From positions 50,528 through 114,527 of the forward strand of contig CAYQZQ010000001.1 of NCBI GenBank assembly GCA_964422035.1: a stretch of 64,000 nucleotides of DNA, in the 5' to 3' direction. The position numbers were made by a program, and so were the translations under genes. Within the stretch, counting starts at the first letter, position 1, and each line of letters begins with the position of its first letter. Source of the stretch: an uncultured Pseudomonadales bacterium. Its GTDB lineage: Bacteria > Patescibacteriota > Microgenomatia > UBA1400 > Chazhemtobacteraceae. The notes below the pieces were generated by a model. It saw nothing but the letters and a program-made list of their open reading frames with translations. It did not search any database and was not told the DNA's origin. Shown in pieces: positions 1-64,000 of this stretch.

Positions 1-1593
1 GGAAAATGAGCGGCCTTTGTTGTATTTGAGATCAGCCAGCCAGTGGCGGATGATGATAACGGACCAGAGCATGGTGAGCAGCAATATAGCGACGATGAGA
101 AATTGTTTTATAGGGGAGTCTTTTTTAATCAACTGAGGAGAGAAAGAAAATTTGGAGATGAAGCGGGGGTATAAAGATAACAGGAGAGCCGGATAGAGAT
201 AGAAGAGAAGGGCAATGGGAATAACGGAGAAGCCAAAGAAGTTGGTGATTAGGATGCTGATGTAGCCTATAAGTAGAGCGGTGGGGAGAGGTTTGTCTTT
301 ATTTTTAAGAAATGTTTTGATGTAGATAACGAAAGTAGAGACAATCAGCGCCAGATAAGTGAGAGTACCAACCAGACCGGTGGTGGCAAGAAAGTTTAAG
401 TATTCATTGTGGGCCTTGTTGTAGAGAAAGTCCCATTCGGAGAGTTGGTTGTGTTCTTGAGGGCGTGTCCAGTAGTAAGAGTAGGCAAAGGTTTCAACTC
501 CGGTTCCCAGAACTGGGTTTTGTTTAAATAATTTCCAGGCACCAGTCCAGACAACACGGCGGATTTCAAAAGAGTCGGAGCCCCCGAAGCGAACTCCTTT
601 TTGTTTGGCTTCTATGAGCTGTTGGGTTTGGGGGGAGAGCTTTTCAAGTTCAAGCGGTTTTGCCTGAGTGGTGAGATTTATTATATTTAAAAGGGGCTCG
701 GCTGTGGGCCAGACAGGACCGCCAACGTTAAGGCGGTGTTGGATTTGGGCGGGACTAGGTGTCCAGGGGGTGCCAACCAGAAAAGTTACAGATAGACAGA
801 AGAGAGTGGTGAGGATAAGTGGTTTTAGTTTCTTTTTGTTTTTAAGGGAGCGGAAAAATAGAAAGAGGAAGCTTAAAGTGAGAATGATAAAAGTGGTGCC
901 GATACCAGAGCGGGATTTGGTGAAAAGAATGGTGGTGTAGTATAGGGAGGCGAGAAAGATAAATAAAAGTCGTTTTTTAGTTGATTGACTGTGAAAGGCG
1001 AGAAAAATGGGGAGAGGGAGAAGAGCTACCAGGTAAGCTGAAAGCCAGTTGGGCTGGCCTAAAGTTGAGAAAACTCTGTTTTGGACGTCTTGAATCCAGA
1101 TATGTTTGTCGATGCCAAAGTGCTCTAAAAAGCCGTAAAAAGCAACTAAGCCGGCAGAGGCCAGGATTGAGTAAAGGATGGTGGTTTCAAGATGCTTTTG
1201 GTTTTTTTGTTGGGAGAAGTGGCTGGTGAAGGTAAAGTATAAAAATAGATAGGAGATAGTGGAGATCAGGCCACCGTGAAAGCGGGAGTAGTAGCCCCAG
1301 AGTGAGGTGTGAGTATCTATCGAGAAGATGGTGGTTATAAGTTGGCCAAGAAAGAAAAGTAGTAGAGGAATGTCAAGAAAGGTGCGTTTGATTTTTAATT
1401 CACCTTGGAAGAGGGATTTGATGAGAAAGGCGCAGGTTATAAGGCCAGTTAAGAGATAGGTAAAGATCATTTTATTGAATTCAAAGACTTCGCTGGTTTT
1501 GGGCCAGAGCAGTAAAGGAACAAAAAAGAGCAAAGCAGCAAATCCGTAGGTGACAAAGCGGTCTAGAAAGTTTTGTAATTTGGTTTTTGGCAT
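1..1593 (-). CDS. O-antigen ligase/polymerase-like (Wzy_C-type) polytopic membrane protein. ATG at 1593 on the minus strand; the C-terminus runs off the window edge.
   Basis: Minus-strand reading frame open from the ATG (revcomp of cat at 1591-1593) to position 1 with no stop, so it is not in the ORF track. Translation is highly hydrophobic and multi-TM (MPKTKLQNFLDRFVTYGFAALLFFVPLL...), with a large periplasmic-type loop typical of the O-antigen ligase family. Plus-strand ORFs 668..940 and 981..1229 are antisense artefacts. Confidence 0.45.
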   Translation of the reverse strand, partial: MPKTKLQNFLDRFVTYGFAALLFFVPLLLWPKTSEVFEFNKMIFTYLLTGLITCAFLIKSLFQGELKIKRTFLDIPLLLFFLGQLITTIFSIDTHTSLWGYYSRFHGGLISTISYLFLYFTFTSHFSQQKNQKHLETTILYSILASAGLVAFYGFLEHFGIDKHIWIQDVQNRVFSTLGQPNWLSAYLVALLPLPIFLAFHSQSTKKRLLFIFLASLYYTTILFTKSRSGIGTTFIILTLSFLFLFFRSLKNKKKLKPLILTTLFCLSVTFLVGTPWTPSPAQIQHRLNVGGPVWPTAEPLLNIINLTTQAKPLELEKLSPQTQQLIEAKQKGVRFGGSDSFEIRRVVWTGAWKLFKQNPVLGTGVETFAYSYYWTRPQEHNQLSEWDFLYNKAHNEYLNFLATTGLVGTLTYLALIVSTFVIYIKTFLKNKDKPLPTALLIGYISILITNFFGFSVIPIALLFYLYPALLLSLYPRFISKFSFSPQLIKKDSPIKQFLIVAILLLTMLWSVIIIRHWLADLKYNKGRSFS

Positions 1594-1732
1594 GAGGATA
1601 TTGTAACGGATGTTTAGATTATTTGGGAAGGAGAGTTGTATATATAAAGCTGGAAAGTTGGAGATATGAGTGGGAAGGATGAATTAAAAAGAGTTTTAGA
1701 ACAACCTGTAATTCGTGTTATACTAAGCTGCG

Positions 1733-2797
1733 ATGATTGATCAATTTTGGCAAATGGTTTCATATGATATCGGCGTGGATTTGGGGACTGCCAATACTGT
1801 GGTACATGTTAAGGATAAAGGAATTGTAGTTAGAGAACCTTCGGTGGTAGCCAGACACAGGAAAACTTTGGAGATTCTGGCGATTGGAACTGAAGCTAAA
1901 CAAATGACAGGGAAGACTCCGGAGAATATTGAAGTGGTAAGACCCTTGCGAGATGGAGTGATTGCGGATTTTGATGCGGCTGAGGCAATGCTTGATTATC
2001 ACATTAGGCAAGTACATGAGTTGATGGGTGGACTTCGAGGAACTTTAAGGAAGCCTAGAGTAGTGGTGGGAATTCCCTCTGGAGTAACAGAGGTTGAGAG
2101 AAGGGCAGTGCAAGAAGCAGCTTTAAACGCGGGGGCAAGAAAGGCATTTTTAATTGAAGAGCCGATGGCGGCAGCCATTGGAGGGGGTTTACCGGTACAG
2201 AAAGCGATGGGTCAGATGGTGATTGATATTGGGGGAGGAACCAGTGAGATTGGAGTAATATCTTTGGGAGGATTGGTTTTAAATAAATCTTTGAGGATTG
2301 CCGGAGATGAGTTGACCGAGGCAGTGATTAGTTTTGCTCGGCTTAAATACAACTTGTTGATGGGTGAGTCGACGGCGGAGGCGGTGAAGATTGCAGTTGG
2401 TAGTGCGTACCCTTTGGATGAAGAGAAAAAGGCTAAGCCTTTGACTATTGTAGTTAGAGGTAGAAGTTTGGAGGATGGACTGCCTAAAAGCCAGAAGATT
2501 AACAGTGTTGAGGTAAGAGAAGCCTTGGCTCCGGTAGTGCGTCAGATTTTGCAGGAGGTGGCTTTGGTAATTGAAGAGACACCTCCGGAGCTTATTAGTG
2601 ATATTTTGGAAAGGGGAATTATGATGGCAGGTGGAGGTTCACTTTTGCGTAATATTGATAAGTTGGTAGCTGAGGAAACAGGAATGCCGGTATGGGTGAC
2701 GGACAATCCAATGGAGGCAGTGGTGAGAGGAACAGCTAAAGTATTGGAAGATGAAAAATTGTTAGGGCAGGTGAAGGTAGTTGGCGGTCTGGTCTGA
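1733..2797 (+). CDS. mreB: Rod shape-determining protein MreB (actin-like ATPase)
   Basis: DIGVDLGTANTVV phosphate-1 motif; full-length similarity pattern to MreB (IGGGTSE, MAGGGSLL). Alternative start at M8 (1754). Confidence 0.95.
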   Translation: MIDQFWQMVSYDIGVDLGTANTVVHVKDKGIVVREPSVVARHRKTLEILAIGTEAKQMTGKTPENIEVVRPLRDGVIADFDAAEAMLDYHIRQVHELMGGLRGTLRKPRVVVGIPSGVTEVERRAVQEAALNAGARKAFLIEEPMAAAIGGGLPVQKAMGQMVIDIGGGTSEIGVISLGGLVLNKSLRIAGDELTEAVISFARLKYNLLMGESTAEAVKIAVGSAYPLDEEKKAKPLTIVVRGRSLEDGLPKSQKINSVEVREALAPVVRQILQEVALVIEETPPELISDILERGIMMAGGGSLLRNIDKLVAEETGMPVWVTDNPMEAVVRGTAKVLEDEKLLGQVKVVGGLV

Positions 2798-2809
2798 TAT
2801 GATGGTTTT

Positions 2810-3403
2810 ATGAGTAAGAAAAAGGGTAAATTGTTTGACAAGATAGCTGCTATATCTAGTCGTGTTTTTGATCCGGTGATAGAGATTCCTGTATTGTTGT
2901 CGGCAGCTGTTTTGATAGCAGTGAATAATGGGATGAGGTGGAGATTTTTGGCGCTGCTTTTGTTAGTTGATGCAGTACTGCCGGCTGGTTATTTGGCTTG
3001 GGGGCTTAAAAGTGGAAAGCTGTCTGATTGGGATATAACAGATAGGAAAGAAAGAATGAGTATTTATCTGTTTGCAGTTCTGACTCATCTGTTTGGAGTT
3101 TTATTGGCTTTATTTATTGGTAAGTATGTGCTGTTTAGGATTTTGTTGGTTTGGTGGAGTATGGCGGTGGTGTTTTTTGTAGTAACTTTGTTCTGGAAGA
3201 TATCAGTTCACGCTGGTGTGAATGCGGCTTTAGTGGTATTTGTTAATCATTTTTATGGTTGGGATAGATATTGGTGGTTGATAGGAGGATTGATTTTGGT
3301 GATGTGGGCAAGAGTGAGGAGTAATAAGCACACGTGGGTGCAGGTATTGGTAGGAGCAGGACTGGCGCTGTTGTGGACAGGATTAGGGTTGCAGGTGATA
3401 TAG
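2810..3403 (+). CDS. Integral membrane protein, possibly a PAP2-like phosphatase
   Basis: 197 aa with 5-6 predicted TM segments. Weak PAP2-like motifs (SVHAG; RVRSNKHTWVQ). Lies between mreB and an inverted mreC. Confidence 0.35.
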   Translation: MSKKKGKLFDKIAAISSRVFDPVIEIPVLLSAAVLIAVNNGMRWRFLALLLLVDAVLPAGYLAWGLKSGKLSDWDITDRKERMSIYLFAVLTHLFGVLLALFIGKYVLFRILLVWWSMAVVFFVVTLFWKISVHAGVNAALVVFVNHFYGWDRYWWLIGGLILVMWARVRSNKHTWVQVLVGAGLALLWTGLGLQVI

Positions 3404-4168
3404 GACTGCGGCGACGTTGAGTTGAGTTTTGGGGTTTATGGCAGGAGTTAGTGAAGCTGATTGATAGACATCTGTCTGGGCTGGTTGGACTTGGTTTATA
3501 GTGCCGATAAGCAAGCCGGAGGGGTAGTCGTCTGTGCCTTGGGTGAAAACGGGTTGGTCAGCCGTTAAGGCGGGGTCTGGTGAGACCTGAGTGAAGCGCA
3601 GTGTCTGGGATTGAAAGATGACTTGACCGGTTTGCCCTTTGGATGTTTTGGCAGGAATCTGAATTTGAGGATCAGTGAGGAGGCGGACTGAGCTGGTGCG
3701 GGGGTTGACTTGTTCAATTATGCCTAGAAGTGAGGAGCCGGAGATGACAGCGTAACCCGGTTTGATGTGGGAAATGGCACCGTGATCAATGTATGCATAG
3801 CGGGAAAGACCAGTGACTCGAGCAGGTTGAATGGGAGCTTGGGCGACGGCGGGAACGTCAAGTAATTGTTTTAGGTGCTGGTTTTGATCTTTGAGTTCTT
3901 GGAGGGTGAGAAGCTGGCTTTGGAGCTGAGTGTTTTGACTGTTTAGGTTGTCAATGGTTTGTTGCTTGTTAGGGAGTTGTTTAAGAAAGGAGAGTCTGTT
4001 TTGAATATAGAGGCGGGAGTTGGTGGCGGGTATACGCAAGGGAGAGGTGAGAGTAGTAAGGGAGAGCTTGAGCCAGTTTAAGCGATTCTGGTATGAGAAA
4101 CCAACCAGGGTGGCAGAAATCAAAACAGCCAATAAGTAGTGAGTGAAAGTGGCGTCTTTGGTTTGCAT
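3383..4168 (-). CDS. mreC: Rod shape-determining protein MreC
   Basis: N-terminal TM segment, a Q/L-rich coiled coil, then MreC beta-domain motifs (VISGSSLLGIIEQV...SSVRLLTDP; VFTQGTDDYPSGLLIGTINQV). On the opposite strand to mreB. Confidence 0.85.
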   Translation of the reverse strand: MQTKDATFTHYLLAVLISATLVGFSYQNRLNWLKLSLTTLTSPLRIPATNSRLYIQNRLSFLKQLPNKQQTIDNLNSQNTQLQSQLLTLQELKDQNQHLKQLLDVPAVAQAPIQPARVTGLSRYAYIDHGAISHIKPGYAVISGSSLLGIIEQVNPRTSSVRLLTDPQIQIPAKTSKGQTGQVIFQSQTLRFTQVSPDPALTADQPVFTQGTDDYPSGLLIGTINQVQPAQTDVYQSASLTPAINPKTQLNVAAVLYHLQP

Positions 4169-4215
4169 ATAGGGGTATTGTAACTTATGAGTTAAGAACG
4201 TGGTAAATTAATGGT

Positions 4216-4644
4216 ATGAAAATTAAGTTTTGGGCGGTAGTCTTTACAACAGGTCTGTTGGTGATGATACTGGAGTCCAGTTTCTGGCCTTTGCCGATGG
4301 TTATTTGGTGGTGGTGGTGGATATCAAGGCGGATAAGTTGGAAAGAGTTGATCTGGATTAGTTTGGTGGTGGGTGTTTTGATGGATAGTTTGAAGGTTAG
4401 AGCTTTGGGGTGGTCGAGTCTAGTGCTTTTGGCTTATGTAGCTGTGTTGTGGTGGATAAAAGAAAAGGTTGGTAGAGAAGAGATAGAGTGGGTAGTTGTT
4501 TTGGTGATGGCTATAGTATGGAGTGGTTTTTGGGGATGGGGATGGGGGATTGGTAAGATGGTTTTAATAGCAGTGATAACAGGAGTTGAGATTTTACTGA
4601 TAGATAGATTGAGTAGTTATTCAGCAATTAGATTAAGAAGATGA
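4216..4644 (+). CDS. Small polytopic membrane protein, MreD-like by position
   Basis: 142 aa, 4-5 TM segments, located between mreC and PBP2 as mreD would be. No sequence motif recognised. Contains a WWWWW run encoded by 5 consecutive TGG codons. Confidence 0.4.
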   Translation: MKIKFWAVVFTTGLLVMILESSFWPLPMVIWWWWWISRRISWKELIWISLVVGVLMDSLKVRALGWSSLVLLAYVAVLWWIKEKVGREEIEWVVVLVMAIVWSGFWGWGWGIGKMVLIAVITGVEILLIDRLSSYSAIRLRR

Positions 4645-6236
4645 ATTCAGTAGGCAGACGAATGCTGGGTGAGCAGATGGGAGAGAAGGGAAAATTAAGA
4701 AACAGTGACAGCAAGGGTGGGATGTTGTGGCTTAAGTTAGTGGTTGTTTTATTGGCGGGAATTTTTATGAGCAGAGCCTTTTTTGTTCAAGTAGTGACGG
4801 GTCAGATTCAGTCAGGTCAGGCGCAAGGAAATAGTTTGGAGCGAAAATGGATAGAAGCCAAAAGAGGGGTGATTAAAGACAGGGAGGGTGAGGTGATGGT
4901 TAGAAATAGCAAAAATGATAAAGGTGAGGTGGAAAGGGAGTATTTACTTGAAGAGGCAGGAGCTCATCTTTTGGGGTATGTAGGAGAAGTTAATGAAGAT
5001 GAGATGGAGAAGTTTAATCTGAGAGCAGGTGAGTTGATAGGTAAGATGGGGGTTGAAAAAGCCTTTGATGAAGTTTTAAGAGGAGTACCGGGTCAAAGCC
5101 TGGTGGAAGTTGATGCTGAAGGGGAAATAATACGTGAGGTAACAAGAAAGAACCCGATTGATGGACGCGAGCTTAAACTTAACGTGTCGAAAGGACTGCA
5201 AGAGCAGATTACTAAAGTACTAAGGGAGAGGGAGGATGAGACAAAGGGAGCGGTGGTGGTAACAACGGTTGATGGAGAGCTTTTGGGGATGGTTTCCTGG
5301 CCAAGTTTTGATGCTAACTTATTTGTAAAGAAAGATGACAAGGTAAAAGAGCTTTTAAACTCAGAGGATAAGCCTTTATTTAACAGGGCAGCTTTGGGTA
5401 TTTATCCACCCGGTTCTGTTTATAAGCTGGTAACAGCAACAGCTGGACTGGAGGAGGGGGTAATTGATGAGAACACCTTAATTGAGGATACGGGAGAGAT
5501 TGTAATTGGTCAGTATAGGTATGGGAACTGGTACTATGACCAGTACGGAAAGACAGAGGGAGAGTTGGATGTGATAGGAGCACTGAAGCGCAGCAACGAT
5601 ATTTTCTTTTATAAAACTGGAGAGAAGTTGGGAGTAGAGAAGATGAGGGAGTGGTCACATAAAATGGGTTTGGGCGAGAAGATTGACTGGGATTTGGGAG
5701 GACAGATAACAGGAGGAGTACCAGATCCGATTGAGTGGGAAAAGAGAACCGGTCAGCGCTGGTTTTTGGGTAATACGTATCATATGTCAATTGGTCAGGG
5801 TGATTTGAGAACCAGCCCGTTGCAGATAAACAGAATGACGGCAACAGCTGTTTCAGGAGAGATTTGTGATGTAAGGGTAGAGGGGAAGAGTGGTGACTGC
5901 AGCAGAGTTGATATTGGAGACAAGACTAGAGAGCTGGTGGTGGAGGGAATGAAACAGACTTGCAGTCAGGGAGGTACGGCATTTCCGTTTTTTGATTTTA
6001 AGCCACAGGCAGCTTGTAAGACGGGAACAGCGCAACAGGGAGGAGAGGAAGCATTACCGCATGCTTGGATCAGTGTGGTGGTGCCAAAGAAGGGGGAGGA
6101 AGAGTTTGATTTGAAAGCGTACGAGAAGGGAGCGGTGATCACTGTTTTGCTGGAAGCAGCTGGTGAAGGAAGTGAACAAGCGGGGTCGGTAGCGAGAGAG
6201 GTTGCTGATTATTTAATTGAAGATGTGGAGTGGTAG
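4641..6236 (+). CDS. mrdA: Penicillin-binding protein 2 (peptidoglycan D,D-transpeptidase, elongasome)
   Basis: N-terminal TM anchor. Transpeptidase motifs SxxK (PGSVYKLV), SxN (KRSNDIFF) and KTG (CKTGTAQ). Positioned in the mre cluster. Confidence 0.9.
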   Translation: MNSVGRRMLGEQMGEKGKLRNSDSKGGMLWLKLVVVLLAGIFMSRAFFVQVVTGQIQSGQAQGNSLERKWIEAKRGVIKDREGEVMVRNSKNDKGEVEREYLLEEAGAHLLGYVGEVNEDEMEKFNLRAGELIGKMGVEKAFDEVLRGVPGQSLVEVDAEGEIIREVTRKNPIDGRELKLNVSKGLQEQITKVLREREDETKGAVVVTTVDGELLGMVSWPSFDANLFVKKDDKVKELLNSEDKPLFNRAALGIYPPGSVYKLVTATAGLEEGVIDENTLIEDTGEIVIGQYRYGNWYYDQYGKTEGELDVIGALKRSNDIFFYKTGEKLGVEKMREWSHKMGLGEKIDWDLGGQITGGVPDPIEWEKRTGQRWFLGNTYHMSIGQGDLRTSPLQINRMTATAVSGEICDVRVEGKSGDCSRVDIGDKTRELVVEGMKQTCSQGGTAFPFFDFKPQAACKTGTAQQGGEEALPHAWISVVVPKKGEEEFDLKAYEKGAVITVLLEAAGEGSEQAGSVAREVADYLIEDVEW

Positions 6237-7063
6237 AAAATAAAGTTAAGTATTTGTTGGGGTTGTCGGAAGTTGAAGGATTAAGGGGTAAGAAATTGAA
6301 GAAAATTTTGGATGAGGTAGGTGATGCCAAACAGATCTGGATGGCAAGTGATGAAATGTTGAATAAGTGGGGGGTTTCAGGTCAAGTTTTGGATAGCTTG
6401 CGGGCCTATAAGCGTAGTGTGAACTTGGATAAAAAAATTGTTCAATACGAAAATGAAAAAATTGAGTTGTTGCCAATCTGGAGTGATAAGTATCCGGATA
6501 ATTTAAAGGAGATTGAAGGAGCGCCGGGACTACTTTTTGTGAAAGGAAATTTGGATGTTTTAAATAAAAAAATGATGGCGGTGGTTGGCAGTCGAAATGC
6601 CAGTGATGGGGCGAAAGAAAAAACTGCAGCGGTGTGTGGAGTTCTGGTTAATAGAGGGTTTGTAGTGGTATCGGGACTGGCACAGGGAATTGATGGATAT
6701 GCGCATAAGGCTTGTCTGGGGCAGAAGGGTGAGACGGTGGCAGTTCTGGCGCATGGGTTGGAGAGAATATATCCTAAAAATCATCAGGGACTGGCGGAGC
6801 GAATACTGGATAAGGGAGGGGCATTGGTTAGTGAGCAACCGATGGATGTGGAGATAAAAAGGGAGTACTTTTTGGAGAGAAACAGGATAATGGTGGGGAT
6901 GAGCGAGGGCTTGGTAGTGGTAGAGGCGCAGGTAAGGTCAGGTTCGATGGCTTCGGCTAACAGGGCGGCCAGTATGGGAAGAGAAGTTTGGGCTGTTGAG
7001 GGAAGTATGGGGACTGATTTGTTAATAAAGGAGGGGGCAAACAAGTTGGCAGTGGACGTTTGA
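6230..7063 (+). CDS. dprA: DNA processing protein DprA (Smf)
   Basis: Rossmann-like DprA core (MAVVGSRNASDGAKE...GLAQGIDGYAHKACL...AVLAHGLERIYPKNH). GTG start overlapping the mrdA stop. Followed by topA, a conserved dprA-topA pair. Confidence 0.9.
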   Translation: MVENKVKYLLGLSEVEGLRGKKLKKILDEVGDAKQIWMASDEMLNKWGVSGQVLDSLRAYKRSVNLDKKIVQYENEKIELLPIWSDKYPDNLKEIEGAPGLLFVKGNLDVLNKKMMAVVGSRNASDGAKEKTAAVCGVLVNRGFVVVSGLAQGIDGYAHKACLGQKGETVAVLAHGLERIYPKNHQGLAERILDKGGALVSEQPMDVEIKREYFLERNRIMVGMSEGLVVVEAQVRSGSMASANRAASMGREVWAVEGSMGTDLLIKEGANKLAVDV

Positions 7064-7098
7064 GGTTGTTGGTGATTATGTGTTTAAATAGGGAAAGT

Positions 7099-9168
7099 AT
7101 GAAACTTATTATTGTTGAGTCACCAACAAAGACTAAGTCCTTGTCAAAGTATTTGGGAAAAAAATTTAAGGTAATGGCTTCGATGGGTCATATTCGTGAT
7201 TTGCCCAAGTCAAAGATGGGGATTGAGATTAAAAAGAAGAATGGTGATTATCACTTTGAGCCCGACTACATTACAGTTCGAGGCAAAGGTGAGCAGATAA
7301 AGAGAATACAAAAGGAAGCTAAAAAAGCTGGTGAAGTGATTTTGGCTACTGACCCGGATAGAGAAGGAGAAGCGATTGCTTATCACGTTGAGCATTATCT
7401 GAAAGATGATATGGAGAAAGAGAAGATAAAAAGAATTGTTTTTCACTCGATTACCAAAGAGTCGGTGTTGGAGGCGATAGAGGAACCAAGAGGAATAGAT
7501 AAAGACTTATTTCATGCCCAGCAGGCAAGAAGGCTTCTGGACAGGTTAGTGGGTTATACGCTGTCTCCGGTTTTATGGAAGAAGGTAAGGAGAGGTTTGT
7601 CAGCAGGTCGAGTTCAGAGTGTGGCTTTGCGTTTGACGGTGGAGAAAGAAAAAGAGATTGAGGCTTTTGAGCCGCAGGAGTACTGGAATATAACTGCTTT
7701 GACTAAAACAACCAAAAAGGATGACTTGGAGATGGCTTTATGGAAAGTCAAAGGCGAGAAGCTGGAAGTTGACAGTGAGAAAAAGGCCAAAAAGATTGAA
7801 AGTGATCTGAAAAAAAGTAGTATCAGTGTAGTTGAGGTAAAAGAGAAGAAAAGGAAAAGGAAAGCTAAGGCTCCTTACAGAACTTCAACTCTGCAACAGG
7901 CGGCTGCCAATGTCTTGGGTTGGTCTTCAAAGAAGACGATGGCAGTAGCGCAGAGATTGTATGAACAGGGGGACATTACTTATCACAGAACTGACTCGGC
8001 CAAGCTGGCAGATTCGGCTATTGGACAGGTAAGAGATTTTGTGAAAGATGAATGGGGGGAGAAGTTTTTACCTGGAAAGCCTAAAGAGTACAAGACAAAG
8101 AAAGGCGCAGTTGCTCAAGAGGCACATGAGGCTATCAGGCCGACAAGAATGGAAGTAGGTACTCATAGTTTTAAGGGTCAGGGAAAGATGGCTGACAGTC
8201 AAGAGAGATTGTATGATCTTATCTGGCGAAGAACGGTTAGCTCTCAGATGAAACCGGCTATTTATGAAGGTGTGCGGATTTTAGCGGAAGATGAGAAGGG
8301 AAACTATACTTTAAGAGCCAGTGGTGAGAGATTGATTTTTTCCGGATGGAGAGAGTTGTATAAGAGATTTGAGAAAAAAGACGAGGAGATGCCTGAAGTT
8401 GAGGAGGGCGAGAAGCTTGATTTGCAGAAAGTGGAGTTGGAACAGAAGTTTACCAACCCGCCGGCCAGATATAATGATGCGTCTTTGGTTAAGCAGTTGG
8501 AAAAGAAGGGGATTGGAAGACCAAGTACTTATGCATCAATTATCAGTACACTTTTGAGCAGGCGTTATGTAGTTAGGGAAGAGAGAAGATTTAAGCCAAC
8601 TTCGATCGGAATTGGTGTTTGTGAGTTTTTAGTTAAAAATTTTCCCGAGGAGATGGAGTATGACTTTACCAAAGAGATGGAGGATGGGTTAGATGATATT
8701 GCCAGAGGAGAGAAAGACTGGCAGGAGTATTTAAGTAATTTTTATAAAGATTTTCATAAGACGGTAGAGAAAGTAGAAGAAGAGGCTGAGAGAGTGGAGT
8801 TGCCGGTTGAGAAAACTGGAGAGAAGTGCCCTAAGTGTGATGAGGGAGAAGTGATTATCAGAGAGGGAAGATATGGCAAGTTTTACAGTTGTGACAGGTT
8901 CCCTGATTGTGATTACACCAAAGACTATAAGGAGTACCTGGATAATTTTAAGTGCCCTGAGTGTGATGGTAGGGTTGTCATTAAAAAAACTAGAGGAGGC
9001 AAGCAGTTTTATGGCTGTGAGAATTATCCTAAATGTGATTGGGCAAGTTGGAAAGATCCTCGTGAAGAGATGGATAAAGAGGGGAAAGAAGACAAAAAGG
9101 AAAAAGAAGATAAGAAAGAAAGCAAACAAGAAAAAAATAAAAAAAAGAGTAATGATAAGAAGAAATGA
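7099..9168 (+). CDS. topA: DNA topoisomerase I
   Basis: Toprim N-terminus (MKLIIVESPTKTKSL...GHIRDLP). C-terminal zinc-ribbon repeats (CPKCDEGEV..., CPECDGRV..., CENYPKCDW). K/E-rich tail. ORF-track start 7060; the ATG at 7099 matches the canonical N-terminus. Confidence 0.95.
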   Translation: MKLIIVESPTKTKSLSKYLGKKFKVMASMGHIRDLPKSKMGIEIKKKNGDYHFEPDYITVRGKGEQIKRIQKEAKKAGEVILATDPDREGEAIAYHVEHYLKDDMEKEKIKRIVFHSITKESVLEAIEEPRGIDKDLFHAQQARRLLDRLVGYTLSPVLWKKVRRGLSAGRVQSVALRLTVEKEKEIEAFEPQEYWNITALTKTTKKDDLEMALWKVKGEKLEVDSEKKAKKIESDLKKSSISVVEVKEKKRKRKAKAPYRTSTLQQAAANVLGWSSKKTMAVAQRLYEQGDITYHRTDSAKLADSAIGQVRDFVKDEWGEKFLPGKPKEYKTKKGAVAQEAHEAIRPTRMEVGTHSFKGQGKMADSQERLYDLIWRRTVSSQMKPAIYEGVRILAEDEKGNYTLRASGERLIFSGWRELYKRFEKKDEEMPEVEEGEKLDLQKVELEQKFTNPPARYNDASLVKQLEKKGIGRPSTYASIISTLLSRRYVVREERRFKPTSIGIGVCEFLVKNFPEEMEYDFTKEMEDGLDDIARGEKDWQEYLSNFYKDFHKTVEKVEEEAERVELPVEKTGEKCPKCDEGEVIIREGRYGKFYSCDRFPDCDYTKDYKEYLDNFKCPECDGRVVIKKTRGGKQFYGCENYPKCDWASWKDPREEMDKEGKEDKKEKEDKKESKQEKNKKKSNDKKK

Positions 9169-9728
9169 TTTTATCTGACAAGGATATAAAAAAACGAATA
9201 AAGAAAGGGGATTTAAAGATTGAGCCGTTTGATGTGAGTTGCGTGCAGCCTTCTACGTATGATTTGCATTTGGGTAATGAGTTTAGAATTTTTAACAGTC
9301 ATAAGCAAAGCCATATTGATTTGAAGAAGAAGTTTTCGTTAACCAGAGTTGAAGAGGTGAAAGACGATGAGGGGTTTGTTTTGCATCCCAGTGAGTTTGT
9401 TTTAGCAAGTACCGGTGAGAGCTTTAAGATACCGACTAATGTGGCGGCTAAGCTGGAGGGAAAGAGTAGTCTGGGTAGACTAGGCTTGGTGGTGCACGCT
9501 ACAGCTGGATATATTGACCCAGGGTTTGAAGGGGAGATTACTTTTGAGATGAGTAACATGAATACGATACCGATTGTTTTATATCCGGGTATGAAGGTGG
9601 CCCAGATATGCTTTTTTGAGATGAGTAGTGAAGTTGAAAGACCGTATGGAAAGGCGGGAAATAAGTATCAGGGACAGATGGGGCCAACGGAAAGCAGAGC
9701 GTGGCAGGATTTTGAGAATGAGGAATAG
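9165..9728 (+). CDS. dcd: dCTP deaminase
   Basis: MILSDKDIKKRI...IEPFD...VQPSTYDLHLG is the canonical Dcd/dUTPase-fold N-terminus; length 187 aa. Confidence 0.9.
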   Translation: MILSDKDIKKRIKKGDLKIEPFDVSCVQPSTYDLHLGNEFRIFNSHKQSHIDLKKKFSLTRVEEVKDDEGFVLHPSEFVLASTGESFKIPTNVAAKLEGKSSLGRLGLVVHATAGYIDPGFEGEITFEMSNMNTIPIVLYPGMKVAQICFFEMSSEVERPYGKAGNKYQGQMGPTESRAWQDFENEE

Positions 9729-9772
9729 ATAGCATTAGAAAGAAGCGTTTTTGCATATATAATAGTTGAGTA

Positions 9773-10456
9773 ATGAAAGAAAAACTAATAGTAATCGAAG
9801 GAGCAGATGGATCTGGCAAGAGTGTTCAAGTACAAAAACTTAGGGAGAGGATCGAGGAGGAAGGGGAGCAAGTAGTTGTGTATGACTTTCCTCAGTATGA
9901 GAAAACATTTTTTGGCGGCAAGGTAGGCGAGTATTTGAACGGCAAGTATGGAGGCTTTGAGGACATGCATCCCTTTTTTCCAGGGTTGTTGTTTGCCATA
10001 GATAGGTATGAAGCCAAAGATGAAATGATAGAAGACTTAAAAGCAGGCAGGGTGGTGATTTGCAATCGATATATGAGCTCTAATTTGGCTCACGGGGGAG
10101 CAAAGTTAAAGGATGAAAGCGGGGGCGATGTTGAGAATTTTATCGAGGAGATGGAGAAGGTTGAGTTTGAGGTTTTTAAGATTCCGGTGCCTGATTTGGA
10201 GATAATAGTATCAGTGCCGGCTGATATTAGTCAGAAGTTAGTTGAGATGAAAGGGGAGCGCTCTTATGTAAAGGGTAAGGATATTGCTGAAGAGGATGTT
10301 TTGCATCAGGAAAGGGCTTTGCAGATTTATCATTGGCTGGTTGAGAATAGAGATCGATATGAGTTGGTGGAGTGTGTTGATGAGGAGGGTGAGTTGTTGT
10401 CGATTGAAGAAGTGGCAGAAAAAGTTTGGGCAAAGGTGGAAGATAGACTTTGGTAA
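9773..10456 (+). CDS. tmk: Thymidylate kinase (dTMP kinase)
   Basis: P-loop IVIEGADGSGKS; DRY-like motif (AIDRY) and CNRYMSSNLAHGG (Tmk CDRYxxSSxAYQG lid region). Confidence 0.75.
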   Translation: MKEKLIVIEGADGSGKSVQVQKLRERIEEEGEQVVVYDFPQYEKTFFGGKVGEYLNGKYGGFEDMHPFFPGLLFAIDRYEAKDEMIEDLKAGRVVICNRYMSSNLAHGGAKLKDESGGDVENFIEEMEKVEFEVFKIPVPDLEIIVSVPADISQKLVEMKGERSYVKGKDIAEEDVLHQERALQIYHWLVENRDRYELVECVDEEGELLSIEEVAEKVWAKVEDRLW

Positions 10457-10529
10457 GAGCAATTGGGGTTGGCAAAGTATTTAAGGATTGTTACTTTGGT
10501 AAAGGTGGGTTATTAATTAATGTATTAAG

Positions 10530-10691
10530 ATGACAAAAGAAAGAGTCCCTTTGGTCAAAACAGGAAGATCTTTAGATGATGATAATGGGATTGATAGAAG
10601 TGAGTTAGATAATCGTTTTGAGAGGTGGTATCGAGGATTGGATAAAGAAGAACAAGAAAATGGTCAACAAGCTAAGGAAGAGGTAGAATAA
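10530..10691 (+). CDS. Small acidic hypothetical protein (53 aa)
   Basis: Unannotated short ORF (MTKERVPLVKTGRSLDDDNGIDRSELDNRFERWYRGLDKEEQENGQQAKEEVE) in the 240-bp tmk-folD intergenic region. Below the ORF-track size cut-off. No homology recognised. Confidence 0.2.
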   Translation: MTKERVPLVKTGRSLDDDNGIDRSELDNRFERWYRGLDKEEQENGQQAKEEVE

Positions 10692-10695
10692 AATT

Positions 10696-11505
10696 ATGAT
10701 CTTTGATGGCATTAAAGCAGCGGGTAAGATAAAGAAGAGACTTAAGGCAAAAGTGGTAAAGGAGAGACTTAAGTCTAAGTTGGTGATTTTTTTAAGTGAA
10801 GACAATAAGGCAGGTAAAAGTTATGTTGATCAGAAAAAAGAGGTGGCTGAGGACTTGGGAGTTGAGGTTGAGATAAAAAAGCCGGAGTCGGTTGATGAGT
10901 TAAAAAAGGGCTTGAGGCAGGCTAGTGAAGACAGTGGCGTGGATGGAGTGATGGTTCAGCTGCCTTGGGGGAACTTAGAGGGCAGCCAGTTGGCGGAAGT
11001 TTTAAGTTTGATTGACATTAAAAAGGATGTGGATGGTCTTAACCCTAAAACGCTGGAGCTGATTAGAAAAGGGAGAGTAAATTATCTACCAGCTACGGTA
11101 AGAGCGATTGAAAAGATAGTTGATCAGGCTCTTTTGGAAACGGATAAAGAGATGAATGAGGAGTTTAAGATAGCTGTGGTAGGTAGTGAGGGCATGGTGG
11201 GTAAGCCTTTGGTGGCAAGACTCTTGTATTTTGATTTTGAAGTGAGAGAGTTTGAAGAGGGAGATGACTTGGGTGATTTAAAAGACTATTGTGTAGTGAT
11301 AAGTTGTACAGGTAAAGACAGCTTAATCAAAAAGGAAATGGTACAGGATGATTTTGTGGGAATTGATGTTGGTTTTCCTGAAGGTGATTTTGATTTTGAG
11401 CGAGTAAAGGGTAAAGCTGGTTTTATTACACCTGTGCCCGGAGGGGTGGGGCCTGTGACGGTGGCTTGTTTGATGTCTAACCTGATTGAGGCAACGGCAG
11501 GCTGA
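10696..11505 (+). CDS. folD: Bifunctional 5,10-methylene-THF dehydrogenase/cyclohydrolase FolD
   Basis: FolD pattern: substrate-binding region then NAD(P) domain (IAVVGSEGMVGKPLVARLL...FITPVPGGVGPVTVACLMSN). Confidence 0.85.
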   Translation: MIFDGIKAAGKIKKRLKAKVVKERLKSKLVIFLSEDNKAGKSYVDQKKEVAEDLGVEVEIKKPESVDELKKGLRQASEDSGVDGVMVQLPWGNLEGSQLAEVLSLIDIKKDVDGLNPKTLELIRKGRVNYLPATVRAIEKIVDQALLETDKEMNEEFKIAVVGSEGMVGKPLVARLLYFDFEVREFEEGDDLGDLKDYCVVISCTGKDSLIKKEMVQDDFVGIDVGFPEGDFDFERVKGKAGFITPVPGGVGPVTVACLMSNLIEATAG

Positions 11506-11595
11506 ATATGTTATAATAAAAAAAGTTAATTAATTACACATTCTTGGTTAATCTTCTCTCGTATGCGAGCGGCCAAGAAGAGGGATAAAAAGAAG

Positions 11596-12366
11596 ATGGC
11601 AAAAACAAAATTTTCAGTTGATCTAGAAGAGTTATTAGAAGCAGGTGCTCACTTTGGGCATCAGTCTCGTCGTTGGAATCCTAAGATGGAGAAGTACATC
11701 TGGGATGAGAGAGATGATGTTCATGTATTTGATCTGGCAATTACTGCCAAAAAGATTGAGGAGGCTTGTGATTTTTTGTATGAGAAGGCCAAAGAGGGCA
11801 AAGATATCGTGATGGTAGGCACCAAGAGACAAGCTGAGGAGATTGTTAAAGAGGAAGCTAAAAATGCAGGAGTGTATTATGTGACAGAGAGATGGTTGGG
11901 GGGAACTTTGACCAACTGGAAACAGATGAAGACAAGAATTGATAAATTATTGAAGATGAAAGCAGAGAAAGAAGCGGGTGAGTATGAGGTGTATACCAAC
12001 AAGGAGCAGGTACTTTTGGATAGAGAGATAGACAGATTGGAGCGCTTTTTTGGCGGTCTGGTGGGTCTGGATGACATTCCAGATATAATGTTTGTGGTTG
12101 ATACCCTAAGGGAACGAGTGGCGGTTAGAGAAGCTAACCAGAGTGGAGTTACAGTAGTGGGAGTGGTGGATAGCAACGCTGACCCTGAATTGGTTGATTA
12201 TGTAATACCGGCAAATGATGATGCGGTAAGGACAGTGAAGTTGATTGTAGAAAAGATTGGCAGCGCTTTAGCTAAGGGTCGAGAAGAATGGGAAAAGAAA
12301 CAAGGGGTGATTAGAAAGAAAGAAGAAAAGAAGAAGAAAGACGAGAAGAAGGCAAAAAAGAAATAG
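11596..12366 (+). CDS. rpsB: 30S ribosomal protein S2
   Basis: LLEAGAHFGHQSRRWNPKM signature. K-rich C-terminal tail. ORF-track start 11563; the ATG at 11596 (MAKTKFSV) fits S2. Confidence 0.95.
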   Translation: MAKTKFSVDLEELLEAGAHFGHQSRRWNPKMEKYIWDERDDVHVFDLAITAKKIEEACDFLYEKAKEGKDIVMVGTKRQAEEIVKEEAKNAGVYYVTERWLGGTLTNWKQMKTRIDKLLKMKAEKEAGEYEVYTNKEQVLLDREIDRLERFFGGLVGLDDIPDIMFVVDTLRERVAVREANQSGVTVVGVVDSNADPELVDYVIPANDDAVRTVKLIVEKIGSALAKGREEWEKKQGVIRKKEEKKKKDEKKAKKK

Positions 12367-12386
12367 GTTAATATTTAGGTAATATT

Positions 12387-12836
12387 ATGCTGGATAAAAT
12401 TAAAAAACTTCGTGAAGAGACAGGTTCGGGGGTAATGGATGCCAAAAAAGTGCTGGAGGAGGCTAAGGGTGACCTGGAGAAGGCTAAAGATCTGCTTTTG
12501 AAAAAAGGATTTGAGAAAGCAGAGAAAAAGTCAGGCAGAGAAGCCAAAGCAGGAGTAGTTGAGGCGTATATACATCAGAATCACAGAGTAGGAGTAATGA
12601 TTGAACTTAATTGTGAGACTGATTTTGTAGCAAAAAATGAAGAGTTTAAGAAACTAGCTTATGAGATTGCCATGCAGGTAGCCAGTATGGAGCCTGAATC
12701 AGTAGATGAGTTGCTTGAACAAAAATATATTCGAGATCAAGAAAAAACTATCGAAGGATTAATTGCTGAGCAAATTACCAAGCTGGGTGAAAACATTCAG
12801 ATAGGCAGGTTTGTAAGATATGAGTTGGAAAAGTAA
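12387..12836 (+). CDS. tsf: Elongation factor Ts (short form)
   Basis: N-terminal UBA-like LREETGSGVMDAKKVLEE; core IELNCETDFVAKNEEF. 149 aa short variant. Directly after rpsB. Confidence 0.9.
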   Translation: MLDKIKKLREETGSGVMDAKKVLEEAKGDLEKAKDLLLKKGFEKAEKKSGREAKAGVVEAYIHQNHRVGVMIELNCETDFVAKNEEFKKLAYEIAMQVASMEPESVDELLEQKYIRDQEKTIEGLIAEQITKLGENIQIGRFVRYELEK

Positions 12837-12854
12837 TGTGTTAAGATAATTTTA

Positions 12855-13499
12855 ATGGAAGATAAGCATATGAATAAGGAGTCAACTGTTGGTGTCGATG
12901 AGGAGAAAAAAGAAGCAAAGCCATGGAGAGGTGAAGAGACAAGTGATCCGGAAGAATTTGTTAATGATTTTATGAAAGATGAATTCTTTTTGAAAGGATA
13001 TAACAAAGATAATATGAAGTCGGGGCCCAATTTAATTGGATTAAATGATTATATTGATAGAGTAAAATCTAGAGCAAAAGAAGAGATCGGTGATGATGAG
13101 ATAAAAGAAGTGTTTTTGAACACTAAGCAGACTAAGATGCTGCTGACATATTTTGCTAAGAATAAGAAGATGTTGGTATATGACGAAAACAAGTATCCAG
13201 ATAATATTAACCGGCTGTACGAAAAGTATAAAAAGACTGTTGAATTGATGAATAATTTTAGTAGTAGTCCCGAGTGGGCAAGGCTAGATTCATATGGGAG
13301 ACAAGAAAGAATAAAAGAATTAGATAGTAAAAGACAGTTTAACCATGTGAAGTTATCAGAGCAACTTGCAAAAGACGTCTTCCCATCTCACAGAATAGGC
13401 AGGACAGTGGCAAGGTTGTGGTTGATCTCGGAAGGATTGGATACGTTTGGACATTATGAGCGTGATGAGGAAATGAGAAGTCAAAGAATGAGTGAATAA
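12855..13499 (+). CDS. Hypothetical protein (214 aa) in the position normally occupied by pyrH
   Basis: No recognisable motif; no UMP kinase features. Sits between tsf and frr. Locally AT-richer codon usage. Confidence 0.5.
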   Translation: MEDKHMNKESTVGVDEEKKEAKPWRGEETSDPEEFVNDFMKDEFFLKGYNKDNMKSGPNLIGLNDYIDRVKSRAKEEIGDDEIKEVFLNTKQTKMLLTYFAKNKKMLVYDENKYPDNINRLYEKYKKTVELMNNFSSSPEWARLDSYGRQERIKELDSKRQFNHVKLSEQLAKDVFPSHRIGRTVARLWLISEGLDTFGHYERDEEMRSQRMSE

Positions 13500-13529
13500 G
13501 AATACTATTTATTAAAATTAAAAAATAAG

Positions 13530-14084
13530 ATGGACGATATTCTACAAAAAATAGAGAGCAAGATGCAGAAAGCTGTTGAGACAGTAAGAGGGGATATGAG
13601 CACTATCAGAGTAGGAGGTGCCAAACCTTCTTTGGTGCAGGACATTCAGGTGGATGCGTATGGATCAAAGATGAAGTTAGTTGAGTTGGCTCAGATCACA
13701 GCTCCGGACCCGACACAGATCATTATTTCCCCTTGGGACAAAGATGTTTTGGTGAATATCCAGGCAGCTATTGAGGAGGCTGACTTAGGTTTAACTCCAA
13801 CAGCAACAGGTGACAGGCTAGTGATTAACATGCCTGAGTTAACTGAGGAGAGGCGAAAGGATTATGTCAGGTTGGTAGGACAAAAGCTGGAGAGTGGCAG
13901 GGTAATGGTCCGTCAGATCAGACAAGAAGGCAGAGAAGAGATTGACAAATTAAAGGATGAACAGGGTATCAGTGAAGATGATGTGCATGAGATGTATAAA
14001 CAACTTGATGAGTTGACTGATAAATATAATGAGAAGCTTGAAGAGATGGCTGAGAAGAAGGAAGAAGAGATAATGAAGGTTTAA
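13530..14084 (+). CDS. frr: Ribosome recycling factor
   Basis: Canonical RRF sequence (TIRVGGAKPSLVQDIQVDAYGSKMKLVELAQI...LTEERRKDYVRLV). Confidence 0.95.
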   Translation: MDDILQKIESKMQKAVETVRGDMSTIRVGGAKPSLVQDIQVDAYGSKMKLVELAQITAPDPTQIIISPWDKDVLVNIQAAIEEADLGLTPTATGDRLVINMPELTEERRKDYVRLVGQKLESGRVMVRQIRQEGREEIDKLKDEQGISEDDVHEMYKQLDELTDKYNEKLEEMAEKKEEEIMKV

Positions 14085-14372
14085 ACGGGCGAGATTTAGC
14101 CTTATAGGTTGTTGTGAGGAAATTTATTTGTTAAGATGTGAGGACTACTTTAGGTAAAGCTTGGAGTGTTGTACTTGGACTTGCACCTTAATTTAATAAG
14201 AATAACCTATGAAGAAAGAGGTATGTATTTGTGCTATTTCTGCCTATAGGGGTAGAAAACTAACAAAAAAAAGGAGGTTTGATGAAGTATGCTGCTTTTG
14301 AGATTTGTATGAATAAGTGTTTAGATAGGAAAAGAGATCAATCTAAGAAAGAGTGATTAGATAGGAGGAGAA

Positions 14373-14864
14373 ATGGATAAGACTAGTGATTGGGTAACAG
14401 CGGCTCTTGGAAGAGGGCTTATCCTTAAGTCTCAAAATTTGGTTGATAAAGTTAAAAAGGAGATTAGTGATGAAGAAGAAGTTCTTTTAAAAAAGATCCA
14501 AATAATGTATCGGGAGTCTTATGTGGAAAGAATCAAAGTGATTGAAAGGTACTTGACTGAGTTTCGCATGGCTTGTTTGGGTAAAGTATCTTTGAAAGGT
14601 CCGCAGATTATCCTGAACACGGATATGCCTGGGTTCTTTCGTACTAAAGTTGATAAAATTGTTTGGGAGCTGAATTTCCCTGAGGTAGATGATTGTATAG
14701 GGGTGGATAAATCAGCAAGGGTGATATTTGTGTTTGGAGAGGGCCCAAATTGGTTTTTTAGTACGCAAAGTTTATCGACAGAGCGTTTGGAAAGCAGAGA
14801 AGAATGGGAGAGTTGTCTTTATGAATGGTTGGTGCAGTTGGTCAAGCACGGATTTGTCGCTTGA
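14373..14864 (+). CDS. Hypothetical protein (163 aa)
   Basis: ORF preceded by a good RBS (AGGAGG, 8 nt upstream). No family recognised. Confidence 0.45.
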   Translation: MDKTSDWVTAALGRGLILKSQNLVDKVKKEISDEEEVLLKKIQIMYRESYVERIKVIERYLTEFRMACLGKVSLKGPQIILNTDMPGFFRTKVDKIVWELNFPEVDDCIGVDKSARVIFVFGEGPNWFFSTQSLSTERLESREEWESCLYEWLVQLVKHGFVA

Positions 14865-14969
14865 CGATTAGTTTGTGTACTTTAGGGACAGTTGCCTCTA
14901 AAAAAGGTGGCTGTCCTTTTTTATTGGTTGCAAGTTTATTGTGAGGGAAAGTTGTATTATGATTAAGCT

Positions 14970-16637
14970 ATGCGAAAAAAAATAAAAAATGCAGTTTTGG
15001 AGGCTTTAAAAAGTTTGGATTGGAAAACTAAAAAAGTAGAACTGGAACACCCACAGGAGGATAGTTTTGGAGACTACTCCACAAGCGTGGCCTTGAAAGA
15101 AGCTGCAAAAAGTAAAAAGGAGGCAAGAGAGTTGGCTGAGGAATTGCTGGAGAAACTAGAAGAAGAAGGAATTGTAGGTGTGGAGGAGATCAAGCTTGCG
15201 GGGGCGGGATTTATTAACTTATATTTAAGTGAGGAGTGGTTGATCAGCCAGGCGGAAAAAGTGGTCAAAAAAGGGGAAAGATATGGAAGGAGCAGTTGGG
15301 GGAAGGACAGGAGAATGCTGATTGATTATTCTGCACCAAATATTGCCAAACAGTTTAGTGTGGGGCACTTGCGGAGCACTATTATTGGTCAGGCGATTTA
15401 TAATTTGTATGATTTTGGAGGCTGGGAAACGATTGGAGACAATCATTTAGGAGATTGGGGCACTCAGTTTGGAATGATAATTGCAGCAGTTGAAGAGGAG
15501 GGCTTGAATATAGATAAGATGAGTGTTACTCAGATGGAGGACTTGTATGTTGAGTACAACAAGAAAGCAAAAGAGGATGAGGAGTATCAAGAGAAGGCCA
15601 GGGAAGCTTTTTTAAGGCTTGAAAAAGGAGAGGAGGAGGCTAAAAAAATCTGGCAAGAGGCGGTTAAGGTGAGTATGGAAGAGTTTGTAAAAATCTATGA
15701 TCTTTTAGATGTAAAAATTGATATGGCTTTAGGAGAGAGTTTTTATGAAGACAAGATGGGTAAGGTTATAAAAGAGGCAAAGGAGAGCGGGATTGCAGTC
15801 GAGGGGGAGGGTGGTTCATGGATTGTTGAGTTTGAGGATATGCCACCGGCTATGCTGGTTAAATCAGATGGGGCAACAACTTATTTTACCCGTGATTTGG
15901 CAACTGTTAAGCACAGAGTAAGTGATGATAAGCTTAAATCAGATCTTTATGTATACGAGGTTGGAGCAGAGCAGAAACTGCATTTTAGACAAGTGTTTGC
16001 TGCAGCGGAAAAGCTAGGCTGGGTGGAAAATGATCAGTTAGTACATGTTGCTCATGGGTTAGTTTTGGATAGTAAGGGCAAAAAGATGAGTACCAGGAAG
16101 GGAACTGTTGAGAGTATGGAGGAGCTTTTGGATAAGGCGATTAAGAAAGCTGAGAGTATTAATGAAAAGTCAGCGCAGAAAGTAGGAGTGGGAGCGGTGA
16201 AGTTTAATGACTTAAAGCATGAACCACAGACTAGTTATCGTTTTGACTGGGAGCAGGCTTTGAGCCTGGAGGGTGATAGTGGTCCTTATCTGCAGTACAC
16301 AGCAGTGAGATGCAAAAGTGTGCTTAGTAAATCAGAGAAAAAGAAGAGTGACTGGTCAGAGGTGGACTGGGAGGAAGTGAGTGATGAGGGTAAAAGGGTC
16401 TTGCGCTGGATGTATAGATTCCCGCAGAAGGTAAAGGAGTCAGCGGTTAAGTTTGCACCCAATATTTTGGCTTCGTATTTGTTGGAGCTGGGACAAAGAT
16501 ATAATAGTTTTTATAACAAGCGACAGATTATAGATAGTGAGAACGAGGATTTGAGGCTACTTTTAACGGCAGCAAGTGGTCAGATTTTTGAGAACGGACT
16601 GGGTATTTTAGGGATAAAAGTACCCAGCAAGATGTAA
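14970..16637 (+). CDS. argS: Arginyl-tRNA synthetase
   Basis: N-terminal Arg_tRNA_synt_N-like region. Catalytic core with GNHLGDWGTQFGMII. KMSTRKG (ArgRS-type degenerate KMSKS). C-terminal DALR anticodon-binding domain. The HIGH region reads FSVGH. Confidence 0.95.
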   Translation: MRKKIKNAVLEALKSLDWKTKKVELEHPQEDSFGDYSTSVALKEAAKSKKEARELAEELLEKLEEEGIVGVEEIKLAGAGFINLYLSEEWLISQAEKVVKKGERYGRSSWGKDRRMLIDYSAPNIAKQFSVGHLRSTIIGQAIYNLYDFGGWETIGDNHLGDWGTQFGMIIAAVEEEGLNIDKMSVTQMEDLYVEYNKKAKEDEEYQEKAREAFLRLEKGEEEAKKIWQEAVKVSMEEFVKIYDLLDVKIDMALGESFYEDKMGKVIKEAKESGIAVEGEGGSWIVEFEDMPPAMLVKSDGATTYFTRDLATVKHRVSDDKLKSDLYVYEVGAEQKLHFRQVFAAAEKLGWVENDQLVHVAHGLVLDSKGKKMSTRKGTVESMEELLDKAIKKAESINEKSAQKVGVGAVKFNDLKHEPQTSYRFDWEQALSLEGDSGPYLQYTAVRCKSVLSKSEKKKSDWSEVDWEEVSDEGKRVLRWMYRFPQKVKESAVKFAPNILASYLLELGQRYNSFYNKRQIIDSENEDLRLLLTAASGQIFENGLGILGIKVPSKM

Positions 16638-16653
16638 GGCTATCTATGTTAAG

Positions 16654-17778
16654 ATGGTGATTATGCAAGCTTTAGTGTTTTTGGCAGTTTTGTCAGTGGT
16701 TGTTTTGATTCACGAGGGCGGTCATTTTCTGACAGCTAGATTGTTTGATATCAAGGTAGAGGAGTTTGGATTTGGTTTGCCGCCTAGATTAGTTAGGTTA
16801 TTTAAGAAAGGTGAGACGGAGTACACCTTAAACTGGTTGCCGATCGGGGGATTTGTGAAGCTATATGGTGAGAACGGGCTACAGGAGGGTGTTGAGGACA
16901 AGCGGGCCTTTGGAAGTAAACCGATATGGCAGAGAGTGGTGGTGTTAACGGCTGGAGTGATAGGAAACTTTTTGTTGGCAGTGGTTTTGTTTGGTGTGGT
17001 TTACTCGGTATTGGGTATTCCAACTGCCGTTGATGGAGCAGCAGTGTCGGAAGTGGTGGATGGATCCCCGGCGGCAGCGGCGGGGATTGAAGAGGGAATG
17101 ATAATCAAGGAGATTGTAGTTGAGGGAGAAAGTATGGATGTAAACGATGTGCCTGAGCTGATTACACAGATAGAGAACTATAAAGGTGAAGAGATTGGCT
17201 TAAGAGTTGAGAAAAATGGTGAAAGCAGGGTGATCAAACTGACACCCAGGGAAAATCCACCTGAAGGAGAAGGCTCCTTGGGGGTGGTGATAACTGACAG
17301 TCAGCTTAAGGAATATCCGCTTTGGCAGATGCCATTTAGGGGTGTTTGGGTTGGGTTTAAGGAAGCTTTAGCGTGGGGGGCGGAGATTGTGTTGGGACTT
17401 AAAGACGTATTTATAAGACTGGTAACAGGACAGGGAATTGATGCTGAAGAGGTAGCCGGACCGGTGGGAATATATCAGGTAACCGGTCAGGTCAGTAAGA
17501 TGGGTATCTGGCCATTGCTGCAGTTTATTGGAGTGTTTTCGGTCAACTTGGCAATTTTGAATATGATTCCTTTCCCGGCATTGGATGGGGGAAGGGTATT
17601 GCTTTTGGGGGTTGAGAAAATAAGAGGTAAGAAAATGGAAGTCAGAGTTGAGCAGTGGATAAATGCGTTGGGGATGATGATATTACTGGGGTTGATGGCG
17701 GCGGTGACTTTAAATGACGTGGCTAGACTAGCAGGGGGATGGCAGAAGTTATGGGTTAAGATCTGGTGGTGGTTTTAA
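16654..17778 (+). CDS. rseP: RIP metalloprotease RseP (site-2 protease, M50)
   Basis: HEGGHFLTARL HExxH in TM1; PDZ domain; LAILNMIPFPALDGGRV (LDG motif). Confidence 0.9.
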   Translation: MVIMQALVFLAVLSVVVLIHEGGHFLTARLFDIKVEEFGFGLPPRLVRLFKKGETEYTLNWLPIGGFVKLYGENGLQEGVEDKRAFGSKPIWQRVVVLTAGVIGNFLLAVVLFGVVYSVLGIPTAVDGAAVSEVVDGSPAAAAGIEEGMIIKEIVVEGESMDVNDVPELITQIENYKGEEIGLRVEKNGESRVIKLTPRENPPEGEGSLGVVITDSQLKEYPLWQMPFRGVWVGFKEALAWGAEIVLGLKDVFIRLVTGQGIDAEEVAGPVGIYQVTGQVSKMGIWPLLQFIGVFSVNLAILNMIPFPALDGGRVLLLGVEKIRGKKMEVRVEQWINALGMMILLGLMAAVTLNDVARLAGGWQKLWVKIWWWF

Positions 17779-17848
17779 GAATTAGATTTGAAAGAGTTTT
17801 TTGAAATTGGATGAAGTTTGAGGGAAATCTTTGCTATAATAGAACGGT

Positions 17849-18184
17849 ATGAAAAATGAAGAAAAATGTATTTTTTGCCAGATAGTTGAAGGTAAAGAAG
17901 AGGCTAATATGAGATATGAGGATGATAATTTTTTGGTGTTTGATGACATTAGCCCAAAAGCGCCTGAGCATGTATTGATTGTTCCTCGGGAACATATTGA
18001 GAGTATGAATCAGGCGGATGAGAAGATTCTAAATGAGATGATTAAGCTGTCAAAAAAGATATGCAATGATTGGCAATTAGATCACTTTAGGGTGCAGATA
18101 AACAACGGTCAAAAAGCCGGACAGATAGTTGATCATCTGCATATGCATCTTTTAGGATGGAATAAAGGGAAGGAGGTGGCTTAG
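17849..18184 (+). CDS. HIT-family (histidine triad) nucleotide hydrolase
   Basis: CIFCQIV...; histidine triad HLHMHLLG. Confidence 0.9.
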   Translation: MKNEEKCIFCQIVEGKEEANMRYEDDNFLVFDDISPKAPEHVLIVPREHIESMNQADEKILNEMIKLSKKICNDWQLDHFRVQINNGQKAGQIVDHLHMHLLGWNKGKEVA

Positions 18185-18185
18185 T

Positions 18186-18419
18186 TTGAGTATTGTGACG
18201 GTAAAGCGAAAGCCTGGTGATAGCAATCAGAGCTTAATTCGCAGATTCAAAAACAAGACATATAAAGATCCTGATCTAGAACGCTATGAAGAGCGTCAAG
18301 AAGGGTATAAACCTGATTCTGTTAAGAAAAAAGAACAACGCAATAAAGAAGCGCTACGATCAAAAATTGAGAGTCGTAGACACAGAAGACGCAAGAAAGG
18401 CGGCAAGATTAAAAATTAA
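18186..18419 (+). CDS. rpsU: 30S ribosomal protein S21
   Basis: 77 aa basic protein; SLIRRFKNKT core; R/K-rich C-terminus; TTG start. Followed by yqeY, a conserved pair. Confidence 0.65.
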   Translation: MSIVTVKRKPGDSNQSLIRRFKNKTYKDPDLERYEERQEGYKPDSVKKKEQRNKEALRSKIESRRHRRRKKGGKIKN

Positions 18420-18428
18420 TCTATTTAT

Positions 18429-18875
18429 ATGGAATTAATTGATAAGGTAAGGCAAGATCTTAAAAAAGCAGCAAAGAAGCGAGATAGAGAAAGACAGGCT
18501 GCAGTTAGGATGCTATTGGCTGGGTTGGAAACAGAATCAAAGCGTGAAGGAGAGTTTGATAAAGCTAAAGCTATATCAGTGGTCAAGTCGGAAGTGAACA
18601 AAAGAAAGGAAGCTATTGAAGCCTATGAGAAAGTAGGGGCAGATAAGAGAGCTGCCGGTGAAAAGAGAGAGCTTGAGATACTCAGCGAATATCTGCCTGA
18701 ACAGGCCAGTGAAGAGCAAGTGCGAAAAGTGGTTGAGGAGATAATTGAGCAACAGGGAGGGGTTGATAATATTGACAGCCCCGGGCCGATTATCGGTCAG
18801 GTGATGAGTAGGATTGGAAAAGAAAAGGTAGATGGAAGTGTAGTGGCACAAGTAGTTAGAGAGATCTTGGCTTAA
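18429..18875 (+). CDS. yqeY: GatB/YqeY domain protein
   Basis: YqeY pattern (RDRERQAAVRMLLAGLE...GPIIGQVMSRIGKEKVDGSVVAQVVREIL). Confidence 0.8.
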   Translation: MELIDKVRQDLKKAAKKRDRERQAAVRMLLAGLETESKREGEFDKAKAISVVKSEVNKRKEAIEAYEKVGADKRAAGEKRELEILSEYLPEQASEEQVRKVVEEIIEQQGGVDNIDSPGPIIGQVMSRIGKEKVDGSVVAQVVREILA

Positions 18876-19259
18876 ATGATAAAGGTAGACTTTAAGGTAA
18901 GAAGTGAGTATCAAATTGACAGAGACAGCTTGCGTGAGATGATTGGAGACTTTTTAGAGGAGAAAGGTATTGATAATGCCAAGGTAGGGGTGGTGGTGAT
19001 AGGAGACAGGAAGATGAAGGAGCTTAATGAGAAGTATTTAGGTAAAGAAGGTACTACTGATGTATTGAGTTTCTCTTTGATTGAAGATGAAGGGGAGTTT
19101 ATGGGGATAGATGAACAGCTGCTTGATTTAGGAGAGGTGGTTGTTTCTTGGCCGCAAGCGATGAAGCAAGCTTTGTCCAGACAAGTGAAAATTGATGAAG
19201 AGATTGAGTTTTTGGTGCAACATGGACTGCTTCATTTGTTGGGAATTCATCACGATTGA
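18876..19259 (+). CDS. ybeY: Endoribonuclease YbeY (16S rRNA 3'-end maturation)
   Basis: C-terminal metal-binding motif HGLLHLLGIHHD (H3xH5xH). Confidence 0.85.
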   Translation: MIKVDFKVRSEYQIDRDSLREMIGDFLEEKGIDNAKVGVVVIGDRKMKELNEKYLGKEGTTDVLSFSLIEDEGEFMGIDEQLLDLGEVVVSWPQAMKQALSRQVKIDEEIEFLVQHGLLHLLGIHHD

Positions 19260-19390
19260 ATAAGATTCGTGTGCTTTAAGTAAGGTGGTTTTGTTAGTGG
19301 GGGAGATTAAGGCTAAAAAGGCGAGTGTCTTATTTTGATGTAGTAATTGGTAGTTGACAGAAACTGAGTGTACTTTAGAGTGATTAATAC

Positions 19391-20932
19391 ATGGCAGTTT
19401 TTTATCGCAAATACCGACCACAGAAAATTTCAGATCTAGATCTTGTTGATGTGCGAGAAAGACTGGAAAAAGACCTTAAAAAAGGAGAACTTACTCATGC
19501 ATATTTGTTTGTTGGTCCCAGAGGATCTGGCAAAACCAGTGCAGCTAGGATTTTGTCCAAGGTTTTAAATTGCAAAGAGAATCAGGACAATAAAGGCAAG
19601 TTGGAAGAGCCTTGTTTGGATTGCAATCAATGTGAGAACATTGAGAAGAACAAAGCGGTGGATGTGATTGAGATTGATGCGGCTTCTCATAGAGGTATTG
19701 ATGCGATAAGAGAGTTGCGTGACAAGATAGGTTTGTCTCCTGTCTCGGCGGAGAAGAAGGTTTATATCATTGATGAGGTGCACATGTTGACCACCCCAGC
19801 TTTTAATGCGTTACTTAAGACACTGGAAGAGCCGCCAGAGCATGCCCAGTTCTTTTTATGTACTACGGAAGAGGAAAAAGTACCGGAGACAATTGCCTCA
19901 CGTTGTGTGAGGGTTGGGTTTACCAAAGCAACTGCGCAGGAGGTAAGGGATAGTTTGGAGAAAGTGGTGGAAGGTGAAAATCTTGAGATATCTGATGAAG
20001 CTTTGGAGTTGTTGGCTGAATCGGTAGATGGAAGTTTTCGCGAGGGGCATAAGTTATTAGAGCAGCTATCGGGTAAAGATGAGATTAAGCTAGAGGATGT
20101 TAAGAAAGTGTTGGGAGTGGCTCAGGGGATAGAGCCGGAGAAGCTGGCGTTGTTGTTGTTGGATGGAGATGCCAAGGGTGCTTTAAAGGAATTGGATAAA
20201 GCTGACAAGGCGGGAGTTATCTGGAGTGGGTATAGCTTAAGTGTTTTGGGGTATTTGCGTAATCAGCTTAAAGCCAAGTATGGATTAGGTAAGGAAGAGG
20301 TAAAGCATAGTAAAAGCCGGGTTAAAAATGTAACAGTAAGAGTAGAAAGGGCATGTGTAGAGATGAAAGATGCTGTGGTGGAACCGCTACCTTTGGAAGT
20401 GGCAGCGGCTGAATTGGGTGAAGAGCAAAAAAATGGAGAAGAGGGCAAAAAAGGCAATGGAGTAAAAAAGAAAAAACCTAAGTCGAGCTCTAAAGTTAAG
20501 AAAGCGAAGAAGAAAAGTACTCAAAAAGAAATAGGTAAAGTTAAGGCTAATAAGAAAAAATGTAAGGGAGGAGCGAAGATAAGTCTGCAGGATATTAAGG
20601 ATAAATGGGATGAGTTGATTAAAAGACTGGCGCCTGATAATCACAGCGTGGCGGGGCTATTGCGCTCATGTGAACCAAAGTCTGTTGATGATGATTGTTT
20701 GGTTATTGAAGCTTATTACAAGTTTCACAAAGAGCAGTTGGAACAGTCGAATAGAAGGATAATGGTTGAGAGGGAAGTTGATGAGTTAATGGGAATTAGG
20801 GGTGTCAAATATAAACTGGGAAAAAAGTCGAGCAAGAATAAAGTAGTTAAGGAAAAGCCGGTAAGTGATAATGCAAAGACTGGTGAAGATATTGAACTGG
20901 CAGATGCGGTAGAAGAGCTATTTGGGGTTTGA
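19391..20932 (+). CDS. dnaX: DNA polymerase III subunit gamma/tau
   Basis: YRKYRPQKISDLDLVDV; Walker A GPRGSGKTS; zinc module CLDCNQCENIEK; DEVHML box; SRC arginine; K-rich linker. Confidence 0.95.
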   Translation: MAVFYRKYRPQKISDLDLVDVRERLEKDLKKGELTHAYLFVGPRGSGKTSAARILSKVLNCKENQDNKGKLEEPCLDCNQCENIEKNKAVDVIEIDAASHRGIDAIRELRDKIGLSPVSAEKKVYIIDEVHMLTTPAFNALLKTLEEPPEHAQFFLCTTEEEKVPETIASRCVRVGFTKATAQEVRDSLEKVVEGENLEISDEALELLAESVDGSFREGHKLLEQLSGKDEIKLEDVKKVLGVAQGIEPEKLALLLLDGDAKGALKELDKADKAGVIWSGYSLSVLGYLRNQLKAKYGLGKEEVKHSKSRVKNVTVRVERACVEMKDAVVEPLPLEVAAAELGEEQKNGEEGKKGNGVKKKKPKSSSKVKKAKKKSTQKEIGKVKANKKKCKGGAKISLQDIKDKWDELIKRLAPDNHSVAGLLRSCEPKSVDDDCLVIEAYYKFHKEQLEQSNRRIMVEREVDELMGIRGVKYKLGKKSSKNKVVKEKPVSDNAKTGEDIELADAVEELFGV

Positions 20933-20954
20933 AGAGTAGTAATGGCGTGTTAAA

Positions 20955-21239
20955 ATGGCAAGCATGTTAGATAAAATAGGAAAAGTTGGTTCTCAGGGTA
21001 AAGCAGCGGCCAAGATGATGATGCTGCAAAGAAAGATTGGTAAAAAAAAGATAGAGTATCAGGATGAGAATATTAAAGTAGTGGTGACGGGTGACGGTAA
21101 GGTAAAGAGTATTGAGGTTGAAGGAGAGAAAAAAGAGGAGATTGCTAAGGTAGTTAATAAAGCTATCGAGAAAGCTCAAAAATGGGCTGCCAAACAAATG
21201 CAGGGGAAGATGGGCGATTTAAGTAAGATTCTTGGATAA
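20955..21239 (+). CDS. ybaB: Nucleoid-associated protein YbaB/EbfC
   Basis: 94 aa; the MMMLQRKIG...VVVTGDGKVKSIEV pattern matches YbaB; conserved dnaX-ybaB-recR order. Confidence 0.8.
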   Translation: MASMLDKIGKVGSQGKAAAKMMMLQRKIGKKKIEYQDENIKVVVTGDGKVKSIEVEGEKKEEIAKVVNKAIEKAQKWAAKQMQGKMGDLSKILG

Positions 21240-21281
21240 GGCTTGCTTGAGGGATTACAAAGAAGTTAAACTAGTTAGTGG

Positions 21282-21899
21282 ATGAATAGTATTAAACCAA
21301 TTGCCAAACTAATTGATCATTTGGAGCACTTGCCGGGGATTGGCCCCAAGACAGCCCAGAGACTGGCTTATTATATGTTGCGTTTTCCTCAGGGCAAGTT
21401 GGAAAGTTTTGCAGAAACGATAGAGAGATTGAAAAAAGAAACCAAGTTTTGTGAGATTTGTTACAACATAGATGATCAATCACCTTGTAAGATATGTGAG
21501 AATGAGAGCAGAAGTATAAAGACTTTGTGTGTGGTGGAGAGTCCGTTGGATGTGTTGGCTTTGGAGAAGTCAAATGGATTTGATGGAAAGTATCATGTTT
21601 TACATGGAGTGATTAACCCTTTAAATAATGTGGGGCCGGGGGATTTGTATTTACCTCAACTGCTGGAGAGATTGGAGAGCGAGTCAGTGGAGGAGTTGAT
21701 AATGGCTACCAACCCTTCGATGGAGGGAGAGGCGACGGCAATGTATATAGTAAATAAAATTAGAGAGATGCAAGAGGAGGACAGGATGGGTGAGATCAGA
21801 ATAACCAGGATTGGAAGAGGGTTGCCGACGGGGGCTGACGTGGAGTATGCAGATGAGGTAACTTTAAGCAAGGCTTTGGAGGGAAGAACTGAGTTATAG
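21282..21899 (+). CDS. recR: Recombination protein RecR
   Basis: HhH (LPGIGPKTAQRLAYY); C4 zinc finger (CEICYNIDDQSPCKICEN); Toprim domain. Confidence 0.95.
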   Translation: MNSIKPIAKLIDHLEHLPGIGPKTAQRLAYYMLRFPQGKLESFAETIERLKKETKFCEICYNIDDQSPCKICENESRSIKTLCVVESPLDVLALEKSNGFDGKYHVLHGVINPLNNVGPGDLYLPQLLERLESESVEELIMATNPSMEGEATAMYIVNKIREMQEEDRMGEIRITRIGRGLPTGADVEYADEVTLSKALEGRTEL

Positions 21900-21917
21900 A
21901 TATGCTTAAATGGATAT

Positions 21918-22370
21918 ATGAGTAGTCTGGGAAAGCAAATGCAAAAAGGTGTTGGGCAGTTGGGTAAATCAGTTGGTGGTGACGTAGTTAAGGGTGTGGG
22001 GGAGGTGGGTAAAGGGATTGTGGAGGAGGCGGGTAAGAAAGGTATCGAGCAGATCACGGGAGGGGTGGTAAAGCCAGATGATGACAATAAGGACAGAATG
22101 AAGACAGGATTATCTGACGAGGAGGTAGTTTGGCAGAGACAACAACAAGAGAAAAGAGCCCGGGTGAGAAAAAGAATCAAAGAGTTGCAGGAGGAGTTTA
22201 AAAGAATGAGTAGAGGTGAGGAGATATTAGAGGAAAGAGAGGAAAGACAGGAAGAGGAGTTTGTTGAGAGGCGAAAAGAACAACAGGAAGAGGTAAAAAA
22301 ACAACAGAGACGCAAACTAATTAATCAGAAACAAAGCAGAGCCAGAGGAGAGTTTTTAGGGAAGCACTGA
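21918..22370 (+). CDS. Hypothetical low-complexity protein (G/V/K-rich N-terminus, E/R/Q-rich coiled-coil C-terminus)
   Basis: ORF with compositional bias only. Confidence 0.35.
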   Translation: MSSLGKQMQKGVGQLGKSVGGDVVKGVGEVGKGIVEEAGKKGIEQITGGVVKPDDDNKDRMKTGLSDEEVVWQRQQQEKRARVRKRIKELQEEFKRMSRGEEILEEREERQEEEFVERRKEQQEEVKKQQRRKLINQKQSRARGEFLGKH

Positions 22371-22390
22371 AGATGATATGATATTGCCCT

Positions 22391-22909
22391 ATGGGCAGGA
22401 TAGAGAAGATTCGTTCTACAAATCCAAAACTTTTGGAGGGGGAAAACAAGCAGATGGTGTCTGTGTGGAGACAGAGACTGGATGACAAGGAAAAACGTAA
22501 GCTTAATCATGAGGGGGCGATTTTATTTACATATAATGACGAGATTGTAGATCATGTATGCTTACGCGGACTTCGATTTAAGGCAGAAAGCGAAGAGGAG
22601 TTGGAGAGAATGAGAGAGGAGTTGGCCCGTAGAGTGATTGCAGAGGGAAAGATGTGGCAACTGGGAGGGGATTGGAAAGTATTATGGCTTGAACCGAGGA
22701 GAAATAGTGCAGGAGGGGGAAGTTATAGATATAAATTTTGGGATACGAAAGCAAGCTCAAGGGAAGATTCTAATATCCAGAGAGTTGGAGGATACACAAA
22801 AAGTAAATACAGGCATAGTAAGCACCGTCAGTCGGTGTCGGATTATTTGAAGAGAACAGAAAGGTACAAAAATAACCAGTTTAGAAAGAAGTGGAAGAAG
22901 GATAAATAG
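22391..22909 (+). CDS. Hypothetical basic protein (172 aa)
   Basis: ORF only; no motif recognised. Confidence 0.4.
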   Translation: MGRIEKIRSTNPKLLEGENKQMVSVWRQRLDDKEKRKLNHEGAILFTYNDEIVDHVCLRGLRFKAESEEELERMREELARRVIAEGKMWQLGGDWKVLWLEPRRNSAGGGSYRYKFWDTKASSREDSNIQRVGGYTKSKYRHSKHRQSVSDYLKRTERYKNNQFRKKWKKDK

Positions 22910-22960
22910 AATTTGACAGGTGTTTGGGGGATATTTATAATTGCCTACGCACGTTAACAA

Positions 22961-23046
22961 GGGGCTGTCGTCTAATGGTAAGACATCCGGTTTTATAAAT
23001 TTATCCTCGCACCGGAAAAATATGGGTTCGAGTCCCATCAGTCCCT
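22961..23046 (+). tRNA. tRNA-like gene with a 21-nt anticodon loop (insertion, mini-intron or pseudogene); isotype undetermined
   Basis: Cloverleaf read directly from the sequence. Acceptor GGGGCTG/CAGTCCC (one G-U pair). D-arm GTCT-AATGGTA-AGAC. Anticodon stem TCCGG/CCGGA enclosing TTTTATAAATTTATCCTCGCA (21 nt instead of 7). Variable region AAAAT. T-arm ATGGG-TTCGAGT-CCCAT. Discriminator T. Confidence 0.5.
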
Positions 23047-23048
23047 AT

Positions 23049-23189
23049 AGGAAGGAAGTTGGTTAGGGCCGACCATGGTCTAAGGTTAAATACTCTTATT
23101 GAATGAGAGTGAACTAGTACCGTGAGGGAATTTCACATTCAATCAGCGTATTTGTTTTCCCACTAAATGCTTCCACCAACTTCCTTCCT
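23049..23189. repeat. 15-bp perfect inverted repeat (aGGAAGGAAGTTGGT ... ACCAACTTCCTTCCt) enclosing about 110 nt that carries a 23S-rRNA-like 15-mer (AGTACCGTGAGGGAA)
   Basis: Left arm 23049-23063, right arm 23175-23189, exact reverse complements. The internal sequence gaactAGTACCGTGAGGGAAtttc is identical over 15 nt to the conserved 23S rRNA domain I segment GAGUACCGUGAGGGAAAGG. The element sits exactly between two tRNA-like genes. Confidence 0.5.
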
Positions 23190-23199
23190 TTTGTACTTT

Positions 23200-23272
23200 G
23201 CGTCTGTAGCTTAACTGGTAAAGCCTAAGGTCCACTTCCTTAGAGTTGAGAGTTCAACTCTCTCCAGGCGCT
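23200..23272 (+). tRNA. tRNA-like gene with a non-canonical anticodon loop TCCACTT (C33, pyrimidine 37); formal anticodon CAC
   Basis: Acceptor GCGTCTG/CAGGCGC (one G-U pair). D-arm GCTT-AACTGGTA-AAGC. Anticodon stem TAAGG/CCTTA. Variable region GAGTT. T-arm GAGAG-TTCAACT-CTCTC. Discriminator T. The plus-strand fold is better than the minus-strand fold, which has a C-A mismatch in the acceptor stem. Confidence 0.5.
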
Positions 23273-23657
23273 TTAGAAAGTTTGCTTAATGCTGAGTCGC
23301 ATATCAGCTGTGTACTTGATAGCAGGCTTTCTTATACCGTGGGGTAAAAAAATAAACGAGTAGCTAATTACTCGGTCTCCTCCTTTGAGATATTTTTTAC
23401 AACCCCACGGTTTTTTTGTGGTACAAATTGGTTTATATGAGGCTGTAAGCTTGATGTAAATTAAGAGAGTGAATGTAATAACAAGTGTACTTTGAAAGGC
23501 ACGCCTAGGGTTAGTTGTTTTCAGCCAAGGCTCGGCCTTTTTGAACTCCTTGCTTAGCCGCAGGGGAGTAAACTGAGTTTTTTTAATTGTCTTTCCCTCA
23601 GTTTGTACTTTGTTCTTGTGGCTTTTTTTATGCTTTAAAATTGGTAAGATAGAGGTT

Positions 23658-25046
23658 ATGAAGTTACACAATTCATTAACAGATGAAAGGGAGGAATTTG
23701 TACCTTTGGGAGATGTGGTAAGGATGTATACTTGCGGACCGACTGTTTATGATTATGTGACGATAGGTAACTGGAGAACATACACTTTGGGGGACTTTGT
23801 AGTTAGAACACTTAAGTTTTTGGGGTATGAAGTTAAGTATGTGATGAATATTACTGATGTTGGTCATTTAACCGGTGATAATTTAGGGGACTCTGATAGT
23901 GGTGAGGACAGGATGGAGAAGGCCAGTGAGCGGGAAGGCAAGACTGCCAGTGAACTGGCTGATTTTTATAGCAAGGATTTTAAAAAAGGGATGGAGAAGT
24001 TGAATTTTGTTATGCCTGACAAGCTGCCTAAGGCAACGGCTCATATTGATGAGCAGATTGAGATGATTGAAAAGATTGAGAAGAAAGGGTTTGCCTATCA
24101 GATATCGGATGGAGTGTATTTTGATACCAGCGCTTATGAAAAAGCAGGCAATGAGTATGGCAAGTTATCATCGTTGGATGAGATAAAAGAAGGAGCAAGA
24201 GTTGAAGTTAATGAGGAGAAAAAGGATGCGCGAGATTTTGCTTTATGGAAGTTTTCAAAAGAGAAAGATCGACAGATGGAGTGGGACAGTCCTTGGGGGA
24301 TAGGGTTTCCCGGTTGGCATATAGAGTGCTCGGCTATGAGTATGGAATATCTGGGCAGTCAGTTTGATATTCATATTGGTGGTGAAGACTTGCGTTCTAC
24401 ACACCATCCGAATGAGATTGCCCAGAGTGAGACAGTAAGTGGAAAAAAGCCGTTTGTTAAGTACTGGCTGCATGGAGCATTTTTGCAAGTGGATGGAGGC
24501 AGAATGGGGAAGAGCTTGGGTAATGCATATAGTTTGCATGATCTGGAAGAGAGGGGATACTCAGCGCTTGATCTAAGATACTTTTTTTTGACAGGACACT
24601 GGCGTAAGCCGTTGAATTTTACCTGGGAGGCTCTGGAGGCAGCCAAGGTGGCCCGAAAGAAGCTGGTAAGTAGAGTCAGTCATTGGCAAGAGAAGGGGGA
24701 AAAGGGTGGAGGCTGTTTTGAGTATGAAGAAAAGTTTGTAGAGGCGGTGGAGGATAATCTGAACATGCCAAAAGCGCTGGCGGTGATGTGGGATATGATA
24801 AAAAGTGAAGAGGAAGGTAGAGATAAGCTGGCAAGTGTGATCAGATTTGACAGAATTTTGGGCTTGGGGCTGCAGGAGAGAAAAATAGTTGAGATACCGG
24901 AGAGAATTCGGGAGCTGGTAAGAAAAAGAGAATGGCTGCGGGAGCAGAGAAAATGGGATGAGGCAGATGAGGTAAGAGAGAAGATTGAAAGCCAGGGATT
25001 TAAGCTTGAGGATGAGGATGAACAAACCAAGATTGTTTCTGAGTAG
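23658..25046 (+). CDS. cysS: Cysteinyl-tRNA synthetase with a variant HIGH (TIGN) and variant KMSKS (RMGKS)
   Basis: CGPTVYDY..., zinc-ligand region GWHIECSAM, HIGGEDL..HHPNEIAQSE, and a C-terminal DALR-2-like region. ORF-track start 23610; the ATG at 23658 (MKLHNSL) has a GGAGG-like RBS (GAGG) 6 nt upstream. Confidence 0.9.
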   Translation: MKLHNSLTDEREEFVPLGDVVRMYTCGPTVYDYVTIGNWRTYTLGDFVVRTLKFLGYEVKYVMNITDVGHLTGDNLGDSDSGEDRMEKASEREGKTASELADFYSKDFKKGMEKLNFVMPDKLPKATAHIDEQIEMIEKIEKKGFAYQISDGVYFDTSAYEKAGNEYGKLSSLDEIKEGARVEVNEEKKDARDFALWKFSKEKDRQMEWDSPWGIGFPGWHIECSAMSMEYLGSQFDIHIGGEDLRSTHHPNEIAQSETVSGKKPFVKYWLHGAFLQVDGGRMGKSLGNAYSLHDLEERGYSALDLRYFFLTGHWRKPLNFTWEALEAAKVARKKLVSRVSHWQEKGEKGGGCFEYEEKFVEAVEDNLNMPKALAVMWDMIKSEEEGRDKLASVIRFDRILGLGLQERKIVEIPERIRELVRKREWLREQRKWDEADEVREKIESQGFKLEDEDEQTKIVSE

Positions 25047-25079
25047 TTAGGAGTTTGGTAAATACGATATGATGGAGAT

Positions 25080-25799
25080 ATGAAGAAGTTGGGGAGTATT
25101 TTATTGGTAATACTGGGAGTTTTGCTGTTTGTGGATTTGGCGTTTGTTAACTGGAAGATTTTAAATAGTAATCAATCACAGGTAGTTGAGCAACAAAGAG
25201 AGACAAATATCTGTGACAGAGAGTGCGTTGAGGCAATAATAGAGAGTAGACTGGGTAATGTTGATAGAGAGCAAGTTGAACAGATGGGTAGTGAGGTGGT
25301 TGAGACTGATGGTTGTGATAGGGAGTGTGTCAGTAAAATTGTAGATGAGAAGGTGGCTTTGATTAAGAATGAGTTGGTGGCAACGCCAACACCGACTCCA
25401 ACGGAGACGACTTCACAGGCTAGTGTGGTGAAAGAGACGCATATAGAGACGGTTGATTTATCAGGCGGCAGTGCAAAAGGGGGAGATTGGGTAAGGATTG
25501 GTGGTAGCGAGAAGTGGATGGATACTTCTTTATATGGGGAGTTGGTTTCAGCTACCTGGCAGGGGTGGATTGAGGTAAAGGATGGTAATGGAGTAGCTTA
25601 TGCAAGAATTTATGACGCAACTAACAACCGAGCAGTTGATGGTAGTTTAGTTAGTAATGCAAGTGGGGGGAAAGCAAGTTTTTATTCTGAGAATCTGTCT
25701 ATATGGAGAGGGCAAAATCAGTACTATATAGAGGTTAAGAGCAGTACAGGATATGAAGTGACTGTAGAGGGGACGAAGATAAAGCTTGAGGTGAGGTGA
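25080..25799 (+). CDS. Hypothetical membrane-anchored/secreted protein with a duplicated CDRECV motif
   Basis: N-terminal TM/signal segment (ILLVILGVLLFVDLAFV); two CDRECVxxI repeats; T/P-rich linker; beta-rich C-terminal domain. Confidence 0.45.
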   Translation: MKKLGSILLVILGVLLFVDLAFVNWKILNSNQSQVVEQQRETNICDRECVEAIIESRLGNVDREQVEQMGSEVVETDGCDRECVSKIVDEKVALIKNELVATPTPTPTETTSQASVVKETHIETVDLSGGSAKGGDWVRIGGSEKWMDTSLYGELVSATWQGWIEVKDGNGVAYARIYDATNNRAVDGSLVSNASGGKASFYSENLSIWRGQNQYYIEVKSSTGYEVTVEGTKIKLEVR

Positions 25800-25838
25800 T
25801 TATGATAAGATGAAGGCAATGAAAGGAGGTGAGAGTAA

Positions 25839-26087
25839 ATGAAAGATCAGAAAATAGGTGAAGTAACTCACTTTTATACTGGTATTAATGTAGCTATTGT
25901 GAAGCTGGAAGGTAAGCTGTCTGTAGGTGACAAGGTTATTTTTGAGGGAGCAACTACTGATTTTGAGCAGGAAGTTGATGATATGGAGTTTGATCACGAA
26001 AAACTGCAGGAAGCAGAAGCCGGCCAGGAAGTAGGTATTAAGGTAAAGGAAAGAGTAAGAGAGGGTGATGAGGTGTATTTAGCTTAA
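25839..26087 (+). CDS. Small EF-Tu domain-2-like beta-barrel protein
   Basis: 82 aa; pattern GINVAIVKLEGKLSVGDKV...AEAGQEVGIKVKERVREGDEV resembles EF-Tu/IF2 domain II. Confidence 0.45.
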   Translation: MKDQKIGEVTHFYTGINVAIVKLEGKLSVGDKVIFEGATTDFEQEVDDMEFDHEKLQEAEAGQEVGIKVKERVREGDEVYLA

Positions 26088-26131
26088 GAGGAATAGTAGG
26101 TGAATGTTAAAGTGTTGGAGAAAGAGTGTAA

Positions 26132-26368
26132 TTGGATAGACAAGAGAGGCTAGACTGGTATAATTGGGTTATGATGAAGTTTGTCAATTTTTTATTGAGT
26201 AGCCTTTCAGGTAAGAGGAATTTTTCCGTTGAGGAAGGTGTGAAGTATAGTCTGAAAAAATACAAGAAGGCCTATAAATTGCTGGAGAAGTATGACCAAG
26301 AAACTGCAAAAGACTGCCAAGAATTGGCTGACCCTGAAGACTTGCGCTCTTCTATTCAAGAGCTTTAA
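26132..26368 (+). CDS. Small hypothetical protein upstream of and overlapping the Doc/Fic gene; possible cognate antitoxin
   Basis: 78-aa ORF ending inside the 5' part of the Fic/Doc ORF in another frame; no motif recognised. Confidence 0.25.
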   Translation: MDRQERLDWYNWVMMKFVNFLLSSLSGKRNFSVEEGVKYSLKKYKKAYKLLEKYDQETAKDCQELADPEDLRSSIQEL

Positions 26369-26741
26369 GCAAGGGCTTGAATTTGGGGAACCGATTCCGG
26401 TTTTTGATAGCAGGTATCCAGGTAAGTTAGAGGGTATTTTGGATTCAGTGAGGCAGACCTATGACGGGAATTACTTGAATGCGACTGTAGCTGACGCATC
26501 AGCGGCATATTTTAATCAGTTAATTAGGGGCCATCCGTTTGAAAATGGAAATAAGAGAATGGCAGTTTTGTTTAGCCACTTTTTTCTTTTGAGAAATGGA
26601 GTAGATTTTACTTTGGGAAATCGGCAGATGTACCGATTTGCTTTAATAATTGCTAAAGCGGGAGAAAGTGGAATTAAAGCTGATGAGACAAAAAGGTGGT
26701 GTAAGCAGATTATTATACGATTTACTGAGGAGAAAAAATGA
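26292..26741 (+). CDS. Fic/Doc family protein (death-on-curing-like toxin)
   Basis: Fic motif HPFENGNKRMAV (HPFx[DE]GNKR). Size is Doc-like. True start uncertain: no in-frame ATG/GTG/TTG downstream of the 26368 stop, so the genes probably overlap. Confidence 0.7.
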   Translation: MTKKLQKTAKNWLTLKTCALLFKSFKQGLEFGEPIPVFDSRYPGKLEGILDSVRQTYDGNYLNATVADASAAYFNQLIRGHPFENGNKRMAVLFSHFFLLRNGVDFTLGNRQMYRFALIIAKAGESGIKADETKRWCKQIIIRFTEEKK

Positions 26742-27796
26742 GTTTATCAGTAGGAATAGTAGGGCTACCTAATGCAGGCAAGTCTACTTTATTTAACGCC
26801 CTTTTGGGCAAGCAGAAAGCCTTAACGGCTGAGTATCCATTTGCCACCATTGACCCAAACAAGGGTGTGGTAGGAGTGCCTGACAATAGATTGGATAGAT
26901 TATCAAACGCCACTGGTATTGATAATAAAAAACAGGCGACGGTGACATTTATTGATATTGCCGGATTGGTTAAAGGAGCAGCTGATGGCGAAGGGTTGGG
27001 AAATCAGTTTTTAGGCCAGATCAGGGAAGTGGATTTGATTTGTCATGTAGTGCGTGATTTTGAAGCTGAAGGAGTAGAGAAGATCGGCAAGAACCCTTTA
27101 GATGATTATCAGACTGTTCAAGCAGAGCTTATTTTAAAAGATCTGGAGACAGTGGAGAAGGCTTTGGATAAGACAGGAGTTAATCAGAAAGAAGAGAAAA
27201 GAGTTTTGAAAAGCCTTTATGAAAGTTTGAATGAAGGTGTGCCGGTGCGGGAACTGGAGGAGAGGAGAAGTGAAGAAGTAAAGCAGTTGAATCTGTTGAC
27301 CATCAAGGAGGAGATAGTGGTGGTTAACGTAGATGAAGATAAATTAGGAGAGATCAAAGAGGTTGAGAGCAAAGTTGGACAAGAGCTTGATATACCTGCC
27401 ATTGCATTGGCAGCTAAGCTTGAAGAGCAGGTATGGCAGTTGTCACAAGAAGAGCGAGAGGAGTTTTTGGAAGAGTTGTCAATCTTGGAGCTGGGATTAA
27501 ATAGATTGATAAGAGTAGCATTTGCTAAATTGGGATTGATTATTTTTTATACTACTACTTCGGAGGAGGAGATAAGGGCCTGGCCGGTAAAGAGAGGAAT
27601 TGAAGCCAGAAAGGCGGCTGGAGTGGTACATACAGACTTTGAGGAGAAGTTTATTAAAGCCAGAGTGATTGACTGGGAGGAGTATGCTAACTGGGGCAGT
27701 TGGCAGATAGCAGCCCAGGAGGGCAGGGTGAGAGTAGTGGGGGCGGACTACAAGATTGAAGACGGAGAAGCGGTTGAGTTTGTCAGTGGTTCTTGA
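26738..27796 (+). CDS. ychF: Ribosome-binding ATPase YchF (Obg-like)
   Basis: G1 motif GIVGLPNAGKSTLFNAL, YPFATIDPN, C-terminal TGS domain. Confidence 0.9.
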   Translation: MSLSVGIVGLPNAGKSTLFNALLGKQKALTAEYPFATIDPNKGVVGVPDNRLDRLSNATGIDNKKQATVTFIDIAGLVKGAADGEGLGNQFLGQIREVDLICHVVRDFEAEGVEKIGKNPLDDYQTVQAELILKDLETVEKALDKTGVNQKEEKRVLKSLYESLNEGVPVRELEERRSEEVKQLNLLTIKEEIVVVNVDEDKLGEIKEVESKVGQELDIPAIALAAKLEEQVWQLSQEEREEFLEELSILELGLNRLIRVAFAKLGLIIFYTTTSEEEIRAWPVKRGIEARKAAGVVHTDFEEKFIKARVIDWEEYANWGSWQIAAQEGRVRVVGADYKIEDGEAVEFVSGS

Positions 27797-27875
27797 TTGG
27801 GGAAAAGAAAAATTGTAAAATACAAGAGTTGTAAAAAATAAATTATTTATTTAAAAAAAGTAACGAGAGATACAG

Positions 27876-28157
27876 ATGAGCAAGCGTGTATACGAATTGA
27901 CAGTGATTTTTCCTGTTGACACCAAAGAAGAAAAAGCTGAGAAGTTAATTGGGTCTATTATTAACAAGGCTGGTGGATCTTTGTCCGAGTTTGATTATTG
28001 GGGAGAGAAGGGACTGGCTTACCCGATCAAGAAAAATAAGAGAGCTGTTTATGCTCACATGGAGGTAGAGATTGATGCTAGTAAAGTTAAAGATTTGGAG
28101 AGAAGAATTGGTTTGGAAGATGATATTATGCGAAGTTTATTAACAATTAAAGAATAA
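27876..28157 (+). CDS. rpsF: 30S ribosomal protein S6
   Basis: YELTVIF...; S6 fold length; followed by ssb and rpsR. Confidence 0.85.
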   Translation: MSKRVYELTVIFPVDTKEEKAEKLIGSIINKAGGSLSEFDYWGEKGLAYPIKKNKRAVYAHMEVEIDASKVKDLERRIGLEDDIMRSLLTIKE

Positions 28158-28200
28158 TGAGTCAGAAAGGCTGTTTGGCCGGAAAAGACTTATAATACAC

Positions 28201-28710
28201 ATGGCTGCAAGAAGCTTAAACAAAGTTGAGTTAATTGGAAATTTGACCCGTGATCCGGAGCTTAGATACACTCCTTCCGGTACAGCTGTATGTACTTTTG
28301 GAGTAGCTACTAATCGTGAGTGGACCGATTCGTCCGGTCAGCACAATGAAGAAGCAGAGTTTCATAATATTGTAGCTTGGGCTAAGTTGGCAGAGATTTG
28401 TGATCAGATTCTTCATAAAGGAAGAAAAGTATATCTTGAGGGTAGAATCTCAACCCGTGAATGGGAAGGCAAGGATGGCCAAGACCGCAAAACCGTTGAG
28501 ATTGTGATTGATGAAATGATTGCTTTTGGAAAAGGGCAATACGGAGATAATGATGAGAGTGAAGATGAAGAGGATGGTATGGATCTGGATACTTCTGATC
28601 TTGTTGAAGAAGAAGCACAGGGCGAAGAAAAGAATGAGGAAGAGAAGCCAAAAGAGGCTGATAAGGATGAAGACGCAGCAGAGGAAGTAGCTGATGACAT
28701 CCCTTTTTAG
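28201..28710 (+). CDS. ssb: Single-stranded DNA-binding protein
   Basis: OB fold (NKVELIGNLTRDPELRYTPSGTAVC...); acidic tail ending DDIPF. Confidence 0.95.
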   Translation: MAARSLNKVELIGNLTRDPELRYTPSGTAVCTFGVATNREWTDSSGQHNEEAEFHNIVAWAKLAEICDQILHKGRKVYLEGRISTREWEGKDGQDRKTVEIVIDEMIAFGKGQYGDNDESEDEEDGMDLDTSDLVEEEAQGEEKNEEEKPKEADKDEDAAEEVADDIPF

Positions 28711-28728
28711 GAAATATAAAAACAAAAA

Positions 28729-28959
28729 ATGGCAAAAGATAAAGATAAGAAAAACAAAATAACTGATAAAGGCGGATGTCACTTCTGTGGCAGCAAGACT
28801 GAGCCTGATTACAAGGATCTTGAGGTATTGGGCGAGTTTTTGTCTAATAAGAACAGGATAAGACCAGCTGAGTACACAGGTTTGTGCAGGAAGCATCAGA
28901 AAAGAGTAGCCACAGAGATAAAGAGAGCCAGACACCTGGCTTTAATGCCAACTCACTAA
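28729..28959 (+). CDS. rpsR: 30S ribosomal protein S18
   Basis: CHFCGSK...DYKDLEVLGEFLSNKNRIRPAEYTGLCRKHQKRVATEIKRARHLALMP. Confidence 0.9.
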   Translation: MAKDKDKKNKITDKGGCHFCGSKTEPDYKDLEVLGEFLSNKNRIRPAEYTGLCRKHQKRVATEIKRARHLALMPTH

Positions 28960-28975
28960 AAGGTAAACTATTCTT

Positions 28976-30451
28976 ATGAGAGTTTTGGGAGATTTACTAG
29001 TAGATGTTGAGGTATTGAGTAAAGAGAGTCTGGGTGAGATTGAGGTTGGGGCAGTTAAGACGGATTCAAGAGATGTTGAGGAGGGAGATTTGTTCATTGC
29101 TTACAAGGGTGTTGAGACTGACGGACATGAGTATATAAAACAGGCGATTGAAAAAGGGGTAAAAGCAGTTTTGGGTGAGAAAGACATGGAGCTTGATGTG
29201 CCATATATTCAGGTTGAGAATGGGCGTTTGGCTTGGGCTAGGATTGAGTCAGCCTGGCATGAACAGCCTGAAAAGAAACTGAAGATGATAGGAGTGACCG
29301 GCACCGACGGGAAGACGACGACGGTTAGCTTGATTTACAACATCTTGCAAGCGGCGGGTAAAAAGGTAGGTATGTTGTCAACTATTGAAGCTAAAATCGG
29401 TGAGAAGGCTAGATCAACAGGGCTGCATACGACCAGCCCTAACCCTAAAGTGTTTTTTAAGTTTTTAAGTGAGATGGTGGAGGCAGGTCTTGAGTATGCG
29501 GTGGTGGAGGTAACCTCGCACGCTTTGGTGCAAGACAGATTTGGAGACAGTCAGTTTGAAGTGGGGGTAATTACCAACATTGCCAGTGAGCACTTGGATT
29601 TACATAAAAGTAAAGAAGAATACAGAAAGGCCAAGCTTAAGTTAGTTAATAAAAGCAAGAAAGCTGTTTTGAACATGAGAATTGCCGGTCTGGAGAAGTT
29701 GGAGGTAGAAAAAGAGAAGTTGATTCTTTTTGATAGAAGAAGGGAAGTGTCAGAGACTGAGTATGTAGAGCTTGAAGAGAAGGTCTATCAGCAGTTTGAG
29801 ATGATGTATGAGAATGAGTGGAGGGTGTTTAAAAGCCAGCTTTTGGGAGAGTACAACCAGGAAAATATATTGGCGGCTAGTAAAATAGCGGAGCTGTTGG
29901 GAATTGAGGTTGATAAAGTACAGATGGGAGTAGGAAAGCTGGCTAAGGTTGAAGGCAGATTTGAAAAAGTTGCTAATGACAAGGATTTGCATGTAGTGGT
30001 TGATTTTGCCCATACTGCTCAGTCGATGTGGCAGGTGTTGAAACTGGTGCGCGAGGAGTTTTTGGAAGAGGGTAATAGAATAATTGTAGTATTTGGTTGT
30101 GCGGGAGAAAGGGACGCCAGTAAAAGAAGGCCGATGGGTCAGGTGGCAGTAGCTTTGGCAGATTTGTCGATTATCACTGCTGAGGATCCTCGTAGTGAGA
30201 AGATGGATGAGATTTTCAAAGAGATTGAGAAGGGTTGTAAGATGGCTCGAGGTAAAAAGGGAAAGGATTATATCAGGGAAGATGATAGGCGAGAGGCTAT
30301 CAAAAGAGCTATTTTGGAGGCTAATGAGGGAGACTGGGTGATGATTTTAGGCAAGGGACATGAGCAAAGCCTGAACTTGGGCGAGGGAGAGATGCCCTGG
30401 AGTGACGTTGAGACGGCTGAGGAAGTGTTAAGTAAGGGATTTAAAAGTTAA
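28976..30451 (+). CDS. murE: Mur ligase, most likely UDP-MurNAc-L-Ala-D-Glu:diamino-acid ligase MurE
   Basis: GVTGTDGKTTT P-loop; Mur central and C-terminal domains (VVDFAHT...IVVFGCAGERD...EDPRSE). The MurE DNPR motif reads EDPRSE, so the diamino-acid specificity is unclear. Confidence 0.75.
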   Translation: MRVLGDLLVDVEVLSKESLGEIEVGAVKTDSRDVEEGDLFIAYKGVETDGHEYIKQAIEKGVKAVLGEKDMELDVPYIQVENGRLAWARIESAWHEQPEKKLKMIGVTGTDGKTTTVSLIYNILQAAGKKVGMLSTIEAKIGEKARSTGLHTTSPNPKVFFKFLSEMVEAGLEYAVVEVTSHALVQDRFGDSQFEVGVITNIASEHLDLHKSKEEYRKAKLKLVNKSKKAVLNMRIAGLEKLEVEKEKLILFDRRREVSETEYVELEEKVYQQFEMMYENEWRVFKSQLLGEYNQENILAASKIAELLGIEVDKVQMGVGKLAKVEGRFEKVANDKDLHVVVDFAHTAQSMWQVLKLVREEFLEEGNRIIVVFGCAGERDASKRRPMGQVAVALADLSIITAEDPRSEKMDEIFKEIEKGCKMARGKKGKDYIREDDRREAIKRAILEANEGDWVMILGKGHEQSLNLGEGEMPWSDVETAEEVLSKGFKS

Positions 30452-30476
30452 CTTAAAGTATGTAGAATGGGCAGAT

Positions 30477-31787
30477 ATGAATGGAATGGTAGAAATACAT
30501 GGTGGCAAGAAATTAAAAGGAGAAGTTAAACCAATTGCTAACAAAAACTCAGTAGTGGCAGTTTTGCCGGCAGCTCTTTTGAGTAAAGAAAAAGTTGTCT
30601 ATGAAGGTATACCCCAGACTAGTGATGTAGATAAGATCTTGGCGATTATGGAGAAACTGGGAGCTAAGGTTAAAAGAGAGGGAGGTAGAGTTGAGATTAA
30701 GGCTGAGGATTTAATTAATTACAAGATTGACGAGGAGTTGGGAGGTCAGTTTAGGGCCAGTTTGATGTTTGTAGGGCCCCTTTTGGCTAGAATGGGCAAG
30801 GCAAGAATTCCTCTGCCGGGTGGTTGCGTTTTGGGGCACAGGTCAATTTCGGGACATGTGGATGTATTTAGAAAAGTGGGAGTGAAAGTTAAGCTGGAAG
30901 ATGACAGTGTCTTTTTTGAAGTACCTGAAAAGCTTGAAGAATGTTATCGCATTTGGCAGCTTGAAGCTTCGGTGACAGCCACAGAGAATTTGCTTATGTA
31001 TGCTGCGGGAATAGAAACGCAGATAGAGATAGTGGATGCGGCAGCTGAACCACATGTAGTGGAGCTACAGGAGCTTTTGCAGCGCATGGGAGCTGAGATT
31101 GAAGGATTGGGATCTAATAAACTGACTGTAAGGGGAAAAAGCGATCTTAGGGGCTCGGAGTTTACTCCCGGTCCTGACTTTGTTGACATTGCTGGTTTTA
31201 TGGTAGCTGCGGCAGTGACAGACGGGAAGATAAGGATATTGGGAGCTAATAAAGCAGGAGTAATTGATGGATTGATTGACTGGTTTGGTTTGTTTGGTGT
31301 GAAAGTTGAAAAAGATGGTGATGATATTGTTGTTGAAAGAGAAGAGAAAGGATTGCGTTATGATCTGTCGGGCAGGTATCCGATGGCAGCTGACAATTTA
31401 CCAAAGTTATATCCGCGTCCCTGGCCAGGATTTCCGGTAGATGTGATCCCAGTTATGGCCACTTTGGCTTGCAAGACAAAAGGAAGGTTGATGCTTAAGA
31501 ACTGGATGTATGAGAGCGGTTTTGATTTTGTGAGAGAACTTAACAGCTTGGGAGGAGACATTGTGATGGCTGACCCGCAAAGAATCTTGATTCACGGTCC
31601 GGTGAGCTTTACAGGTGGAGAAGTGGCACCGCCTAAGGTAATTCAGTCCACAAAAGCAGTGTTTTTGGCAGCCTTAGCTGATGAGGTGAGGACGGTGATT
31701 CATGGAGTGGATATTTTAAAGAGAAGATATCCTGACATTATCTCGGTTTATAAAGGGTTGGGAGCTGAGATTAAAAGTGAGGTTTAA
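30477..31787 (+). CDS. murA: UDP-N-acetylglucosamine 1-carboxyvinyltransferase MurA
   Basis: EPT fold; active-site loop LPGGCVLGHRSI containing the catalytic Cys; KNSVVAVLPAALL. Confidence 0.9.
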   Translation: MNGMVEIHGGKKLKGEVKPIANKNSVVAVLPAALLSKEKVVYEGIPQTSDVDKILAIMEKLGAKVKREGGRVEIKAEDLINYKIDEELGGQFRASLMFVGPLLARMGKARIPLPGGCVLGHRSISGHVDVFRKVGVKVKLEDDSVFFEVPEKLEECYRIWQLEASVTATENLLMYAAGIETQIEIVDAAAEPHVVELQELLQRMGAEIEGLGSNKLTVRGKSDLRGSEFTPGPDFVDIAGFMVAAAVTDGKIRILGANKAGVIDGLIDWFGLFGVKVEKDGDDIVVEREEKGLRYDLSGRYPMAADNLPKLYPRPWPGFPVDVIPVMATLACKTKGRLMLKNWMYESGFDFVRELNSLGGDIVMADPQRILIHGPVSFTGGEVAPPKVIQSTKAVFLAALADEVRTVIHGVDILKRRYPDIISVYKGLGAEIKSEV

Positions 31788-32503
31788 AAGCAGAGAAAGA
31801 TTAGGTTATCTTCGGTTTGTTTGACGGATTTTATGTTAAAGCCAGCTTGTTTGAGGAGTTTTTGAAGGCATGTTTTATCCAGAGCGGTGTAAAAGCGGGA
31901 GTGGTTGGTGTCTTTGTAAGGAATTTTGAGAAAGCGTAAGTTTAAGTGTTTTATCTTTAAGGGCAGGCTTTTAAGATGCTGGATAGCGAATTTTGGTCTA
32001 AGCAGTCTCCAGGTAGTTAAGATAAGTAAGCCATCTTTTTTAAGATGTTTTTTGGCTTGTTTTAAGACAAAAAGTTGTTGAGATTTTTCAGGTAAATGAT
32101 GAATGAAGGCGATGGTTAAGATTGCGTCGAACTGATCAAGGTCCTGCCAGGCTTGAGGCTTGGTTAGGTCAGCTTGAATAAAGTTGTGAGAGGGAAAAGA
32201 CTGACGGGCCTGGTTGAGCCATTTTTTGGAGAAGTCGATTCCGGTATAATTAAGCTGCTTTGGTAGGTAGTTTAGTACACGACCATGGCCACAGCCAAGA
32301 TCAAGTACTTTCTGATCAGGTTGAATTTTTTGGATGAAGGGCTTTAGACCCGGCCAAAGCCTGGGATGATAGGAGGCATGATCTGAGGCTATGTGATTGT
32401 AAGTTAGTTGTAAGTTTTTAAGTATGGACATAAAGGTTTTGTTTAGTGAAATTTTAGCAAAGTGAAGAGTTTGAGGGAAATGAATTAATAAAAAGCTTGA
32501 CAT
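31784..32503 (-). CDS. Class I SAM-dependent methyltransferase
   Basis: Motif I VLDLGCGHGRV; post-I acidic residue; motif II/III region DAILTIAFIHHL. Confidence 0.75.
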   Translation of the reverse strand: MSSFLLIHFPQTLHFAKISLNKTFMSILKNLQLTYNHIASDHASYHPRLWPGLKPFIQKIQPDQKVLDLGCGHGRVLNYLPKQLNYTGIDFSKKWLNQARQSFPSHNFIQADLTKPQAWQDLDQFDAILTIAFIHHLPEKSQQLFVLKQAKKHLKKDGLLILTTWRLLRPKFAIQHLKSLPLKIKHLNLRFLKIPYKDTNHSRFYTALDKTCLQKLLKQAGFNIKSVKQTEDNLIFLCF

Positions 32504-32525
32504 AGTATTTTAGGGGGCGTATTAT
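32497..32525 (+). promoter_or_regulatory. Sigma70-type promoter for the AbiE-1 operon (TTGACA-17-TATTAT)
   Basis: TTGACA at 32497-32502, 17-bp spacer, TATTAT at 32520-32525. The -10 box overlaps the ORF-track ATG (32524), implying the true AbiEi start is the downstream ATG at 32578. Confidence 0.5.
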
Positions 32526-33111
32526 GTACATATACGTACATAAATCGTCTTCAAATAAATTTTTAGGTAATTATCTTATGGATTACAAATCAGAGTTGTT
32601 AAAACAGGGCAGAAAGATATTTAAGACAGATGATCTGGCTTTGTTGTGGCAGATAAAGAAGAGAAACACCTTGCTGAAGACGATTTATCGCTATTTGGAG
32701 AGGGAAGTGTTGTTTAGTGTGCGAAAAGGAGTATATAGTGTGATGCCGCCAGAGGAGCTAGATCCGTTTGTGTTGGGTACGGCCTACATGAAAGGTTTTT
32801 GTTATGTCAGTTTGCAGACGGTACTAGCTAAAGAAGGGCTGATTAATCAGGTGGTGAGGCGAGTTACTTTAATAGGAGAGAGATCGTTGGAGTTTGAGGC
32901 GGGGGGAAGAGAGTATAGCTGCAGAAAAATGAAAAAGGAGTATTTGTATAACCAGATGGGGATAGAGTTTAAACATGAGTATGCTCAAGCGAGTAAGGCA
33001 AGAGCCATTGCTGATATATTGTATTATAATTCTGATTTTTACTTTGATAAGAAGTGGGGAGAAGTAGAAAACAGGGTTGAAGAAATTAGAAAGCAGGTGT
33101 TTTTAAAATGA
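32524..33111 (+). CDS. abiEi: AbiEi-family antitoxin/transcriptional regulator (type IV TA / abortive infection); true start probably ATG 32578
   Basis: AbiEi_4-like N-terminal domain pattern (GRKIFKTDDLALLW...RKGVYSV...FCYVSLQTVLAKEGLI). Immediately upstream of, and overlapping by 4 nt, an AbiEii nucleotidyltransferase gene. Confidence 0.75.
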   Translation: MYIYVHKSSSNKFLGNYLMDYKSELLKQGRKIFKTDDLALLWQIKKRNTLLKTIYRYLEREVLFSVRKGVYSVMPPEELDPFVLGTAYMKGFCYVSLQTVLAKEGLINQVVRRVTLIGERSLEFEAGGREYSCRKMKKEYLYNQMGIEFKHEYAQASKARAIADILYYNSDFYFDKKWGEVENRVEEIRKQVFLK

Positions 33112-33842
33112 TGAAAGTACCAAGACGAAACGAGATGCCTCATAAACTGGCGATGTATAGCTTGCTGCAGAAGCTTTTGGCTGATGTGGAGATTGTTTCA
33201 AGTATTTATTTTAAGGGTGGAAGTTGTGCGGCCATGCTGGGATATCTGGACCGGTTTAGTGTGGACTTGGATTTTGATTTACTGGATAAAGAGAAAAAAA
33301 GTAATTTGCGTCAAAAGATCCATCAGGTAATAGACAGTTTGGGGTATGAAGTTAAAGATGAGGCAAAAGAGCAGTTGCAGTTTTTCTTAAAGTACAGAGA
33401 TGCGGCAAATGAGCGCAACACCTTGAAGCTGGAGATTGGAGATTTGGTGTCTGAGGCTAATGAGTATAAAAAAGTGTATTTGGTGGAGATAGATAAGTAT
33501 TGTAAGGCACAGACGATCGAGACGATGTTTGCAAATAAACTGGTGGCGTTAAAGGCTCGTTATGAGGAGGGAAAGGGGATAGCAGGGAGAGATGTTTATG
33601 ATGTTGGTCATTTTTTTAAGCAAGGATATGGAATAAACAATAAAGTGGTGGAAGACTTAAGAGGGGTGAGTATGACTAAATATATAGAAGAGCTGGTTGA
33701 GTTTGTAGAAAATGAGGTGGGAGAGAAAGTACTATATCAGGATTTAAATCCTTTGTTGAGTAAAGAGAAGCTAAATCAGGCAGTACCAAGATTGAAGGAA
33801 GAAGTGTTGATTGCTTTGAGAAGCCTAATTGTGGGTAGTTGA
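33108..33842 (+). CDS. abiEii: AbiEii/AbiGii-family nucleotidyltransferase toxin (DUF1814-like)
   Basis: NTase motif KGGSCAAMLGYLDRFSVDLDFD (GS...hxRxSxDLD). Size 244 aa; operon partner of AbiEi. Confidence 0.8.
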   Translation: MMKVPRRNEMPHKLAMYSLLQKLLADVEIVSSIYFKGGSCAAMLGYLDRFSVDLDFDLLDKEKKSNLRQKIHQVIDSLGYEVKDEAKEQLQFFLKYRDAANERNTLKLEIGDLVSEANEYKKVYLVEIDKYCKAQTIETMFANKLVALKARYEEGKGIAGRDVYDVGHFFKQGYGINNKVVEDLRGVSMTKYIEELVEFVENEVGEKVLYQDLNPLLSKEKLNQAVPRLKEEVLIALRSLIVGS

Positions 33843-33854
33843 GTTGAATTATCA

Positions 33855-35423
33855 GTGGATGGTAAGTTTTTAAGTATGGACATAAAAGAATTCCTTTACC
33901 AGGATTTCAGCAAACTAAAACCAGATAATCTGGAGAGTTTTAAGCGCAGTTGGGCAGAGGATTTGGGTAAGATGCCCAAGCACAGCGATGTGTATGTGGC
34001 ATATAGAAAGCTTCTGGAAGAGGGGAAAATTGAGCCTAATATCGAGCTGGAGAGGGAGATGACAACCAGCAAGGTGCGCAGCCAGTCAGGAGTAGCTCCG
34101 ATGGCGGTGATGACCAAGGCTTTTGTTTGTCCTGGCGAGTGTATTTACTGTCCACTGGAGGCTGGATTGCCTAAAAGTTATCTACCTGATGAACCAGCAG
34201 CCCAGAGGGCCTTAAAGTATGATTTTGACCCATATAAGCAGGTTGAGTCTAGATTAGAGCAGCTTGAGAAAACGGGGCATAAGACTGACAAAGTGGAGTT
34301 GATTGTGATCGGAGGCACGTTTGGGGCGTATGCGGATGATTACAAAATTGAGTTTTTTAAGGGGATATATGAGGCTTTAAATGGCAAGAGGGCGGAGAGT
34401 TTGGAAGAAGCTAAGAAAGTTAACCAGACGGCTGATAGAAGAGCGGTGGGAATAAGTGTGGAGACAAGACCAGACTGGGTGAGTGATGAGGAAGTAAGGC
34501 TATATAGAAGGCTGGGAGTAACTAAGATTCAGCTTGGAGTGCAGGCTTTTGATGAGAAGATTCAAAAGATAATCAAAAGGGGGCACGGTATTGAGGCGGT
34601 GGCGCAGGCAACTAGGAAACTGAAGAATGCAGGTTTTAAGGTTTCTTATCATTTTATGCCTAACTTGCCGGGAAGTAACCCCAAAAAAGACGTTAAGATG
34701 GCCAAGCAGATGTTTGAAGATAAGCGATTCAAGCCTGATTACTTGAAGGTTTATCCTACTCAGGTAATTGCTGGCACGGTGCTGCACAGAATGCACCAGC
34801 AGGGTGAGTTTGAAGCTTATGATGATCAGACTTTAAAAGAAGTTTTGAAAAAAATTAAGGCAGTGACCCCTGAGTGGGTAAGAATAGATAGGTTAGTGAG
34901 AGATATTTCCAAAAAATGGGTAAAGAGTGGCACTCATAAGTCAAACATGCGCCAGATTATCAAAGACGAGTTGAAGGAGGAAAGTGGAGTGGGGTGTAGG
35001 TGTATCAGATGTCGAGAGATCAAACTACGTGAGTATACAGATAGACCCAAAATGAGTATTTTGAGGCTGGAAACTAGTGGCGGAGAGGAGTTGTTTATGA
35101 GCTTTGAAAAAGATGACAAATTGTACTCAATTTTACGTCTGCGATTGCCAAATGCTGATAAGAAGATGCTCTTTGATGAACTTGAAGGAGCGGCAATTGT
35201 ACGTGAGATTCATACCTATGGAACGGTGTTGGGGTTAAGTGAGAGAGTAAAGAAGAGGGTGCAACACAGAGGATTGGGACAGGAGTTGCTGGAAGAGGCA
35301 GAAAAACAAGCTAAAAAGGCGGGCTACAAAAGGGTAGCAGTTATCTCAGCAATTGGCACCCACCAGTATTATGAAAAATGGGGATACAGGCTTGAGGGTG
35401 AGTATATGGTTAAAGATTTGTAG
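33855..35423 (+). CDS. elp3: Elp3-family radical SAM / GNAT acetyltransferase (tRNA wobble uridine modification-type)
   Basis: Radical SAM CxxxCxxC (CPGECIYCP); Elp3 central region; C-terminal GNAT fold (QHRGLGQELLEEAEKQAKKAGYKRVAVISAIG). Confidence 0.8.
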   Translation: MDGKFLSMDIKEFLYQDFSKLKPDNLESFKRSWAEDLGKMPKHSDVYVAYRKLLEEGKIEPNIELEREMTTSKVRSQSGVAPMAVMTKAFVCPGECIYCPLEAGLPKSYLPDEPAAQRALKYDFDPYKQVESRLEQLEKTGHKTDKVELIVIGGTFGAYADDYKIEFFKGIYEALNGKRAESLEEAKKVNQTADRRAVGISVETRPDWVSDEEVRLYRRLGVTKIQLGVQAFDEKIQKIIKRGHGIEAVAQATRKLKNAGFKVSYHFMPNLPGSNPKKDVKMAKQMFEDKRFKPDYLKVYPTQVIAGTVLHRMHQQGEFEAYDDQTLKEVLKKIKAVTPEWVRIDRLVRDISKKWVKSGTHKSNMRQIIKDELKEESGVGCRCIRCREIKLREYTDRPKMSILRLETSGGEELFMSFEKDDKLYSILRLRLPNADKKMLFDELEGAAIVREIHTYGTVLGLSERVKKRVQHRGLGQELLEEAEKQAKKAGYKRVAVISAIGTHQYYEKWGYRLEGEYMVKDL

Positions 35424-35440
35424 CTGGTAAGATAGAAGCT

Positions 35441-36010
35441 ATGCAAGCAGTCTATGTTGACCAGTTAGCGGAGGGTAACAGAGAAAAAGTAGAGAAGGTT
35501 AATGGATTGATAAATGACAAGCAAGCAGCGAAGAGATTTGGAGCTAGAAACCTAAAGGAGTACAGTTATTGGGCGTGGCGAGCTTGCGGGGTGGCTAATG
35601 TGGCGATGATTTTTCAAAGTGAGAATTTGTGGGAAGGGAAGCTGATGGAGTTGGTGTTGGAGGGGTTGAAGATGAACGGCTATGCATATAAAAATATAAG
35701 GGGTGAGAAAGATGTGGGTTGGCGGCATCAGTGCTTGATGAAAATGATGGAAGAGAGAGGTTTGCAGTCTAAGAGGCGAGAGGGAGTGAAGGCAAAGGAG
35801 TTGAAAAATGAGATCGACGGTAGTTATGTAATAGCTTCTATTAAAAGTAAACCAGGTAGTCATTTGGTGCTGTTAAAAGAGTTTGTAAAAGGAACATGGA
35901 TAGTAAATGACCCTTACGGGTTTGATAGGCAGGGAGAGGATAGAAAGATAGGAGAGGAAGAGTTTAAAAAAGTGTTTTTAGGTAAAGTAATTATGGTGTC
36001 TTATGGATAA
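35441..36010 (+). CDS. Papain-fold cysteine-peptidase-like protein (C39/BtrH-like)
   Basis: Candidate catalytic Cys in WRACGVANVAMIF, His in GSHLVLL, Asp/Asn in VNDPYGFD, in the order typical of C39-like peptidases. Confidence 0.4.
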   Translation: MQAVYVDQLAEGNREKVEKVNGLINDKQAAKRFGARNLKEYSYWAWRACGVANVAMIFQSENLWEGKLMELVLEGLKMNGYAYKNIRGEKDVGWRHQCLMKMMEERGLQSKRREGVKAKELKNEIDGSYVIASIKSKPGSHLVLLKEFVKGTWIVNDPYGFDRQGEDRKIGEEEFKKVFLGKVIMVSYG

Positions 36011-37163
36011 ATTTGATTACGGTGAAAGCAATATAGTTAAAAAAGCATTTCGCAGCCTACGCTGGCAAGTTGCCAAGGCTTGGCTCAAGTTACACCCACA
36101 TGTAGATGTAATCGGGATAACTGGCAGTGTGGGTAAAACGAGTGGTAAAGAAATGATAAAAGCAGTGTTGTCAGAGGTATTTAAGATAGAAGCAACACGG
36201 GAGAACTTGGATCCTATTTTTAACATTCCACTGACAGTATTGAGGCTGCAAGACAATGAAAAGATGATTTGTGAGATGGGAGTGGATGATTTTGGCCAGA
36301 TGAGTGCGTATTTGGAGTTGGTTCAGCCAAGAATTGGGGTTGTGACTGAGCTTTCTTTGGCGCATGCAGACGAGAGTCATTTTGGTTCTTTGGATGGGTT
36401 GATAGAGGAGAAGAGTAAGTTGATTAAAGGATTGTCTGAGCATAGTTGGGCGGTTTTAAATGGAGATAGTAACAAGGTGAGGAGCTTGGCTAAGAAGACA
36501 AAGGCTTGGGTGTTGACGTATGGATTTGGGAAAGATAATGACATAGTAGTTAGTAGTTTTACGCATTTTGATAGGGGCAAAAAGGTGGGGAGTAAGTTTA
36601 AGATTAACTATGGATTGGGAGAAGAAGAGGTAGAGATAAAGCTTATGGGTAGACATAATGCTAAGCTGGCAGCGATGACTGTGGCGGTGGGAATGATTGA
36701 GGGAATGAAGATAGAAGAGATAAAAAGAGGATTGAAGAAAATTAAGCCAGTAGAGCAGAGATTGGAGCCAAAGTGGGCAGGTGAGAGATTGATTATTGAT
36801 GATACATATAATGCCAGTCCGCAAGCTTGCAAGGCAGCCATTGAGGTGTTGGCTGATCTGGATAAAAAGGGAGTATTTGTAATGGGAGATATGCTGGAGC
36901 TGGGTAAGCATAGCAAGAGAGCCCATAAACATGTAGGTGAGTATGCGGCAAAAAAGGGAGTAAGCAAGCTGGCAGTGCTGGGTGAGGAGAGCAAAAGCAC
37001 AGCTGATGGCATTATTAAAGCAGGGGGAGATAGACAGAGGGTGTTACGAGCAGAAAGCCCAGAGGAGATTGTAGAGTGGCTAAAAGAAGGGCAAGAGACG
37101 GTACTGGTGAAGGGTTCACGAGGAATGAGGATGGAGAGAGTAGTAGAAGGATTGATGGAGTAG
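36003..37163 (+). CDS. murF: UDP-MurNAc-tripeptide:D-Ala-D-Ala ligase MurF
   Basis: Mur ligase P-loop VIGITGSVGKTS; IIDDTYNASP; C-terminal domain. Short N-terminal domain. Confidence 0.8.
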   Translation: MDKFDYGESNIVKKAFRSLRWQVAKAWLKLHPHVDVIGITGSVGKTSGKEMIKAVLSEVFKIEATRENLDPIFNIPLTVLRLQDNEKMICEMGVDDFGQMSAYLELVQPRIGVVTELSLAHADESHFGSLDGLIEEKSKLIKGLSEHSWAVLNGDSNKVRSLAKKTKAWVLTYGFGKDNDIVVSSFTHFDRGKKVGSKFKINYGLGEEEVEIKLMGRHNAKLAAMTVAVGMIEGMKIEEIKRGLKKIKPVEQRLEPKWAGERLIIDDTYNASPQACKAAIEVLADLDKKGVFVMGDMLELGKHSKRAHKHVGEYAAKKGVSKLAVLGEESKSTADGIIKAGGDRQRVLRAESPEEIVEWLKEGQETVLVKGSRGMRMERVVEGLME

Positions 37164-37201
37164 ATTTAATAGTAAGCAATAAGTAGTGGGGATATTGGGG
37201 G

Positions 37202-38299
37202 CTAGGTGGATAGAGGGTGATATAAGTGGAGCTGATGGGAGTTAAAAGCTGTGACTAGAAAGCCGTTTTTGGTTGAGCAAAGCCCGGTAGGCTCTTGTCC
37301 AGTGTAAGAAGATCGACCAAGAATCTTAAATGTTTGAGGATTAAGAAGATAAACTGCCTGAGATGCCCGACAAGATACGGCTAAAAGAGGGTTGAAGTCT
37401 AAAAGACACAGAGAGTTAGGTTGTTTACCTACCTTAGTGCTAGTGAGTAGTTTTCTTTCAGGGATAGACCAAAGATTAACAGTATTTAGGCCAAGGTTGG
37501 AAAAGGCGGCATATTGGGAGTTGAGGGTGATTAAATCACGAGGATTGCCGGCATATTGCTGGTTGGGAGTTAATCGGGAAGAAATGTGTTCAAAGTGGAA
37601 GCCTCTTTTGGGGTGATAACTGATTTCTAAAATGTTTTGGGAGTAAAAACCGGTGACAAGAGCTGTTCTGCCGTTAGGAGTGAATTCGATAGCTCTGGGG
37701 GACTCTAGTTGTTGACGACCTTTTGGGGGTGAGAGGAGTTTTATAACTGAGGGGCGAGAGCGATTTCGGATATCAATCACAGAAATATCGTGAGATTTCC
37801 AGTTGCTGACTAGGATGTATTTACCGCTAGGGTGTAGGGCAGGAACCTTGCTCCAATTACCTTGGGTGTTGACGGAGGAAATGATTTTCAGACTACGGGG
37901 GTCAATTAACCAGAGTTTGTTGTGATGAGGAGGCAGGTGTGAAAAATTGGTGGTAGTAACCATAATTAGATCTTGTTGTCTTTTAACTTCTACTACCTGA
38001 TTTGGGAGATTGAACTCTTTTTTTAGGTGTAGTTTTTTAGATAAGTCAAAAACTTGGAGTTTGCGGCTTGACATGCAGGAAACAAAGACATGGTTTTGGT
38101 AAAGAGCAACTTGTTTAGGTTGTTTTTGGGTGGAAACAGTGGTTGTTTTTTTAGTCAAGACGGGAAGGTCCTTGGCAGATTGATAGATTTTTGTCTCAGG
38201 TGGGGGGTGAAAGTAAATTCTCCAGGTTCTTTTGAGAAGAATGAAAAATCTATTTAAGTGTTTTCTTAGACTAGTGATAAAAAGATTGAATGAGCGCAA
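37202..38299 (-). CDS. Beta-propeller repeat protein (YVTN/NHL-like)
   Basis: Repeated about 40-aa units with conserved aromatic/Gly positions (PRAIEFTPNGRTALVTG..., PTGLCSTKNGFLVTAFN...). Confidence 0.5.
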   Translation of the reverse strand: MRSFNLFITSLRKHLNRFFILLKRTWRIYFHPPPETKIYQSAKDLPVLTKKTTTVSTQKQPKQVALYQNHVFVSCMSSRKLQVFDLSKKLHLKKEFNLPNQVVEVKRQQDLIMVTTTNFSHLPPHHNKLWLIDPRSLKIISSVNTQGNWSKVPALHPSGKYILVSNWKSHDISVIDIRNRSRPSVIKLLSPPKGRQQLESPRAIEFTPNGRTALVTGFYSQNILEISYHPKRGFHFEHISSRLTPNQQYAGNPRDLITLNSQYAAFSNLGLNTVNLWSIPERKLLTSTKVGKQPNSLCLLDFNPLLAVSCRASQAVYLLNPQTFKILGRSSYTGQEPTGLCSTKNGFLVTAFNSHQLHLYHPLST

Positions 38300-38425
38300 T
38301 TTAAAAGTATTCTATCATTAGCTTGTGTGAGACTATTTGGTTAGTGAAAATGAATATTTGGGAGTTTAATTGGAGGTTGTTTTTTTAGCTTAAAAATAGA
38401 AAGGAGGCTGTGATAGAATTGTCGT

Positions 38426-40945
38426 ATGAGTAAAGATCATTATAATCACCAGAAAATCGAAGATAAATGGAGTAGTAAGTGGGGAGATGAGAGAGTTTAT
38501 GAGGTTGATTTGGAAAAGGCAGAGAAACCTTTTTATAACCTAATGATGTTTCCTTATCCGTCAGCGGAAGGGCTGCATGTAGGTAATGTATATGCTTTTG
38601 TAGGTGCTGATATATATGGCAGATACCAGCGACTTTTAGGTAAAGATGTATTTGAGCCGATCGGTCTGGACGGGTTTGGAATTCACTCTGAAAATTACGC
38701 CCTAAAGATAGGTAAGCACCCAGCAGAGCAGGCTAAGATCTCTGAGAAGAATTTTTATAAGCAACTTAAGATGATTGGTAATGGTTTTGCTTGGGAGAAC
38801 AAGTTGGAGACATATAAAAGTGAGTATTATGGCTGGACTCAGTGGATGTTTGTTCAGATGTATAAAAATGGTTTGGCATATAAAAAAGCTGCACAAGTAA
38901 ACTGGTGTGGGCAGTGTAAGACTGTGCTGGCAGATGAGCAAGTAGAGGCTGGAGCTTGTGAGAGATGTAAAAGTAAGGTGGAAAGAAGGGAAGTTGAGAG
39001 CTGGCATTTTAAGATAACTGATTATGCAGATAAACTTTTGGAGAATATTGATGGGGAAGACAAGGACAGTCAGACAGGTAAGGTAGGGCCGGTAGAAGAT
39101 GACTGGGAAGCTAGTCGTGATGGCTTGCGTTGGCCGGAGAAGATAAAAACAGCTCAAAGACAGTGGATTGGCAGGAAAAAAGGAGTGAAGGTAAAGTTTG
39201 ATATAAAGGGTAAAGAATTTGATTTGGAGATATTTACTACTCGACTTGATACTATTTTTGGTACCACTTTTATGGCTGTGTCTCCGGAGACGGTAAAGAG
39301 CTGGCAGAAGCGGGGTCTTAAGGTGAGCGAAAAAGTTGAAAACTATGTTGAAGAGAGTCTGCGCATGAGTGATCAGGAAAGATTGGTTGAGGCAGGAGAG
39401 AAAAGTGGGGTAAGGCTGGAAAAGATTAGAGCGATTAACCCAGTAAATGAGGAAGAGCTACCTGTTTATGTGGGTGATTATGTACTATCAACGGTGGGGA
39501 CAGGTGCGGTAATGGGAGTACCAGGCCATGACCAGCGTGACTATGATTTTGCAGAGAAATACGGATTGCCAATTGAGAAAGTGATTAAGCCTGAAGATGG
39601 TGAAGTTAAAAGTGAGGGAGCCTTTGAGGAAGATGGAGTACTTGTCAACTCAGGCAAGTACAGCGATTTAAGTTCAAAGGGAGCTAGAGAAGAGATACTG
39701 GAAAGCTTGGAAAGCAGGGGATTGGCTGAGAGACAAGTTAATTATCATCTGCGGGACTGGGTTATTTCTCGTCAACGCTATTGGGGTCCGCCGATTCCGA
39801 TGGTTAAGTGTGAGAAGTGTGACTGGCAGCCGGTACCAGAGGAAGAGTTGCCAGTTGAGTTGCCGGATATTGAAGAGTATAAGCCTAAAGGAGGAGGAAC
39901 AACGCCTTTGTCTAATGCGCCTGATGAGTGGAAAGAGACTGAGTGTCCTAAGTGTGGAGGTAAGGCTAAGCGTGAGCTTAATGTGTCAGATTCGTTTGTT
40001 GACAGTTCTTGGTACTTTTTGGCCTATGTGCATATGAATGAAGGTAGATGGGTGAAGGAGGGCAAAAATGAGCCGTTTGTTGAAGAAAGGTTGGAAAAAT
40101 GGCTGCCAGTGGATGCTTATATTGGTGGAGCGGAGCATGCGGTGTTGCATTTGCTTTACTCGAGATTTGTAACTATGGCTTTGCATGACTTTGGTTATTT
40201 GTCTTTTGAAGAACCGTTTCCATTTTTGTACTCGCATGGCCTGATCATTAAAGATGGCTCCAAGATGAGTAAGTCAAAGGGGAATGTGATTAACCCGGAT
40301 GAGTATATAGAAAAATACGGGGCGGATGCATTACGGACTTACTTGATGTTTTTGGGTCCATATAGTCAGGGAGGAGACTTTCAAGACTCGGGCATGAGAG
40401 GGGTAAGAAAGTGGTTGGATAGAGTATACAGAACAGTATTGGATGAGAACAAACAAGCAAAGCAGACAACCCAGAAGAGTAAAAGAAAGCTGGCGGAGAC
40501 GATTAAAAAGGCCAAGGAAGACTACGAGAAGCTCTCATACAACACGGTGGTGGCAGCTTTGATGGAGTTTTCCAATATGTGGCGCGAAGAGGGGGAGAAG
40601 CTGTCAAAGAAAGATATGGAGAAGTTTTTGGTTATTCTTTCACCTTTGGCACCGTTTATTAGTGAAGAGTTGTATGAAGAAATTGGAGGAGAGGGGTTAC
40701 TACACCAAAGAGAGTGGCCTGAGTTTGAAGAAAAACTTTTGGAGAAAAAACAAGTAGAGATTCCAGTTCAGGTGAATGGCAAGCTGCGGGCTGTTATTAA
40801 GATGGAGAAAAGTGAGGCTCAAGATGAGAAGAAAGTAGTGGAAAAGGCTTTAAAGCAGAATCAGGTGCAAAAGTATGTGGAAGGTAAAGAGCGAAAGGTG
40901 GTATTCGTACCGGGAAGATTGGTTAATTTGGTAATAAAAGAATAA
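38426..40945 (+). CDS. leuS: Leucyl-tRNA synthetase (HIGH motif reads HVGN)
   Basis: FPYPSAEGLHVGN...; CP1 editing domain; zinc knuckle CGQCKT...CERC; KMSKS present (SKMSKSKGN); anticodon-binding and C-terminal domains. Confidence 0.95.
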   Translation: MSKDHYNHQKIEDKWSSKWGDERVYEVDLEKAEKPFYNLMMFPYPSAEGLHVGNVYAFVGADIYGRYQRLLGKDVFEPIGLDGFGIHSENYALKIGKHPAEQAKISEKNFYKQLKMIGNGFAWENKLETYKSEYYGWTQWMFVQMYKNGLAYKKAAQVNWCGQCKTVLADEQVEAGACERCKSKVERREVESWHFKITDYADKLLENIDGEDKDSQTGKVGPVEDDWEASRDGLRWPEKIKTAQRQWIGRKKGVKVKFDIKGKEFDLEIFTTRLDTIFGTTFMAVSPETVKSWQKRGLKVSEKVENYVEESLRMSDQERLVEAGEKSGVRLEKIRAINPVNEEELPVYVGDYVLSTVGTGAVMGVPGHDQRDYDFAEKYGLPIEKVIKPEDGEVKSEGAFEEDGVLVNSGKYSDLSSKGAREEILESLESRGLAERQVNYHLRDWVISRQRYWGPPIPMVKCEKCDWQPVPEEELPVELPDIEEYKPKGGGTTPLSNAPDEWKETECPKCGGKAKRELNVSDSFVDSSWYFLAYVHMNEGRWVKEGKNEPFVEERLEKWLPVDAYIGGAEHAVLHLLYSRFVTMALHDFGYLSFEEPFPFLYSHGLIIKDGSKMSKSKGNVINPDEYIEKYGADALRTYLMFLGPYSQGGDFQDSGMRGVRKWLDRVYRTVLDENKQAKQTTQKSKRKLAETIKKAKEDYEKLSYNTVVAALMEFSNMWREEGEKLSKKDMEKFLVILSPLAPFISEELYEEIGGEGLLHQREWPEFEEKLLEKKQVEIPVQVNGKLRAVIKMEKSEAQDEKKVVEKALKQNQVQKYVEGKERKVVFVPGRLVNLVIKE

Positions 40946-40950
40946 ATTCG

Positions 40951-41442
40951 GTGAAAAAGAATTATATGACTTTGGAAGGTAAAAAGGTTTTGGAAAGGAG
41001 GCTAAAGGAGGCTAAGGATGAGTTTAAAAAACAGAACTTGGCGATAGGTAGTGCGGCTGGTGAAGAGTATGATTGGCATGATAACGCGGCGTTTGATATA
41101 GCAGTGGCAAATAGAGATGTAGCCAGTAGCAGAATTAGAGAATTAAAGCAGAAATTGCAGAATGTGGAGATTATTAAACCGCGTGAAGAGACGAATGAGG
41201 TAGGAATAGGGAATGAGGTGGTGGTTAGGTACAACAAGGAGAAGGAAGATAAAGTGTTTACCATTGTGGGACCGGTAGATTCTGAGTTACATGAAGGCTG
41301 GATTAGCCATAAAACCCCATTGGGGAAGAGTTTATTAGGAGCTGAGGTGGGAGAATTCGTAGAAATGAAGCTTGGGGATGGGATGGTTGCTAGAATTAAA
41401 GTTAAGGAAATTAAAAAGATGAATGTTTTTGTTGAAATATAG
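40951..41442 (+). CDS. greA: GreA/GreB-family transcript cleavage factor homologue
   Basis: N-terminal coiled coil plus a C-terminal FKBP-like domain (ISHKTPLGKSLLGAEVGEFVEMKLGDG). The acidic-tip region is not canonical (DWHDNAAFD instead of D..E). Confidence 0.7.
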   Translation: MKKNYMTLEGKKVLERRLKEAKDEFKKQNLAIGSAAGEEYDWHDNAAFDIAVANRDVASSRIRELKQKLQNVEIIKPREETNEVGIGNEVVVRYNKEKEDKVFTIVGPVDSELHEGWISHKTPLGKSLLGAEVGEFVEMKLGDGMVARIKVKEIKKMNVFVEI

Positions 41443-41659
41443 TGCTGAGAAAGATAAGTGGAGGATATATTATGTAAACGATTTCTCTCATCTTAAATAT
41501 ATGAGGAGGGAGAGTTAATATTTTTTTAGTTATCTTTTGTTGTGGATAGATATGAGCTTTGCCTTTGATGAAAGTAGTTAAGAGCTCTGGTTGATGTAAA
41601 TAATAAGTAAAACGCAAGAATTGATTTTTAGAGAGTGCAAATTTTTATAAGAGATAAGG

Positions 41660-41687
41660 CTTGACAGGGGGTGATATAAAGATATAC
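41660..41687 (+). promoter_or_regulatory. Strong sigma70-type promoter (TTGACA-16-TATACT)
   Basis: TTGACA 41660-41665, TATACT 41682-41687. About 75 nt upstream of an intrinsic terminator. Confidence 0.55.
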
Positions 41688-41693
41688 TACAAA

Positions 41694-41777
41694 CAGATGT
41701 CTGAATTTGAGGTGCAGGACACCATAGTTTTAGCAAAAAGCTAATAAAACTTATTAACCGCCGTTTGGCGGTTTTTT
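41694..41777 (+). ncRNA. Candidate about 80-nt small RNA or cis-acting leader (promoter to intrinsic terminator)
   Basis: Predicted transcript ACAAACAGAUGUCUGAAUUUGAGGUGCAGGACACCAUAGUUUUAGCAAAAAGCUAAUAAAACUUAUUAACCGCCGUUUGGCGGUUUUUUU. Contains an internal imperfect hairpin (GUUUUAGC/GCUAA-AAAC) and a terminal terminator hairpin. Confidence 0.4.
41757..41777 (+). terminator. Rho-independent terminator (CCGCC-GTTT-GGCGG followed by T7)
   Basis: Perfect 5-bp GC stem, 4-nt loop, 7 consecutive T. Confidence 0.7.
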
Positions 41778-41843
41778 TGCAGTTGAATTGACAGGCATAA
41801 GAATAACTTATAATATATATTTATAATAATTTAAAATAAAAAA

Positions 41844-42776
41844 ATGAGTGAAAAATCAATAAATTCAGAGCAACCAAAGAATATTGAAAAAGGGGAGGAC
41901 AAAAAAGGAGGTATATCGAGAAGAAGGTTCTTGAAAATAGCAGGAGCATTGGTGGCGGTGGGGGCAATAACTAAGTTAGAGAAAGCTACAGGAGTGACTA
42001 AGGGATTGGGTAAGGAAAAGGGGGAGAAAGTGTTATCAGGTGAATCTGTGGAGTTTAAGGTTGGGGATAGGATTAAAGAAATCTATCAAATTAACGGAGT
42101 GGGGATAAATCCAGAATTTGATAATGAGACGGAAGGGTCAGCAGAGGATATAATGGCTCTGGTTTTTGTTAAGGCTTGTCATAAGGCGTGGCAGCGACAT
42201 CATAAGGATTTAGAGACTGGCTTTGATGAGTATGTGAGTATGCTGGATGAGGCAGAAAAAACAGGAGAATATGAGCAAATAATGTTTACTGTGGGAGGAG
42301 CGGATTTAACGGCTGGCGGAGATTATGATCAGATGATGATAAATCCTCTGGAAGGGTTTGATGTGGTGGTAGCTGATTATATATATGATGACATGAGAAT
42401 GAAGATGAGAATCGAGAGGCAAGAGGCGAGTTATAGGAGTAGTGATAAAGTGATGGATGAAGATGTGTCTCCTATCGAGGTTAAAAAAGACAATGTTATG
42501 CTTGGGTACGCAAAGAGTGAAGAAGGAAAGTTGCAGTTGATGTTTAATTTACCCAGTCAGGCATGGGCTAAAGATCCTACTTCTTCAAAACATCTGACAG
42601 AAAGGTTGATGATATCCTTGATAATGTTGCAAAGTTCCCCGGGCGAACAGATGGGTCATACGATTAGTGGTGAGAAGCAGCAAGAAGAGCTTAATTCAAA
42701 GTTGGAAAGAGAGTCAGATGGGTATAAGAAGCTGATGTTTGTTAGTGATGAGATTGGTATACTGGCAGCTGAGTGA
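41844..42776 (+). CDS. Secreted hypothetical protein with a twin-arginine (Tat) signal peptide
   Basis: N-terminus ...GGISRRRFLKIAGALVAVGAITK matches the Tat consensus S/T-R-R-x-F-L-K followed by a hydrophobic h-region. Confidence 0.55.
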   Translation: MSEKSINSEQPKNIEKGEDKKGGISRRRFLKIAGALVAVGAITKLEKATGVTKGLGKEKGEKVLSGESVEFKVGDRIKEIYQINGVGINPEFDNETEGSAEDIMALVFVKACHKAWQRHHKDLETGFDEYVSMLDEAEKTGEYEQIMFTVGGADLTAGGDYDQMMINPLEGFDVVVADYIYDDMRMKMRIERQEASYRSSDKVMDEDVSPIEVKKDNVMLGYAKSEEGKLQLMFNLPSQAWAKDPTSSKHLTERLMISLIMLQSSPGEQMGHTISGEKQQEELNSKLERESDGYKKLMFVSDEIGILAAE

Positions 42777-42799
42777 TGTAAGGAGAAGTAATAGGCAAG

Positions 42800-45073
42800 T
42801 TGTGTGTTGTTGGTATTTTTTGTTATATTGGAGTTATGAGGAGATGGAAAAGATGGGATATTTTGGTTTTATTAATATTTTTGGTGATTTTAATTATTGG
42901 AGGATTGTGGATATTGAGACCTATAATTAATGCGAATAGGAGAATTAAGTTTGAGAATAATTCTTCAGTTAAAATTAGTAAATCATTTATAGGAATGGTA
43001 AGGCTTGATGAGTTTCTAGAAGAAAATGAGGTATGGAGTAATGGGTTAAGGGCCGAAGGATCAGAAGGAGAGGTGAAGTTTTCAAAGATTAAGTTTGTCT
43101 ATCAAGATGATAAATTATCGAATTATATACTGGTGGATGCTCAAGGAGTATCAGCAAGTTATGGTAATGGATATCTTGAAGGAGATGTTTATAGAGTACC
43201 CTTGCATGTGAATGTGAGGCTGAAGTCATTGAGTGAGGCAGATTATGAGCGGATGATAAATTTTCTGCCGATATATGCAGTTTTGGCCTTACAGAGAGAG
43301 AAATATTTTGATAGGCAGGTGGCGGAAGAGGTAATGACGGAGAGCTTGGGAGTAATGGAGGGAGTGCGGGAGAATGAGCACTGGATTTTGGCGAGGGAGA
43401 GGACGATAGTAGATATCGGCAGAGGGTTGTTTAGGAAGATTTGGAATTTTTTCACAGTTGATGAAATTGAGGCATACTGGGCTTGTGGCGGGAGTTATAC
43501 TTGTAGTCCGATTGGTTGTGGGGGTCTACATGGTGAATGCAGTTGTGCATATTCGGGTGGTGGTGGTAATAGTAGTGCTTGTGTTTGGGGAATGGCGAAT
43601 AACTGTACAGGATATTGTGGGAATGCGGCGTATCCTTGTAAAACATCGGATAATTGTAGTACCTATTGGGTAGATGAAGAAGGTGGTGGTAATGGTGGTA
43701 ATGGTGGGTGCACTCCGAGTTGTTCATCACCACTATGTGGTCAGGGCGATGGATGTGGAGGTACGTGTTCAGATGAAGATGTGGGTACATATACAGAAGG
43801 TGCTTGGAGTGCATGTGATCCGGTTACTTTTGAGCGAACTAGAACAATAGATTATGCATGTGATGAGACTGATCAGACAGAGACAGAGGATTGTAGAGGG
43901 GAGATAACCGGTACTTTTTTTGATGCCAGTGAGGTAGATAACTGTAGTAATATAGTTGCGCAGCCTAAGATAGAGGGAGTGATGATACAGGCAGAGGCGC
44001 AGACAAATCATAGTGGTGTATATAGTGATGTTACAAGCGCAGATGGTAGTTACTTGATAAATGGGACAAGTTTAAGGGTGCCGGATGATTATTTAATGAG
44101 CTTTTCAGGGTTAGATACGGCTTTATATATTGGAGATGCGCCCAAGTTAATGTGTGACTTTGGAGTGGCGGATACTCCCAGTACTTGGGTAGCTAGTTTG
44201 AGTGATCAGGCTGAGGTGGAACAATGGAGAGTGGGTTTTTGGAGAATATATGGCAGTTGGTTTCAAGTGCAGGGTGGTGATGTGTATGCAGATGAGGGGA
44301 TTGAATCAGTAATTCCTGCGAATTGTGGTGAAGCAGAGAACTGGGAGAGTTGTGGAAATGTGATAGATGCAGGGGGAAGTTATACCAGCAGTACACCTTT
44401 GGTAAGGCAGGTATTTAACACAGATGGCAGTCGTGATAATCCGGGAGTGGCATTTGTGGGAAATGGAGATATAGATCTGGGTGGGGCAGGTAATGCAGTG
44501 GTAAGCAGTGAGGGCTGGGAGGCTGTCTCAGACTATCAAGGAAGGAATGCAGATTACGGATACTTTAATGTGGTAACAGGTAGGGTAGACAGGCAGGCTT
44601 GGGAGGGGAGTGGCAAGCCTAGCGGATCTAGTACTGGCATATACACAAGCTCAGGGAATGTAACCATTGATAGTGATTGGGATCTGGGGGGAGGAGGAAG
44701 CGATGAGACGATGGTGGTGGTGCATGATGGTAGTGTGAATATCACAAGTAATATTAACGTTGAGAAAGGCTCCTACTTGGCTGTAATAGCGTCAGGGAGT
44801 ATTAATGTGGCCAGCAACGTAACCTTATTGGAAGGGGTTTATGTAGCAGACAGTACTATAAACATCGAATCAACGGATGATACCAGTACAGATCAACAGT
44901 TTATTGGTGAAGGAACGTTTATTGGCTGGGATGGAGTTTCGTTAAACAGAGATAGAGGTATAACTAACAACAGTGAGCCACCACACAGATTTATTTTCCG
45001 TCAGGACTTTATTGTTAATGGGCCGGATGGGATGAGGAGTTCGAGGGTAACATGGAGGGAGATTAGGCCGTAG
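42800..45073 (+). CDS. Large (757 aa) membrane-anchored cell-surface protein with a Cys/Gly-rich module and a beta-helix-like C-terminal region
   Basis: N-terminal TM anchor (WDILVLLIFLVILIIGGLWIL). Central region with about 30 Cys and GGGNGGNGG tracts. WSACDPVTFERTRT..YAC segment reminiscent of a thrombospondin type-1 repeat. C-terminal repetitive V/I-x-S/N strands (SVNITSNINVEKGSYLAVIASGSINVASNVTLLEGVYVADSTINIES). Confidence 0.55.
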   Translation: MCVVGIFCYIGVMRRWKRWDILVLLIFLVILIIGGLWILRPIINANRRIKFENNSSVKISKSFIGMVRLDEFLEENEVWSNGLRAEGSEGEVKFSKIKFVYQDDKLSNYILVDAQGVSASYGNGYLEGDVYRVPLHVNVRLKSLSEADYERMINFLPIYAVLALQREKYFDRQVAEEVMTESLGVMEGVRENEHWILARERTIVDIGRGLFRKIWNFFTVDEIEAYWACGGSYTCSPIGCGGLHGECSCAYSGGGGNSSACVWGMANNCTGYCGNAAYPCKTSDNCSTYWVDEEGGGNGGNGGCTPSCSSPLCGQGDGCGGTCSDEDVGTYTEGAWSACDPVTFERTRTIDYACDETDQTETEDCRGEITGTFFDASEVDNCSNIVAQPKIEGVMIQAEAQTNHSGVYSDVTSADGSYLINGTSLRVPDDYLMSFSGLDTALYIGDAPKLMCDFGVADTPSTWVASLSDQAEVEQWRVGFWRIYGSWFQVQGGDVYADEGIESVIPANCGEAENWESCGNVIDAGGSYTSSTPLVRQVFNTDGSRDNPGVAFVGNGDIDLGGAGNAVVSSEGWEAVSDYQGRNADYGYFNVVTGRVDRQAWEGSGKPSGSSTGIYTSSGNVTIDSDWDLGGGGSDETMVVVHDGSVNITSNINVEKGSYLAVIASGSINVASNVTLLEGVYVADSTINIESTDDTSTDQQFIGEGTFIGWDGVSLNRDRGITNNSEPPHRFIFRQDFIVNGPDGMRSSRVTWREIRP

Positions 45074-45111
45074 GGTAGATGATTGGGTAAAAGAGAGAGC
45101 CCAGAAGGGTA

Positions 45112-45140
45112 TTGACAGAAAATGTACATTTATGTATATT
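45112..45140 (+). promoter_or_regulatory. Sigma70-type promoter (TTGACA-17-TATATT) giving a leaderless or near-leaderless abiEi-2 mRNA
   Basis: TTGACA 45112-45117, TATATT 45135-45140. Start codon at 45149 lies only about 8 nt after the -10 box. Confidence 0.5.
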
Positions 45141-45148
45141 AACTATTA

Positions 45149-45718
45149 ATGAGATTAAAAGAGTTAGAAGACAAGCTGGAGTATCCGATTTTTAGTTCAA
45201 ATCAGGTTGAAAGGATGTTTGTTGAGGAAGAGAATAATAGTATAAATATTCAGCTCTCCCGTTGGGAAAAGAGAGGGGAGCTGGTGCGGTTAAAAAGAGG
45301 GATATATAAGCTGGCGGATAGGGAAGTGGAGGAGATGGTAGTGGCGAGTGTTATGTATAGGCCTTCTTATGTAAGCTTGGAGACGGCTTTGCATTATCAG
45401 GGGGTGATACCGGAGGTGGTGAATATGATTACCAGTGTGACAACGATTACCTCAAAAGAGTTTGAAAACCAGATGGGGGTTTTTGTATACAGCAAACTTA
45501 AAAAAGAGCTTTATTTTGGTTTTAAGAAAGTGAAGGATAGTAAAAGTGGCATGTACTACCAGATAGCCGAGCCGGAGAAGGCTTTATTGGACTGGATTTA
45601 CGTGAAGGGAGTAAAAGACTTGCAGGCAAGCAGAGTAGATAGAAGTCTTTTGGAGGAGGAAAAGTTGTCCAGGTGGGCTGAAAAGTACCCGGACTGGGTG
45701 GGGGAGGTAATTGATTAA
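45149..45718 (+). CDS. abiEi: AbiEi-family antitoxin/regulator (second copy)
   Basis: RLKRGIYKL...VMYRPSYVSLETALHYQGVIPE is the AbiEi N-terminal domain signature; upstream of AbiEii-2. Confidence 0.75.
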   Translation: MRLKELEDKLEYPIFSSNQVERMFVEEENNSINIQLSRWEKRGELVRLKRGIYKLADREVEEMVVASVMYRPSYVSLETALHYQGVIPEVVNMITSVTTITSKEFENQMGVFVYSKLKKELYFGFKKVKDSKSGMYYQIAEPEKALLDWIYVKGVKDLQASRVDRSLLEEEKLSRWAEKYPDWVGEVID

Positions 45719-45730
45719 TTTAATAATAAA

Positions 45731-46513
45731 ATGAATAATTTAATAACCAACTTTGATCAGATCTTGCAGATGGCGGACGATCAGGGAGTGCCTTTAAAAA
45801 AGCGGGGTGTTTTAAGGGAGTATCTGCAAAGTAAATTTCTGGCAGAGTTTTATGGTTTGAAAAAGGCTAGCAAGATGTCGTTTGTGGGCGGGACGAGCCT
45901 GAGGTTTTTGGAAGGACTGCCTAGATTTTCAGAAGATCTGGATTTTGACAATTTGGGTTTAAGTGATGACCAGGTAGAAGAGTTGGTGGAGGAAGTGGTG
46001 GGTAGTTTTGAGGCGGAGAATATAGATTTGGAACTTAAAAAAACGATAAGGGAGCACAAGAAGTATTTTGAATTAAGGTTTCCCAAGATACTTTATCAGC
46101 TGGGGATATCCTCACATGCAAAGGAGAAGATGATGATTAAGATTGACTATGCCCGTCACTGGCGGGGGCAAAAGACCAGGTCGGTTTTGTTTTCGAAGTA
46201 CGGGTTTATTGAGCAGATAGTCAGCAATCAGTTGGATCAGATTTTGGTGCAAAAGATAGCGGCTTATGTGGGGCGTAGGCAAGTGCAGCCGAGAGATATG
46301 TATGACATAGTCTGGTTGTATGCTCGGGGAGTAAGACTCGATAGGGAGTTTATGAAGGAAAATGGAAAAACAGAGCTGATAGAAAAGGCTCGAGAAAGGT
46401 TTGAAGAAAAGGGAGTTTCTCAGGCTGACAAAAGAAGACTGAGACCCTTTTTATTCAAAGAAGGTGAGGTGGATAAGATAGAGTTGTTAGGTGAAGTTTT
46501 GTCTAAGTTGTAA
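45731..46513 (+). CDS. abiEii: AbiEii/AbiGii-family nucleotidyltransferase toxin (second copy)
   Basis: NTase motif FVGGTSLRFLEGLPRFSEDLDFD; 260 aa. Confidence 0.8.
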   Translation: MNNLITNFDQILQMADDQGVPLKKRGVLREYLQSKFLAEFYGLKKASKMSFVGGTSLRFLEGLPRFSEDLDFDNLGLSDDQVEELVEEVVGSFEAENIDLELKKTIREHKKYFELRFPKILYQLGISSHAKEKMMIKIDYARHWRGQKTRSVLFSKYGFIEQIVSNQLDQILVQKIAAYVGRRQVQPRDMYDIVWLYARGVRLDREFMKENGKTELIEKARERFEEKGVSQADKRRLRPFLFKEGEVDKIELLGEVLSKL

Positions 46514-46533
46514 ATTATGATGATTAAAGAAAA

Positions 46534-47025
46534 ATGCAGATAAATTTTTACCCCGATTGTGACAGGAAAGAGGTGGAGACGGTCACCGAAGAATACAAAA
46601 ACTTGTGGGAAGAGAAAGGAGAGTTGATAGAAAAAAGTGTGGAAGAGGTGTCAGGCTTAAAATTTAAAGAAAAGTATATTAATGCAGTGGTCTATCGGTC
46701 TAGTCTGGTTCCACGCTCTTTTCCCTTGAGCCTGCAGGCTATTATATCGGAGGAGGATAAATTGGGGCTATTGGTACATGAGTTGATTCATAGGCTGTTG
46801 TCGGGGAATGATGTTAAGATTGAATATGAAATACATAAAGTGGTGGATTTGATCTTATTTGATGTTTGGGAGAAAGTGGGGGGTGAGGGGTTTGCTCAAA
46901 GAATGGTAGAGAAGGAGAAGAGTTTTGATAACAAGGCATATAAACGGGCCTGGGAGTGGGCTTTGAAGTTGAGTAAGGAAGAGAGGAGTAAAAAGTTTAA
47001 AGAAGTGTTGGGAAATAGCAGTTGA
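46534..47025 (+). CDS. Small HExxH-motif protein (putative minimal zinc metallopeptidase-like)
   Basis: LLVHELIHRLL with downstream Glu/His (EYEIH); 163 aa; no family assigned. Confidence 0.3.
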   Translation: MQINFYPDCDRKEVETVTEEYKNLWEEKGELIEKSVEEVSGLKFKEKYINAVVYRSSLVPRSFPLSLQAIISEEDKLGLLVHELIHRLLSGNDVKIEYEIHKVVDLILFDVWEKVGGEGFAQRMVEKEKSFDNKAYKRAWEWALKLSKEERSKKFKEVLGNSS

Positions 47026-47867
47026 AAGTAGAAAGGGTGAGGACTAAAAATGAAATAGAAGAGAGGTTAAGTAAGAAATTGAGGTACGGATATGAGATGT
47101 ATAATCAAGATATGGCAGAAAAAATTGATTATGAAAAGTTCTATGAAAGAGTGGGAGAGGAAATTGGTTGGGATTTTAGCGAGTTGAAGGTGGAAAAAGA
47201 GGAGAGAAAGTGGAATCTTTATGAAAAGGCTATAAAAAAAGTAGAAGATAGGGGAGAGTTACTTGATATCGGATGCGGAGGAGGCAAGAAGATATTAAAA
47301 GTGGCGGATGCCTTTGACAAAGTTGTAGGAATTGATAGCTCTAAGGCGATGATTAAAAAAGCTAAACAAAATCTTAAAGAGGCTGGAAAAGAGGATGTTG
47401 AGTTTAAGTTGATGGATGCTAAGAGTTTAGAGTTTGAAGATGAAAGTTTTATGGTGATTACTTGTAGACATGCCCCTTTTGAGGCTGATCAGGTTTACCG
47501 GGCTTTGAAAAATGGAGGCTTGTTTATAACTCAGCAAGTATCGTTGGGAGATAAGAGAAATATTAAGGAGGTGTTTGGAAGGGGGCAGGGATGGGGAGAG
47601 GAAGAGGGAAGTTTCAAAAAGAGGTTGTTAAATGAGCTAGAGGAGGCAGGATTTGAGGATATAGAGGTAGATGAGTATGAAGTGGATGAGTTCTATAAAG
47701 AAGCTGAGGACGTAATATTTTTATTAAAACATACTCCAATAGTTGTGGATTTTGGGAAAAAGGAAGGTGATTTTGATAAGCTGGAGAAGTTTATTGAGGA
47801 AAATAAGGAAGAGAGAGGGATTAGAACAACATCAAAACGGTTTATGTTAAGTGGGAGGAAGAGATAG
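47022..47867 (+). CDS. Class I SAM-dependent methyltransferase
   Basis: Motif I LLDIGCGGGKK; acidic post-I VVGIDSS; motif II/III (FMVITCRHAP...LKNGGLF). Confidence 0.75.
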   Translation: MKVERVRTKNEIEERLSKKLRYGYEMYNQDMAEKIDYEKFYERVGEEIGWDFSELKVEKEERKWNLYEKAIKKVEDRGELLDIGCGGGKKILKVADAFDKVVGIDSSKAMIKKAKQNLKEAGKEDVEFKLMDAKSLEFEDESFMVITCRHAPFEADQVYRALKNGGLFITQQVSLGDKRNIKEVFGRGQGWGEEEGSFKKRLLNELEEAGFEDIEVDEYEVDEFYKEAEDVIFLLKHTPIVVDFGKKEGDFDKLEKFIEENKEERGIRTTSKRFMLSGRKR

Positions 47868-47903
47868 TAGTTGAAAAAGGGCAAAGAGGGAGCTTAGGGG
47901 AAA

Positions 47904-48542
47904 TTATTGATTAAGATATTGATTGAAGTTCTTATAAGAAGGCTCAAAATAAAGTCGAGTAAAGATATGGCTAAATTCTTCCTGGTTGGGTTTGGTCTTT
48001 TTAATTTCTTCAAGAAGTTTGAGAAATGTATCTTGGGGAAAGTTATCAAGCAGGATTTTGACTGCCCAGCCGGCTTCAGAATAGATTTCTTTACCTGGCT
48101 TGTTAAAAAAGTCTAAGGACTTAGTTAGTTTTTCAGGCTGGTCTTTCCATTTAAGTTGACCGGATAGGTAGGTGGCGATACCCTCATCTAGCCATCGAGG
48201 CTGGGTGTAGTTGTCGGTTAAGACATAATAAAAGCAATGAGTTAGCTCATGTTTTAGAAGGGCGGCGTATTTGTCTTGTGAATAAGAATGACAACTCTCA
48301 GTTTCGAAGTTTTCTTTATCTAAAAGATAAACGGTGGGGGGAGCAAAAGATGTCCAACCTATGACCCAGTCATCTGTTTTGCGGTCTTTTAATAGATCAA
48401 TGGTTTGGCGATTAGGGACAAGAAAGACTTGAGGTAGGTGATGCTTCCAGCCCAGCTTGAAGAATTGATTTAAGTCTTTGATGGCTTGTTGGTAGGTTTT
48501 TTGCAGTTGTGGGTCTGATAGGGGTTGGAGTTTGTAGAGCAT
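47904..48542 (-). CDS. Gluzincin-type (HExxH...E) putative metallopeptidase, peptidase-MA-like
   Basis: HELTHCFYYV...(18 aa)...EGIATYL is the HEXXH-x18-E gluzincin signature. The ORF-track N-terminal extension (to 48788) overlaps the MTase gene and is probably not translated; the ATG at 48542 (MLYKLQP...) is used here. Confidence 0.45.
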   Translation of the reverse strand: MLYKLQPLSDPQLQKTYQQAIKDLNQFFKLGWKHHLPQVFLVPNRQTIDLLKDRKTDDWVIGWTSFAPPTVYLLDKENFETESCHSYSQDKYAALLKHELTHCFYYVLTDNYTQPRWLDEGIATYLSGQLKWKDQPEKLTKSLDFFNKPGKEIYSEAGWAVKILLDNFPQDTFLKLLEEIKKTKPNQEEFSHIFTRLYFEPSYKNFNQYLNQ

Positions 48543-48583
48543 AGGCTGATTATATAAGAAAAGAGGTTGAGTATAATAAAAAT

Positions 48584-49396
48584 ATGAGTAAGGTTTGGGA
48601 TGAGTTATATAACAAGCAGGGAAAAAAGTATGTAAGCCGGCTGGATGGAGTTGGTAAGCTGGCTGATTTTTGGCAGGAAGAAGAGGTGAAGAATGTATTG
48701 GATGTGGGCTGTGGGAGTGGTAAACATCTGCTAAAGCTAGTTGAAGCAGGATTCGAGGTGACAGGCTTTGATGTCTCCCAGGAGGCAATTAGGTTAGCCA
48801 AAGAGCGCTTCAAAGCAGCAGGAGAAAGGGGAGAGTTTAAGAGGGCTTCGATGTATGAGAGCTGGCCTTATGAGGATAATAGCTTTGGAGCGGTGATGGC
48901 GCTGCGATCTTTTAATCATGGTAACAGGAAACAAATCAGAGAAGCTATTGTGGAGATAAAGAGAGTACTGAAACCGCAGGGTTGGTTTTATATGTCGGTA
49001 TTAAAGATACCAGAAAAGCAGATTAAGACAGACAGGGGGGAAACTACCTTGAATAACTTGCCGGTTAAGATGATTGAGCCACGCACCTATGTACCTTTGG
49101 AGGGGAAAGAGAAGGGTCAGGTTCATTTTATCTTCAACGAGCAGATTCTAAGAGAGGATTTTGAGGATTTTAAGATCGAGGATTTGTGGGTAGAGTACGG
49201 AGAAAAGCAGTGGGAAAAGTATTGGTGTTTATTGGTGAAAAATAGGCAAGCTGGAGAGAAAAAATACAGTCGGAGTTTGAGTAAACTGCAACAAGCGATG
49301 CAAGAGTCAGGAATCAGTGAGGACGAGCTTCAGAAAGCAGGAGAGAAGATTAGAAAGAAGTTAGTCAAGGAGAAAGGTCTTAAGGTTTTGGATTAA
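48584..49396 (+). CDS. Class I SAM-dependent methyltransferase (paralogue A of a three-member family in this window)
   Basis: VLDVGCGSGKHL motif I; C-terminal block ...LRSFNHG...LKPQGWFYM...PRTYVPLEGKEKGQVHFIFN...EDLWVEYGEKQWEKYWCLLVKN shared with the ORFs at 57632 and 56267. Confidence 0.75.
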   Translation: MSKVWDELYNKQGKKYVSRLDGVGKLADFWQEEEVKNVLDVGCGSGKHLLKLVEAGFEVTGFDVSQEAIRLAKERFKAAGERGEFKRASMYESWPYEDNSFGAVMALRSFNHGNRKQIREAIVEIKRVLKPQGWFYMSVLKIPEKQIKTDRGETTLNNLPVKMIEPRTYVPLEGKEKGQVHFIFNEQILREDFEDFKIEDLWVEYGEKQWEKYWCLLVKNRQAGEKKYSRSLSKLQQAMQESGISEDELQKAGEKIRKKLVKEKGLKVLD

Positions 49397-49439
49397 AAGC
49401 TTGTCTTGTAAAAATTTCTAACATACAATAAAGGATATT

Positions 49440-50750
49440 GTGTCAAAAACAATTGAGAAAAAGACTAGTAATTTAAACAAAATAAGAGCGGTATTGATAG
49501 GTTTGTTGTTGTTGGTTCTGGGTGGATTGGGTGGATGGGGAATGGGATATAAAACTGGTAAGCTGCAAAAAGAGAATGGCGGACCTTCATTGCAGGAAGT
49601 AGTAAACAGGCAATCGGGTGAGGAGACGGTTGATTTTAGTTTGTTCTGGGATGTGTGGGGCAGGCTGGAGAGAAGTTTTTTGGATCAGAGTAAGTTGAAC
49701 GCACAGAAGATGGTATATGGAGCGATTGAGGGCATGACTGGTGCTTTGGGTGACCCATACACTTCATTTTTACCTCCTTCGGAGAATAAGCAGACGAAAC
49801 AGGATTTGGCTGGTGAGTTTGCAGGAGTAGGAATTCAGCTGGGATACAAGGATGAGACGTTGGCTGTTATTGCACCCTTGGAGGGGCACCCGGCGATAGA
49901 GCAGGGAGTTGAGGCGGGGGACTTGATACTGCATATTAAAGATGAGAAAAAGGATGTTGATATAGATACTAAGGGAATGAGTTTGCCGGAAGCGGTAAGC
50001 ATAATCAGAGGTAAAAAAGGAGAACCGGTAACTTTAACTTTATATAGTAAAGGAGACGAAGAGGAAAGAGAGGTAACAATTGTTAGAGATACAATCGTTG
50101 TACCAACTGTTGAGTTGGTTTTTGTTGGTAGAGCAGGAGAAACTGTTGAGTCGGGTACATCGTATGCTCATCTTAAGGTAGCCAGATTTGGTGAAAAAAC
50201 TGCTTCGGAGTGGGAGGATGCAGTTGATCAAATTGTGGCAAGAGGTGATGTCGGCGGAGTAGTTTTGGATATGCGCAATAACCCGGGTGGATATCTGCAA
50301 AGAGCGGTTGATCTGGCAGGTGAGTTTGTAAGCTCAGGCTCAGTAGTAGTGCAAGAGGAGGGGAGAGAGAAGACTGTTGAGTTTAAATCAGATAGAAGAG
50401 GCAGGCTTTTAAATGTACCCTTAGTGGTTTTGGTAAATGAAGGTAGCGCCTCGGCTAGTGAGATACTGGCAGGAGCTTTGCGTGACCAGGTAGGGGCTAA
50501 ACTGGTAGGGGAGAATACATTTGGAAAAGGGACAGTGCAAGAAGCCCAGGAGTTGAGAGATGGGGCAGGGTTGCATGTAACTATTGCCAGGTGGCTATTG
50601 CCAAGTGGTGAAAATATTCATGAGACAGGACTTGAACCGGATGTAGTGGTAGAAAATGAACGGGTAGATGGTGAGTTGGTAGACAAGCAACTGCAAAAAG
50701 CGATTGAGGTATTAGATGAGCAAAGTATGGTGGCAGGACTTGAAAATTAG
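49440..50750 (+). CDS. ctpA: Carboxyl-terminal processing protease (S41, CtpA/Prc-like)
   Basis: N-terminal TM anchor, PDZ domain, S41 catalytic region (RNNPGGYLQRAVDLAGEFV...LVNEGSASASE with Ser/Lys dyad context). Confidence 0.8.
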   Translation: MSKTIEKKTSNLNKIRAVLIGLLLLVLGGLGGWGMGYKTGKLQKENGGPSLQEVVNRQSGEETVDFSLFWDVWGRLERSFLDQSKLNAQKMVYGAIEGMTGALGDPYTSFLPPSENKQTKQDLAGEFAGVGIQLGYKDETLAVIAPLEGHPAIEQGVEAGDLILHIKDEKKDVDIDTKGMSLPEAVSIIRGKKGEPVTLTLYSKGDEEEREVTIVRDTIVVPTVELVFVGRAGETVESGTSYAHLKVARFGEKTASEWEDAVDQIVARGDVGGVVLDMRNNPGGYLQRAVDLAGEFVSSGSVVVQEEGREKTVEFKSDRRGRLLNVPLVVLVNEGSASASEILAGALRDQVGAKLVGENTFGKGTVQEAQELRDGAGLHVTIARWLLPSGENIHETGLEPDVVVENERVDGELVDKQLQKAIEVLDEQSMVAGLEN

Positions 50751-50775
50751 AAAAACAAGGACTTAAATAATAAAT

Positions 50776-51918
50776 ATGAAGAAGTTTCTATTGGGACTGG
50801 CAGTTTCGGTTTTAATTATTTTTTCGGCCTTGGGTGGAGCGATTGCTGACAGATTATTTGTAATAAGACCACTTGATAGGATAACAGGAGGAGAAAAGGA
50901 ACAGGTAAGAAAACTGGAGCAGAGGGTAGTGAATGAGGAAAGTGTGGTTATTGATGTGGCTAGTAAGGCGTCACCGTCGGTGGTGACTGTGTCAATACAA
51001 AAGGAGAGGAGAATAGTGGAGCCGCTTTTTGAAGACCCATTTGGCTTGTTTAATGTGCCCGGTGAGCAGAGATTGGAGACGATTGAGAGGGATATAGGAA
51101 CAGGATTTGTAATTGAGGGGGGTTTGATTGTAACCAACAAGCATGTTGTGGCTGACAGTGAGGCTGAGTATGAGGTAATTGATAATGAGGAAAACCGCTA
51201 TCAGGTGAGCGATATTTATAGAGATCCGGTTAATGATCTGGCTATTTTGCAGGCTAAGAGTTCAGAGAGTTTGCCGGCTTTACAGATGGGGGATTCGGAT
51301 AATATTCAAGTTGGTCAGTTTGCCATGGCAATTGGAACTGCTTTGGGTGAGTTTAGGCATACGGTGACTACGGGGGTTATATCGGGAGTGGGTAGAGGTA
51401 TTCAGGCGCAAGCATCAGGTTATTTTGAAAGTCTTGATAATGTGATCCAAACTGATGCGGCTATCAACCCGGGCAACTCAGGAGGACCGCTTTTAAACTC
51501 TGCTGGTCAGGTGGTGGCGGTGAATGTGGCGGTGGCGGGAGCGGCTGAGAATATTGGTTTTGCTATTCCTATAAATGTAGTTAAGGAAAGTGTGGAGACA
51601 TTTCAGGAGACGGGCAGATTTGAGAGAGCCAGATTGGGGGTTAGATACCAGATGATAAGTAGAGAAGTGGCGGTATTAAACGAGGTACCGCAAGGAGCGT
51701 ATATTGTGCAGGTAACGGAGGGAGGGCCTGCTGATAAAGCTGGTATTCAAAGAGGAGAGATAATTGTTAGTGTTGATGGACAGAAAGTTAGTGAAGTTAA
51801 GGGTGGCTTGGCGGGAATTATTAACAAGAAAAGAGTGGGTGAGAGGATAAGAGCTGAGATTTGGGGGGAGGGAGAACAGACATCAGTTGAGCTAAGACTG
51901 GAGACGATAGAAGAGTAG
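50776..51918 (+). CDS. htrA: HtrA/DegP-family trypsin-like serine protease with PDZ domain
   Basis: Catalytic His (VTNKHVV), Asp, Ser (GNSGGPLLNSAGQVVAVN); single C-terminal PDZ domain; N-terminal TM anchor. Confidence 0.9.
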   Translation: MKKFLLGLAVSVLIIFSALGGAIADRLFVIRPLDRITGGEKEQVRKLEQRVVNEESVVIDVASKASPSVVTVSIQKERRIVEPLFEDPFGLFNVPGEQRLETIERDIGTGFVIEGGLIVTNKHVVADSEAEYEVIDNEENRYQVSDIYRDPVNDLAILQAKSSESLPALQMGDSDNIQVGQFAMAIGTALGEFRHTVTTGVISGVGRGIQAQASGYFESLDNVIQTDAAINPGNSGGPLLNSAGQVVAVNVAVAGAAENIGFAIPINVVKESVETFQETGRFERARLGVRYQMISREVAVLNEVPQGAYIVQVTEGGPADKAGIQRGEIIVSVDGQKVSEVKGGLAGIINKKRVGERIRAEIWGEGEQTSVELRLETIEE

Positions 51919-52701
51919 TTGGATTTTTGTAAATTTGGGTGTATATTGAAGTCAATGAAAAAAGAACATATTGCAGTAGCAGTTTTATTTTTAATTATTG
52001 GTCTGTCATTTGGTTATCTTCTAAACTCCAGCCAATTGGGAATAAACAAGGGTGAGGAGATAGCGACAAGTAAGCAAGAGGGTGAAGAGGAAAAAATTGG
52101 AGGAGAGAGAGACGAGCAAGGCTGTTTGGCAGCGGCTGGTTATGCGTATGATGAAGAAATTGGGGCTTGTATTCGTGATTGGGAGCTAAATGAGAATCAA
52201 AAAGATGGAGCTAAAATAGCGGTTGATTATTTGGATAAGGATAAAGTAACGGTAGTTGAGGTTTTGGAGAGTAGTATTTCTGGCACGTATAGAGTAGTGG
52301 TGAATATGGCTGATGACCAAAGGGTAACGGTGGATATTGCGGATGGGGAAGTGATTGAGGTAGATGGAGAAGTTGTTGTGCGAGAAGAAAAAGTTGACTA
52401 TGAGGAGATAGCGCGACTAGTAGAGGTAGCCTTACAAGATAAGCATGGATGGGAAGAGGGGGAGATGAAGGTTGAGGTTAACTGGAGTGATGGTGAGTGG
52501 GCTAAGGGTGGGGTGAGTCCGACTGAGGGTAGAATTGGCGGGGCGATGTGGTTTGCCGGCAAGGTTGATGGCGAGTGGGAGATTATCTGGGATGGTAATG
52601 GAACGGTGATGTGTGAGGATGTAGATAGCTTTGCAAAGCAAGTACCAACAAGCCTGATAGAGGAGTGTTATCAGGAAGGCAGTGGAATGATTAAGCGTTA
52701 A
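51919..52701 (+). CDS. Hypothetical membrane-anchored acidic protein
   Basis: TM segment (IAVAVLFLIIGLSFGYLL) then an acidic beta-rich domain; no motif recognised. Confidence 0.4.
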   Translation: MDFCKFGCILKSMKKEHIAVAVLFLIIGLSFGYLLNSSQLGINKGEEIATSKQEGEEEKIGGERDEQGCLAAAGYAYDEEIGACIRDWELNENQKDGAKIAVDYLDKDKVTVVEVLESSISGTYRVVVNMADDQRVTVDIADGEVIEVDGEVVVREEKVDYEEIARLVEVALQDKHGWEEGEMKVEVNWSDGEWAKGGVSPTEGRIGGAMWFAGKVDGEWEIIWDGNGTVMCEDVDSFAKQVPTSLIEECYQEGSGMIKR

Positions 52702-52703
52702 AA

Positions 52704-53636
52704 TTAGGAAAGTTGTTTGTGGGTGATTTTGATGACTTTTTTGAGTTGGCCGTCTAGGATGTCACCCAGTTGGTGCCAACTTTGATTTATTCTGTGGTCG
52801 GTGACGCGGTTTTGAGGAAAGTTGTAGGTGCGGATTTTTTCAGCTCTATCGCCGGTGCCAACAGCCTGAGAACGGGTTTTTTTAAGTTTTTGCTGTTGTT
52901 CTTGTTGTTTTTTGTTCCAGAGGATTTGGCGTAGGCGCTCTAGAGCAATTTCCCGGTTTCTTTGCTGGGTTCTTTCCTGCCTGACAGAGACAACTTCGCC
53001 GCTTGGTTTGTGGGTGAGGCGAACAGCGGTGGCTACTTTGTTGACGTTTTGGCCGCCTGGTCCGCCGGAGCGGGAGAAGTTCCATTCTAGCTCAGAGTCT
53101 TTGAGTTCTACTTGTTGGGGGTTGATTTCTGGAAGTACGGCAACGGTAGCGGTTGAGGTATGTATACGTCCTTGCGACTCTGTTTGGGGGACTCGTTGTA
53201 CGCGATGGACGCCAGCTTCGTGTTTAAAGGTTCCGTAAGGGCCCAGAGACCAGTCTTTGGGGTTGCCTGAGACTTTGATAACTCCATTATCAATGAGTTG
53301 AACTTTAAAACCGATTGATCGAGCAAAGCGGGTGTACATTTGTTGGAGATCTTCAGCGAAAAGCTTGGCTTCATCACCACCGGCAGCACCTTTGATCTCG
53401 ATGGTGGCAGGTTTGTCATCAAAGCTGGCTTGAGCTTGTTTTTTTTGTTTGCTTTTGAGGGATTTTTGAATATCTTTGAGAGATTTTTGCAGAACTTGTT
53501 TTTGTTGTTTAAGTTGGGAAATTTCTTGTTGGGCGAGATTTTTGAGGGATTTGTCTTCTAAAAGCTGAGTGTTTTCTTTGATTTTTTCCTCTACCTGATT
53601 GATCTGTTTTTTAAGATAGTCTAGTTGGTTGGACAT
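52704..53636 (-). CDS. prfA: Peptide chain release factor 1
   Basis: RF1 tripeptide motif PQT (PxT) in RVQRVPQTESQGRIHTS; GGQ motif SGGPGGQNVNKVATAVRLTH; downstream of rpmE as in many bacteria. Confidence 0.85.
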   Translation of the reverse strand: MSNQLDYLKKQINQVEEKIKENTQLLEDKSLKNLAQQEISQLKQQKQVLQKSLKDIQKSLKSKQKKQAQASFDDKPATIEIKGAAGGDEAKLFAEDLQQMYTRFARSIGFKVQLIDNGVIKVSGNPKDWSLGPYGTFKHEAGVHRVQRVPQTESQGRIHTSTATVAVLPEINPQQVELKDSELEWNFSRSGGPGGQNVNKVATAVRLTHKPSGEVVSVRQERTQQRNREIALERLRQILWNKKQQEQQQKLKKTRSQAVGTGDRAEKIRTYNFPQNRVTDHRINQSWHQLGDILDGQLKKVIKITHKQLS

Positions 53637-53669
53637 ATGTATAGTTTATACAAAAAAGAGGAGGAAGGT

Positions 53670-53984
53670 TTACTCTTTGCTCTCTTTGACCTGCTGTTGA
53701 AGCATGTCTTTTAGGGTCTTGGGTTGTTGGTCTTTGTCGGGTTGAGTCTTTTGTTCTTTTTTCTTATTTTTGCCTTGTTTTTTGGCAGCTTCCATTTTTT
53801 GACGGAATTTTTCTACACGTCCCTGGGTATCGATGTATTTAACTTCTCCGGTGAAGAAAGGGTGGCAAGCTGAGCAGATCTCAACGTTGATTTTCTCTTG
53901 AGTGGAGCCGGTGGTAAAAGTGTTGCCACAAGCACACTCTACTTTGGCATCTGAGTAGTATTTGGGATGTATTTTGGATTTCAT
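53670..53984 (-). CDS. rpmE: 50S ribosomal protein L31 (zinc-ribbon form)
   Basis: [10 protein letters not shown]...CACGNTF...[10 protein letters not shown]; C4 zinc ribbon; K-rich C-terminal extension. Confidence 0.9.
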
Positions 53985-54089
53985 AACAGAGTGTATTTTA
54001 ACATAGGTAGAGGCATGAAGCTAGTTATGGAAGGCTAGTTTGCTTTATATTTGTCCGAGAGAGTGGATTTTGTGTCACTTGTCACAGGT

Positions 54090-54118
54090 TTGACAACTAT
54101 AGGGTATTGTAGTAGAAT
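54090..54118 (+). promoter_or_regulatory. Sigma70-type promoter (TTGACA-17-TAGAAT) for the 54.1-58.3 kb cluster, preceded by a TGTCAC direct repeat
   Basis: TTGACA 54090-54095, TAGAAT 54113-54118. TGTCACTTGTCAC immediately upstream (54072-54084) is a possible operator. Confidence 0.45.
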
Positions 54119-54150
54119 CAAGGCTAATTATATATTATTGAAAGGGTAGA

Positions 54151-55236
54151 GTGATAACTAGTTTAACTTTATCTGATCTGAGGGACAAATATCAAATACC
54201 TGAGAATGATATAGTATTGCAGACTCTAAATATATGTGGAATTAAAGCTGCGATGGAACATAAAAGAGTGAGGTTGAGGTTGAGGGTTGAGGATTCGGGG
54301 AAGGAATATTTTTTGGCTATTTGTGTGAATACGCGGGAAACACCTTTTGTGTATAAGGATGGCTATATTTGGTTTGAGGAAAAAAAATGGGGAAAAGTTT
54401 TATCCTTGAAAAATGATACTTGTGATCAGACGTATTTGAGAAAAGGCGGCAAACACTTAACTTTAAACTCTAACTCTAGAAGTTTATGTAAGGGTTGCAG
54501 GTTTTGTGGGACTTATAGTTTGAAAGAAGAAGATATATCTAATTTTAATACTAAAGAAAAAGTGGTGGATCACATAAAAGAGGTTGTAATCGGCAAGAAC
54601 GGTATGGAAGATTTGTCTAATCTGGATTCGATCGGTGTTTGTACGGGGTGTTTTGTAGATGGTCAGGCAGCTGTAGAGCATATCATTATGTTAAATAAAG
54701 TTTTGTGCGAAGAATTTGGTTTTGAGGGAGAGGTTCAATATATTGGCTCTCAAATAATTGAGACAAAACAACTTGATAGGTTAAAGAGAGAGGGGATAGA
54801 TTTGGCTTTGTATTTAACAATAGAATGTTTTGAGCGTAGGAAAAAGTTTTTAAAGCCTGTGAAGGCATCTATTTCTTTGGAGGATGCTTATGAAGTGTTG
54901 GAATATGCTATGGAAAAAGAGTTTAACACCAGTTTTTTGTATATTTTAGGACTAGATTCGTTAAAATCAATTAGGAAATACTTTGAGTACTTTAAGCCGG
55001 TAATAACTCGTTTTCCATTGCTGAATCTAATGCAGAATTATGTACCGAACCATGAGAGCTTGAGAAACAAAAAGGCGGATAAGATAGATTATTATCTGAA
55101 AGCGAGGAAGTTGCTAGAAGAAATTTTTATAGATAGTAATTTTAGACCGAGGGATTGGGAGAATTATCGCTCTCCTTGGTATACTAGCTTTGCTGGAGAA
55201 AAATTAATAAAAACACCCTTATATGAATCCAAATAA
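54151..55236 (+). CDS. Hypothetical protein with a CxxCxxC cysteine cluster (possible Fe-S or radical-SAM-like enzyme)
   Basis: 361 aa; SLCKGCRFCGTY (C-x2-C-x2-C) plus GVCTGCF. Alternating beta/alpha pattern compatible with a TIM-barrel-type fold. No confident family. AT-rich. Confidence 0.45.
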   Translation: MITSLTLSDLRDKYQIPENDIVLQTLNICGIKAAMEHKRVRLRLRVEDSGKEYFLAICVNTRETPFVYKDGYIWFEEKKWGKVLSLKNDTCDQTYLRKGGKHLTLNSNSRSLCKGCRFCGTYSLKEEDISNFNTKEKVVDHIKEVVIGKNGMEDLSNLDSIGVCTGCFVDGQAAVEHIIMLNKVLCEEFGFEGEVQYIGSQIIETKQLDRLKREGIDLALYLTIECFERRKKFLKPVKASISLEDAYEVLEYAMEKEFNTSFLYILGLDSLKSIRKYFEYFKPVITRFPLLNLMQNYVPNHESLRNKKADKIDYYLKARKLLEEIFIDSNFRPRDWENYRSPWYTSFAGEKLIKTPLYESK

Positions 55237-55723
55237 AGCAAAAAAGTATTGGATGGCTTTGAAGGATATAGCGGGAATAGATTTTGCAGTTGGAGTTCCT
55301 TGTGGTGTTCAAAAATATTTGATTGAAGAGATTGAGAAAGAAGAATCGATTAAGAATATAACCACGGCGCGTGAATCAGAAGCGGTGGGAGTGGCTGCAG
55401 GATCATTTTTATCAGGAAAGACACCGTTAGTCTACCTACAAAATTCTGGATTATTGGACTCAATGAATGATGTAGGTTCTCTACTAATTTCTTATCAGAT
55501 CCCGATGCTGTTTTCAGTGACTTGGAGAGGCGCGCCGGGAGAGAGTGCACCACACCACTGGTATACAGGAAAGGCTACCAAGGATGTATTGAGGGCTTTT
55601 GAGATTCCTTTCGTAGTGCTCGATTTAAATGAGCCTAGTGAGGTTGTAAAGATAGCAAGTAGTTATGTTAAGAGAGGGCAATCAGTAATGATTTTAATAA
55701 TTAGAGAAAGATTTAATCAATGA
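55223..55723 (+). CDS. Thiamine-diphosphate enzyme, N-terminal (PYR) subunit, sulfopyruvate/phosphonopyruvate-decarboxylase alpha-like (ComD-like)
   Basis: 166 aa; pattern GIDFAVGVPCGVQKYL...ARESEAVGVAAGSFLSGK..LVYLQNSGL typical of split ComD/Ppd alpha subunits. Confidence 0.65.
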   Translation: MNPNKAKKYWMALKDIAGIDFAVGVPCGVQKYLIEEIEKEESIKNITTARESEAVGVAAGSFLSGKTPLVYLQNSGLLDSMNDVGSLLISYQIPMLFSVTWRGAPGESAPHHWYTGKATKDVLRAFEIPFVVLDLNEPSEVVKIASSYVKRGQSVMILIIRERFNQ

Positions 55724-56283
55724 AAAGGAAACAAGCAATTGAGATAATTGACAAGGTTTTAGGTGAAGGAGTGCCGATTATAAGCTCGACAGGGTTGATG
55801 AGTCGGCAGCTGTTTGACATGAATGATACGGTGAACCATTTTTATATGACAGGTTCAATGGGTTTGGCGGGAGCTATAGGTTTTGGTTTGGCATTAAATA
55901 GCAAACAAAAAATTGTTGTATTAGAAGGAGATGCTAGTTTATTGATGAATTTAGGAGTGATGACGACTATTTGTCGTTACAAACCAGAAAATTTAATTCA
56001 TATAGTTCTTGATAATCAAGCATATGCCTCGTGTAGTGAAGAAAAATCGGCCTCTTCAGTGATTGCTTTGGAAAAGTTGGCCAAGGTGGCGGGATACGAA
56101 GAGATTGTGAAGGTTTCTACAATTAAAAAATTGGAGAATACTCTGGAAATGGTGTTGGGTGAAAAAGGTCCAATATTTGTTTTGGTTGAAATTGATTTAG
56201 GAGGCAGGAGAGATTTGCCTAGACCAATAGATTTACCAGGAATAGCGAAGAGATTTAAAAAATATATTGAGAAAAATGAATAA
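55720..56283 (+). CDS. Thiamine-diphosphate enzyme, C-terminal (PP) subunit, ComE/Ppd beta-like
   Basis: 187 aa; TPP-binding GDG-x(25)-N-like motif (LEGDASLLMNLGVMTTICRYKPENLIHIVLDNQAY); overlaps the alpha gene by 4 nt. Confidence 0.65.
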   Translation: MKRKQAIEIIDKVLGEGVPIISSTGLMSRQLFDMNDTVNHFYMTGSMGLAGAIGFGLALNSKQKIVVLEGDASLLMNLGVMTTICRYKPENLIHIVLDNQAYASCSEEKSASSVIALEKLAKVAGYEEIVKVSTIKKLENTLEMVLGEKGPIFVLVEIDLGGRRDLPRPIDLPGIAKRFKKYIEKNE

Positions 56284-56923
56284 ATGGAACGAGATATATC
56301 AGAAAGGAGTAGAGGAGTATGAGTATTATGATCTTGAAGAACCACACGAAGATATTGAAAAAGTGATTGATTATTTTAAAAAAGGGGGAGTTAATAAGGT
56401 TTTGGATTTAGGCTGTGGAATAGGTAGAAATATGATTCCACTGGCGAAAGCAGGTTTTAAAATGACAGGGGTTGATTTGTCTGTTAAAGGAGTAGATCTG
56501 GCGAAGAAAAAAATTAAAGAGAACGGTCTGTCTGGGGAATTTGCAAGAGGAGATTTTCAAAAATTACCTTTTAAAGATAGAAAATTTGATGCCGTAGTGG
56601 CGGTACAAGTACTTCAACATGGAAGGGAAGATGAGATTAGAAAAGCAGTAGATGAGATTGAAAGAGTGCTTATTCCTAAAGGGGCAATCTTTATTACCTT
56701 GTCGGGTAGATATTCAAAGGGGAAAGTAAGATATTGTTTGGTAAAGACAGCAAAACGTGTTGGAGAGAGAACATATATTCCAATGAAAGGTAATGAAATA
56801 GGAGTACCTCATTTTATATATAACAAAGAGTGGATAAGGCGTCATTATCAGAATTTTTTGATTAATCAGTTCTGGAGAGATGATAAAGACTATTATTGTT
56901 TTTTAGCTAATAAAAATGAATAG
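56267..56923 (+). CDS. Class I SAM-dependent methyltransferase (paralogue B)
   Basis: VLDLGCGIGRN motif I; C-terminal PHFIYN / YYCFLANKN block shared with 48584 and 57632. Confidence 0.7.
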   Translation: MRKMNKWNEIYQKGVEEYEYYDLEEPHEDIEKVIDYFKKGGVNKVLDLGCGIGRNMIPLAKAGFKMTGVDLSVKGVDLAKKKIKENGLSGEFARGDFQKLPFKDRKFDAVVAVQVLQHGREDEIRKAVDEIERVLIPKGAIFITLSGRYSKGKVRYCLVKTAKRVGERTYIPMKGNEIGVPHFIYNKEWIRRHYQNFLINQFWRDDKDYYCFLANKNE

Positions 56924-57650
56924 AGAAAGAAATACCGTTAGAAGATATGATGAGATAGCAGAGCAATATGATAGTGATTGGCGAGGGGAGTTGGATGATG
57001 AACAGAAAGATAGGTTGGATATATTTATGAAGTTGCTAGGGGTCCCGCCTAAAGAGGTTCTCGATGCTGGTTGTGGAACTGGTAAGCATGCAGTGTATTT
57101 ATCGAGTAAGGGATTTCAAGTAACGGGCTTGGATTTGTCTAAGGGAATGTTGAAAAAGTTTCAAAATAAGGTGAAAAGACAAGAATTAAATGCAGGCTTG
57201 GTAATATCTGAGATGCAGAAATTGAGCTTGGAGAGTGAGAGTTTTGATGGAGTTTGGTCGTCAGTGGCTTTGGTGCATGTAGATCATGAAGAAAAAGAGA
57301 AAGTATTAGAAGAATTTAATAGAGTCTTGAAGCCTAAAGGTTTGTTGTATCTTAGAATTCAAAATTTATATGGAAAGAAGCATATTAAAAGGATGTTTCA
57401 ATCGTGGGTGAGTGATTTGGGTTATGATGATGATGGTAAATTTTATATGAAGCCAAAGCAGTGGAAAGAGATTTGGGCTAATCCGATTTGGGATAGGTGG
57501 AAGGAAGGCTATGCTAAGCTTGATAGTAGAGATTGGTATTTTATATCTAAACAAAGAATGTTAAAACAACTTGATAATAATGGGTTTGAGGTTAAAAAAG
57601 TAAATAGTGTGCTTGATCGTAGATTAAGTATTTGGGCAGTAAAAAAATGA
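56916..57650 (+). CDS. Class I SAM-dependent methyltransferase (UbiE/Tam-like)
   Basis: VLDAGCGTGKHAVYL motif I; FDGVWSSVALVHV; LKPKGLLYL. Confidence 0.75.
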   Translation: MNRERNTVRRYDEIAEQYDSDWRGELDDEQKDRLDIFMKLLGVPPKEVLDAGCGTGKHAVYLSSKGFQVTGLDLSKGMLKKFQNKVKRQELNAGLVISEMQKLSLESESFDGVWSSVALVHVDHEEKEKVLEEFNRVLKPKGLLYLRIQNLYGKKHIKRMFQSWVSDLGYDDDGKFYMKPKQWKEIWANPIWDRWKEGYAKLDSRDWYFISKQRMLKQLDNNGFEVKKVNSVLDRRLSIWAVKK

Positions 57651-58309
57651 GTAAAAGCTGGGACGAAATATATCAAAAAGAGGGCAGAAAATATGTAAGT
57701 AGATTGACTTATTTAGAAAAGCTGTCTAAATTTTGGAAGGAAAATAAGGTTAAGAGGGTGTTGGATGTGGGGTGTGGAGCAGGAGAACACCTGAGAAAAA
57801 TGAATGATTATGGATTTGAGGTAGCAGGAATGGATATATCTGAAAAGGCAGTGGATATAGCAAGAGATAAGTTTAAGAATAGTAAAGCTAGAAGTGATAT
57901 AAAGGTAGCTTCGATGCATAATGAGTGGCCTTTTGTGGATGAAAGCTTTGGAGGCGTAATGGCTTTGCGATCTTTCAATCACGGTTTTCTAAGAGAGATC
58001 AGGTTTGCTATTGAAGAGGTGAGAAGAATGTTAAAACCGGGAGGGTGGTTTTTTATGACGACCTTGATGATACCAGGAAGAAAGGTAGTGCAAGGAATAA
58101 CAACTTTAAATACCATGAAAGCAGTGATGATTAGACCCAGGACTTATGTTCCTTTGGAAGGGAAAGAAGTGGGGGTAGTACATTATATTTTTAATAAAAA
58201 GATTATTAGGCAGGAGTTGTCAGGTTTTGTTATTGAGGATCTGTGGGTAGATTATGGGGAAAAAGAATGGGAGAGATATTATTGTGTATTGGCCAAGAAG
58301 TTAGCGTAA
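57632..58309 (+). CDS. Class I SAM-dependent methyltransferase (paralogue C)
   Basis: VLDVGCGAGEHL; LRSFNHG...LKPGGWFFM...PRTYVPLEGKEVGVVHYIFN...EDLWVDYGEKEWERYYCVLAKK, collinear with the protein at 48584. Confidence 0.75.
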   Translation: MGSKKMSKSWDEIYQKEGRKYVSRLTYLEKLSKFWKENKVKRVLDVGCGAGEHLRKMNDYGFEVAGMDISEKAVDIARDKFKNSKARSDIKVASMHNEWPFVDESFGGVMALRSFNHGFLREIRFAIEEVRRMLKPGGWFFMTTLMIPGRKVVQGITTLNTMKAVMIRPRTYVPLEGKEVGVVHYIFNKKIIRQELSGFVIEDLWVDYGEKEWERYYCVLAKKLA

Positions 58310-58894
58310 GGAATCAAACCAACTATCAAGTTGTTGATAAAAGTCTGATTCAATTCCTACGTAAGGCATGTTTTTTTTCAACTCTTGAATAAATATTTGT
58401 CGTTGATTAATTGAGTGGTGAACAATAGGTTGATCATGAGGGACAATTGCAAGCTTAGTTTGTTGAATATTCTGACATGGTTTGTTGATGGGTAGATGGG
58501 CTTTTTCTAAGTCTGGATCCCAAGTAGCGTCGAGTAAGCAAGAGTGATCGTGAAATGATAGAGAAATACAGAGATGATACTGAAGAGGCATTTTTTTACT
58601 TAGTTTTTCTAGGGAAGGAGGGTAGTTTGCTGGCAACTCTTGCCAGTAAAAAGGAAAAGTAAGATATTTAACAGTCAGATTGTATTTTTCAAGCCATTCT
58701 CCTAAAAGATAGTGTTTATCTGTACAACCACCTTTTTGAAATTTGATAATGCTTTCTTTCCATGAAAGAGAAGAGGGAGGTGGGGTACCAAAAGGAATAT
58801 CTCTTACCTTTAAGTAGAGAGGTAGGATTTGTTGCTCTAAAGATTCAGACAGTTCAGGAGTACTGGTATAGCACTGAAACCTTTCCTTATTCAT
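58301..58894 (-). CDS. Transglutaminase-like superfamily protein (Cys-His-Asp papain-like core)
   Basis: Candidate Cys in QKGGCTDKHYLL, His in LQYHLCISL, Asp in LLDATWDP, in transglutaminase-like order. Confidence 0.4.
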   Translation of the reverse strand: MNKERFQCYTSTPELSESLEQQILPLYLKVRDIPFGTPPPSSLSWKESIIKFQKGGCTDKHYLLGEWLEKYNLTVKYLTFPFYWQELPANYPPSLEKLSKKMPLQYHLCISLSFHDHSCLLDATWDPDLEKAHLPINKPCQNIQQTKLAIVPHDQPIVHHSINQRQIFIQELKKNMPYVGIESDFYQQLDSWFDSLR

Positions 58895-59011
58895 ATACCC
58901 TGTATTATATATTATTGAGACTCTATGTGAAACTTTAAGGATAATGGAGGTTTAATATAAACAAAAACTTTTGATACAGATCAGATTGTGAGGAAAATTA
59001 GAAACTTTTAT

Positions 59012-59920
59012 TTATCGGCGTTTTTCTACGAGAAATACACCTAGGATGATGATTATGATAGCGATGATTTCAAGTGTTTTTATGTGTTCTGAGAGGAGGA
59101 GGTAGGCAGTGGGGACAGCAAAGAGGGGTTGTAAATAGGTAAAGACAGCGGCTTCTGAGGCTTCAATCTTTTCTTGGCCTTTTAGATATAAAGTTAAGCC
59201 AATAACTGAGCCGAAGATACCCATATATAGAGAAGCAATTAGGGGAGAGCGGGCGGATTGGGTGAAAAGAGTGGTGATTTGGTTGATGGGTGAGTGGCCG
59301 ACAAAAAGGCTGTATGAAGCGAAAACTAGAAGAGCTATCCAAAAACTGATGTGAGTGGTGACCCATTTGTTAAGTTTTTTGTAGTGTTTTTTAGCTAGGA
59401 GTAAGTAGGCAGCCATGGAGATGTTTTGCAGGAAAATGAGAATGTTGCCAAAAAGAGCACCGTTGAAGCCTTTTCTTATAACAGGCTCGATGACTAGTAG
59501 AATTGTACCGATGATGGCAATGAAAAGGCCAATTAACTCATTTTTTTCTTCTTTTTCTTTAAAGATAAAAATTCCGCCTATGGTAACAAAGATGGGCCAG
59601 GTGACGGCGATTAAAGTAGCTTCGATAGAGGTGGTGTGGTTTAGGCCGATGTAGAGTAGGGAAAGGGTAACAACGGTGCCTAAAAGTTCCAAAAGGACGA
59701 TGGTTATTAGTTGTTTGAAGGTAGGGGGATTTTTTTTGATAGCGATGATGCCGATGGGGAGGGAGAAGATTACAGCAAAGAAAAAGCGGGCTAGAAGGAA
59801 GGTAAGGGGAGTGAGCCCATTTAGAAAACCTAGTTTAATGATAGGAAAGGCGATACCCCAGAAAAAGGCATTGCCAACAAGCATAAGATAGGCTACAAGA
59901 CGATTAGGAGTTAGCTTCAT
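59012..59920 (-). CDS. EamA/DMT-superfamily transporter (10 TM)
   Basis: 302 aa; two EamA-like 5-TM repeats; hydrophobic throughout. Confidence 0.7.
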   Translation of the reverse strand: MKLTPNRLVAYLMLVGNAFFWGIAFPIIKLGFLNGLTPLTFLLARFFFAVIFSLPIGIIAIKKNPPTFKQLITIVLLELLGTVVTLSLLYIGLNHTTSIEATLIAVTWPIFVTIGGIFIFKEKEEKNELIGLFIAIIGTILLVIEPVIRKGFNGALFGNILIFLQNISMAAYLLLAKKHYKKLNKWVTTHISFWIALLVFASYSLFVGHSPINQITTLFTQSARSPLIASLYMGIFGSVIGLTLYLKGQEKIEASEAAVFTYLQPLFAVPTAYLLLSEHIKTLEIIAIIIIILGVFLVEKRR

Positions 59921-61164
59921 GAGGAAAGTTTATCAATAAGTTCTTTTTGTGTTAAGAGAGACTGATCTCCTGATCTCATGTCTTTGAGGGTTATTTTTTG
60001 TTCTTTTGTTTCTTCTGGGCCGATGATGGCTACAAAAGAGACGTTTTTCTTGTCGGCGTATTTAAGCTGTTTGCCGATGTCTGTTTTAGAGTTGGTGTAT
60101 AAAAGAGTATTAACACCAGCCTGGCGGAGCTTATCGGCTAGTTGTAAAGATTTTTCCACTAAATCTTGATTGAAGATGGTGACCAAGATTTGAGCAGAGG
60201 AGAGGTCTTCAGGGAAGAGATCCAGCTTTTCCATAGCCTCTATGGTGCGATCAAAGCCTATGGCTAGACCAACAGCTGGAACGTTAAAGTCACTTAGTTG
60301 GCCAATTAGCTTATCGTATCGACCGCCGCCAGCCAGTGAGCCGGCCTTAAACTGAGGAGACTTGAGCTCAAAAATAGTGGAGGTATAGTAATCAAGGCCG
60401 CGGGCGAGGGTAGGCTTGAATTCAAGTTGTGTTTCAAGTACACCTAGAAGCTGACAGAGACCAATTAGTTGTTTGGTGTTTTCATCTGGTTTGGCGGAGT
60501 CAATAAGATTGAAGAGTTTGTCAACTTTTTGAGTATCGATTTGTTTGCCTTCAAGCTCTTTTTTAATTTTTTGGGTAGATTGCTTGTCCAGTTTATCTAT
60601 GGATTGGATGACAGAATTAGCTTTGTTTTTGTCGATGCCTGTTTGTTTGATTAAGTCAAATAAAAGAGAGCGTGAGTTTAATAGCATTTTGATGTTTTTA
60701 AAACCTAAGTTTTGATAGGTTTTTAGAGTGGTGGCGATGATTTGGGCGTCTGCCAGTAGTGAGTCTTCACCGAAGATGTCGATGTCGCACTGGAGGAACT
60801 CGCGGAAACGGCCCTTTTGAGGATTCTCAGCTCGCCAGACGGGCTGGATTTGATAGCGCTTGAAAGGTAGACCAAGATTGTTGCGGTAGGCGGCAATAAC
60901 GCGGGAGACAGGCACAGTCTGGTCGAAGCGTAAGCCCACCTTTCTGTTACCTTGATCAGTAAAGGTAAAAACTAATTTGTCGGTTTCTTGTCCGGATTTG
61001 CCCATTAGCAACTCTTGCCTTTCCAGGGCAGGGGTTTGGAGTGGTTCAAAGCCAAACAGCTCGAAGCTTTGGCGGATTTTATCTAAGGCGAACTGACGTT
61101 TTCTGGCTTGGGAGGGCAGAAAATCACGAAAGCCTTTTAGTGGTTGTAGATTTTGTTTGTCCAT
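59917..61164 (-). CDS. hisS: Histidyl-tRNA synthetase
   Basis: Class II motifs: motif 1 region LKGFRDFLP; motif 2 (FKRYQIQPVWRAENPQKGRFREFLQCDID); motif 3 (GGGRYD); C-terminal anticodon-binding domain. Adjacent to tRNA-His. Confidence 0.95.
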   Translation of the reverse strand: MDKQNLQPLKGFRDFLPSQARKRQFALDKIRQSFELFGFEPLQTPALERQELLMGKSGQETDKLVFTFTDQGNRKVGLRFDQTVPVSRVIAAYRNNLGLPFKRYQIQPVWRAENPQKGRFREFLQCDIDIFGEDSLLADAQIIATTLKTYQNLGFKNIKMLLNSRSLLFDLIKQTGIDKNKANSVIQSIDKLDKQSTQKIKKELEGKQIDTQKVDKLFNLIDSAKPDENTKQLIGLCQLLGVLETQLEFKPTLARGLDYYTSTIFELKSPQFKAGSLAGGGRYDKLIGQLSDFNVPAVGLAIGFDRTIEAMEKLDLFPEDLSSAQILVTIFNQDLVEKSLQLADKLRQAGVNTLLYTNSKTDIGKQLKYADKKNVSFVAIIGPEETKEQKITLKDMRSGDQSLLTQKELIDKLSS

Positions 61165-61198
61165 ATTTAGATATTAACATTGATAACGTGTAAATGGG

Positions 61199-61271
61199 GG
61201 AGATCGACGGGATTTGAACCCGCAACCGTCGGTACCACAAACCGATGCTCTACCATTGAGCTACGATCTCC
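61199..61271 (-). tRNA. tRNA-His (anticodon GTG) with genomically encoded G-1
   Basis: Minus-strand cloverleaf. G-1 plus GAGATCG acceptor pairing with CGATCTC-C73. D-arm GCTC-AATGGTA-GAGC. Anticodon arm TCGGT-TTGTGGT-ACCGA. Variable region CGGTT. T-arm GCGGG-TTCAAAT-CCCGT. Followed by CCCA. Confidence 0.9.
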
Positions 61272-61303
61272 ATATAAAAAACCTGGCGATTAAGCCAGGC
61301 ATA

Positions 61304-61327
61304 TAAAAAAACGGACCAAGTGGTCCG
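61304..61327 (-). terminator. Rho-independent terminator on the minus strand (CGGACC-ACUU-GGUCCG followed by U7-8)
   Basis: Plus-strand sequence AAAAAAAACGGACCAAGTGGTCCG. On the minus strand the hairpin is followed by the U-tract. Lies about 170 nt downstream of the 61497 gene stop. Confidence 0.6.
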
Positions 61328-61496
61328 ATTGTATTTGCCTGACTCGGTTTCCCTTATGGGTGACATCAGGTGATTTTTTACGGAAATCTAACCGGCTGGC
61401 ATTTGACCAGCAGCTGGCTTAGGCGTGAACTAAGCTCATAACGCTTTGTTTTGTGTTTTTAAGGTAAAAGTAGTATATAACCCTATAAGACTAATG

Positions 61497-62333
61497 TCAA
61501 TTCTGGGTGCAGTCGGCTGGGCACGTTTCTGGAGTTTCAGGTTCGGGGCAACCTAGGCCTTGACAGACTACATCCTGGCAGATGCCGTCTCCACAAGTGC
61601 CTGCCTGGGCTGAGTCTGTGGCTGGGCTAGTTGTGTCATTGATTTGCTCTGAGATAGGGAAGGCGATTAGATTTAGAATGCCGATGTCTTGATCGTCTGT
61701 GTCTACTGAGAGAACCAGGGCGACTGATTGATTGATTTGGAGATCTTCAATGTCAATTTCTTGTTGGTTGATGGTGGTCAGAATGGTGTTTGAGGAGATG
61801 GCTATTGGGTCATTCAGATAGGAGCTGTGGTTGGAAAAGGTTATGGTGTCGTCTTGTATTTGCTCAATTTGGGCGTAGGCGATACGGCGAATGGAGGAGG
61901 GGGGAGTGTAGTCGTCAACTACGATACGTTGAGCTGTGAGTGTTTGTTCATTTTGGAGAGTGCCCATGGCGATGATGTAATCACCGATTTGAAAGTCTTC
62001 AATCTGGACTTCTGTTTGGCCGACTTTTATCAGGTTTGTGTCAGGAGTGACGATAGCTTGTTTGATGACGGTGGCTGAGCCGTGGTTGGGGTTGATGGTG
62101 ATGGAGATGGTTTCCTCTGAGATGGATTCAATTAAGCCGACGAAAGCTTTTAGAGAGGCTTGTTCACCTAGAGTTTTATTATTGATGTTTTCATCAACGG
62201 ATTGCTTGATGCGTTCTTTTAGGTCTTTTTGAATCTCTTCTGCTGAGTTAGTGGCTTCTTGGGCATTGATAAGCTGAGGAGCAAGTAGAATGGAGAGAGA
62301 TAGTAAAAAGGCGACTGCGATTTTGTTTTTCAT
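61497..62333 (-). CDS. Secreted hypothetical protein with a C-terminal Cys-rich knot
   Basis: Signal peptide (MKNKIAVAFLLSLSILLAPQLINAQE); C-terminus GTCGDGICQDVVCQGLGCPEPETPETCPADC. Confidence 0.5.
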   Translation of the reverse strand: MKNKIAVAFLLSLSILLAPQLINAQEATNSAEEIQKDLKERIKQSVDENINNKTLGEQASLKAFVGLIESISEETISITINPNHGSATVIKQAIVTPDTNLIKVGQTEVQIEDFQIGDYIIAMGTLQNEQTLTAQRIVVDDYTPPSSIRRIAYAQIEQIQDDTITFSNHSSYLNDPIAISSNTILTTINQQEIDIEDLQINQSVALVLSVDTDDQDIGILNLIAFPISEQINDTTSPATDSAQAGTCGDGICQDVVCQGLGCPEPETPETCPADCTQN

Positions 62334-62752
62334 TATTCTAGTTGAGTTGTAAAGACTAAGTTAATGTATTGATCTTGTTTTTGTCCGGTGGAGGTTATTG
62401 CTGAGATGTGAATGAGATTGCCGCCGGGGATAAGCTCGATTGTCTGGGTGAAATTACCACTATCATCAACTTGAGGAGTTAGCTCGTTTTGCTCGGTAAT
62501 GATGATTAAAGCGTTGTTTGGTTGAGTCTGGCCTGAGATGGTGGCAGTTTGATTGCCAAAGATCTGTCCGTCTTGGGGAGAGTAGATGGTTAAAAGTGAG
62601 GTGGGAGTAGGTTGAGCGGTGGGTTGGGCAGTGGTTTGCTGGTCTGTTTGATTTTGAGGCGACATAGCCTGGTTAGCACGATGCAGGCCGTAGACAAGTA
62701 CGGAGCCTAATAAGAGACCGATGATGATAGCTAAAATTACTTCTTTTCTCAT
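62333..62752 (-). CDS. Small membrane-anchored/secreted hypothetical protein
   Basis: N-terminal TM/signal (VILAIIIGLLLGSVLVYGL); Q/T/P-rich linker; small beta domain. Stop overlaps the start of the downstream gene. Confidence 0.45.
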   Translation of the reverse strand: MRKEVILAIIIGLLLGSVLVYGLHRANQAMSPQNQTDQQTTAQPTAQPTPTSLLTIYSPQDGQIFGNQTATISGQTQPNNALIIITEQNELTPQVDDSGNFTQTIELIPGGNLIHISAITSTGQKQDQYINLVFTTQLE

Positions 62753-62861
62753 TGACAGATGAAGGTTATCAGGTTAGAGGGAAAGTTGCAAGTGTTAGGG
62801 GATGATTTTTGACTTTAAAAGGGGGTAGTAAAGAAACTCCAATATGATATATTACTAATGT

Positions 62862-63521
62862 ATGTTAATTAGATATTTGGGCCATTCCAGTTTTAAAATT
62901 AGAGGCAGTGAGGGAGCAGTTATCACTGACCCTTATGATAATAAAGCAGTGGGACTGGAGCTGCCAAGAATGAGTGCAGAGGTAGTGACTGTCAGCCATG
63001 ATCATGATGACCATAATGCGGCTGATAGAGTGCAGGGAACTTCTGATAGAAAAGAGCCTTTTGTGATTGATAAGCCCGGTGAGTATGAAGCAAGTGGAGT
63101 GTCAGTGATTGGGGTACAGTCTTTTCATGATGACAAAGAGGGAGCTGAAAGAGGAAACAACATAATTTATGTATTTAAGCTTGATGATATCTGGGTGTGC
63201 CACTTGGGAGATCTGGGACATACTTTAAGCAACAGTCAGATCAAGCAGATCGGCCAGATTGATGTCTTGATGGTGCCGGTGGGAGACAAGTACACAATTG
63301 GGCCTAAAAATGCACTTAAGGTAATGGAAAGTCTTTCACCATCTTTGGTTATCCCTATGCACTATAAACAGAAGGGAATGAATGAGCAGTTTGATGAGCT
63401 GGTAACAGTTGATGAATTTTTGGAAAAAGCAGCATTGAATGGAGTAGAGAGATTGGAGAAGATCTCTTTGAGTGAAACAAACCTGCCGGATGAGATGGAA
63501 GTTATAGTAATGGAGATGTAA
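62862..63521 (+). CDS. Metallo-beta-lactamase-fold hydrolase (UPF0173-like)
   Basis: HxHxDH motif (VSHDHDDHN) plus downstream His/Asp ligands (CHLGDLGH, MHY). Confidence 0.75.
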   Translation: MLIRYLGHSSFKIRGSEGAVITDPYDNKAVGLELPRMSAEVVTVSHDHDDHNAADRVQGTSDRKEPFVIDKPGEYEASGVSVIGVQSFHDDKEGAERGNNIIYVFKLDDIWVCHLGDLGHTLSNSQIKQIGQIDVLMVPVGDKYTIGPKNALKVMESLSPSLVIPMHYKQKGMNEQFDELVTVDEFLEKAALNGVERLEKISLSETNLPDEMEVIVMEM

Positions 63522-63553
63522 TGTTTGTGAGAATTTGTAAAATTTAAAGATCT

Positions 63554-64000
63554 ATGGCTTCTAAAGCTAAGGTACCACCGCATTCAAGTAAAGCAGAAAG
63601 CTCGATATTGGGCTCGTTGCTTTTGTCTAAAGACGCGATGATGGATGTGGCTGAGATAGTCAGCCCGGAGATGTTTTATGAAGACAAACATCAAAGAATC
63701 TATGAGGCGATCAGATCTTTGTATGAAGCTAGAGAGCCGATTGACGTAGTAACGGTATCTGAGTGGTTGAAAAAGAAGGACGATCTAAAGAAAATAGGGG
63801 GATCCAGTTATCTATCTGAGTTGGTAAATAGTGTACCGACGGCTGCTCATGCTAAGGGGTATGCCAAGATTATAAAAAACCACTTTATTAAAAGAGAGAT
63901 GATTGACTCAGCTAGCCAGTTAGTTGAGTTGGCTTTTGATGAGGGAGCTGAAGTAGAGCAGGTTTTGGATAAGGCAGAGAGAGAAATATTTGGATTAAGT
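63554..64000 (+). CDS. dnaB: Replicative DNA helicase DnaB, N-terminal part (runs off the window)
   Basis: DnaB N-terminal domain signature (PPHSSKAESSILGSLLLSKDAMMDVAEIVSPEMFYEDKHQRIYEAI...); reading frame open to the window end. Confidence 0.85.
   Translation, partial: MASKAKVPPHSSKAESSILGSLLLSKDAMMDVAEIVSPEMFYEDKHQRIYEAIRSLYEAREPIDVVTVSEWLKKKDDLKKIGGSSYLSELVNSVPTAAHAKGYAKIIKNHFIKREMIDSASQLVELAFDEGAEVEQVLDKAEREIFGLS

Follow-up and report, generated by a model that had tools for sequence, protein, structure and literature searches.

To our knowledge, and in the literature that was searched, t-elements are documented in plant mitochondria, archaea and mammalian long non-coding RNAs, and none has been described for bacteria. 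In Haloferax volcanii, a t-element lies upstream of the 5S rRNA, and the RNA between tRNA-like elements is freed by RNase P and tRNase Z (PMC4326828). The t-elements of plant mitochondria are tRNA-like processing signals of similar behaviour (PMC1920247). The tRNA-like 3′ elements of some longer non-coding RNAs (mascRNA/MALAT1, MEN-beta) are also cut by RNase P and RNase Z (PMC8457004). The known tRNA introns of Patescibacteria are self-splicing group I ribozymes, which start after a U and end in a G; these inserts are hundreds of nucleotides long and their splicing restores the anticodon of intron-less homologues (PMC13011429). Decoding tRNAs with enlarged anticodon loops include the yeast mitochondrial tRNA-Thr (8 nt) and frameshift suppressors (PMC3113583, PMC5009743). 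Our literature search returned no paper linking Patescibacteria with tRNA-like RNAs. The RNA biology of CPR bacteria is already unusual, with insertions in rRNA and group I introns in tRNAs. Bacterial tRNA genes can also be co-transcribed with rRNA or mRNA, as in the rrn spacers and the tufB operon; these tRNAs are real decoders with fixed anticodons.

The window (the whole stretch of DNA analysed, 64 000 nucleotides) is from a CPR (Microgenomates) bacterial chromosome, as judged from the Patescibacteria homologues of its cysteinyl-tRNA synthetase (CysRS) and neighbour genes and from the genes for ArgRS, YbeY, Mur ligases and MurA elsewhere in the window. The nearest homologues of CysRS (protein P0001) are from Patescibacteria/Microgenomates (Collierbacteria, Beckwithbacteria), and exactly the same protein was found on a 725 544-bp contig. 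The neighbourhood reads dnaX-ybaB-recR-two small ORFs-[RNA block]-cysS...ychF-rpsF. An origin from a large phage, suggested by PHROG matches, the location of all genes on one strand and a GC skew near 0.45, was rejected: the proteins with PHROG matches are CysRS and ArgRS, the closest homologues come from Patescibacteria, and the neighbours are dnaX, ybaB, recR, ychF, rpsF and mur genes.

The RNA block is ordered promoter, leader, tRNA-like 1, hairpin RNA, tRNA-like 2 and trailer, with cysS as the gene immediately downstream (Table 1). Within it, tRNA-like 1 is predicted to be the first unit of a conserved non-coding operon with a strong promoter.

Table 1. Features of the RNA block and the adjacent gene (positions are those of the window)
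Feature	Position	Strand	Description
Sigma-70 promoter	22913..22941	+	TTGACA-17 nt-TATAAT, 12/12 consensus matches
Conserved 5′ leader	22942..22960	+	19 nt, TGCCTACGCACGTTAACAA
tRNA-like 1	22961..23046	+	Rfam 57.9 bits; MFE cloverleaf
tRNA-like 1, acceptor stem	22961-67/23039-45		GGGGCTG/CAGTCCC, 7 bp, G4:U69
tRNA-like 1, D arm	22970-84		GTCT-AATGGTA-AGAC
tRNA-like 1, anticodon stem	22986-90/23012-16		TCCGG/CCGGA
tRNA-like 1, expanded ‘anticodon’ loop	22991..23011	+	21 nt, TTTTATAAATTTATCCTCGCA
tRNA-like 1, T arm	23022-38		ATGGG-TTCGAGT-CCCAT
tRNA-like 1, discriminator	23046		U; CCA not encoded
Hairpin RNA	23047..23199	+	153 nt, separates tRNA-like 1 and tRNA-like 2
Hairpin RNA, closing arms	23049-23063 and 23175-23189		AGGAAGGAAGTTGGT/ACCAACTTCCTTCCT
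tRNA-like 2	23200..23272	+	Rfam 52.1 bits; ARAGORN ‘tRNA-Val(cac)’
Conserved non-coding trailer	23273..23417	+	3′ of tRNA-like 2
cysS (cysteinyl-tRNA synthetase)	23658..25046	+	Pfam tRNA-synt_1e, E = 1.2e-93

The score of tRNA-like 1 against the Rfam tRNA model RF00005 (gathering score 29) corresponds to E = 6.7e-10 over the whole window. The alignment covers model positions 1–71, with 17 bases inserted in the anticodon loop. The elbow nucleotides U8, A14, G18, G19, U54, U55, C56 and A58 are all present, and the T-arm consensus GGTTCRANYCC is matched by GGTTCGAGTCC at 23025–23035. The linkers are TC between acceptor stem and D arm, A between D arm and anticodon stem, and AAAAT between anticodon stem and T arm. 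The minimum free energy (MFE) structure given by RNAfold is the cloverleaf with an open, unstructured loop of 19–21 nt. The earlier note on this DNA had described a cloverleaf that is canonical except for a 21-nt loop inside its anticodon stem, and this description held on both counts when the sequence was re-read and folded. A canonical anticodon loop has 7 nt, U33 and a purine at 37; that of tRNA-like 1 has 21 nt, and those of its orthologues 15–30 nt. Standard ARAGORN did not report tRNA-like 1. To trace its ancestral isotype, it was compared with the 79 distinct ARAGORN tRNAs of the fetched loci, a set biased to tRNA-Gln; the best score, 29/64, was to tRNA-Gln. A further match to the T-arm motif in the window, at 50628–50638, was set aside as a chance match: it is antisense inside a peptidase S41 gene and has no cloverleaf around it.

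Relatives of the locus were reached via the lineage-specific 172-aa protein encoded upstream of the block, whose homologues are 78%, 77% and 43% identical. Contigs L208 to L215 run into the block, which can be aligned over its whole length, and Rfam detects the two tRNA-like genes on every one of these contigs. Four lineages, all metagenomic, were thus compared: the window, L208–10, L211–14 and L215. Other scans were less productive. Pattern and protein scans of IMG/VR gave only unrelated tRNA-Gln and tRNA-Ser genes, or nothing; Acidobacteria-type tRNA-Gln(CUG) was dominant among the matches listed by a metagenome scan on D arm plus T loop; and a scan of a genome collection with CysRS gave mostly distant phyla and no syntenic tRNAs. 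As the neutral yardstick we took the adjacent 172-aa gene at its 4-fold degenerate sites, and identities were always calculated to the window (given below in the order L209, L213, L215).

Identity at the neutral sites is 0.72, 0.47 and 0.20. The body of tRNA-like 1 is far better conserved, with 0.94 (61/65), 0.83 (54/65) and 0.69 (45/65), which differs from the neutral value with P = 1e-5, 2e-9 and 1e-17. The corresponding values are 0.95, 0.94 and 0.77 for the body of tRNA-like 2, and 0.98, 0.83 and 0.57 for the hairpin arms. The loops and the hairpin interior behave otherwise: loop 1, indels included, has 0.57, 0.57 and 0.38 and diverges about as fast as synonymous sites, loop 2 has 0.29, 0.42 and 0.30, and the hairpin interior 0.52, 0.47 and 0.25. 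Standard pairs occupy all 84 cells formed by the 21 pairs of tRNA-like 1 in four lineages. Compensatory double changes are found at six of its positions (acceptor pairs 1 and 4, anticodon-stem pairs 1 and 3, T-stem pairs 1 and 3), so selection acts on RNA structure. In contrast to the 21 nt of the window, loop 1 has 17 nt in L208–10 (TATAACAATACGCGCAA), 15 nt in L211–14 (CAATAAATTTGCGCA) and 30 nt in L215; its sequence and length therefore differ in all four lineages and no anticodon is constant among the orthologues. Two lineages have U as the discriminator of tRNA-like 1 and the other two have A; pair 1:72 of this element is G:C or A:U. In tRNA-like 2, one scaffold carries CAC, GAU, CAU, UUA or a 12-nt loop according to the orthologue; the loop of the window, UCCACUU, is non-canonical (C33, U37) and is followed by a discriminator U with no CCA encoded.

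A separate Logan assembly, from run SRR7048227 (L004), contains the identical block. As this second assembly has the same block and the related lineages have enlarged loops, the long loop is a real inherited feature. The comparison of orthologous loci that the earlier note had called for thus excluded an assembly or sequencing error, with an enlarged loop in all four lineages, including the deepest sampled member of the clade. In the nearest outgroups (CysRS 65% and 62% identical, RecR 77% and 69%), cysS is present and no tRNA-like element is found at this position; in one of them (L086) the 172-aa gene abuts cysS directly. The RNA block is therefore an innovation of a narrow Microgenomates (CPR) clade.

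Both promoter hexamers are conserved in 4/4 lineages. All lineages preserve the core of the leader, ACGCACGTT, even L215 with its saturated neutral sites; the leader may resemble the rrn boxA (UGCUCUUUAACAA). The hairpin RNA folds with an MFE of −49.8 kcal/mol (z = −4.46). In every lineage, it starts 1–3 nt after the discriminator of tRNA-like 1 and ends 10 nt before tRNA-like 2. Its arms covary to GGGAGGAG/CTCCTCCC in L215. Its length ranges from 75 to 153 nt across lineages. In the window only, the interior (23066–23130) is derived from 23S rRNA: it matches positions 425–511 of the LSU model (30.9 bits, E = 3e-8), and blastn gives matches to rDNA-containing records. No known Rfam family was matched by the hairpin or the trailer. 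The strong promoter, the punctuating tRNA shapes, the boxA-like leader and the long hairpin, which looks like a processing stem, recall the rrn and tufB operons. Unlike in those operons, both tRNA-like units are without anticodon constancy.

Judged on the pattern of substitutions, tRNA-like 1 is a tRNA-shaped RNA kept by selection for its L-shaped fold (acceptor, D, anticodon and T stems and the elbow nucleotides of the D and T loops), with an ‘anticodon’ loop that appears unconstrained in length and sequence. Since that loop is free in both respects, tRNA-like 1 is most likely not a decoding tRNA. For the function of the two units, the reading that we prefer, with a probability of about 0.5, is that both are bacterial t-elements processed by RNase P and RNase Z. 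The 5′ end of each tRNA-like unit would be made by RNase P (22960/61 and 23199/200), the first of these cuts removing the leader. RNase Z would cut after the discriminators (23046/47 and 23272/73), as no CCA is encoded. In this way the hairpin RNA and the trailer would be set free with defined ends, and two stable by-products of tRNA shape would arise as well. The canonical tRNA-His of the window encodes CCA and neither tRNA-like element does; this difference is compatible with cleavage by RNase Z. RNase P and RNase Z mainly need the acceptor/T-arm minihelix and the elbow. The loop would be free to grow, shrink and mutate because neither enzyme reads more than the elbow and the acceptor/T-arm stack.

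Several properties of the block are those of known t-elements. The cloverleaf is non-canonical and has kept its acceptor stem and a T arm of the GGTTCRANYCC type, both stems being conserved and covarying; CCA is not encoded; and the tRNA-like elements adjoin another transcript segment in every lineage, which is a statement on architecture only. The arrangement ‘t-element - RNA - t-element’ is that of Haloferax, with cleavage here predicted from the shape. Unlike the plant mitochondrial and Haloferax elements, the block is bacterial (CPR), its D arm and anticodon stem are complete and covarying, the loop is enlarged to 15–30 nt rather than the arm being degenerate, and the RNA in between is neither an rRNA nor an mRNA but a hairpin whose interior varies. 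The likeness to mascRNA lies in a tRNA-shaped module that is part of a longer non-coding transcript and whose anticodon arm does not decode, cleavage again being predicted for our locus. Unlike tRNA-like 1, with its enlarged loop, mascRNA is eukaryotic and nuclear and its anticodon arm is reduced; the mascRNA-menRNA family (RF01684) scored 20.6 bits against a gathering score of 42.5, and no other Rfam family reached E < 10, except tRNA. What would be new here is a t-element-like RNA of CPR bacteria whose cloverleaf is complete and whose loop is enlarged and free. If this reading is true, the locus holds a bacterial t-element, and its tRNA shape is the only thing for which this RNA is kept. It would also be a natural experiment on the selection of a tRNA body without decoding, in which four stems and the elbow stay while the loop is freed. 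In annotation, gene finders miss tRNA-like 1 and mislabel tRNA-like 2 as Val, Ile, Met or a stop suppressor, depending on the lineage; such missed or mislabelled elements can distort tRNA inventories and genetic-code inferences in CPR bacteria.

Two observations stand against the t-element reading. The ‘cargo’ has an unconstrained hairpin interior, a 23S insert confined to the window and a variable length. The anticodon stem is conserved, with two compensatory pairs, though neither RNase P nor RNase Z needs it; this hints that presentation of the loop, or a complete L-shape offered to another partner, also matters. This second point is what would be expected of a tRNA mimic that binds or titrates a tRNA-binding protein, for which a complete L-shape would be needed and the enlarged loop would be a fast-changing determinant of specificity or evasion. 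Mimicry or decoy activity ranks below the t-element reading and we hold it unlikely, but it is a serious rival. The adjacent CysRS (autoregulation of the thrS-operator type), a tRNA-targeting toxin and an anticodon nuclease are its candidate partners. In its favour, the loops change at a rate at least neutral (in loop 2, 2/7 sites are identical when 72% are expected, P = 0.02). However, with seven sites a faster-than-neutral change is weakly supported, and elevated mutation in highly transcribed single-stranded loops could explain it. The block is always directly upstream of cysS, but only close relatives show this synteny; in the nearest outgroups cysS is present and the block is not. A Cys-type discriminator, U73, is found in tRNA-like 2 of all lineages and three of the four loops of tRNA-like 1 end in GCA; against this, the discriminator of tRNA-like 1 varies as described above and GCA is never in a canonical loop context. 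The sequence resembling rRNA in the block would also suit a mimic, whereas no toxin or nuclease partner was identified nearby. Mimicry of tRNA-Cys in particular was considered and rejected, as the terminal GCA never occurs with U33 and R37 and the discriminator is variable. An antisense or kissing partner of loop 1 was also sought within the block; in 3/4 lineages the best duplexes were not above those of shuffled loops.

An extended form of this idea, which we regard as doubtful, is that the whole block is an undescribed non-coding RNA system of CPR bacteria made of translation-machinery look-alikes and acting in trans as a decoy, sponge or specificity module. Its parts may be the two tRNA shapes with hypervariable display loops, the hairpin able to carry 23S sequence and a motif similar to the 16S 3′ end. 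They may be expressed at rRNA-like levels from the consensus promoter, with boxA-like leaders, and may target tRNA- or rRNA-binding factors (toxins, nucleases, synthetases, host or phage proteins). The loops may then be under diversifying selection and not merely unconstrained.

Another rival is a use outside the ribosome, for instance as a donor of aminoacyl groups in cell-wall or lipid modification; the stable tRNA-shaped RNA would then be charged without regard to its anticodon. In favour of this, nothing is missing from the acceptor stem, the T arm or the elbow, CCA could be added to the 3′ end, and a loop without relevance fits an anticodon-independent synthetase. We nevertheless consider such a use improbable. 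The known identity marks for charging without the anticodon are lacking, as far as they were checked: there is no G3:U70 (the G:U pair is at 4:69 and is lost in two lineages) and no long variable arm, and both pair 1:72 and the discriminator vary. In the vicinity of the locus, no transferase of the Fem or MprF type was observed.

The earlier note had also listed a disabled tRNA and a very small intron among its options, and neither stood up to the comparison. A dead gene drifting neutrally after an insertion in its anticodon loop could account for a loop that is non-decoding and evolves without visible constraint, and for the rejection of the gene by standard tRNA finders. Such decay is very improbable, as the body is far above neutral in each comparison with the window, compensatory changes have kept three stems paired, both the leader and the perfect promoter have been conserved, and L215, with its saturated neutral sites, already has an enlarged loop.

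A decoding tRNA whose very short intron or insertion is cut out, or put up with, by some unknown mechanism of bacteria can scarcely be credited either. All other tRNA features are canonical, and the tRNAs of Patescibacteria are rich in introns, including at site 35/36 (PMC13011429). The loop of tRNA-like 1 has UUUU at its start and GCA at its end, and removal of 14 nt at 35/36 would give a Gln-like UUUUGCA. However, when all 14-nt excisions were enumerated, none left both U33 and a purine at 37, as the earlier note had stated; if the only G of the loop is taken as the intron end, UUUUACA or a 6-nt loop results. In none of the four orthologues can U33 and R37 be obtained by an excision, and the anticodons that would result disagree between lineages. 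Intron-aware ARAGORN (-i) returned a different isotype in each lineage: Ile(tat), Val(aac), Arg(gcg) and Asn(gtt), the proposed introns being 12, 8, 8 and 23 nt long and differently placed. An archaeal-type intron had been doubted by the same note, rightly so: excision at 37/38, the usual site of archaeal and eukaryal-type introns, leaves U37, and no bulge-helix-bulge motif is present in what is predicted to be an open loop. That the insert is too short for a group I intron was likewise borne out, the excess being 14 nt in the window and 8–23 nt across lineages, with no match to Intron_gpI or any other Rfam intron. No splicing endonuclease (EndA) or ligase was found among the neighbour genes scanned in the 64-kb window. 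The pair G1:C72 or A1:U72 with a variable discriminator is unlike the tRNA-Gln genes sharing the D arm. The intron-containing tRNAs of Patescibacteria share with tRNA-like 1 the phylum, the extra anticodon-loop sequence and the failure of standard finders; unlike theirs, its excess is short, varies between close relatives and restores nothing. The yeast mitochondrial tRNA-Thr and the frameshift suppressors also have a loop of more than 7 nt in an otherwise normal tRNA, but theirs has 8 (or 9) nt and is conserved for decoding, and the enlarged loops of known decoding tRNAs have 8 nt (PMC3113583), whereas the present loop has 15–30 nt and appears unconstrained.

The least probable reading is a DNA-level element, a tRNA-gene-shaped target of recombination or integration: tRNA genes are common integration sites and one clade has the block whereas its nearest relatives lack it, their 172-aa gene abutting cysS, but compensatory changes denote selection on RNA pairing and not on DNA sequence, no integrase, transposase or direct repeats flank the block (its neighbours being dnaX, ybaB, recR and cysS), the gene has its own consensus promoter, and no integrated element abuts it in eight related loci. 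Of the earlier suggestion of a tRNA-like structural element such as a recombination target, the structural part was thus upheld, with RNA structure under selection, and the recombination part was dropped, as a scan of the neighbour genes gave no integrase or mobile-element gene near the block.

At the 3′ end of the block, the trailer is 88% (L209) and 81% (L213) identical, against neutral values of 72% and 47%. It ends with a GC-rich stem, CCGTGGGGT...ACCCCACGG, followed by T7 (23337–23417), which is the probable terminator of the RNA operon. Upstream of cysS, no T-box or other known leader was matched in Rfam. A second promoter-like site was observed between the trailer and cysS.

The second tRNA-like element of the block (tRNA-like 2) carries in the window the non-canonical anticodon loop UCCACUU (C33, U37). 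Among sister lineages the scaffold is almost invariant, and the loop either contains GAU, CAU or the stop-suppressor anticodon UUA or is 12 nt long. As the anticodon varies on a nearly constant scaffold, a single orthologue would be labelled Val, Ile, Met or Sup by annotation pipelines. Coordinates are collected in the table.

Features of the block and its surroundings (window positions unless a contig is named)
Feature	Position	Strand	Remark
tRNA-like 2	23200-23272		ARAGORN call tRNA-Val(cac)
tRNA-like 2 orthologues	L209:2454-2526; L213:793-870; L214:954-1026; L215:2274-2348		
Conserved leader/repeated motif	22942-22960; 23191-23200; 23485-23499; 23603-23612		
Hairpin RNA	23047-23199		23S-like part 23066-23130
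Trailer	23273-23417		motif at 23374-23389
cysS-leader module	L209:2700-2960		equivalents in L212, L213
L215 loop	L215:2135-2164		partly complementary to 2180-2200
ArgRS	14970-16637		
CysRS	23610-25046		
93-aa ORF	22757-23038	minus	
82-aa ORF	25839-26087		
Fic/DOC-family gene	26292-26741		
Outgroup region	L222:5209-7388		same region in L223
tRNA-His	61195-61271	minus	canonical; CCA encoded; in low-skew region

Within the hairpin RNA that separates tRNA-like 1 from tRNA-like 2 lies a copy, on the sense strand, of domain I of bacterial 23S rRNA. This part, which includes ...AGTGAACTAGTACCGTGAGGGAA, was matched to positions 425-511 of the LSU model (30.9 bits, E = 3e-8). In relatives only a degenerate version of it is left (ACTTGTA..GAGGGGAATTTCA). 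The arms that close the hairpin are conserved and covary. Both the leader (...ACGCACGTTAACAA), which is conserved, and a recurring motif, (T)TGTACTTTG(AAA), appear similar to the boxA antitermination boxes of rrn operons. The sequence TTGTACTTTG was found twice, against 0.18 occurrences expected; one copy ends on the first base of tRNA-like 2 (23200) and the other lies just 5' of cysS.

The trailer 3' of tRNA-like 2 (about 145 nt) is 81-88% conserved, compared with 47-72% at neutral sites (4-fold degenerate sites of the adjacent 172-aa gene), and it matched no Rfam family. Its motif GGTCTCCTCCTTTGAG is located in a stem (CCGTGGGGT/ACCCCACGG) with T7 on its 3' side. A likeness of this motif to the anti-Shine-Dalgarno 3' end of 16S rRNA was also observed. 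In relatives, the cysS leader contains an additional module of about 210 nt, composed, in order, of a hairpin with a stem of 7 bp and a loop of 12 nt, the T-arm-like sequence TTCGG-TTCGAGT-CCGAA and a GGGAGGAGGTTGC...GCAACCTCCTCCC hairpin. In this module, which is missing from the window (at about 23520), the unit formed by a tRNA-like 3' half and a GGRAGGARG hairpin occurs a second time, in partial form.

In L214, the upstream 174-aa protein is identical to that of L211-L213 and tRNA-like 1 is also the same. From the hairpin onward (hairpin interior and D, T and anticodon loops of tRNA-like 2), this contig is of the L208/window type. This switch at the hairpin looks like a recombination breakpoint within the block. 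In L215, the most distant relative, part of the 30-nt loop of tRNA-like 1 shows complementarity to the T-stem and the 3' strand of the acceptor in the same element, so that an alternative fold is possible. The duplex was estimated at -22 kcal/mol, and equally good duplexes were obtained in 5 of 200 shuffles.

The region of outgroup contig L222, without the tRNA-like block, contains recR, then a PIG-L deacetylase together with a CysRS-family protein of reduced length (413 aa), a pairing reminiscent of low-molecular-weight-thiol biosynthesis (MshB/MshC-like). In the window, the housekeeping ArgRS and CysRS gave strong hits to PHROG families labelled 'unknown function' (3e-117 for phrog_15344 and 2e-77 for phrog_30090), which can mislead toward a phage origin. 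The sole match of the 82-aa ORF was EF-Tu domain 2 (E = 3.8e-8), and the Fic/DOC-family gene lies just downstream. Because EF-Tu is a target of Doc toxins, the two might be a toxin-partner pair. As the 93-aa ORF overlaps both the 172-aa gene and tRNA-like 1 and runs against the strand bias, it is almost certainly spurious.

GC skew is extreme across the window (1-64000), at 0.35-0.55 in every 2-kb segment, and nearly all genes are on the plus strand. Between 60 and 62 kb the skew falls to 0.22, and there a series of genes lies on the minus strand (strand switch at about 58300-62300).

Follow-up and report, generated by a model that had tools for sequence, protein, structure and literature searches.

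The window, by which we mean the whole 64,000-nucleotide stretch of DNA that was analysed (positions 1-64000), reads as part of a CPR/Patescibacteria (Microgenomates-like) chromosome. Homologue searches returned only Patescibacteria/Microgenomates as nearest relatives of its CysRS, and likewise for the neighbours of cysS. Nearly every gene lies on the + strand. GC skew is about +0.35 to +0.5 across most of the window; profiled over the whole 64 kb, it is mostly about +0.35 to +0.55, with a minimum of +0.22 near 60-62 kb. The genes found around the locus are argS, an M50 protease gene, dnaX, ybaB, recR, cysS, ychF and a Mur ligase gene. The unit described here is located between an upstream ORF of 172 aa and the downstream cysS. 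This ORF (22391-22909) and the one preceding it (21918-22370, 150 aa), which are conserved and directly upstream of the unit, are both without a Pfam match; the 172-aa protein is represented by just four clusters in a database of 5.8 billion proteins. A few kb downstream, Pfam labels on Logan gene calls identify genes for a Fic-domain protein (26292-26741) and an AbiEii-family toxin (33108-33842), which are possible defence or toxin modules in this 725-kb genome. The exact CysRS protein of the window is encoded on a contig of 725,544 bp.

An independent Logan assembly of run SRR7048227, 21 kb long, spans the element and agrees with the window at every position; a single-assembler chimera is therefore excluded. 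Relatives were recovered using the 172-aa ORF as bait and fall into four lineages, designated L085-87, L088-90, L091 and L092 (the latter overlapping L083). The features of the unit are as follows, L159 being a metagenomic bacterial 23S gene.

22913..22941, + strand: promoter P1, TTGACA-17 nt-TATAAT; 12/12 match to the sigma-70 consensus; hexamers and spacing conserved in related lineages
22948..22960, + strand: leader CGCACGTTAACAA, putative boxA-like; nearly invariant in relatives; 10/12 against the E. coli rrn boxA GCTCTTTAACAA (read from L001)
22961..23046, + strand: tRNA-like 1; 57.9 bits with the Rfam tRNA model; normal acceptor, D and T arms; 'anticodon loop' of 19 nt
23049..23063, + strand: 5' arm of the closing helix, AGGAAGGAAGTTGGT; perfect complement of 23175-23189; kept in relatives; L092 and the module-B hairpins show compensatory changes
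23066..23130, + strand: 23S rRNA-derived tract in sense orientation (E. coli 23S nt 406-471: H22, H23 and the GUACCGUGAGGGAA strand); 82% identical to E. coli 23S, 91% to L159
23092..23110, + strand: H23-like hairpin made perfect, ACUCUUAU-UGA-AUGAGAGU, 8 bp (sequence reading and MFE fold)
23131..23174, + strand: 3' part of the interior, 44 nt, non-rRNA; homologous to the interiors of relatives (68% to L091, 45% to L086); no rRNA match
23175..23189, + strand: 3' arm of the closing helix, ACCAACTTCCTTCCT; exact reverse complement of the 5' arm; C-rich
23192..23200, + strand: TGTACTTTG motif in the spacer before tRNA 2, possibly a second boxA-like or processing motif; conserved in relatives
23200..23272, + strand: tRNA 2, ARAGORN 'Val-CAC'; 52.1 bits with Rfam; canonical body, non-canonical loop UCCACUU (C33, U37)
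23273..23417, + strand: structured 3' trailer with intrinsic terminator (stem 23336-23352 / 23395-23411, then T7), from inverted repeat and consensus fold

Organization of the unit

One predicted transcript comprises, in this order, the promoter, the leader, tRNA-like 1, the hairpin, tRNA 2, the structured trailer and the terminator. The hairpin is a spacer between two genes that are positive with the tRNA model, all on one strand with the predicted promoter before them and the predicted terminator behind them. P1 is located 20 nt upstream of tRNA-like 1. The TGTACTTTG motif occurs three times in the window (23192-23200, 23486-23494 and 23604-23612; 0.5 expected), all within 420 nt and upstream of cysS; TGTACTT is found beside these copies at 23311. 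Together, the leader CGCACGTTAACAA and the TGTACTTTG copies suggest a possible Nus-factor antitermination as in rrn operons, which is offered as a lead.

The trailer (about 145 nt) adopts a consensus fold across three lineages comprising 46 pairs, 4 of which are compensatory. An anti-SD-like sequence, GGTCTCCTCCTTTGAG at 23374-23389, lies within the long terminator hairpin and is nearly invariant (GATC... in the L089 group); the trailer could be a 3'-trailer small RNA targeting ribosome-binding sites. Candidate fragments of 23S (nt 2254-2265 and 2285-2315) or of the 16S 3' end in the trailer were rejected, the best p value being about 0.03 against E. coli and the similarity being absent against the closer L159. 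This apparent similarity is treated as chance.

A second promoter is present upstream of cysS, in the region 23451-23657 of the window (2700-3094 in L086 and 1850-2241 in L089). It reads TTGACG-17 nt-TATAAT in L086 and is degenerate in the window (TTGATG/TGTAAT). In L086 and L089 it is followed by a second module, lost from the window, made of a truncated tRNA-like sequence and a hairpin with arms GGGAGGAGGTTG / CAACCTCCTCCC (hairpin B). A multi-hairpin cysS leader with U-runs comes after the second module, and no T-box was detected in it by Rfam. By eye, hairpin B of L086/L089 made a convincing remnant of the 23S 5' end; this candidate was rejected at p = 0.10-0.24.

The flanking tRNA-like genes

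The first flanking gene was missed by ARAGORN with default settings and, with the intron option, was called Ile(UAU) with a 12-nt 'intron'. An archaeal-type spliced intron was rejected as an explanation, as the 'anticodon loops' of the orthologues differ in length (13-24 nt across lineages) and have no anticodon in common. The loops of tRNA 2 are equally diverse (CUGAUAU in L086, UUCAUAU in L091, 12 nt in L088, UUUUAAA in L092 and UCCACUU in the window) on a body that is 0.88-1.0 identical in relatives; the triplets at the anticodon position are GAU in L086, CAU in L091 and UUA in L092. The combination expected of a decoding tRNA, i.e. a 7-nt loop, U33, a purine at 37 and an anticodon constant among orthologues, is found in neither gene. 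Neither of the flanking 'tRNAs' can accordingly be an ordinary decoder, and the bodies of both are under strong purifying selection. The parts kept in both bodies are the acceptor stem and the T and D arms forming the elbow, and the decoding parts are lost. Acceptor stem and T/D-arm elbow are the parts recognised by RNase P, RNase Z and the CCA-adding enzyme. If the acceptor stem is taken as the 7 bp of the Rfam alignment, the discriminator base is U in both genes.

The hairpin and its closing helix

The two arms (23049-23063 / 23175-23189) form 15 perfect base pairs enclosing 111 nt and constitute the longest perfect inverted repeat with a spacing of at most 400 nt in the 64-kb window. The sequence-only reading, which had described exact reverse complements around about 110 nt, is borne out on both counts. 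It had also placed the element 3 nt after one tRNA-like gene and 10 nt before the next: the second distance stands (tRNA 2 starts at 23200), and the first is 2 nt, since tRNA-like 1 ends at 23046. The 3' arm is C-rich on a strongly C-poor strand, and is conspicuous because the GC skew of the window is extreme. Allowing up to 2 mismatches, each arm occurs once in the 64-kb window and no second such hairpin was found. The hairpin RNA folds at -49.8 kcal/mol, against -31.3 +/- 3.9 for shuffled sequences (z = -4.8).

Covariance models of Rfam 15 were run on the hairpin and its surroundings (22800-23700) at E<=10 and gave, for the hairpin, only chance-level miRNA matches, far below gathering scores. 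No LSU, T-box, SRP or 6S match was obtained in this region at E<=10 or in the whole window at gathering scores. A resemblance of GGAAGGAAG to SRP RNA was dropped, being without Rfam support.

Covariation of the helix was evaluated on the aligned arms of five A-type hairpins and of two paralogous B-type hairpins (L086 and L089). Across lineages, 88.9% of the cells are paired and both partners have changed in 3 pairs. Covariation scores 0.253, as compared with 0.159 for shuffles, of which 1 in 500 reaches the observed score, and slid registers score far lower; with five lineages in the databases, this signal may rest on very few independent events. The hairpin interiors fold differently in each lineage and share no common structure; the conserved feature is therefore the helix and not its contents. 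A closing helix of roughly 13-15 bp thus appears to be maintained by selection, with an interior free to vary. The structured RNA with a long closing helix envisaged from the sequence alone holds for the helix, which is conserved with compensatory changes, and fails for the interior.

The 23S-derived tract

The interior had been noted for a 15-mer, AGTACCGTGAGGGAA, identical to 23S rRNA. This 15-mer (23116-23130) is indeed 23S-identical; it is the 3' end of a longer 65-nt match and not an isolated word. Positions 23066-23130 are colinear with nt 406-471 of E. coli 23S, in domain I, with 54 of 66 positions identical and E = 2e-10 in a search of the window alone, so that a coincidental match fails as an explanation and the proposal of an rRNA-derived fragment is upheld. 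The tract has matches in all 5,426 of 5,426 E. coli genomes, and the feature annotated under each match listed is 23S rRNA. Against L159, a verified gene, the identity is 59/65 and the local alignment score is 53, the maximum of shuffled sequences being 18. No rRNA gene was found in the 64-kb window, where the tract is the sole rRNA-like stretch; it is also the sole rRNA-like fragment in the 1.03 Mb of CPR DNA examined.

The H22 variant of the window, GGGCCGACCAUGGUC, is a natural one, present in 68 real 23S genes retrieved by a metagenome scan. All 68 loci continue as genuine 23S (GGGAAAGG...), and bacterial LSU rRNA was confirmed for two of them (L159 and L116). The apparently compensatory G-C to C-G changes in H22 relative to E. 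coli are therefore natural 23S variation inherited from the donor. The window departs from real 23S, E. coli included, at positions 23086, 23103 and 23104 (68/68 genes) and 23107 (66/68), and the universal ACCGAUAG motif is destroyed in the tract by these deviations. As four invariant or near-invariant 23S positions are altered, the tract is most likely a passenger and not functional rRNA or a working piece of ribosome.

Three of the four deviations, together with two changes on the opposite strand, result in an uninterrupted 8-bp H23-like stem (23092-23099 / 23103-23110). L159 and this hairpin differ at five positions, of which three are 23S-invariant, and each difference creates or keeps a base pair. 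Two accounts are possible. The stem may have been perfected under weak RNA-level selection for a stable hairpin, or by one quasi-palindrome template-switch event, template switching at quasi-palindromes being a mechanism known from the literature. The three clustered stem-perfecting changes could mean that the insert is under RNA-level selection, against a pure passenger. In the MFE fold, the H23-like hairpin is present and the H22-like hairpin is disrupted.

Distribution and conservation in related lineages

The complete unit is present, orthologous and syntenic in all four related lineages recovered, and the hairpin occupies the same position in every lineage having the tRNA-like pair. In L084, the next-closest genome with a readable upstream region (65% CysRS identity), the 172-aa ORF abuts cysS and the unit is absent; the unit is therefore a clade-specific insertion between these genes. 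ARAGORN found no tRNAs upstream of cysS in 30 further cysS loci, and none of 80 cysS loci taken from GTDB species genomes gave a blastn match to the element. An exact search for the RecR of the window found no record. In the L161-163 lineage, obtained from a RecR homologue search, the synteny differs and the tRNA-hairpin cluster is absent. Scans with the invariant 5' half of tRNA 2 returned 0 matches in metagenomes and 0 in viral contigs.

Conservation across lineages covers the promoter, the leader, the acceptor, D and T arms of both tRNA-like genes, the hairpin arms and the TTTTGTACTTT spacer, and extends to the trailer except in L092. The hairpin interior is different in every lineage. Identity of the window to L086 is 0.89-1.00 in the tRNA bodies, arms and spacer, as compared with 0.29-0.42 in the anticodon loops and 0.36 in the 23S-like interior. 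The 4-fold degenerate sites of the adjacent genes give the neutral level, 0.72-0.73 for window vs L086 and 0.20-0.48 for window vs L092. Anticodon loops and interior are at or under this level; the 5' half of tRNA 2 is 0.88 identical even to L092.

A derivation of the relatives' interiors from 23S as well was rejected. Their local alignment scores against real 23S (L159) equal the shuffle mean, and blastn against the E. coli rRNAs gave nothing beyond noise at E<5. The interiors of relatives are 0.53-0.70 identical to each other and 0.34-0.37 to the 23S-like part of the window.

A separate pattern was observed between L088-L090 and L091, which share an identical 174-aa protein, promoter and tRNA-like 1 and diverge strongly from the hairpin interior onward, where L091 resembles the window/L086 type. 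This pattern suggests inter-lineage recombination with a breakpoint in the hairpin.

Origin of the tract and proposed processing

The interior is 0.36 identical between window and L086, vs 0.72 at neutral sites; the rRNA tract therefore replaced an older sequence recently, and gradual divergence does not account for it. With L092 as outgroup, a single gain in the lineage of the window is the parsimonious history. The 3' junction lies in GAGGGAA, a heptamer common to 23S (GUGAGGGAAAGG) and to the old interior (GAGGGGAATTTCA in L091, AGGGGGAATTTCA in L086); downstream of it, the window is homologous to its relatives again (0.68 to L091). Such a junction fits microhomology-seeded ectopic repair or template switching, with an rRNA gene as the presumed donor. 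The 23S-likeness is peculiar to one lineage and is therefore probably incidental to the role of the hairpin.

The reading that we favour, with a probability of roughly 0.6, is that the hairpin is a processing-stem-like spacer that captured an rDNA fragment. It would be the internal spacer of a small, lineage-restricted stable-RNA operon, confined to one narrow CPR/Microgenomates clade. After the split from the closest sampled sister, about 35 nt of the old interior would have been replaced by about 65 nt copied from a 23S gene (nt 406-471), most likely by ectopic repair or template switching seeded by GAGGGAA. The copied tract would then have drifted, with changes at the four invariant or near-invariant positions. 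On the anatomy of the unit, the primary transcript would be cut by RNase P at the 5' side and by RNase Z at the 3' side of each tRNA-like body, and tRNA-like 1, the hairpin, tRNA 2 and the trailer would each be set free; tRNA-punctuated processing is the simplest model. The hairpin would in this way become a free RNA about 150 nt long, with a long duplex that resembles an rRNA leader-trailer or processing stem and could be a substrate of RNase III.

Alternative explanations

The rrn-like layout of the unit, with its consensus promoter, boxA-like motifs after P1 and before tRNA 2 and a long helix enclosing the insert, raises the question of a degenerate rrn operon relic, i.e. a second rrn operon whose rRNA genes were deleted, the 23S tract being an ancestral leftover in the 23S processing stem. 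The Ile(GAU) loop of the tRNA 2 orthologue in L086, similar to those of rrn spacer tRNAs, would fit as well. We nevertheless regard a relic as rather unlikely. The hairpins of the four related lineages are without detectable 23S similarity, and one lineage combines 91% identity to real 23S with neutral sites at 72% or lower. The similarity of hairpin B and of the trailer to 23S/16S is not significant. Nor is the locus dead, since purifying selection acts on the tRNA bodies and the stem. The tract could alternatively be at work as a functional 23S mimic: the hairpin, abundantly transcribed on this reading, would show H22-H23 and the GUACCGUGAGGGAA strand and would serve as a decoy or regulator by titrating an assembly factor, a ribosome-targeting nuclease or a ribosomal protein. 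Its sense orientation behind a consensus promoter is compatible with such a role, as are the foldable H22-like and H23-like hairpins, the latter improved by pair-creating changes. This proposal is quite improbable, given that no relative conserves the tract, that the universal ACCGAUAG motif is lost, that the H22-like hairpin is disrupted in the MFE fold, that the next gene downstream is cysS and not a ribosomal-protein gene, and that Rfam, searched at E<=10, gives no match to a known leader or mimic family. Also unlikely is a broader proposal, according to which the unit would be an undescribed class of processed ncRNA operon in this Microgenomates clade, built on an rrn-like chassis, with non-decoding tRNA-shaped modules as processing signals or effectors and the hairpin as a scaffold displaying captured RNA, here a sense 23S domain I mimic that would be a possible decoy for a ribosome-binding protein or nuclease.

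The CPR rRNA genes are often interrupted, and insertion sequences are found in 82% of CPR 23S genes (PMC11270868). A split 23S rRNA was considered on these grounds, the host 23S being without nt 406-471 and the hairpin supplying the segment in trans. It is very improbable: four invariant 23S nucleotides are missing from the tract, neither its closing helix nor the 44 nt after it are rRNA sequence, and sister lineages have no such piece at the locus. Hardly credible is the MITE-like insertion proposed in the sequence-only reading, in which the arms are 15-bp terminal inverted repeats of a mobile element between two tRNA genes. Small size and perfect terminal inverted repeats agree with it, but the hairpin is a single copy in the 64 kb and no direct repeat was found as target-site duplication at its flanks (...CCCTAT|A... 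and ...T|TTTGTAC; ATA / TTT). The same hairpin also lies at the same place in diverged genomes, orthologous and syntenic within a promoter-to-terminator unit and with compensatory stem changes, and a scan of viral contigs with its arms gave 0 matches.

Comparison with known systems

Among the closest parallels to the favoured reading, a processing-stem-like spacer with a captured rDNA fragment, are rRNA/tRNA operon spacers and leader-trailer helices. The leader-trailer helices of E. coli surround the rRNAs and overlap the RNase III site (PMC10250234). The common points are the position of the hairpin, flanked by two tRNA-shaped genes of one predicted transcript, the long helix formed by complementary flanks around a variable interior, and boxA-like motifs and a strong promoter nearby. 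The present unit differs in having no rRNA gene within the helix or the window, only 65 nt being 23S-like (none in relatives), and in its non-decoding flanking 'tRNAs'.

Intervening sequences (IVSs) of bacterial 23S rRNA, known from helix 25 and helix 45 in Salmonella, Leptospira and Campylobacter and presumed to be excised at the stem, are likewise stem-loops in which the closing stem is conserved and the interior varies sporadically among close relatives. An IVS, however, is located inside a 23S gene, whereas here a 23S fragment is located inside a stand-alone hairpin. Ribosomal-protein leaders mimicking rRNA (L1, L10, L20, L25, S15) belong to the 5' UTR of a ribosomal-protein operon and show conservation among relatives. 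The resemblance is that of a short RNA similar to an rRNA site outside rRNA; the present tract differs in being upstream of cysS, unique to one lineage and without an Rfam leader match.

Ectopic rRNA fragments and filler DNA originating from repair are well known in organelle and eukaryotic genomes and rarely described in bacteria. They have in common with the tract a short colinear rRNA copy at a non-rRNA locus, a microhomology junction (here GAGGGAA) and decay at invariant sites. The differences are the recipient site, here a loop in a structured RNA that is conserved and probably highly transcribed, and the sense orientation of the copy. Finally, tRNA-like processing modules are known from mascRNA/MALAT1, the mitochondrial tRNA punctuation model and the 3'ETS-leuZ spacer sponge of E. 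coli; the likeness lies in tRNA shapes whose main role would be to direct the release of neighbouring RNAs by RNase P/RNase Z. We know of no bacterial unit described in which both tRNA bodies are conserved and the decoding loops lost. Papers on the ribosomes of CPR bacteria, on insertions in rRNA and on introns in tRNAs (PMC9297842, PMC11270868, PMC13011429) contain no description of this unit.

Significance

The 23S tract represents a clean, datable case of a short rDNA segment copied to an unrelated bacterial locus via a microhomology junction, which is rarely documented in bacteria. It also calls for caution in annotation and in claims of 'rRNA mimics'. The host operon is more notable than the captured fragment, being strongly promoted and containing conserved non-decoding tRNA-like genes. 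The bodies of these genes are under purifying selection and their anticodon loops are decayed or changed in every lineage, which therefore points to a non-decoding use of the tRNA shape. The persistence of useless DNA is not expected in minimal genomes. If transcript data confirmed the processing, the unit would be a compact natural example of tRNA-punctuated small-RNA release in bacteria.

What the first reader, a model, noticed from the sequence alone, without database searches (positions are those of the whole stretch)
23200..23272. Second tRNA-like gene with a non-canonical anticodon loop (C33, pyrimidine 37)
Good acceptor, D- and T-arms, but the only foldable anticodon stem (TAAGG/CCTTA) gives loop TCCACTT. 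It lacks the universal U33 and a purine at 37; the formal anticodon is CAC. Together with the neighbouring aberrant tRNA this suggests a pair of non-standard or decaying tRNA genes, or tRNA-like elements with another role.
Basis: seen in the sequence. Interest (0 to 1): 0.5.

Follow-up and report, generated by a model that had tools for sequence, protein, structure and literature searches.

The report
Conserved tRNA-shaped RNA, free anticodon loop
The odd tRNA gene is real, and the same gene in four related uncultured bacterial lineages keeps the tRNA body almost unchanged while the anticodon loop differs in every lineage, so it is most likely a tRNA-shaped RNA kept for some job other than reading codons.

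Summary
Positions 23200-23272 fold as a good cloverleaf (ARAGORN Val-CAC; Rfam tRNA 52.1 bits). The only stem register gives the loop UCCACUU, with C33 and U37.

The host is a Patescibacteria (Microgenomates-like) chromosome. The gene lies in a noncoding unit between a 172-aa ORF and cysS. The unit consists of:
- a perfect TTGACA-N17-TATAAT promoter;
- tRNA-like A, which has a 21-nt anticodon loop;
- a 153-nt hairpin;
- tRNA-like B, which is the finding;
- a structured trailer and terminator.

Eight contigs from four other lineages carry the same unit. B's body is 94-95% identical among close relatives, against 55-69% at third codon positions. Its 5' half is 25/25 identical in the most distant lineage.

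B's anticodon loop differs in every lineage:
- CUGAUAU;
- UUCAUAU;
- a 12-nt loop;
- UCCACUU (this window);
- UUUUAAA, a stop anticodon in an organism that uses TAA and TAG as stops.

All copies have U73.

I conclude that B is a selected, non-decoding tRNA-shaped RNA, probably cut out of the precursor by tRNA-processing enzymes. It is not a decaying gene. Its function is unknown. The family is confined to a narrow clade.

The parts
22913..22941 (+). Sigma-70 promoter TTGACA-N17-TATAAT (12 of 12 consensus positions), 19 nt upstream of tRNA-like A. It is followed by the conserved leader ACGCACGTTAACAA (22947-22960).
   Evidence: only 12/12 site in the region. Conserved in L082-L089. Coordinates.
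22961..23046 (+). tRNA-like A: a cloverleaf with a 21-nt anticodon loop at 22991-23011. The loop is 15-24 nt in relatives.
   Evidence: Rfam tRNA 57.9 bits. Not called by ARAGORN. Orthologues score 41-52 bits. Acceptor-stem pairs 1:72 and 4:69 change on both sides between lineages.
23047..23199 (+). Hairpin 1. It has a 15-bp perfect closing stem (23049-23063 with 23175-23189), a poorly conserved interior with a conserved GGGAAUUUCA/UUUUCCC helix, and the linker TTTGTACTTT (23190-23199).
   Evidence: Fold z = -4.5. Inverted repeat I2, 100% complementary. Closing stem 93-100% and interior 44-64% identical among close lineages.
23200..23272 (+). tRNA-like B, the finding. Canonical body, anticodon loop UCCACUU at 23231-23237 (C33, U37), U73, no encoded CCA.
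   Evidence: Orthologues. Alignment A1. 99% of cells paired and 2 compensatory T-stem pairs. Constraint statistics.
23273..23335 (+). Trailer hairpin. The outer stem 23275-23286 with 23321-23332 encloses the hairpin 23291-23308. It starts 2 nt after B's discriminator, as hairpin 1 does after A.
   Evidence: compensatory change at one outer-stem pair. 87-90% identity.
23336..23417 (+). Compound terminator. The long stem ACCGTGGGGT/ACCCCACGGT is followed by T7. It encloses two small hairpins, one of which presents an invariant CUCCUUU loop (23376-23390).
   Evidence: three pairs with compensatory changes. Coordinates.
23451..23542 (+). Remnant of a second unit: a weak promoter-like TTGATG-N17-TGTAAT, the TGTACTTTG motif and a short terminator (23524-23542). 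Relatives L083, L086 and L087 have about 200 more bases here, holding a degenerate tRNA-like element and a GGGAGGAGG hairpin.
   Evidence: Alignment, sequence. L089's tRNA-like A matches this second unit with score 66, against a shuffled maximum of 40.
23557..23629 (+). Terminator just upstream of cysS (ATG at 23658). Its 3' strand lies in a 32-nt copy (23593-23624, 75% identity) of 'hairpin 3' strand + linker + start of B' (23181-23212). This is a decayed paralogue of the B module and a likely attenuator.
   Evidence: Direct repeat D1. Fold. Conserved in L083, L086, L087 and L081.

Best explanation
B is a tRNA-shaped RNA that selection has kept intact but that does not read codons. It is transcribed from a very strong promoter as one domain of a precursor of about 470 nt: leader, tRNA-like A, hairpin 1, tRNA-like B, trailer hairpin, terminator. 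Both tRNA-shaped domains have everything that RNase P (5' cut) and RNase Z plus the CCA-adding enzyme (3' end, no encoded CCA) recognise. The precursor is therefore most likely cut at the tRNA borders into discrete stable pieces. The functional part of B is its body: acceptor stem with U73, D arm, anticodon stem and T arm, i.e. the L-shape. The anticodon loop has no role and drifts at about the neutral rate. C33 and U37 in this window are therefore tolerated drift, not a special decoding device. SHOWN: the cloverleaf, the promoter, conservation of the unit in five lineages, strong constraint on the body against roughly neutral divergence of the loop, and decay of paralogous copies in the same array. 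INFERRED: processing by RNase P and RNase Z, absence from translation, and B itself being the selected product. I favour the last point because B is the only element of the unit alignable between the distant lineage L089 and the window; B is also kept intact in all five lineages. The partner that reads the body is unknown.
For: 1. The same unit lies downstream of the o172 orthologue in contigs from independent assemblies (L082-L089, from ENA and Logan).
2. B's body is 63/66 and 62/66 identical to L082 and L085. Third codon positions of o172 are 119/172 and 94/171 identical. Fisher tests of body against third positions give p = 5e-06 and 2e-09.
3. The loop differs at 5/7 positions from L082 and 6/7 from L089 (loop against body p = 7e-05 and 1e-03).
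4. Loops by lineage are CUGAUAU, UUCAUAU, UUUCAUCCAUAU, UCCACUU and UUUUAAA.
5. The cloverleaf pairs in 99% of cells, with two compensatory pairs in the T stem.
6. T-loop and D-loop changes fall only at positions 16, 57 (purine to purine), 59 and 60, which also vary in real tRNAs.
7. All five copies have U73. By the published E. coli identity rules, Ile, Met and Val tRNAs use A73 (my knowledge).
8. L089 carries a UUA anticodon although TAA and TAG end genes in that organism.
9. The promoter matches 12/12 consensus positions and is conserved.
10. Paralogous copies of the module in the same array have lost the tRNA shape or been deleted. Without selection the shape does decay here.
Against: 1. 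There are no expression, end-mapping or charging data.
2. There are only five lineages, four of them close, and L088 may be a recombinant or strain-chimeric contig.
3. Three of the five loops are still canonical (7 nt, U33, A37).
4. GAU, CAU and CAC are single-step neighbours. They belong to Ile, Met and Val, whose synthetases rely mainly on the anticodon. A wandering supernumerary decoder is therefore not excluded for some lineages.
5. RNase P does not need an anticodon stem, yet that stem is conserved.
6. The 25/25 identity of the 5' half in L089, against 14 changes in the rest of the body, is not explained by ordinary tRNA-shape constraint.
7. Only 64 kb of the roughly 725-kb contig was available, so the canonical tRNA set of this genome is unknown.
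Confidence: 0.55

Rival explanations
1. B is a supernumerary but real decoding tRNA whose anticodon shifts between Ile (GAU), Met/Ile2 (CAU) and Val (CAC) by single substitutions. In this window it would be a tRNA-Val(CAC) reading GUG with an unusual C33/U37 loop.
For: ARAGORN and Rfam call a full tRNA. L082 and L088 have canonical loops with U33 and A37, and higher scores of 61.8 and 63.6 bits. GAU, CAU and CAC are one-step neighbours, and IleRS, MetRS and ValRS identity is anticodon-dominated (my knowledge of anticodon-switch experiments). GUG is a frequent codon here, 118 of 330 Val codons in 17 genes.
Against: U73 is present in all copies instead of A73. L085, L086 and L087 have a 12-nt loop. 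L089 has a stop anticodon UUA in an organism that uses TAA and TAG as stops. C33 and U37 in the window remove the U-turn base and the purine 37. Orthologous decoders do not normally change isotype between genomes this close (RecR 89-93% identical).
Confidence: 0.15
2. B is a trans-acting tRNA mimic: a decoy or ligand for a protein or RNA that binds tRNA bodies. Candidates are a tRNA-targeting nuclease or toxin, a modification enzyme, or the attenuator-like leader in front of cysS next door.
For: B is the most conserved piece of the unit and the only element alignable between L089 and the window; it is also kept intact in all five lineages. The anticodon stem and the whole L-shape are conserved although processing enzymes do not need the stem. 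The unit always sits just upstream of a terminator-containing cysS leader. U73 is the discriminator used by tRNA-Cys and tRNA-Gly, and G1-C72, C2-G71, G3-C70 match the bacterial tRNA-Gly acceptor set (my knowledge).
Against: No partner was identified. Rfam finds no T-box or other known tRNA-sensing leader. The loops show no lineage-matched complementarity to any part of the unit. Loop divergence is about neutral rather than clearly diversifying: 48% pooled against 31-45% at third codon positions.
Confidence: 0.15
3. B is a recently inactivated tRNA gene, a pseudogene that has not yet had time to decay, in a junk-like array built by tandem duplication.
For: The array clearly duplicates and decays. 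The second unit is degenerate in L083 and deleted in the window, and a B-like remnant forms the cysS-proximal terminator. Two of the five loops are non-canonical.
Against: The loop is already saturated with changes (5/7 and 6/7) while the body has only 3-4 changes in 66 nt at a divergence where third codon positions differ by 31-45%. Body changes fall only at tRNA-variable positions or are compensatory. The promoter stays perfect. The same pattern holds in every lineage, including L089.
Confidence: 0.1

Closest known systems
tRNA-Other of Bacillus cereus (pseudo-tRNA; Rogers et al. 2012, PMC3399842)
   Same: A chromosomal tRNA-like gene that, according to the paper, does not function in translation. 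[quoted passage not shown]
   Different: tRNA-Other flanks a pathogenicity island in a Firmicute and is a single element. Here there is a pair of tRNA-like domains with hairpins under one promoter, in a Patescibacteria lineage, with no island. There is no sequence relationship, and non-function in translation is only inferred here.
mascRNA / MALAT1 and MEN-beta tRNA-like elements (Rfam RF01684)
   Same: tRNA-shaped modules inside a longer noncoding transcript. They are cut by RNase P and RNase Z to define the ends of the flanking RNA, and their anticodon loop is not conserved (my knowledge). This is the 'works like' model for processing.
   Different: These are eukaryotic. RF01684 matched only tRNA-like A, at 20.6 bits against a gathering score of 42.5. 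A and B have full canonical D and T loops, unlike mascRNA.
Bacterial Y RNA YrlA tRNA-like domain (Chen et al. 2014, PMC4201824)
   Same: A bacterial noncoding RNA that mimics the tRNA shape for a non-decoding purpose.
   Different: From my knowledge of YrlA, its 5' and 3' ends form the Ro-binding stem and the tRNA-like part is internal. Here the ends lie in ordinary acceptor stems. No Y RNA family was hit in Rfam. No Ro/TROVE gene is among the ten proteins scanned between 16.6 and 30.5 kb.
Canonical bacterial tRNA-Val(CAC)
   Same: Cloverleaf, tertiary nucleotides, 5-nt variable loop and formal anticodon CAC.
   Different: C33 instead of U33, U37 instead of a purine, U73 instead of A73, and an anticodon that is not conserved in orthologues.

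Membership tests
tRNA (Rfam RF00005, shape only) | Covariance-model score above the gathering score (29 bits) | tested here: met
   52.1 bits in the window. Orthologues score 49.7-63.6 bits.
Decoding elongator tRNA | 7-nt anticodon loop with U33 and a purine at 37 | tested here: not met
   The window has C33 and U37. L085, L086 and L087 have a 12-nt loop. L082, L088 and L089 do have canonical loops.
Decoding elongator tRNA | Anticodon conserved among orthologues of closely related genomes | tested here: not met
   CAC, GAU, CAU, an interrupted loop and UUA occur in five lineages with an otherwise near-identical body.
Decoding elongator tRNA | Acceptor-end identity elements agree with the anticodon (A73 for Val, Ile and Met in the E. 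coli rules) | tested here: not met
   U73 is present in all five copies. The rule itself comes from my knowledge and was not tested for Patescibacteria.
Decoding elongator tRNA | Aminoacylated and present on ribosomes | not testable with these tools
   This needs tRNA-seq or charging assays.
tRNA pseudogene (decaying) | Relaxed constraint over the whole gene, broken stems, loss of expression signals | tested here: not met
   Body 94-95% identical against 55-69% at third codon positions. 99% of stem cells paired. 12/12 promoter conserved.
Intron-containing tRNA of Patescibacteria (group I intron; PMC13011429) | A group I intron of a few hundred nt in the anticodon loop, detectable as Intron_gpI | tested here: not met
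   B has no insert. A's insert is about 14 nt (8-17 nt in relatives). No Intron_gpI hit even at E <= 10. Paper outline.
tRNA-like processing module (mascRNA type) | Cleaved by RNase P at the 5' end and RNase Z at the 3' end of the tRNA-like domain, releasing the flanking RNA | not testable with these tools
   The structural prerequisites are present: acceptor and T arms, D/T elbow, no encoded CCA.
Pseudo-tRNA inside a regulatory RNA (tRNA-Other type) | tRNA-like element embedded in longer transcripts and absent from translation | tested here: inconclusive
   One promoter and one terminator bracket A, hairpin 1, B and the trailer. The transcripts themselves were not observed.
T-box or other known tRNA-sensing leader of cysS | Match to Rfam T-box (RF00230) upstream of the synthetase gene | tested here: not met
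   No hit in 22700-23700 at E <= 10.

The most novel reading that the evidence does not exclude
B is the core of a lineage-specific class of bacterial tRNA mimics: a highly expressed tRNA body whose anticodon loop is irrelevant. It would work in trans through its L-shape and U73 acceptor end. It might be the effector of the attenuator in front of cysS, a tRNA-body-sensing switch without a specifier. Alternatively it might be a decoy that soaks up a tRNA-targeting enzyme. The invariant 5' half would be the contact surface.
Probability: 0.15. Interest if true: 0.7.

Novelty: new variant of a known kind. Interest (0 to 1): 0.5.

Why it matters
Annotation pipelines would record this gene as tRNA-Val in one genome, tRNA-Ile or tRNA-Met in the next, and a suppressor in a third. 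That would distort inferred tRNA sets and genetic-code predictions for Patescibacteria, where such inferences are used to argue for recoding and for missing functions.

If the body-only constraint is confirmed, this would be a bacterial tRNA-shaped RNA maintained for a non-decoding role in an organism whose contig is only about 725 kb. In so small a genome, about 750 bp of conserved noncoding sequence under a consensus promoter is unlikely to be idle. It also gives a compact natural example of how duplicated tRNA modules are recycled into hairpins and terminators.

Tried and rejected
- **Other stem register or loop size for B.** ARAGORN, Infernal and the MFE fold all agree.
- **Known RNA families for the hairpins and leader.** I checked 5S, SRP, 6S, RNase P, tmRNA, T-box, Y RNA, group I intron and rRNA fragments. 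Nothing appeared at E <= 10 except chance-level miRNA hits.
- **Phage or plasmid-like origin.**
  - No phage match to 21000-26000.
  - Only partial tRNA-arm matches for B.
  - No IMG/VR match.
- **Wider distribution.** Two JGI metagenome scans found nothing: one with any stem plus the UCCACUU loop, and one with the invariant 25-mer of B.
  - 80 cysS loci of other Patescibacteria, plus L090 and L091, lack the unit.
  - In L022 and L090 the o172 orthologue abuts cysS.
  - RecR-based look-ups added no new lineage carrying the unit.
- **Targeted hypervariation (DGR-like).** L088 shares an identical o172 and tRNA-like A with L085 but differs downstream. This is explained by a recombinant or strain-chimeric contig. 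Loop divergence is about neutral.
- **Kissing-loop covariation between the A or B loops and the hairpin or trailer.** Cognate pairs are no better than non-cognate ones.
- **Target-site duplication.** The 9-nt repeat TTTAGAAAG flanks promoter-to-B. About one such repeat is expected by chance in 800 nt, and it is not conserved in L082.
- **Leader peptide.** A 17-codon ORF behind GGAGG in the second hairpin of L083 has no ATG in L086.
- **Isotype ancestry of B.** Only six canonical tRNAs occur in the fetched loci, too few to decide.

Full report
**Observation.** The 73 bases at 23200-23272 read GCGTCTG-TA-GCTT-AACTGGTA-AAGC-C-TAAGG-TCCACTT-CCTTA-GAGTT-GAGAG-TTCAACT-CTCTC-CAGGCGC-T. ARAGORN calls tRNA-Val(cac) at exactly these coordinates. 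Rfam's tRNA model gives 52.1 bits against a gathering score of 29, with E = 2.7e-08 for the window. The Infernal alignment and the minimum-free-energy fold use the same anticodon stem. No alternative register was offered by any tool. The tertiary nucleotides are canonical: U8, A14, G18 G19, U54 U55 C56 and A58. The discriminator is U73 and no CCA is encoded. The neighbour at 22961-23046 is also a real tRNA-like fold (57.9 bits) with a 21-nt anticodon loop, and ARAGORN does not call it.

**Context.** The surrounding genes are bacterial housekeeping genes, all on the + strand: rseP, dnaX, ybaB, recR, two small unknown ORFs (o150 and o172), then cysS, ychF, ssb and a Mur ligase. The best CysRS relatives in reference genomes are Patescibacteria of the Microgenomates group, at 56-62% identity. 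An identical CysRS is on record on a 725,544-bp contig. The order dnaX-ybaB-recR-...-cysS is widespread in that group.

**The transcription unit.** A TTGACA-N17-TATAAT promoter matching 12 of 12 consensus positions sits at 22913-22941, 19 nt before tRNA-like A. The unit then runs in this order:
- tRNA-like A;
- a 153-nt hairpin with a 15-bp perfect closing stem;
- the linker TTTGTACTTT;
- tRNA-like B;
- a trailer hairpin that starts 2 nt after B's discriminator;
- a compound terminator, 23336-23417.

**Relatives.**
- The ORF just upstream, o172, has only three homologue clusters in the large protein collection.
- All their contigs (L082-L084, L085-L088 and L089, from ENA and Logan assemblies of different samples) carry the same unit downstream: promoter, A, hairpin, B and trailer.
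- L089 overlaps L081 by 22 nt. L081 carries the 72%-identical cysS, so the unit lies upstream of cysS in that lineage too.
- More distant relatives lack the unit. 80 cysS loci contain no matching sequence or tRNA at that place.
- In L022 and L090 the o172 orthologue abuts cysS.
- Two JGI metagenome scans and two IMG/VR scans found nothing.
- The family is therefore confined, as far as can be seen, to one narrow clade.

**Pattern of constraint.** I compared the window with L082 and L085.

| Element | Identity to L082 | Identity to L085 |
|---|---|---|
| o172 third codon positions | 69% | 55% |
| B body | 63/66 | 62/66 |
| B anticodon loop | 2/7 | 4/7 |

- Against the distant L089, the B body is 79% identical and the loop 1/7.
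- Body against third codon positions gives p = 5e-06 (L082) and 2e-09 (L085).
- Loop against body gives p = 7e-05.
- The cloverleaf pairs in 99% of cells across five distinct sequences, with two compensatory changes in the T stem.
- Changes in the D and T loops fall only at positions 16, 57 (purine to purine), 59 and 60, which also vary in real tRNAs.

The loops are:

| Lineage | Anticodon loop of B |
|---|---|
| L082-84 | CUGAUAU |
| L088 | UUCAUAU |
| L085-87 | UUUCAUCCAUAU (the L088 loop plus a 5-nt insert) |
| window | UCCACUU |
| L089 | UUUUAAA |

All five copies have U73. L089's formal anticodon UUA would read UAA and UAG, which end genes in that organism. So the body carries the constraint signature of a real tRNA and the anticodon loop does not.

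tRNA-like A behaves similarly, with more body change: 83-94% identity, a variable loop of 15-24 nt, and both-sided changes at acceptor pairs 1:72 and 4:69. The closing stem of hairpin 1, the trailer and the terminator are conserved, with some compensatory changes. The interior of hairpin 1 is near neutral.

**An internal control.** The array was built from repeated modules.
- TGTACTTTG occurs three times (23192, 23486, 23604).
- A 32-nt copy of 'hairpin 3' strand + linker + start of B' lies at 23593-23624 and forms part of the terminator just before cysS.
- L083, L086 and L087 carry a second unit of about 200 nt. Its tRNA-like part no longer scores as tRNA, and the window has deleted it.
- L089's tRNA-like A is the intact counterpart of that second unit (score 66 against a shuffled maximum of 40).

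Copies that are not needed lose the tRNA shape here. One B copy is kept intact in every lineage.

**Interpretation.** The best-supported reading is that B is a selected, non-decoding tRNA-shaped RNA. The conservation pattern, the promoter and the structure are shown. It is inferred that RNase P and RNase Z cut the precursor at the tRNA borders, that CCA is added, and that B does not enter translation. B is the only element of the unit alignable between the window and the distant L089 lineage, and it is intact in all five lineages. I therefore think B itself, not the hairpins, is the selected product. Its partner is unknown. I put 0.55 on this reading.

**Rivals.**
- **A wandering supernumerary decoder (0.15).** GAU, CAU and CAC are one-step neighbours among anticodon-dominated identities, and three of the five loops are canonical. 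Against it stand U73, the 12-nt loop, the stop anticodon, and C33/U37.
- **A trans-acting mimic (0.15).** This would be a ligand or decoy, for example for the attenuator-like cysS leader. It fits the conserved L-shape and the location, but no partner or covarying site was found.
- **A recent pseudogene (0.10).** The saturated loop alongside the intact body contradicts it in every lineage.

**Unexplained.**
- B's 5' half (23200-23224) is 25/25 identical in L089, while the rest of the body has 14 changes.
- A keeps CGCA at the 3' end of its oversized loop in three lineages.

**Comparison with known systems.**
- The closest bacterial precedent is tRNA-Other of B. cereus. The paper describes it as a pseudo-tRNA that does not function in translation and acts as a tRNA-like element within larger regulatory RNAs (PMC3399842).
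- The closest mechanistic analogue for processing is the mascRNA/MALAT1 module (my knowledge).
- Bacterial Y RNAs (PMC4201824) mimic tRNA in a different arrangement.
- The group I introns reported in Patescibacteria tRNA genes (PMC13011429) do not apply here.

**Verdict.** This is a new variant of a known kind, of moderate interest. Function is unresolved, and the evidence base is five lineages.

Noticed in passing
window 23545-23657: cysS (ATG at 23658) is preceded by a terminator (23557-23566 with 23615-23629, then T7) and has no promoter of its own. An alternative hairpin (23545-23553 with about 23559-23568) competes for the GCAGGGG strand. This looks like a transcription attenuator of unknown signal. 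It is conserved in L083, L086 and L087, and the terminator is also present in L081. Rfam finds no T-box.
   Followed up: partly
window 23376-23390: A small hairpin UCUC-CUCCUUU-GAGA inside terminator 1 presents an anti-Shine-Dalgarno-like loop. It is invariant in all window-genus lineages. The 3' strands of the large hairpins (CUUCCUUCC, CCUCCUCCC) are similar pyrimidine tracts paired to SD-like purine tracts.
   Followed up: partly
window 22961-23046: tRNA-like A has a 21-nt anticodon loop (15-24 nt in relatives). The loop ends in CGCA in three lineages. The discriminator is U73 in the window and L082 but A73 in L085 and L089 by the Rfam alignment.
   Followed up: partly
window 20000-27000: GC skew is very strong, +0.3 to +0.65, in every coding stretch, and all genes are on the + strand. 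The skew falls to about 0 only in the noncoding array at 23000-23450.
   Followed up: no
window 23192, 23311, 23486, 23604 and 7 other sites: The motif TGTACTTKR occurs 11 times in the window against 2.0 expected (0 of 100 shuffles reach 11). Four copies lie in the noncoding array, one of them directly before B's 5' end.
   Followed up: no
L083 2700-2960; L086 and L087 equivalent: Relatives carry a second promoter-driven unit, about 200 nt of which the window has deleted (window 23451-23542 is the remnant). It holds a degenerate tRNA-like element with T arm TCGGTTCGAGTCCGAA and a GGGAGGAGGTTG/CAACCTCCTCCC hairpin.
   Followed up: partly
L088 (Logan SRR31660261): This contig is identical to L085-87 through o172, the promoter and tRNA-like A. 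It then switches to a different hairpin interior, B loop and trailer. It is either a recombinant or a strain-chimeric assembly.
   Followed up: partly
window 61195-61271 (- strand): A canonical tRNA-His(GUG) with G-1 and a normal UUGUGGU loop scores 70.5 bits. Ordinary tRNAs of this genome therefore have normal anticodon loops. Its 3' end reads CCCCA, one C more than C73 plus CCA.
   Followed up: no
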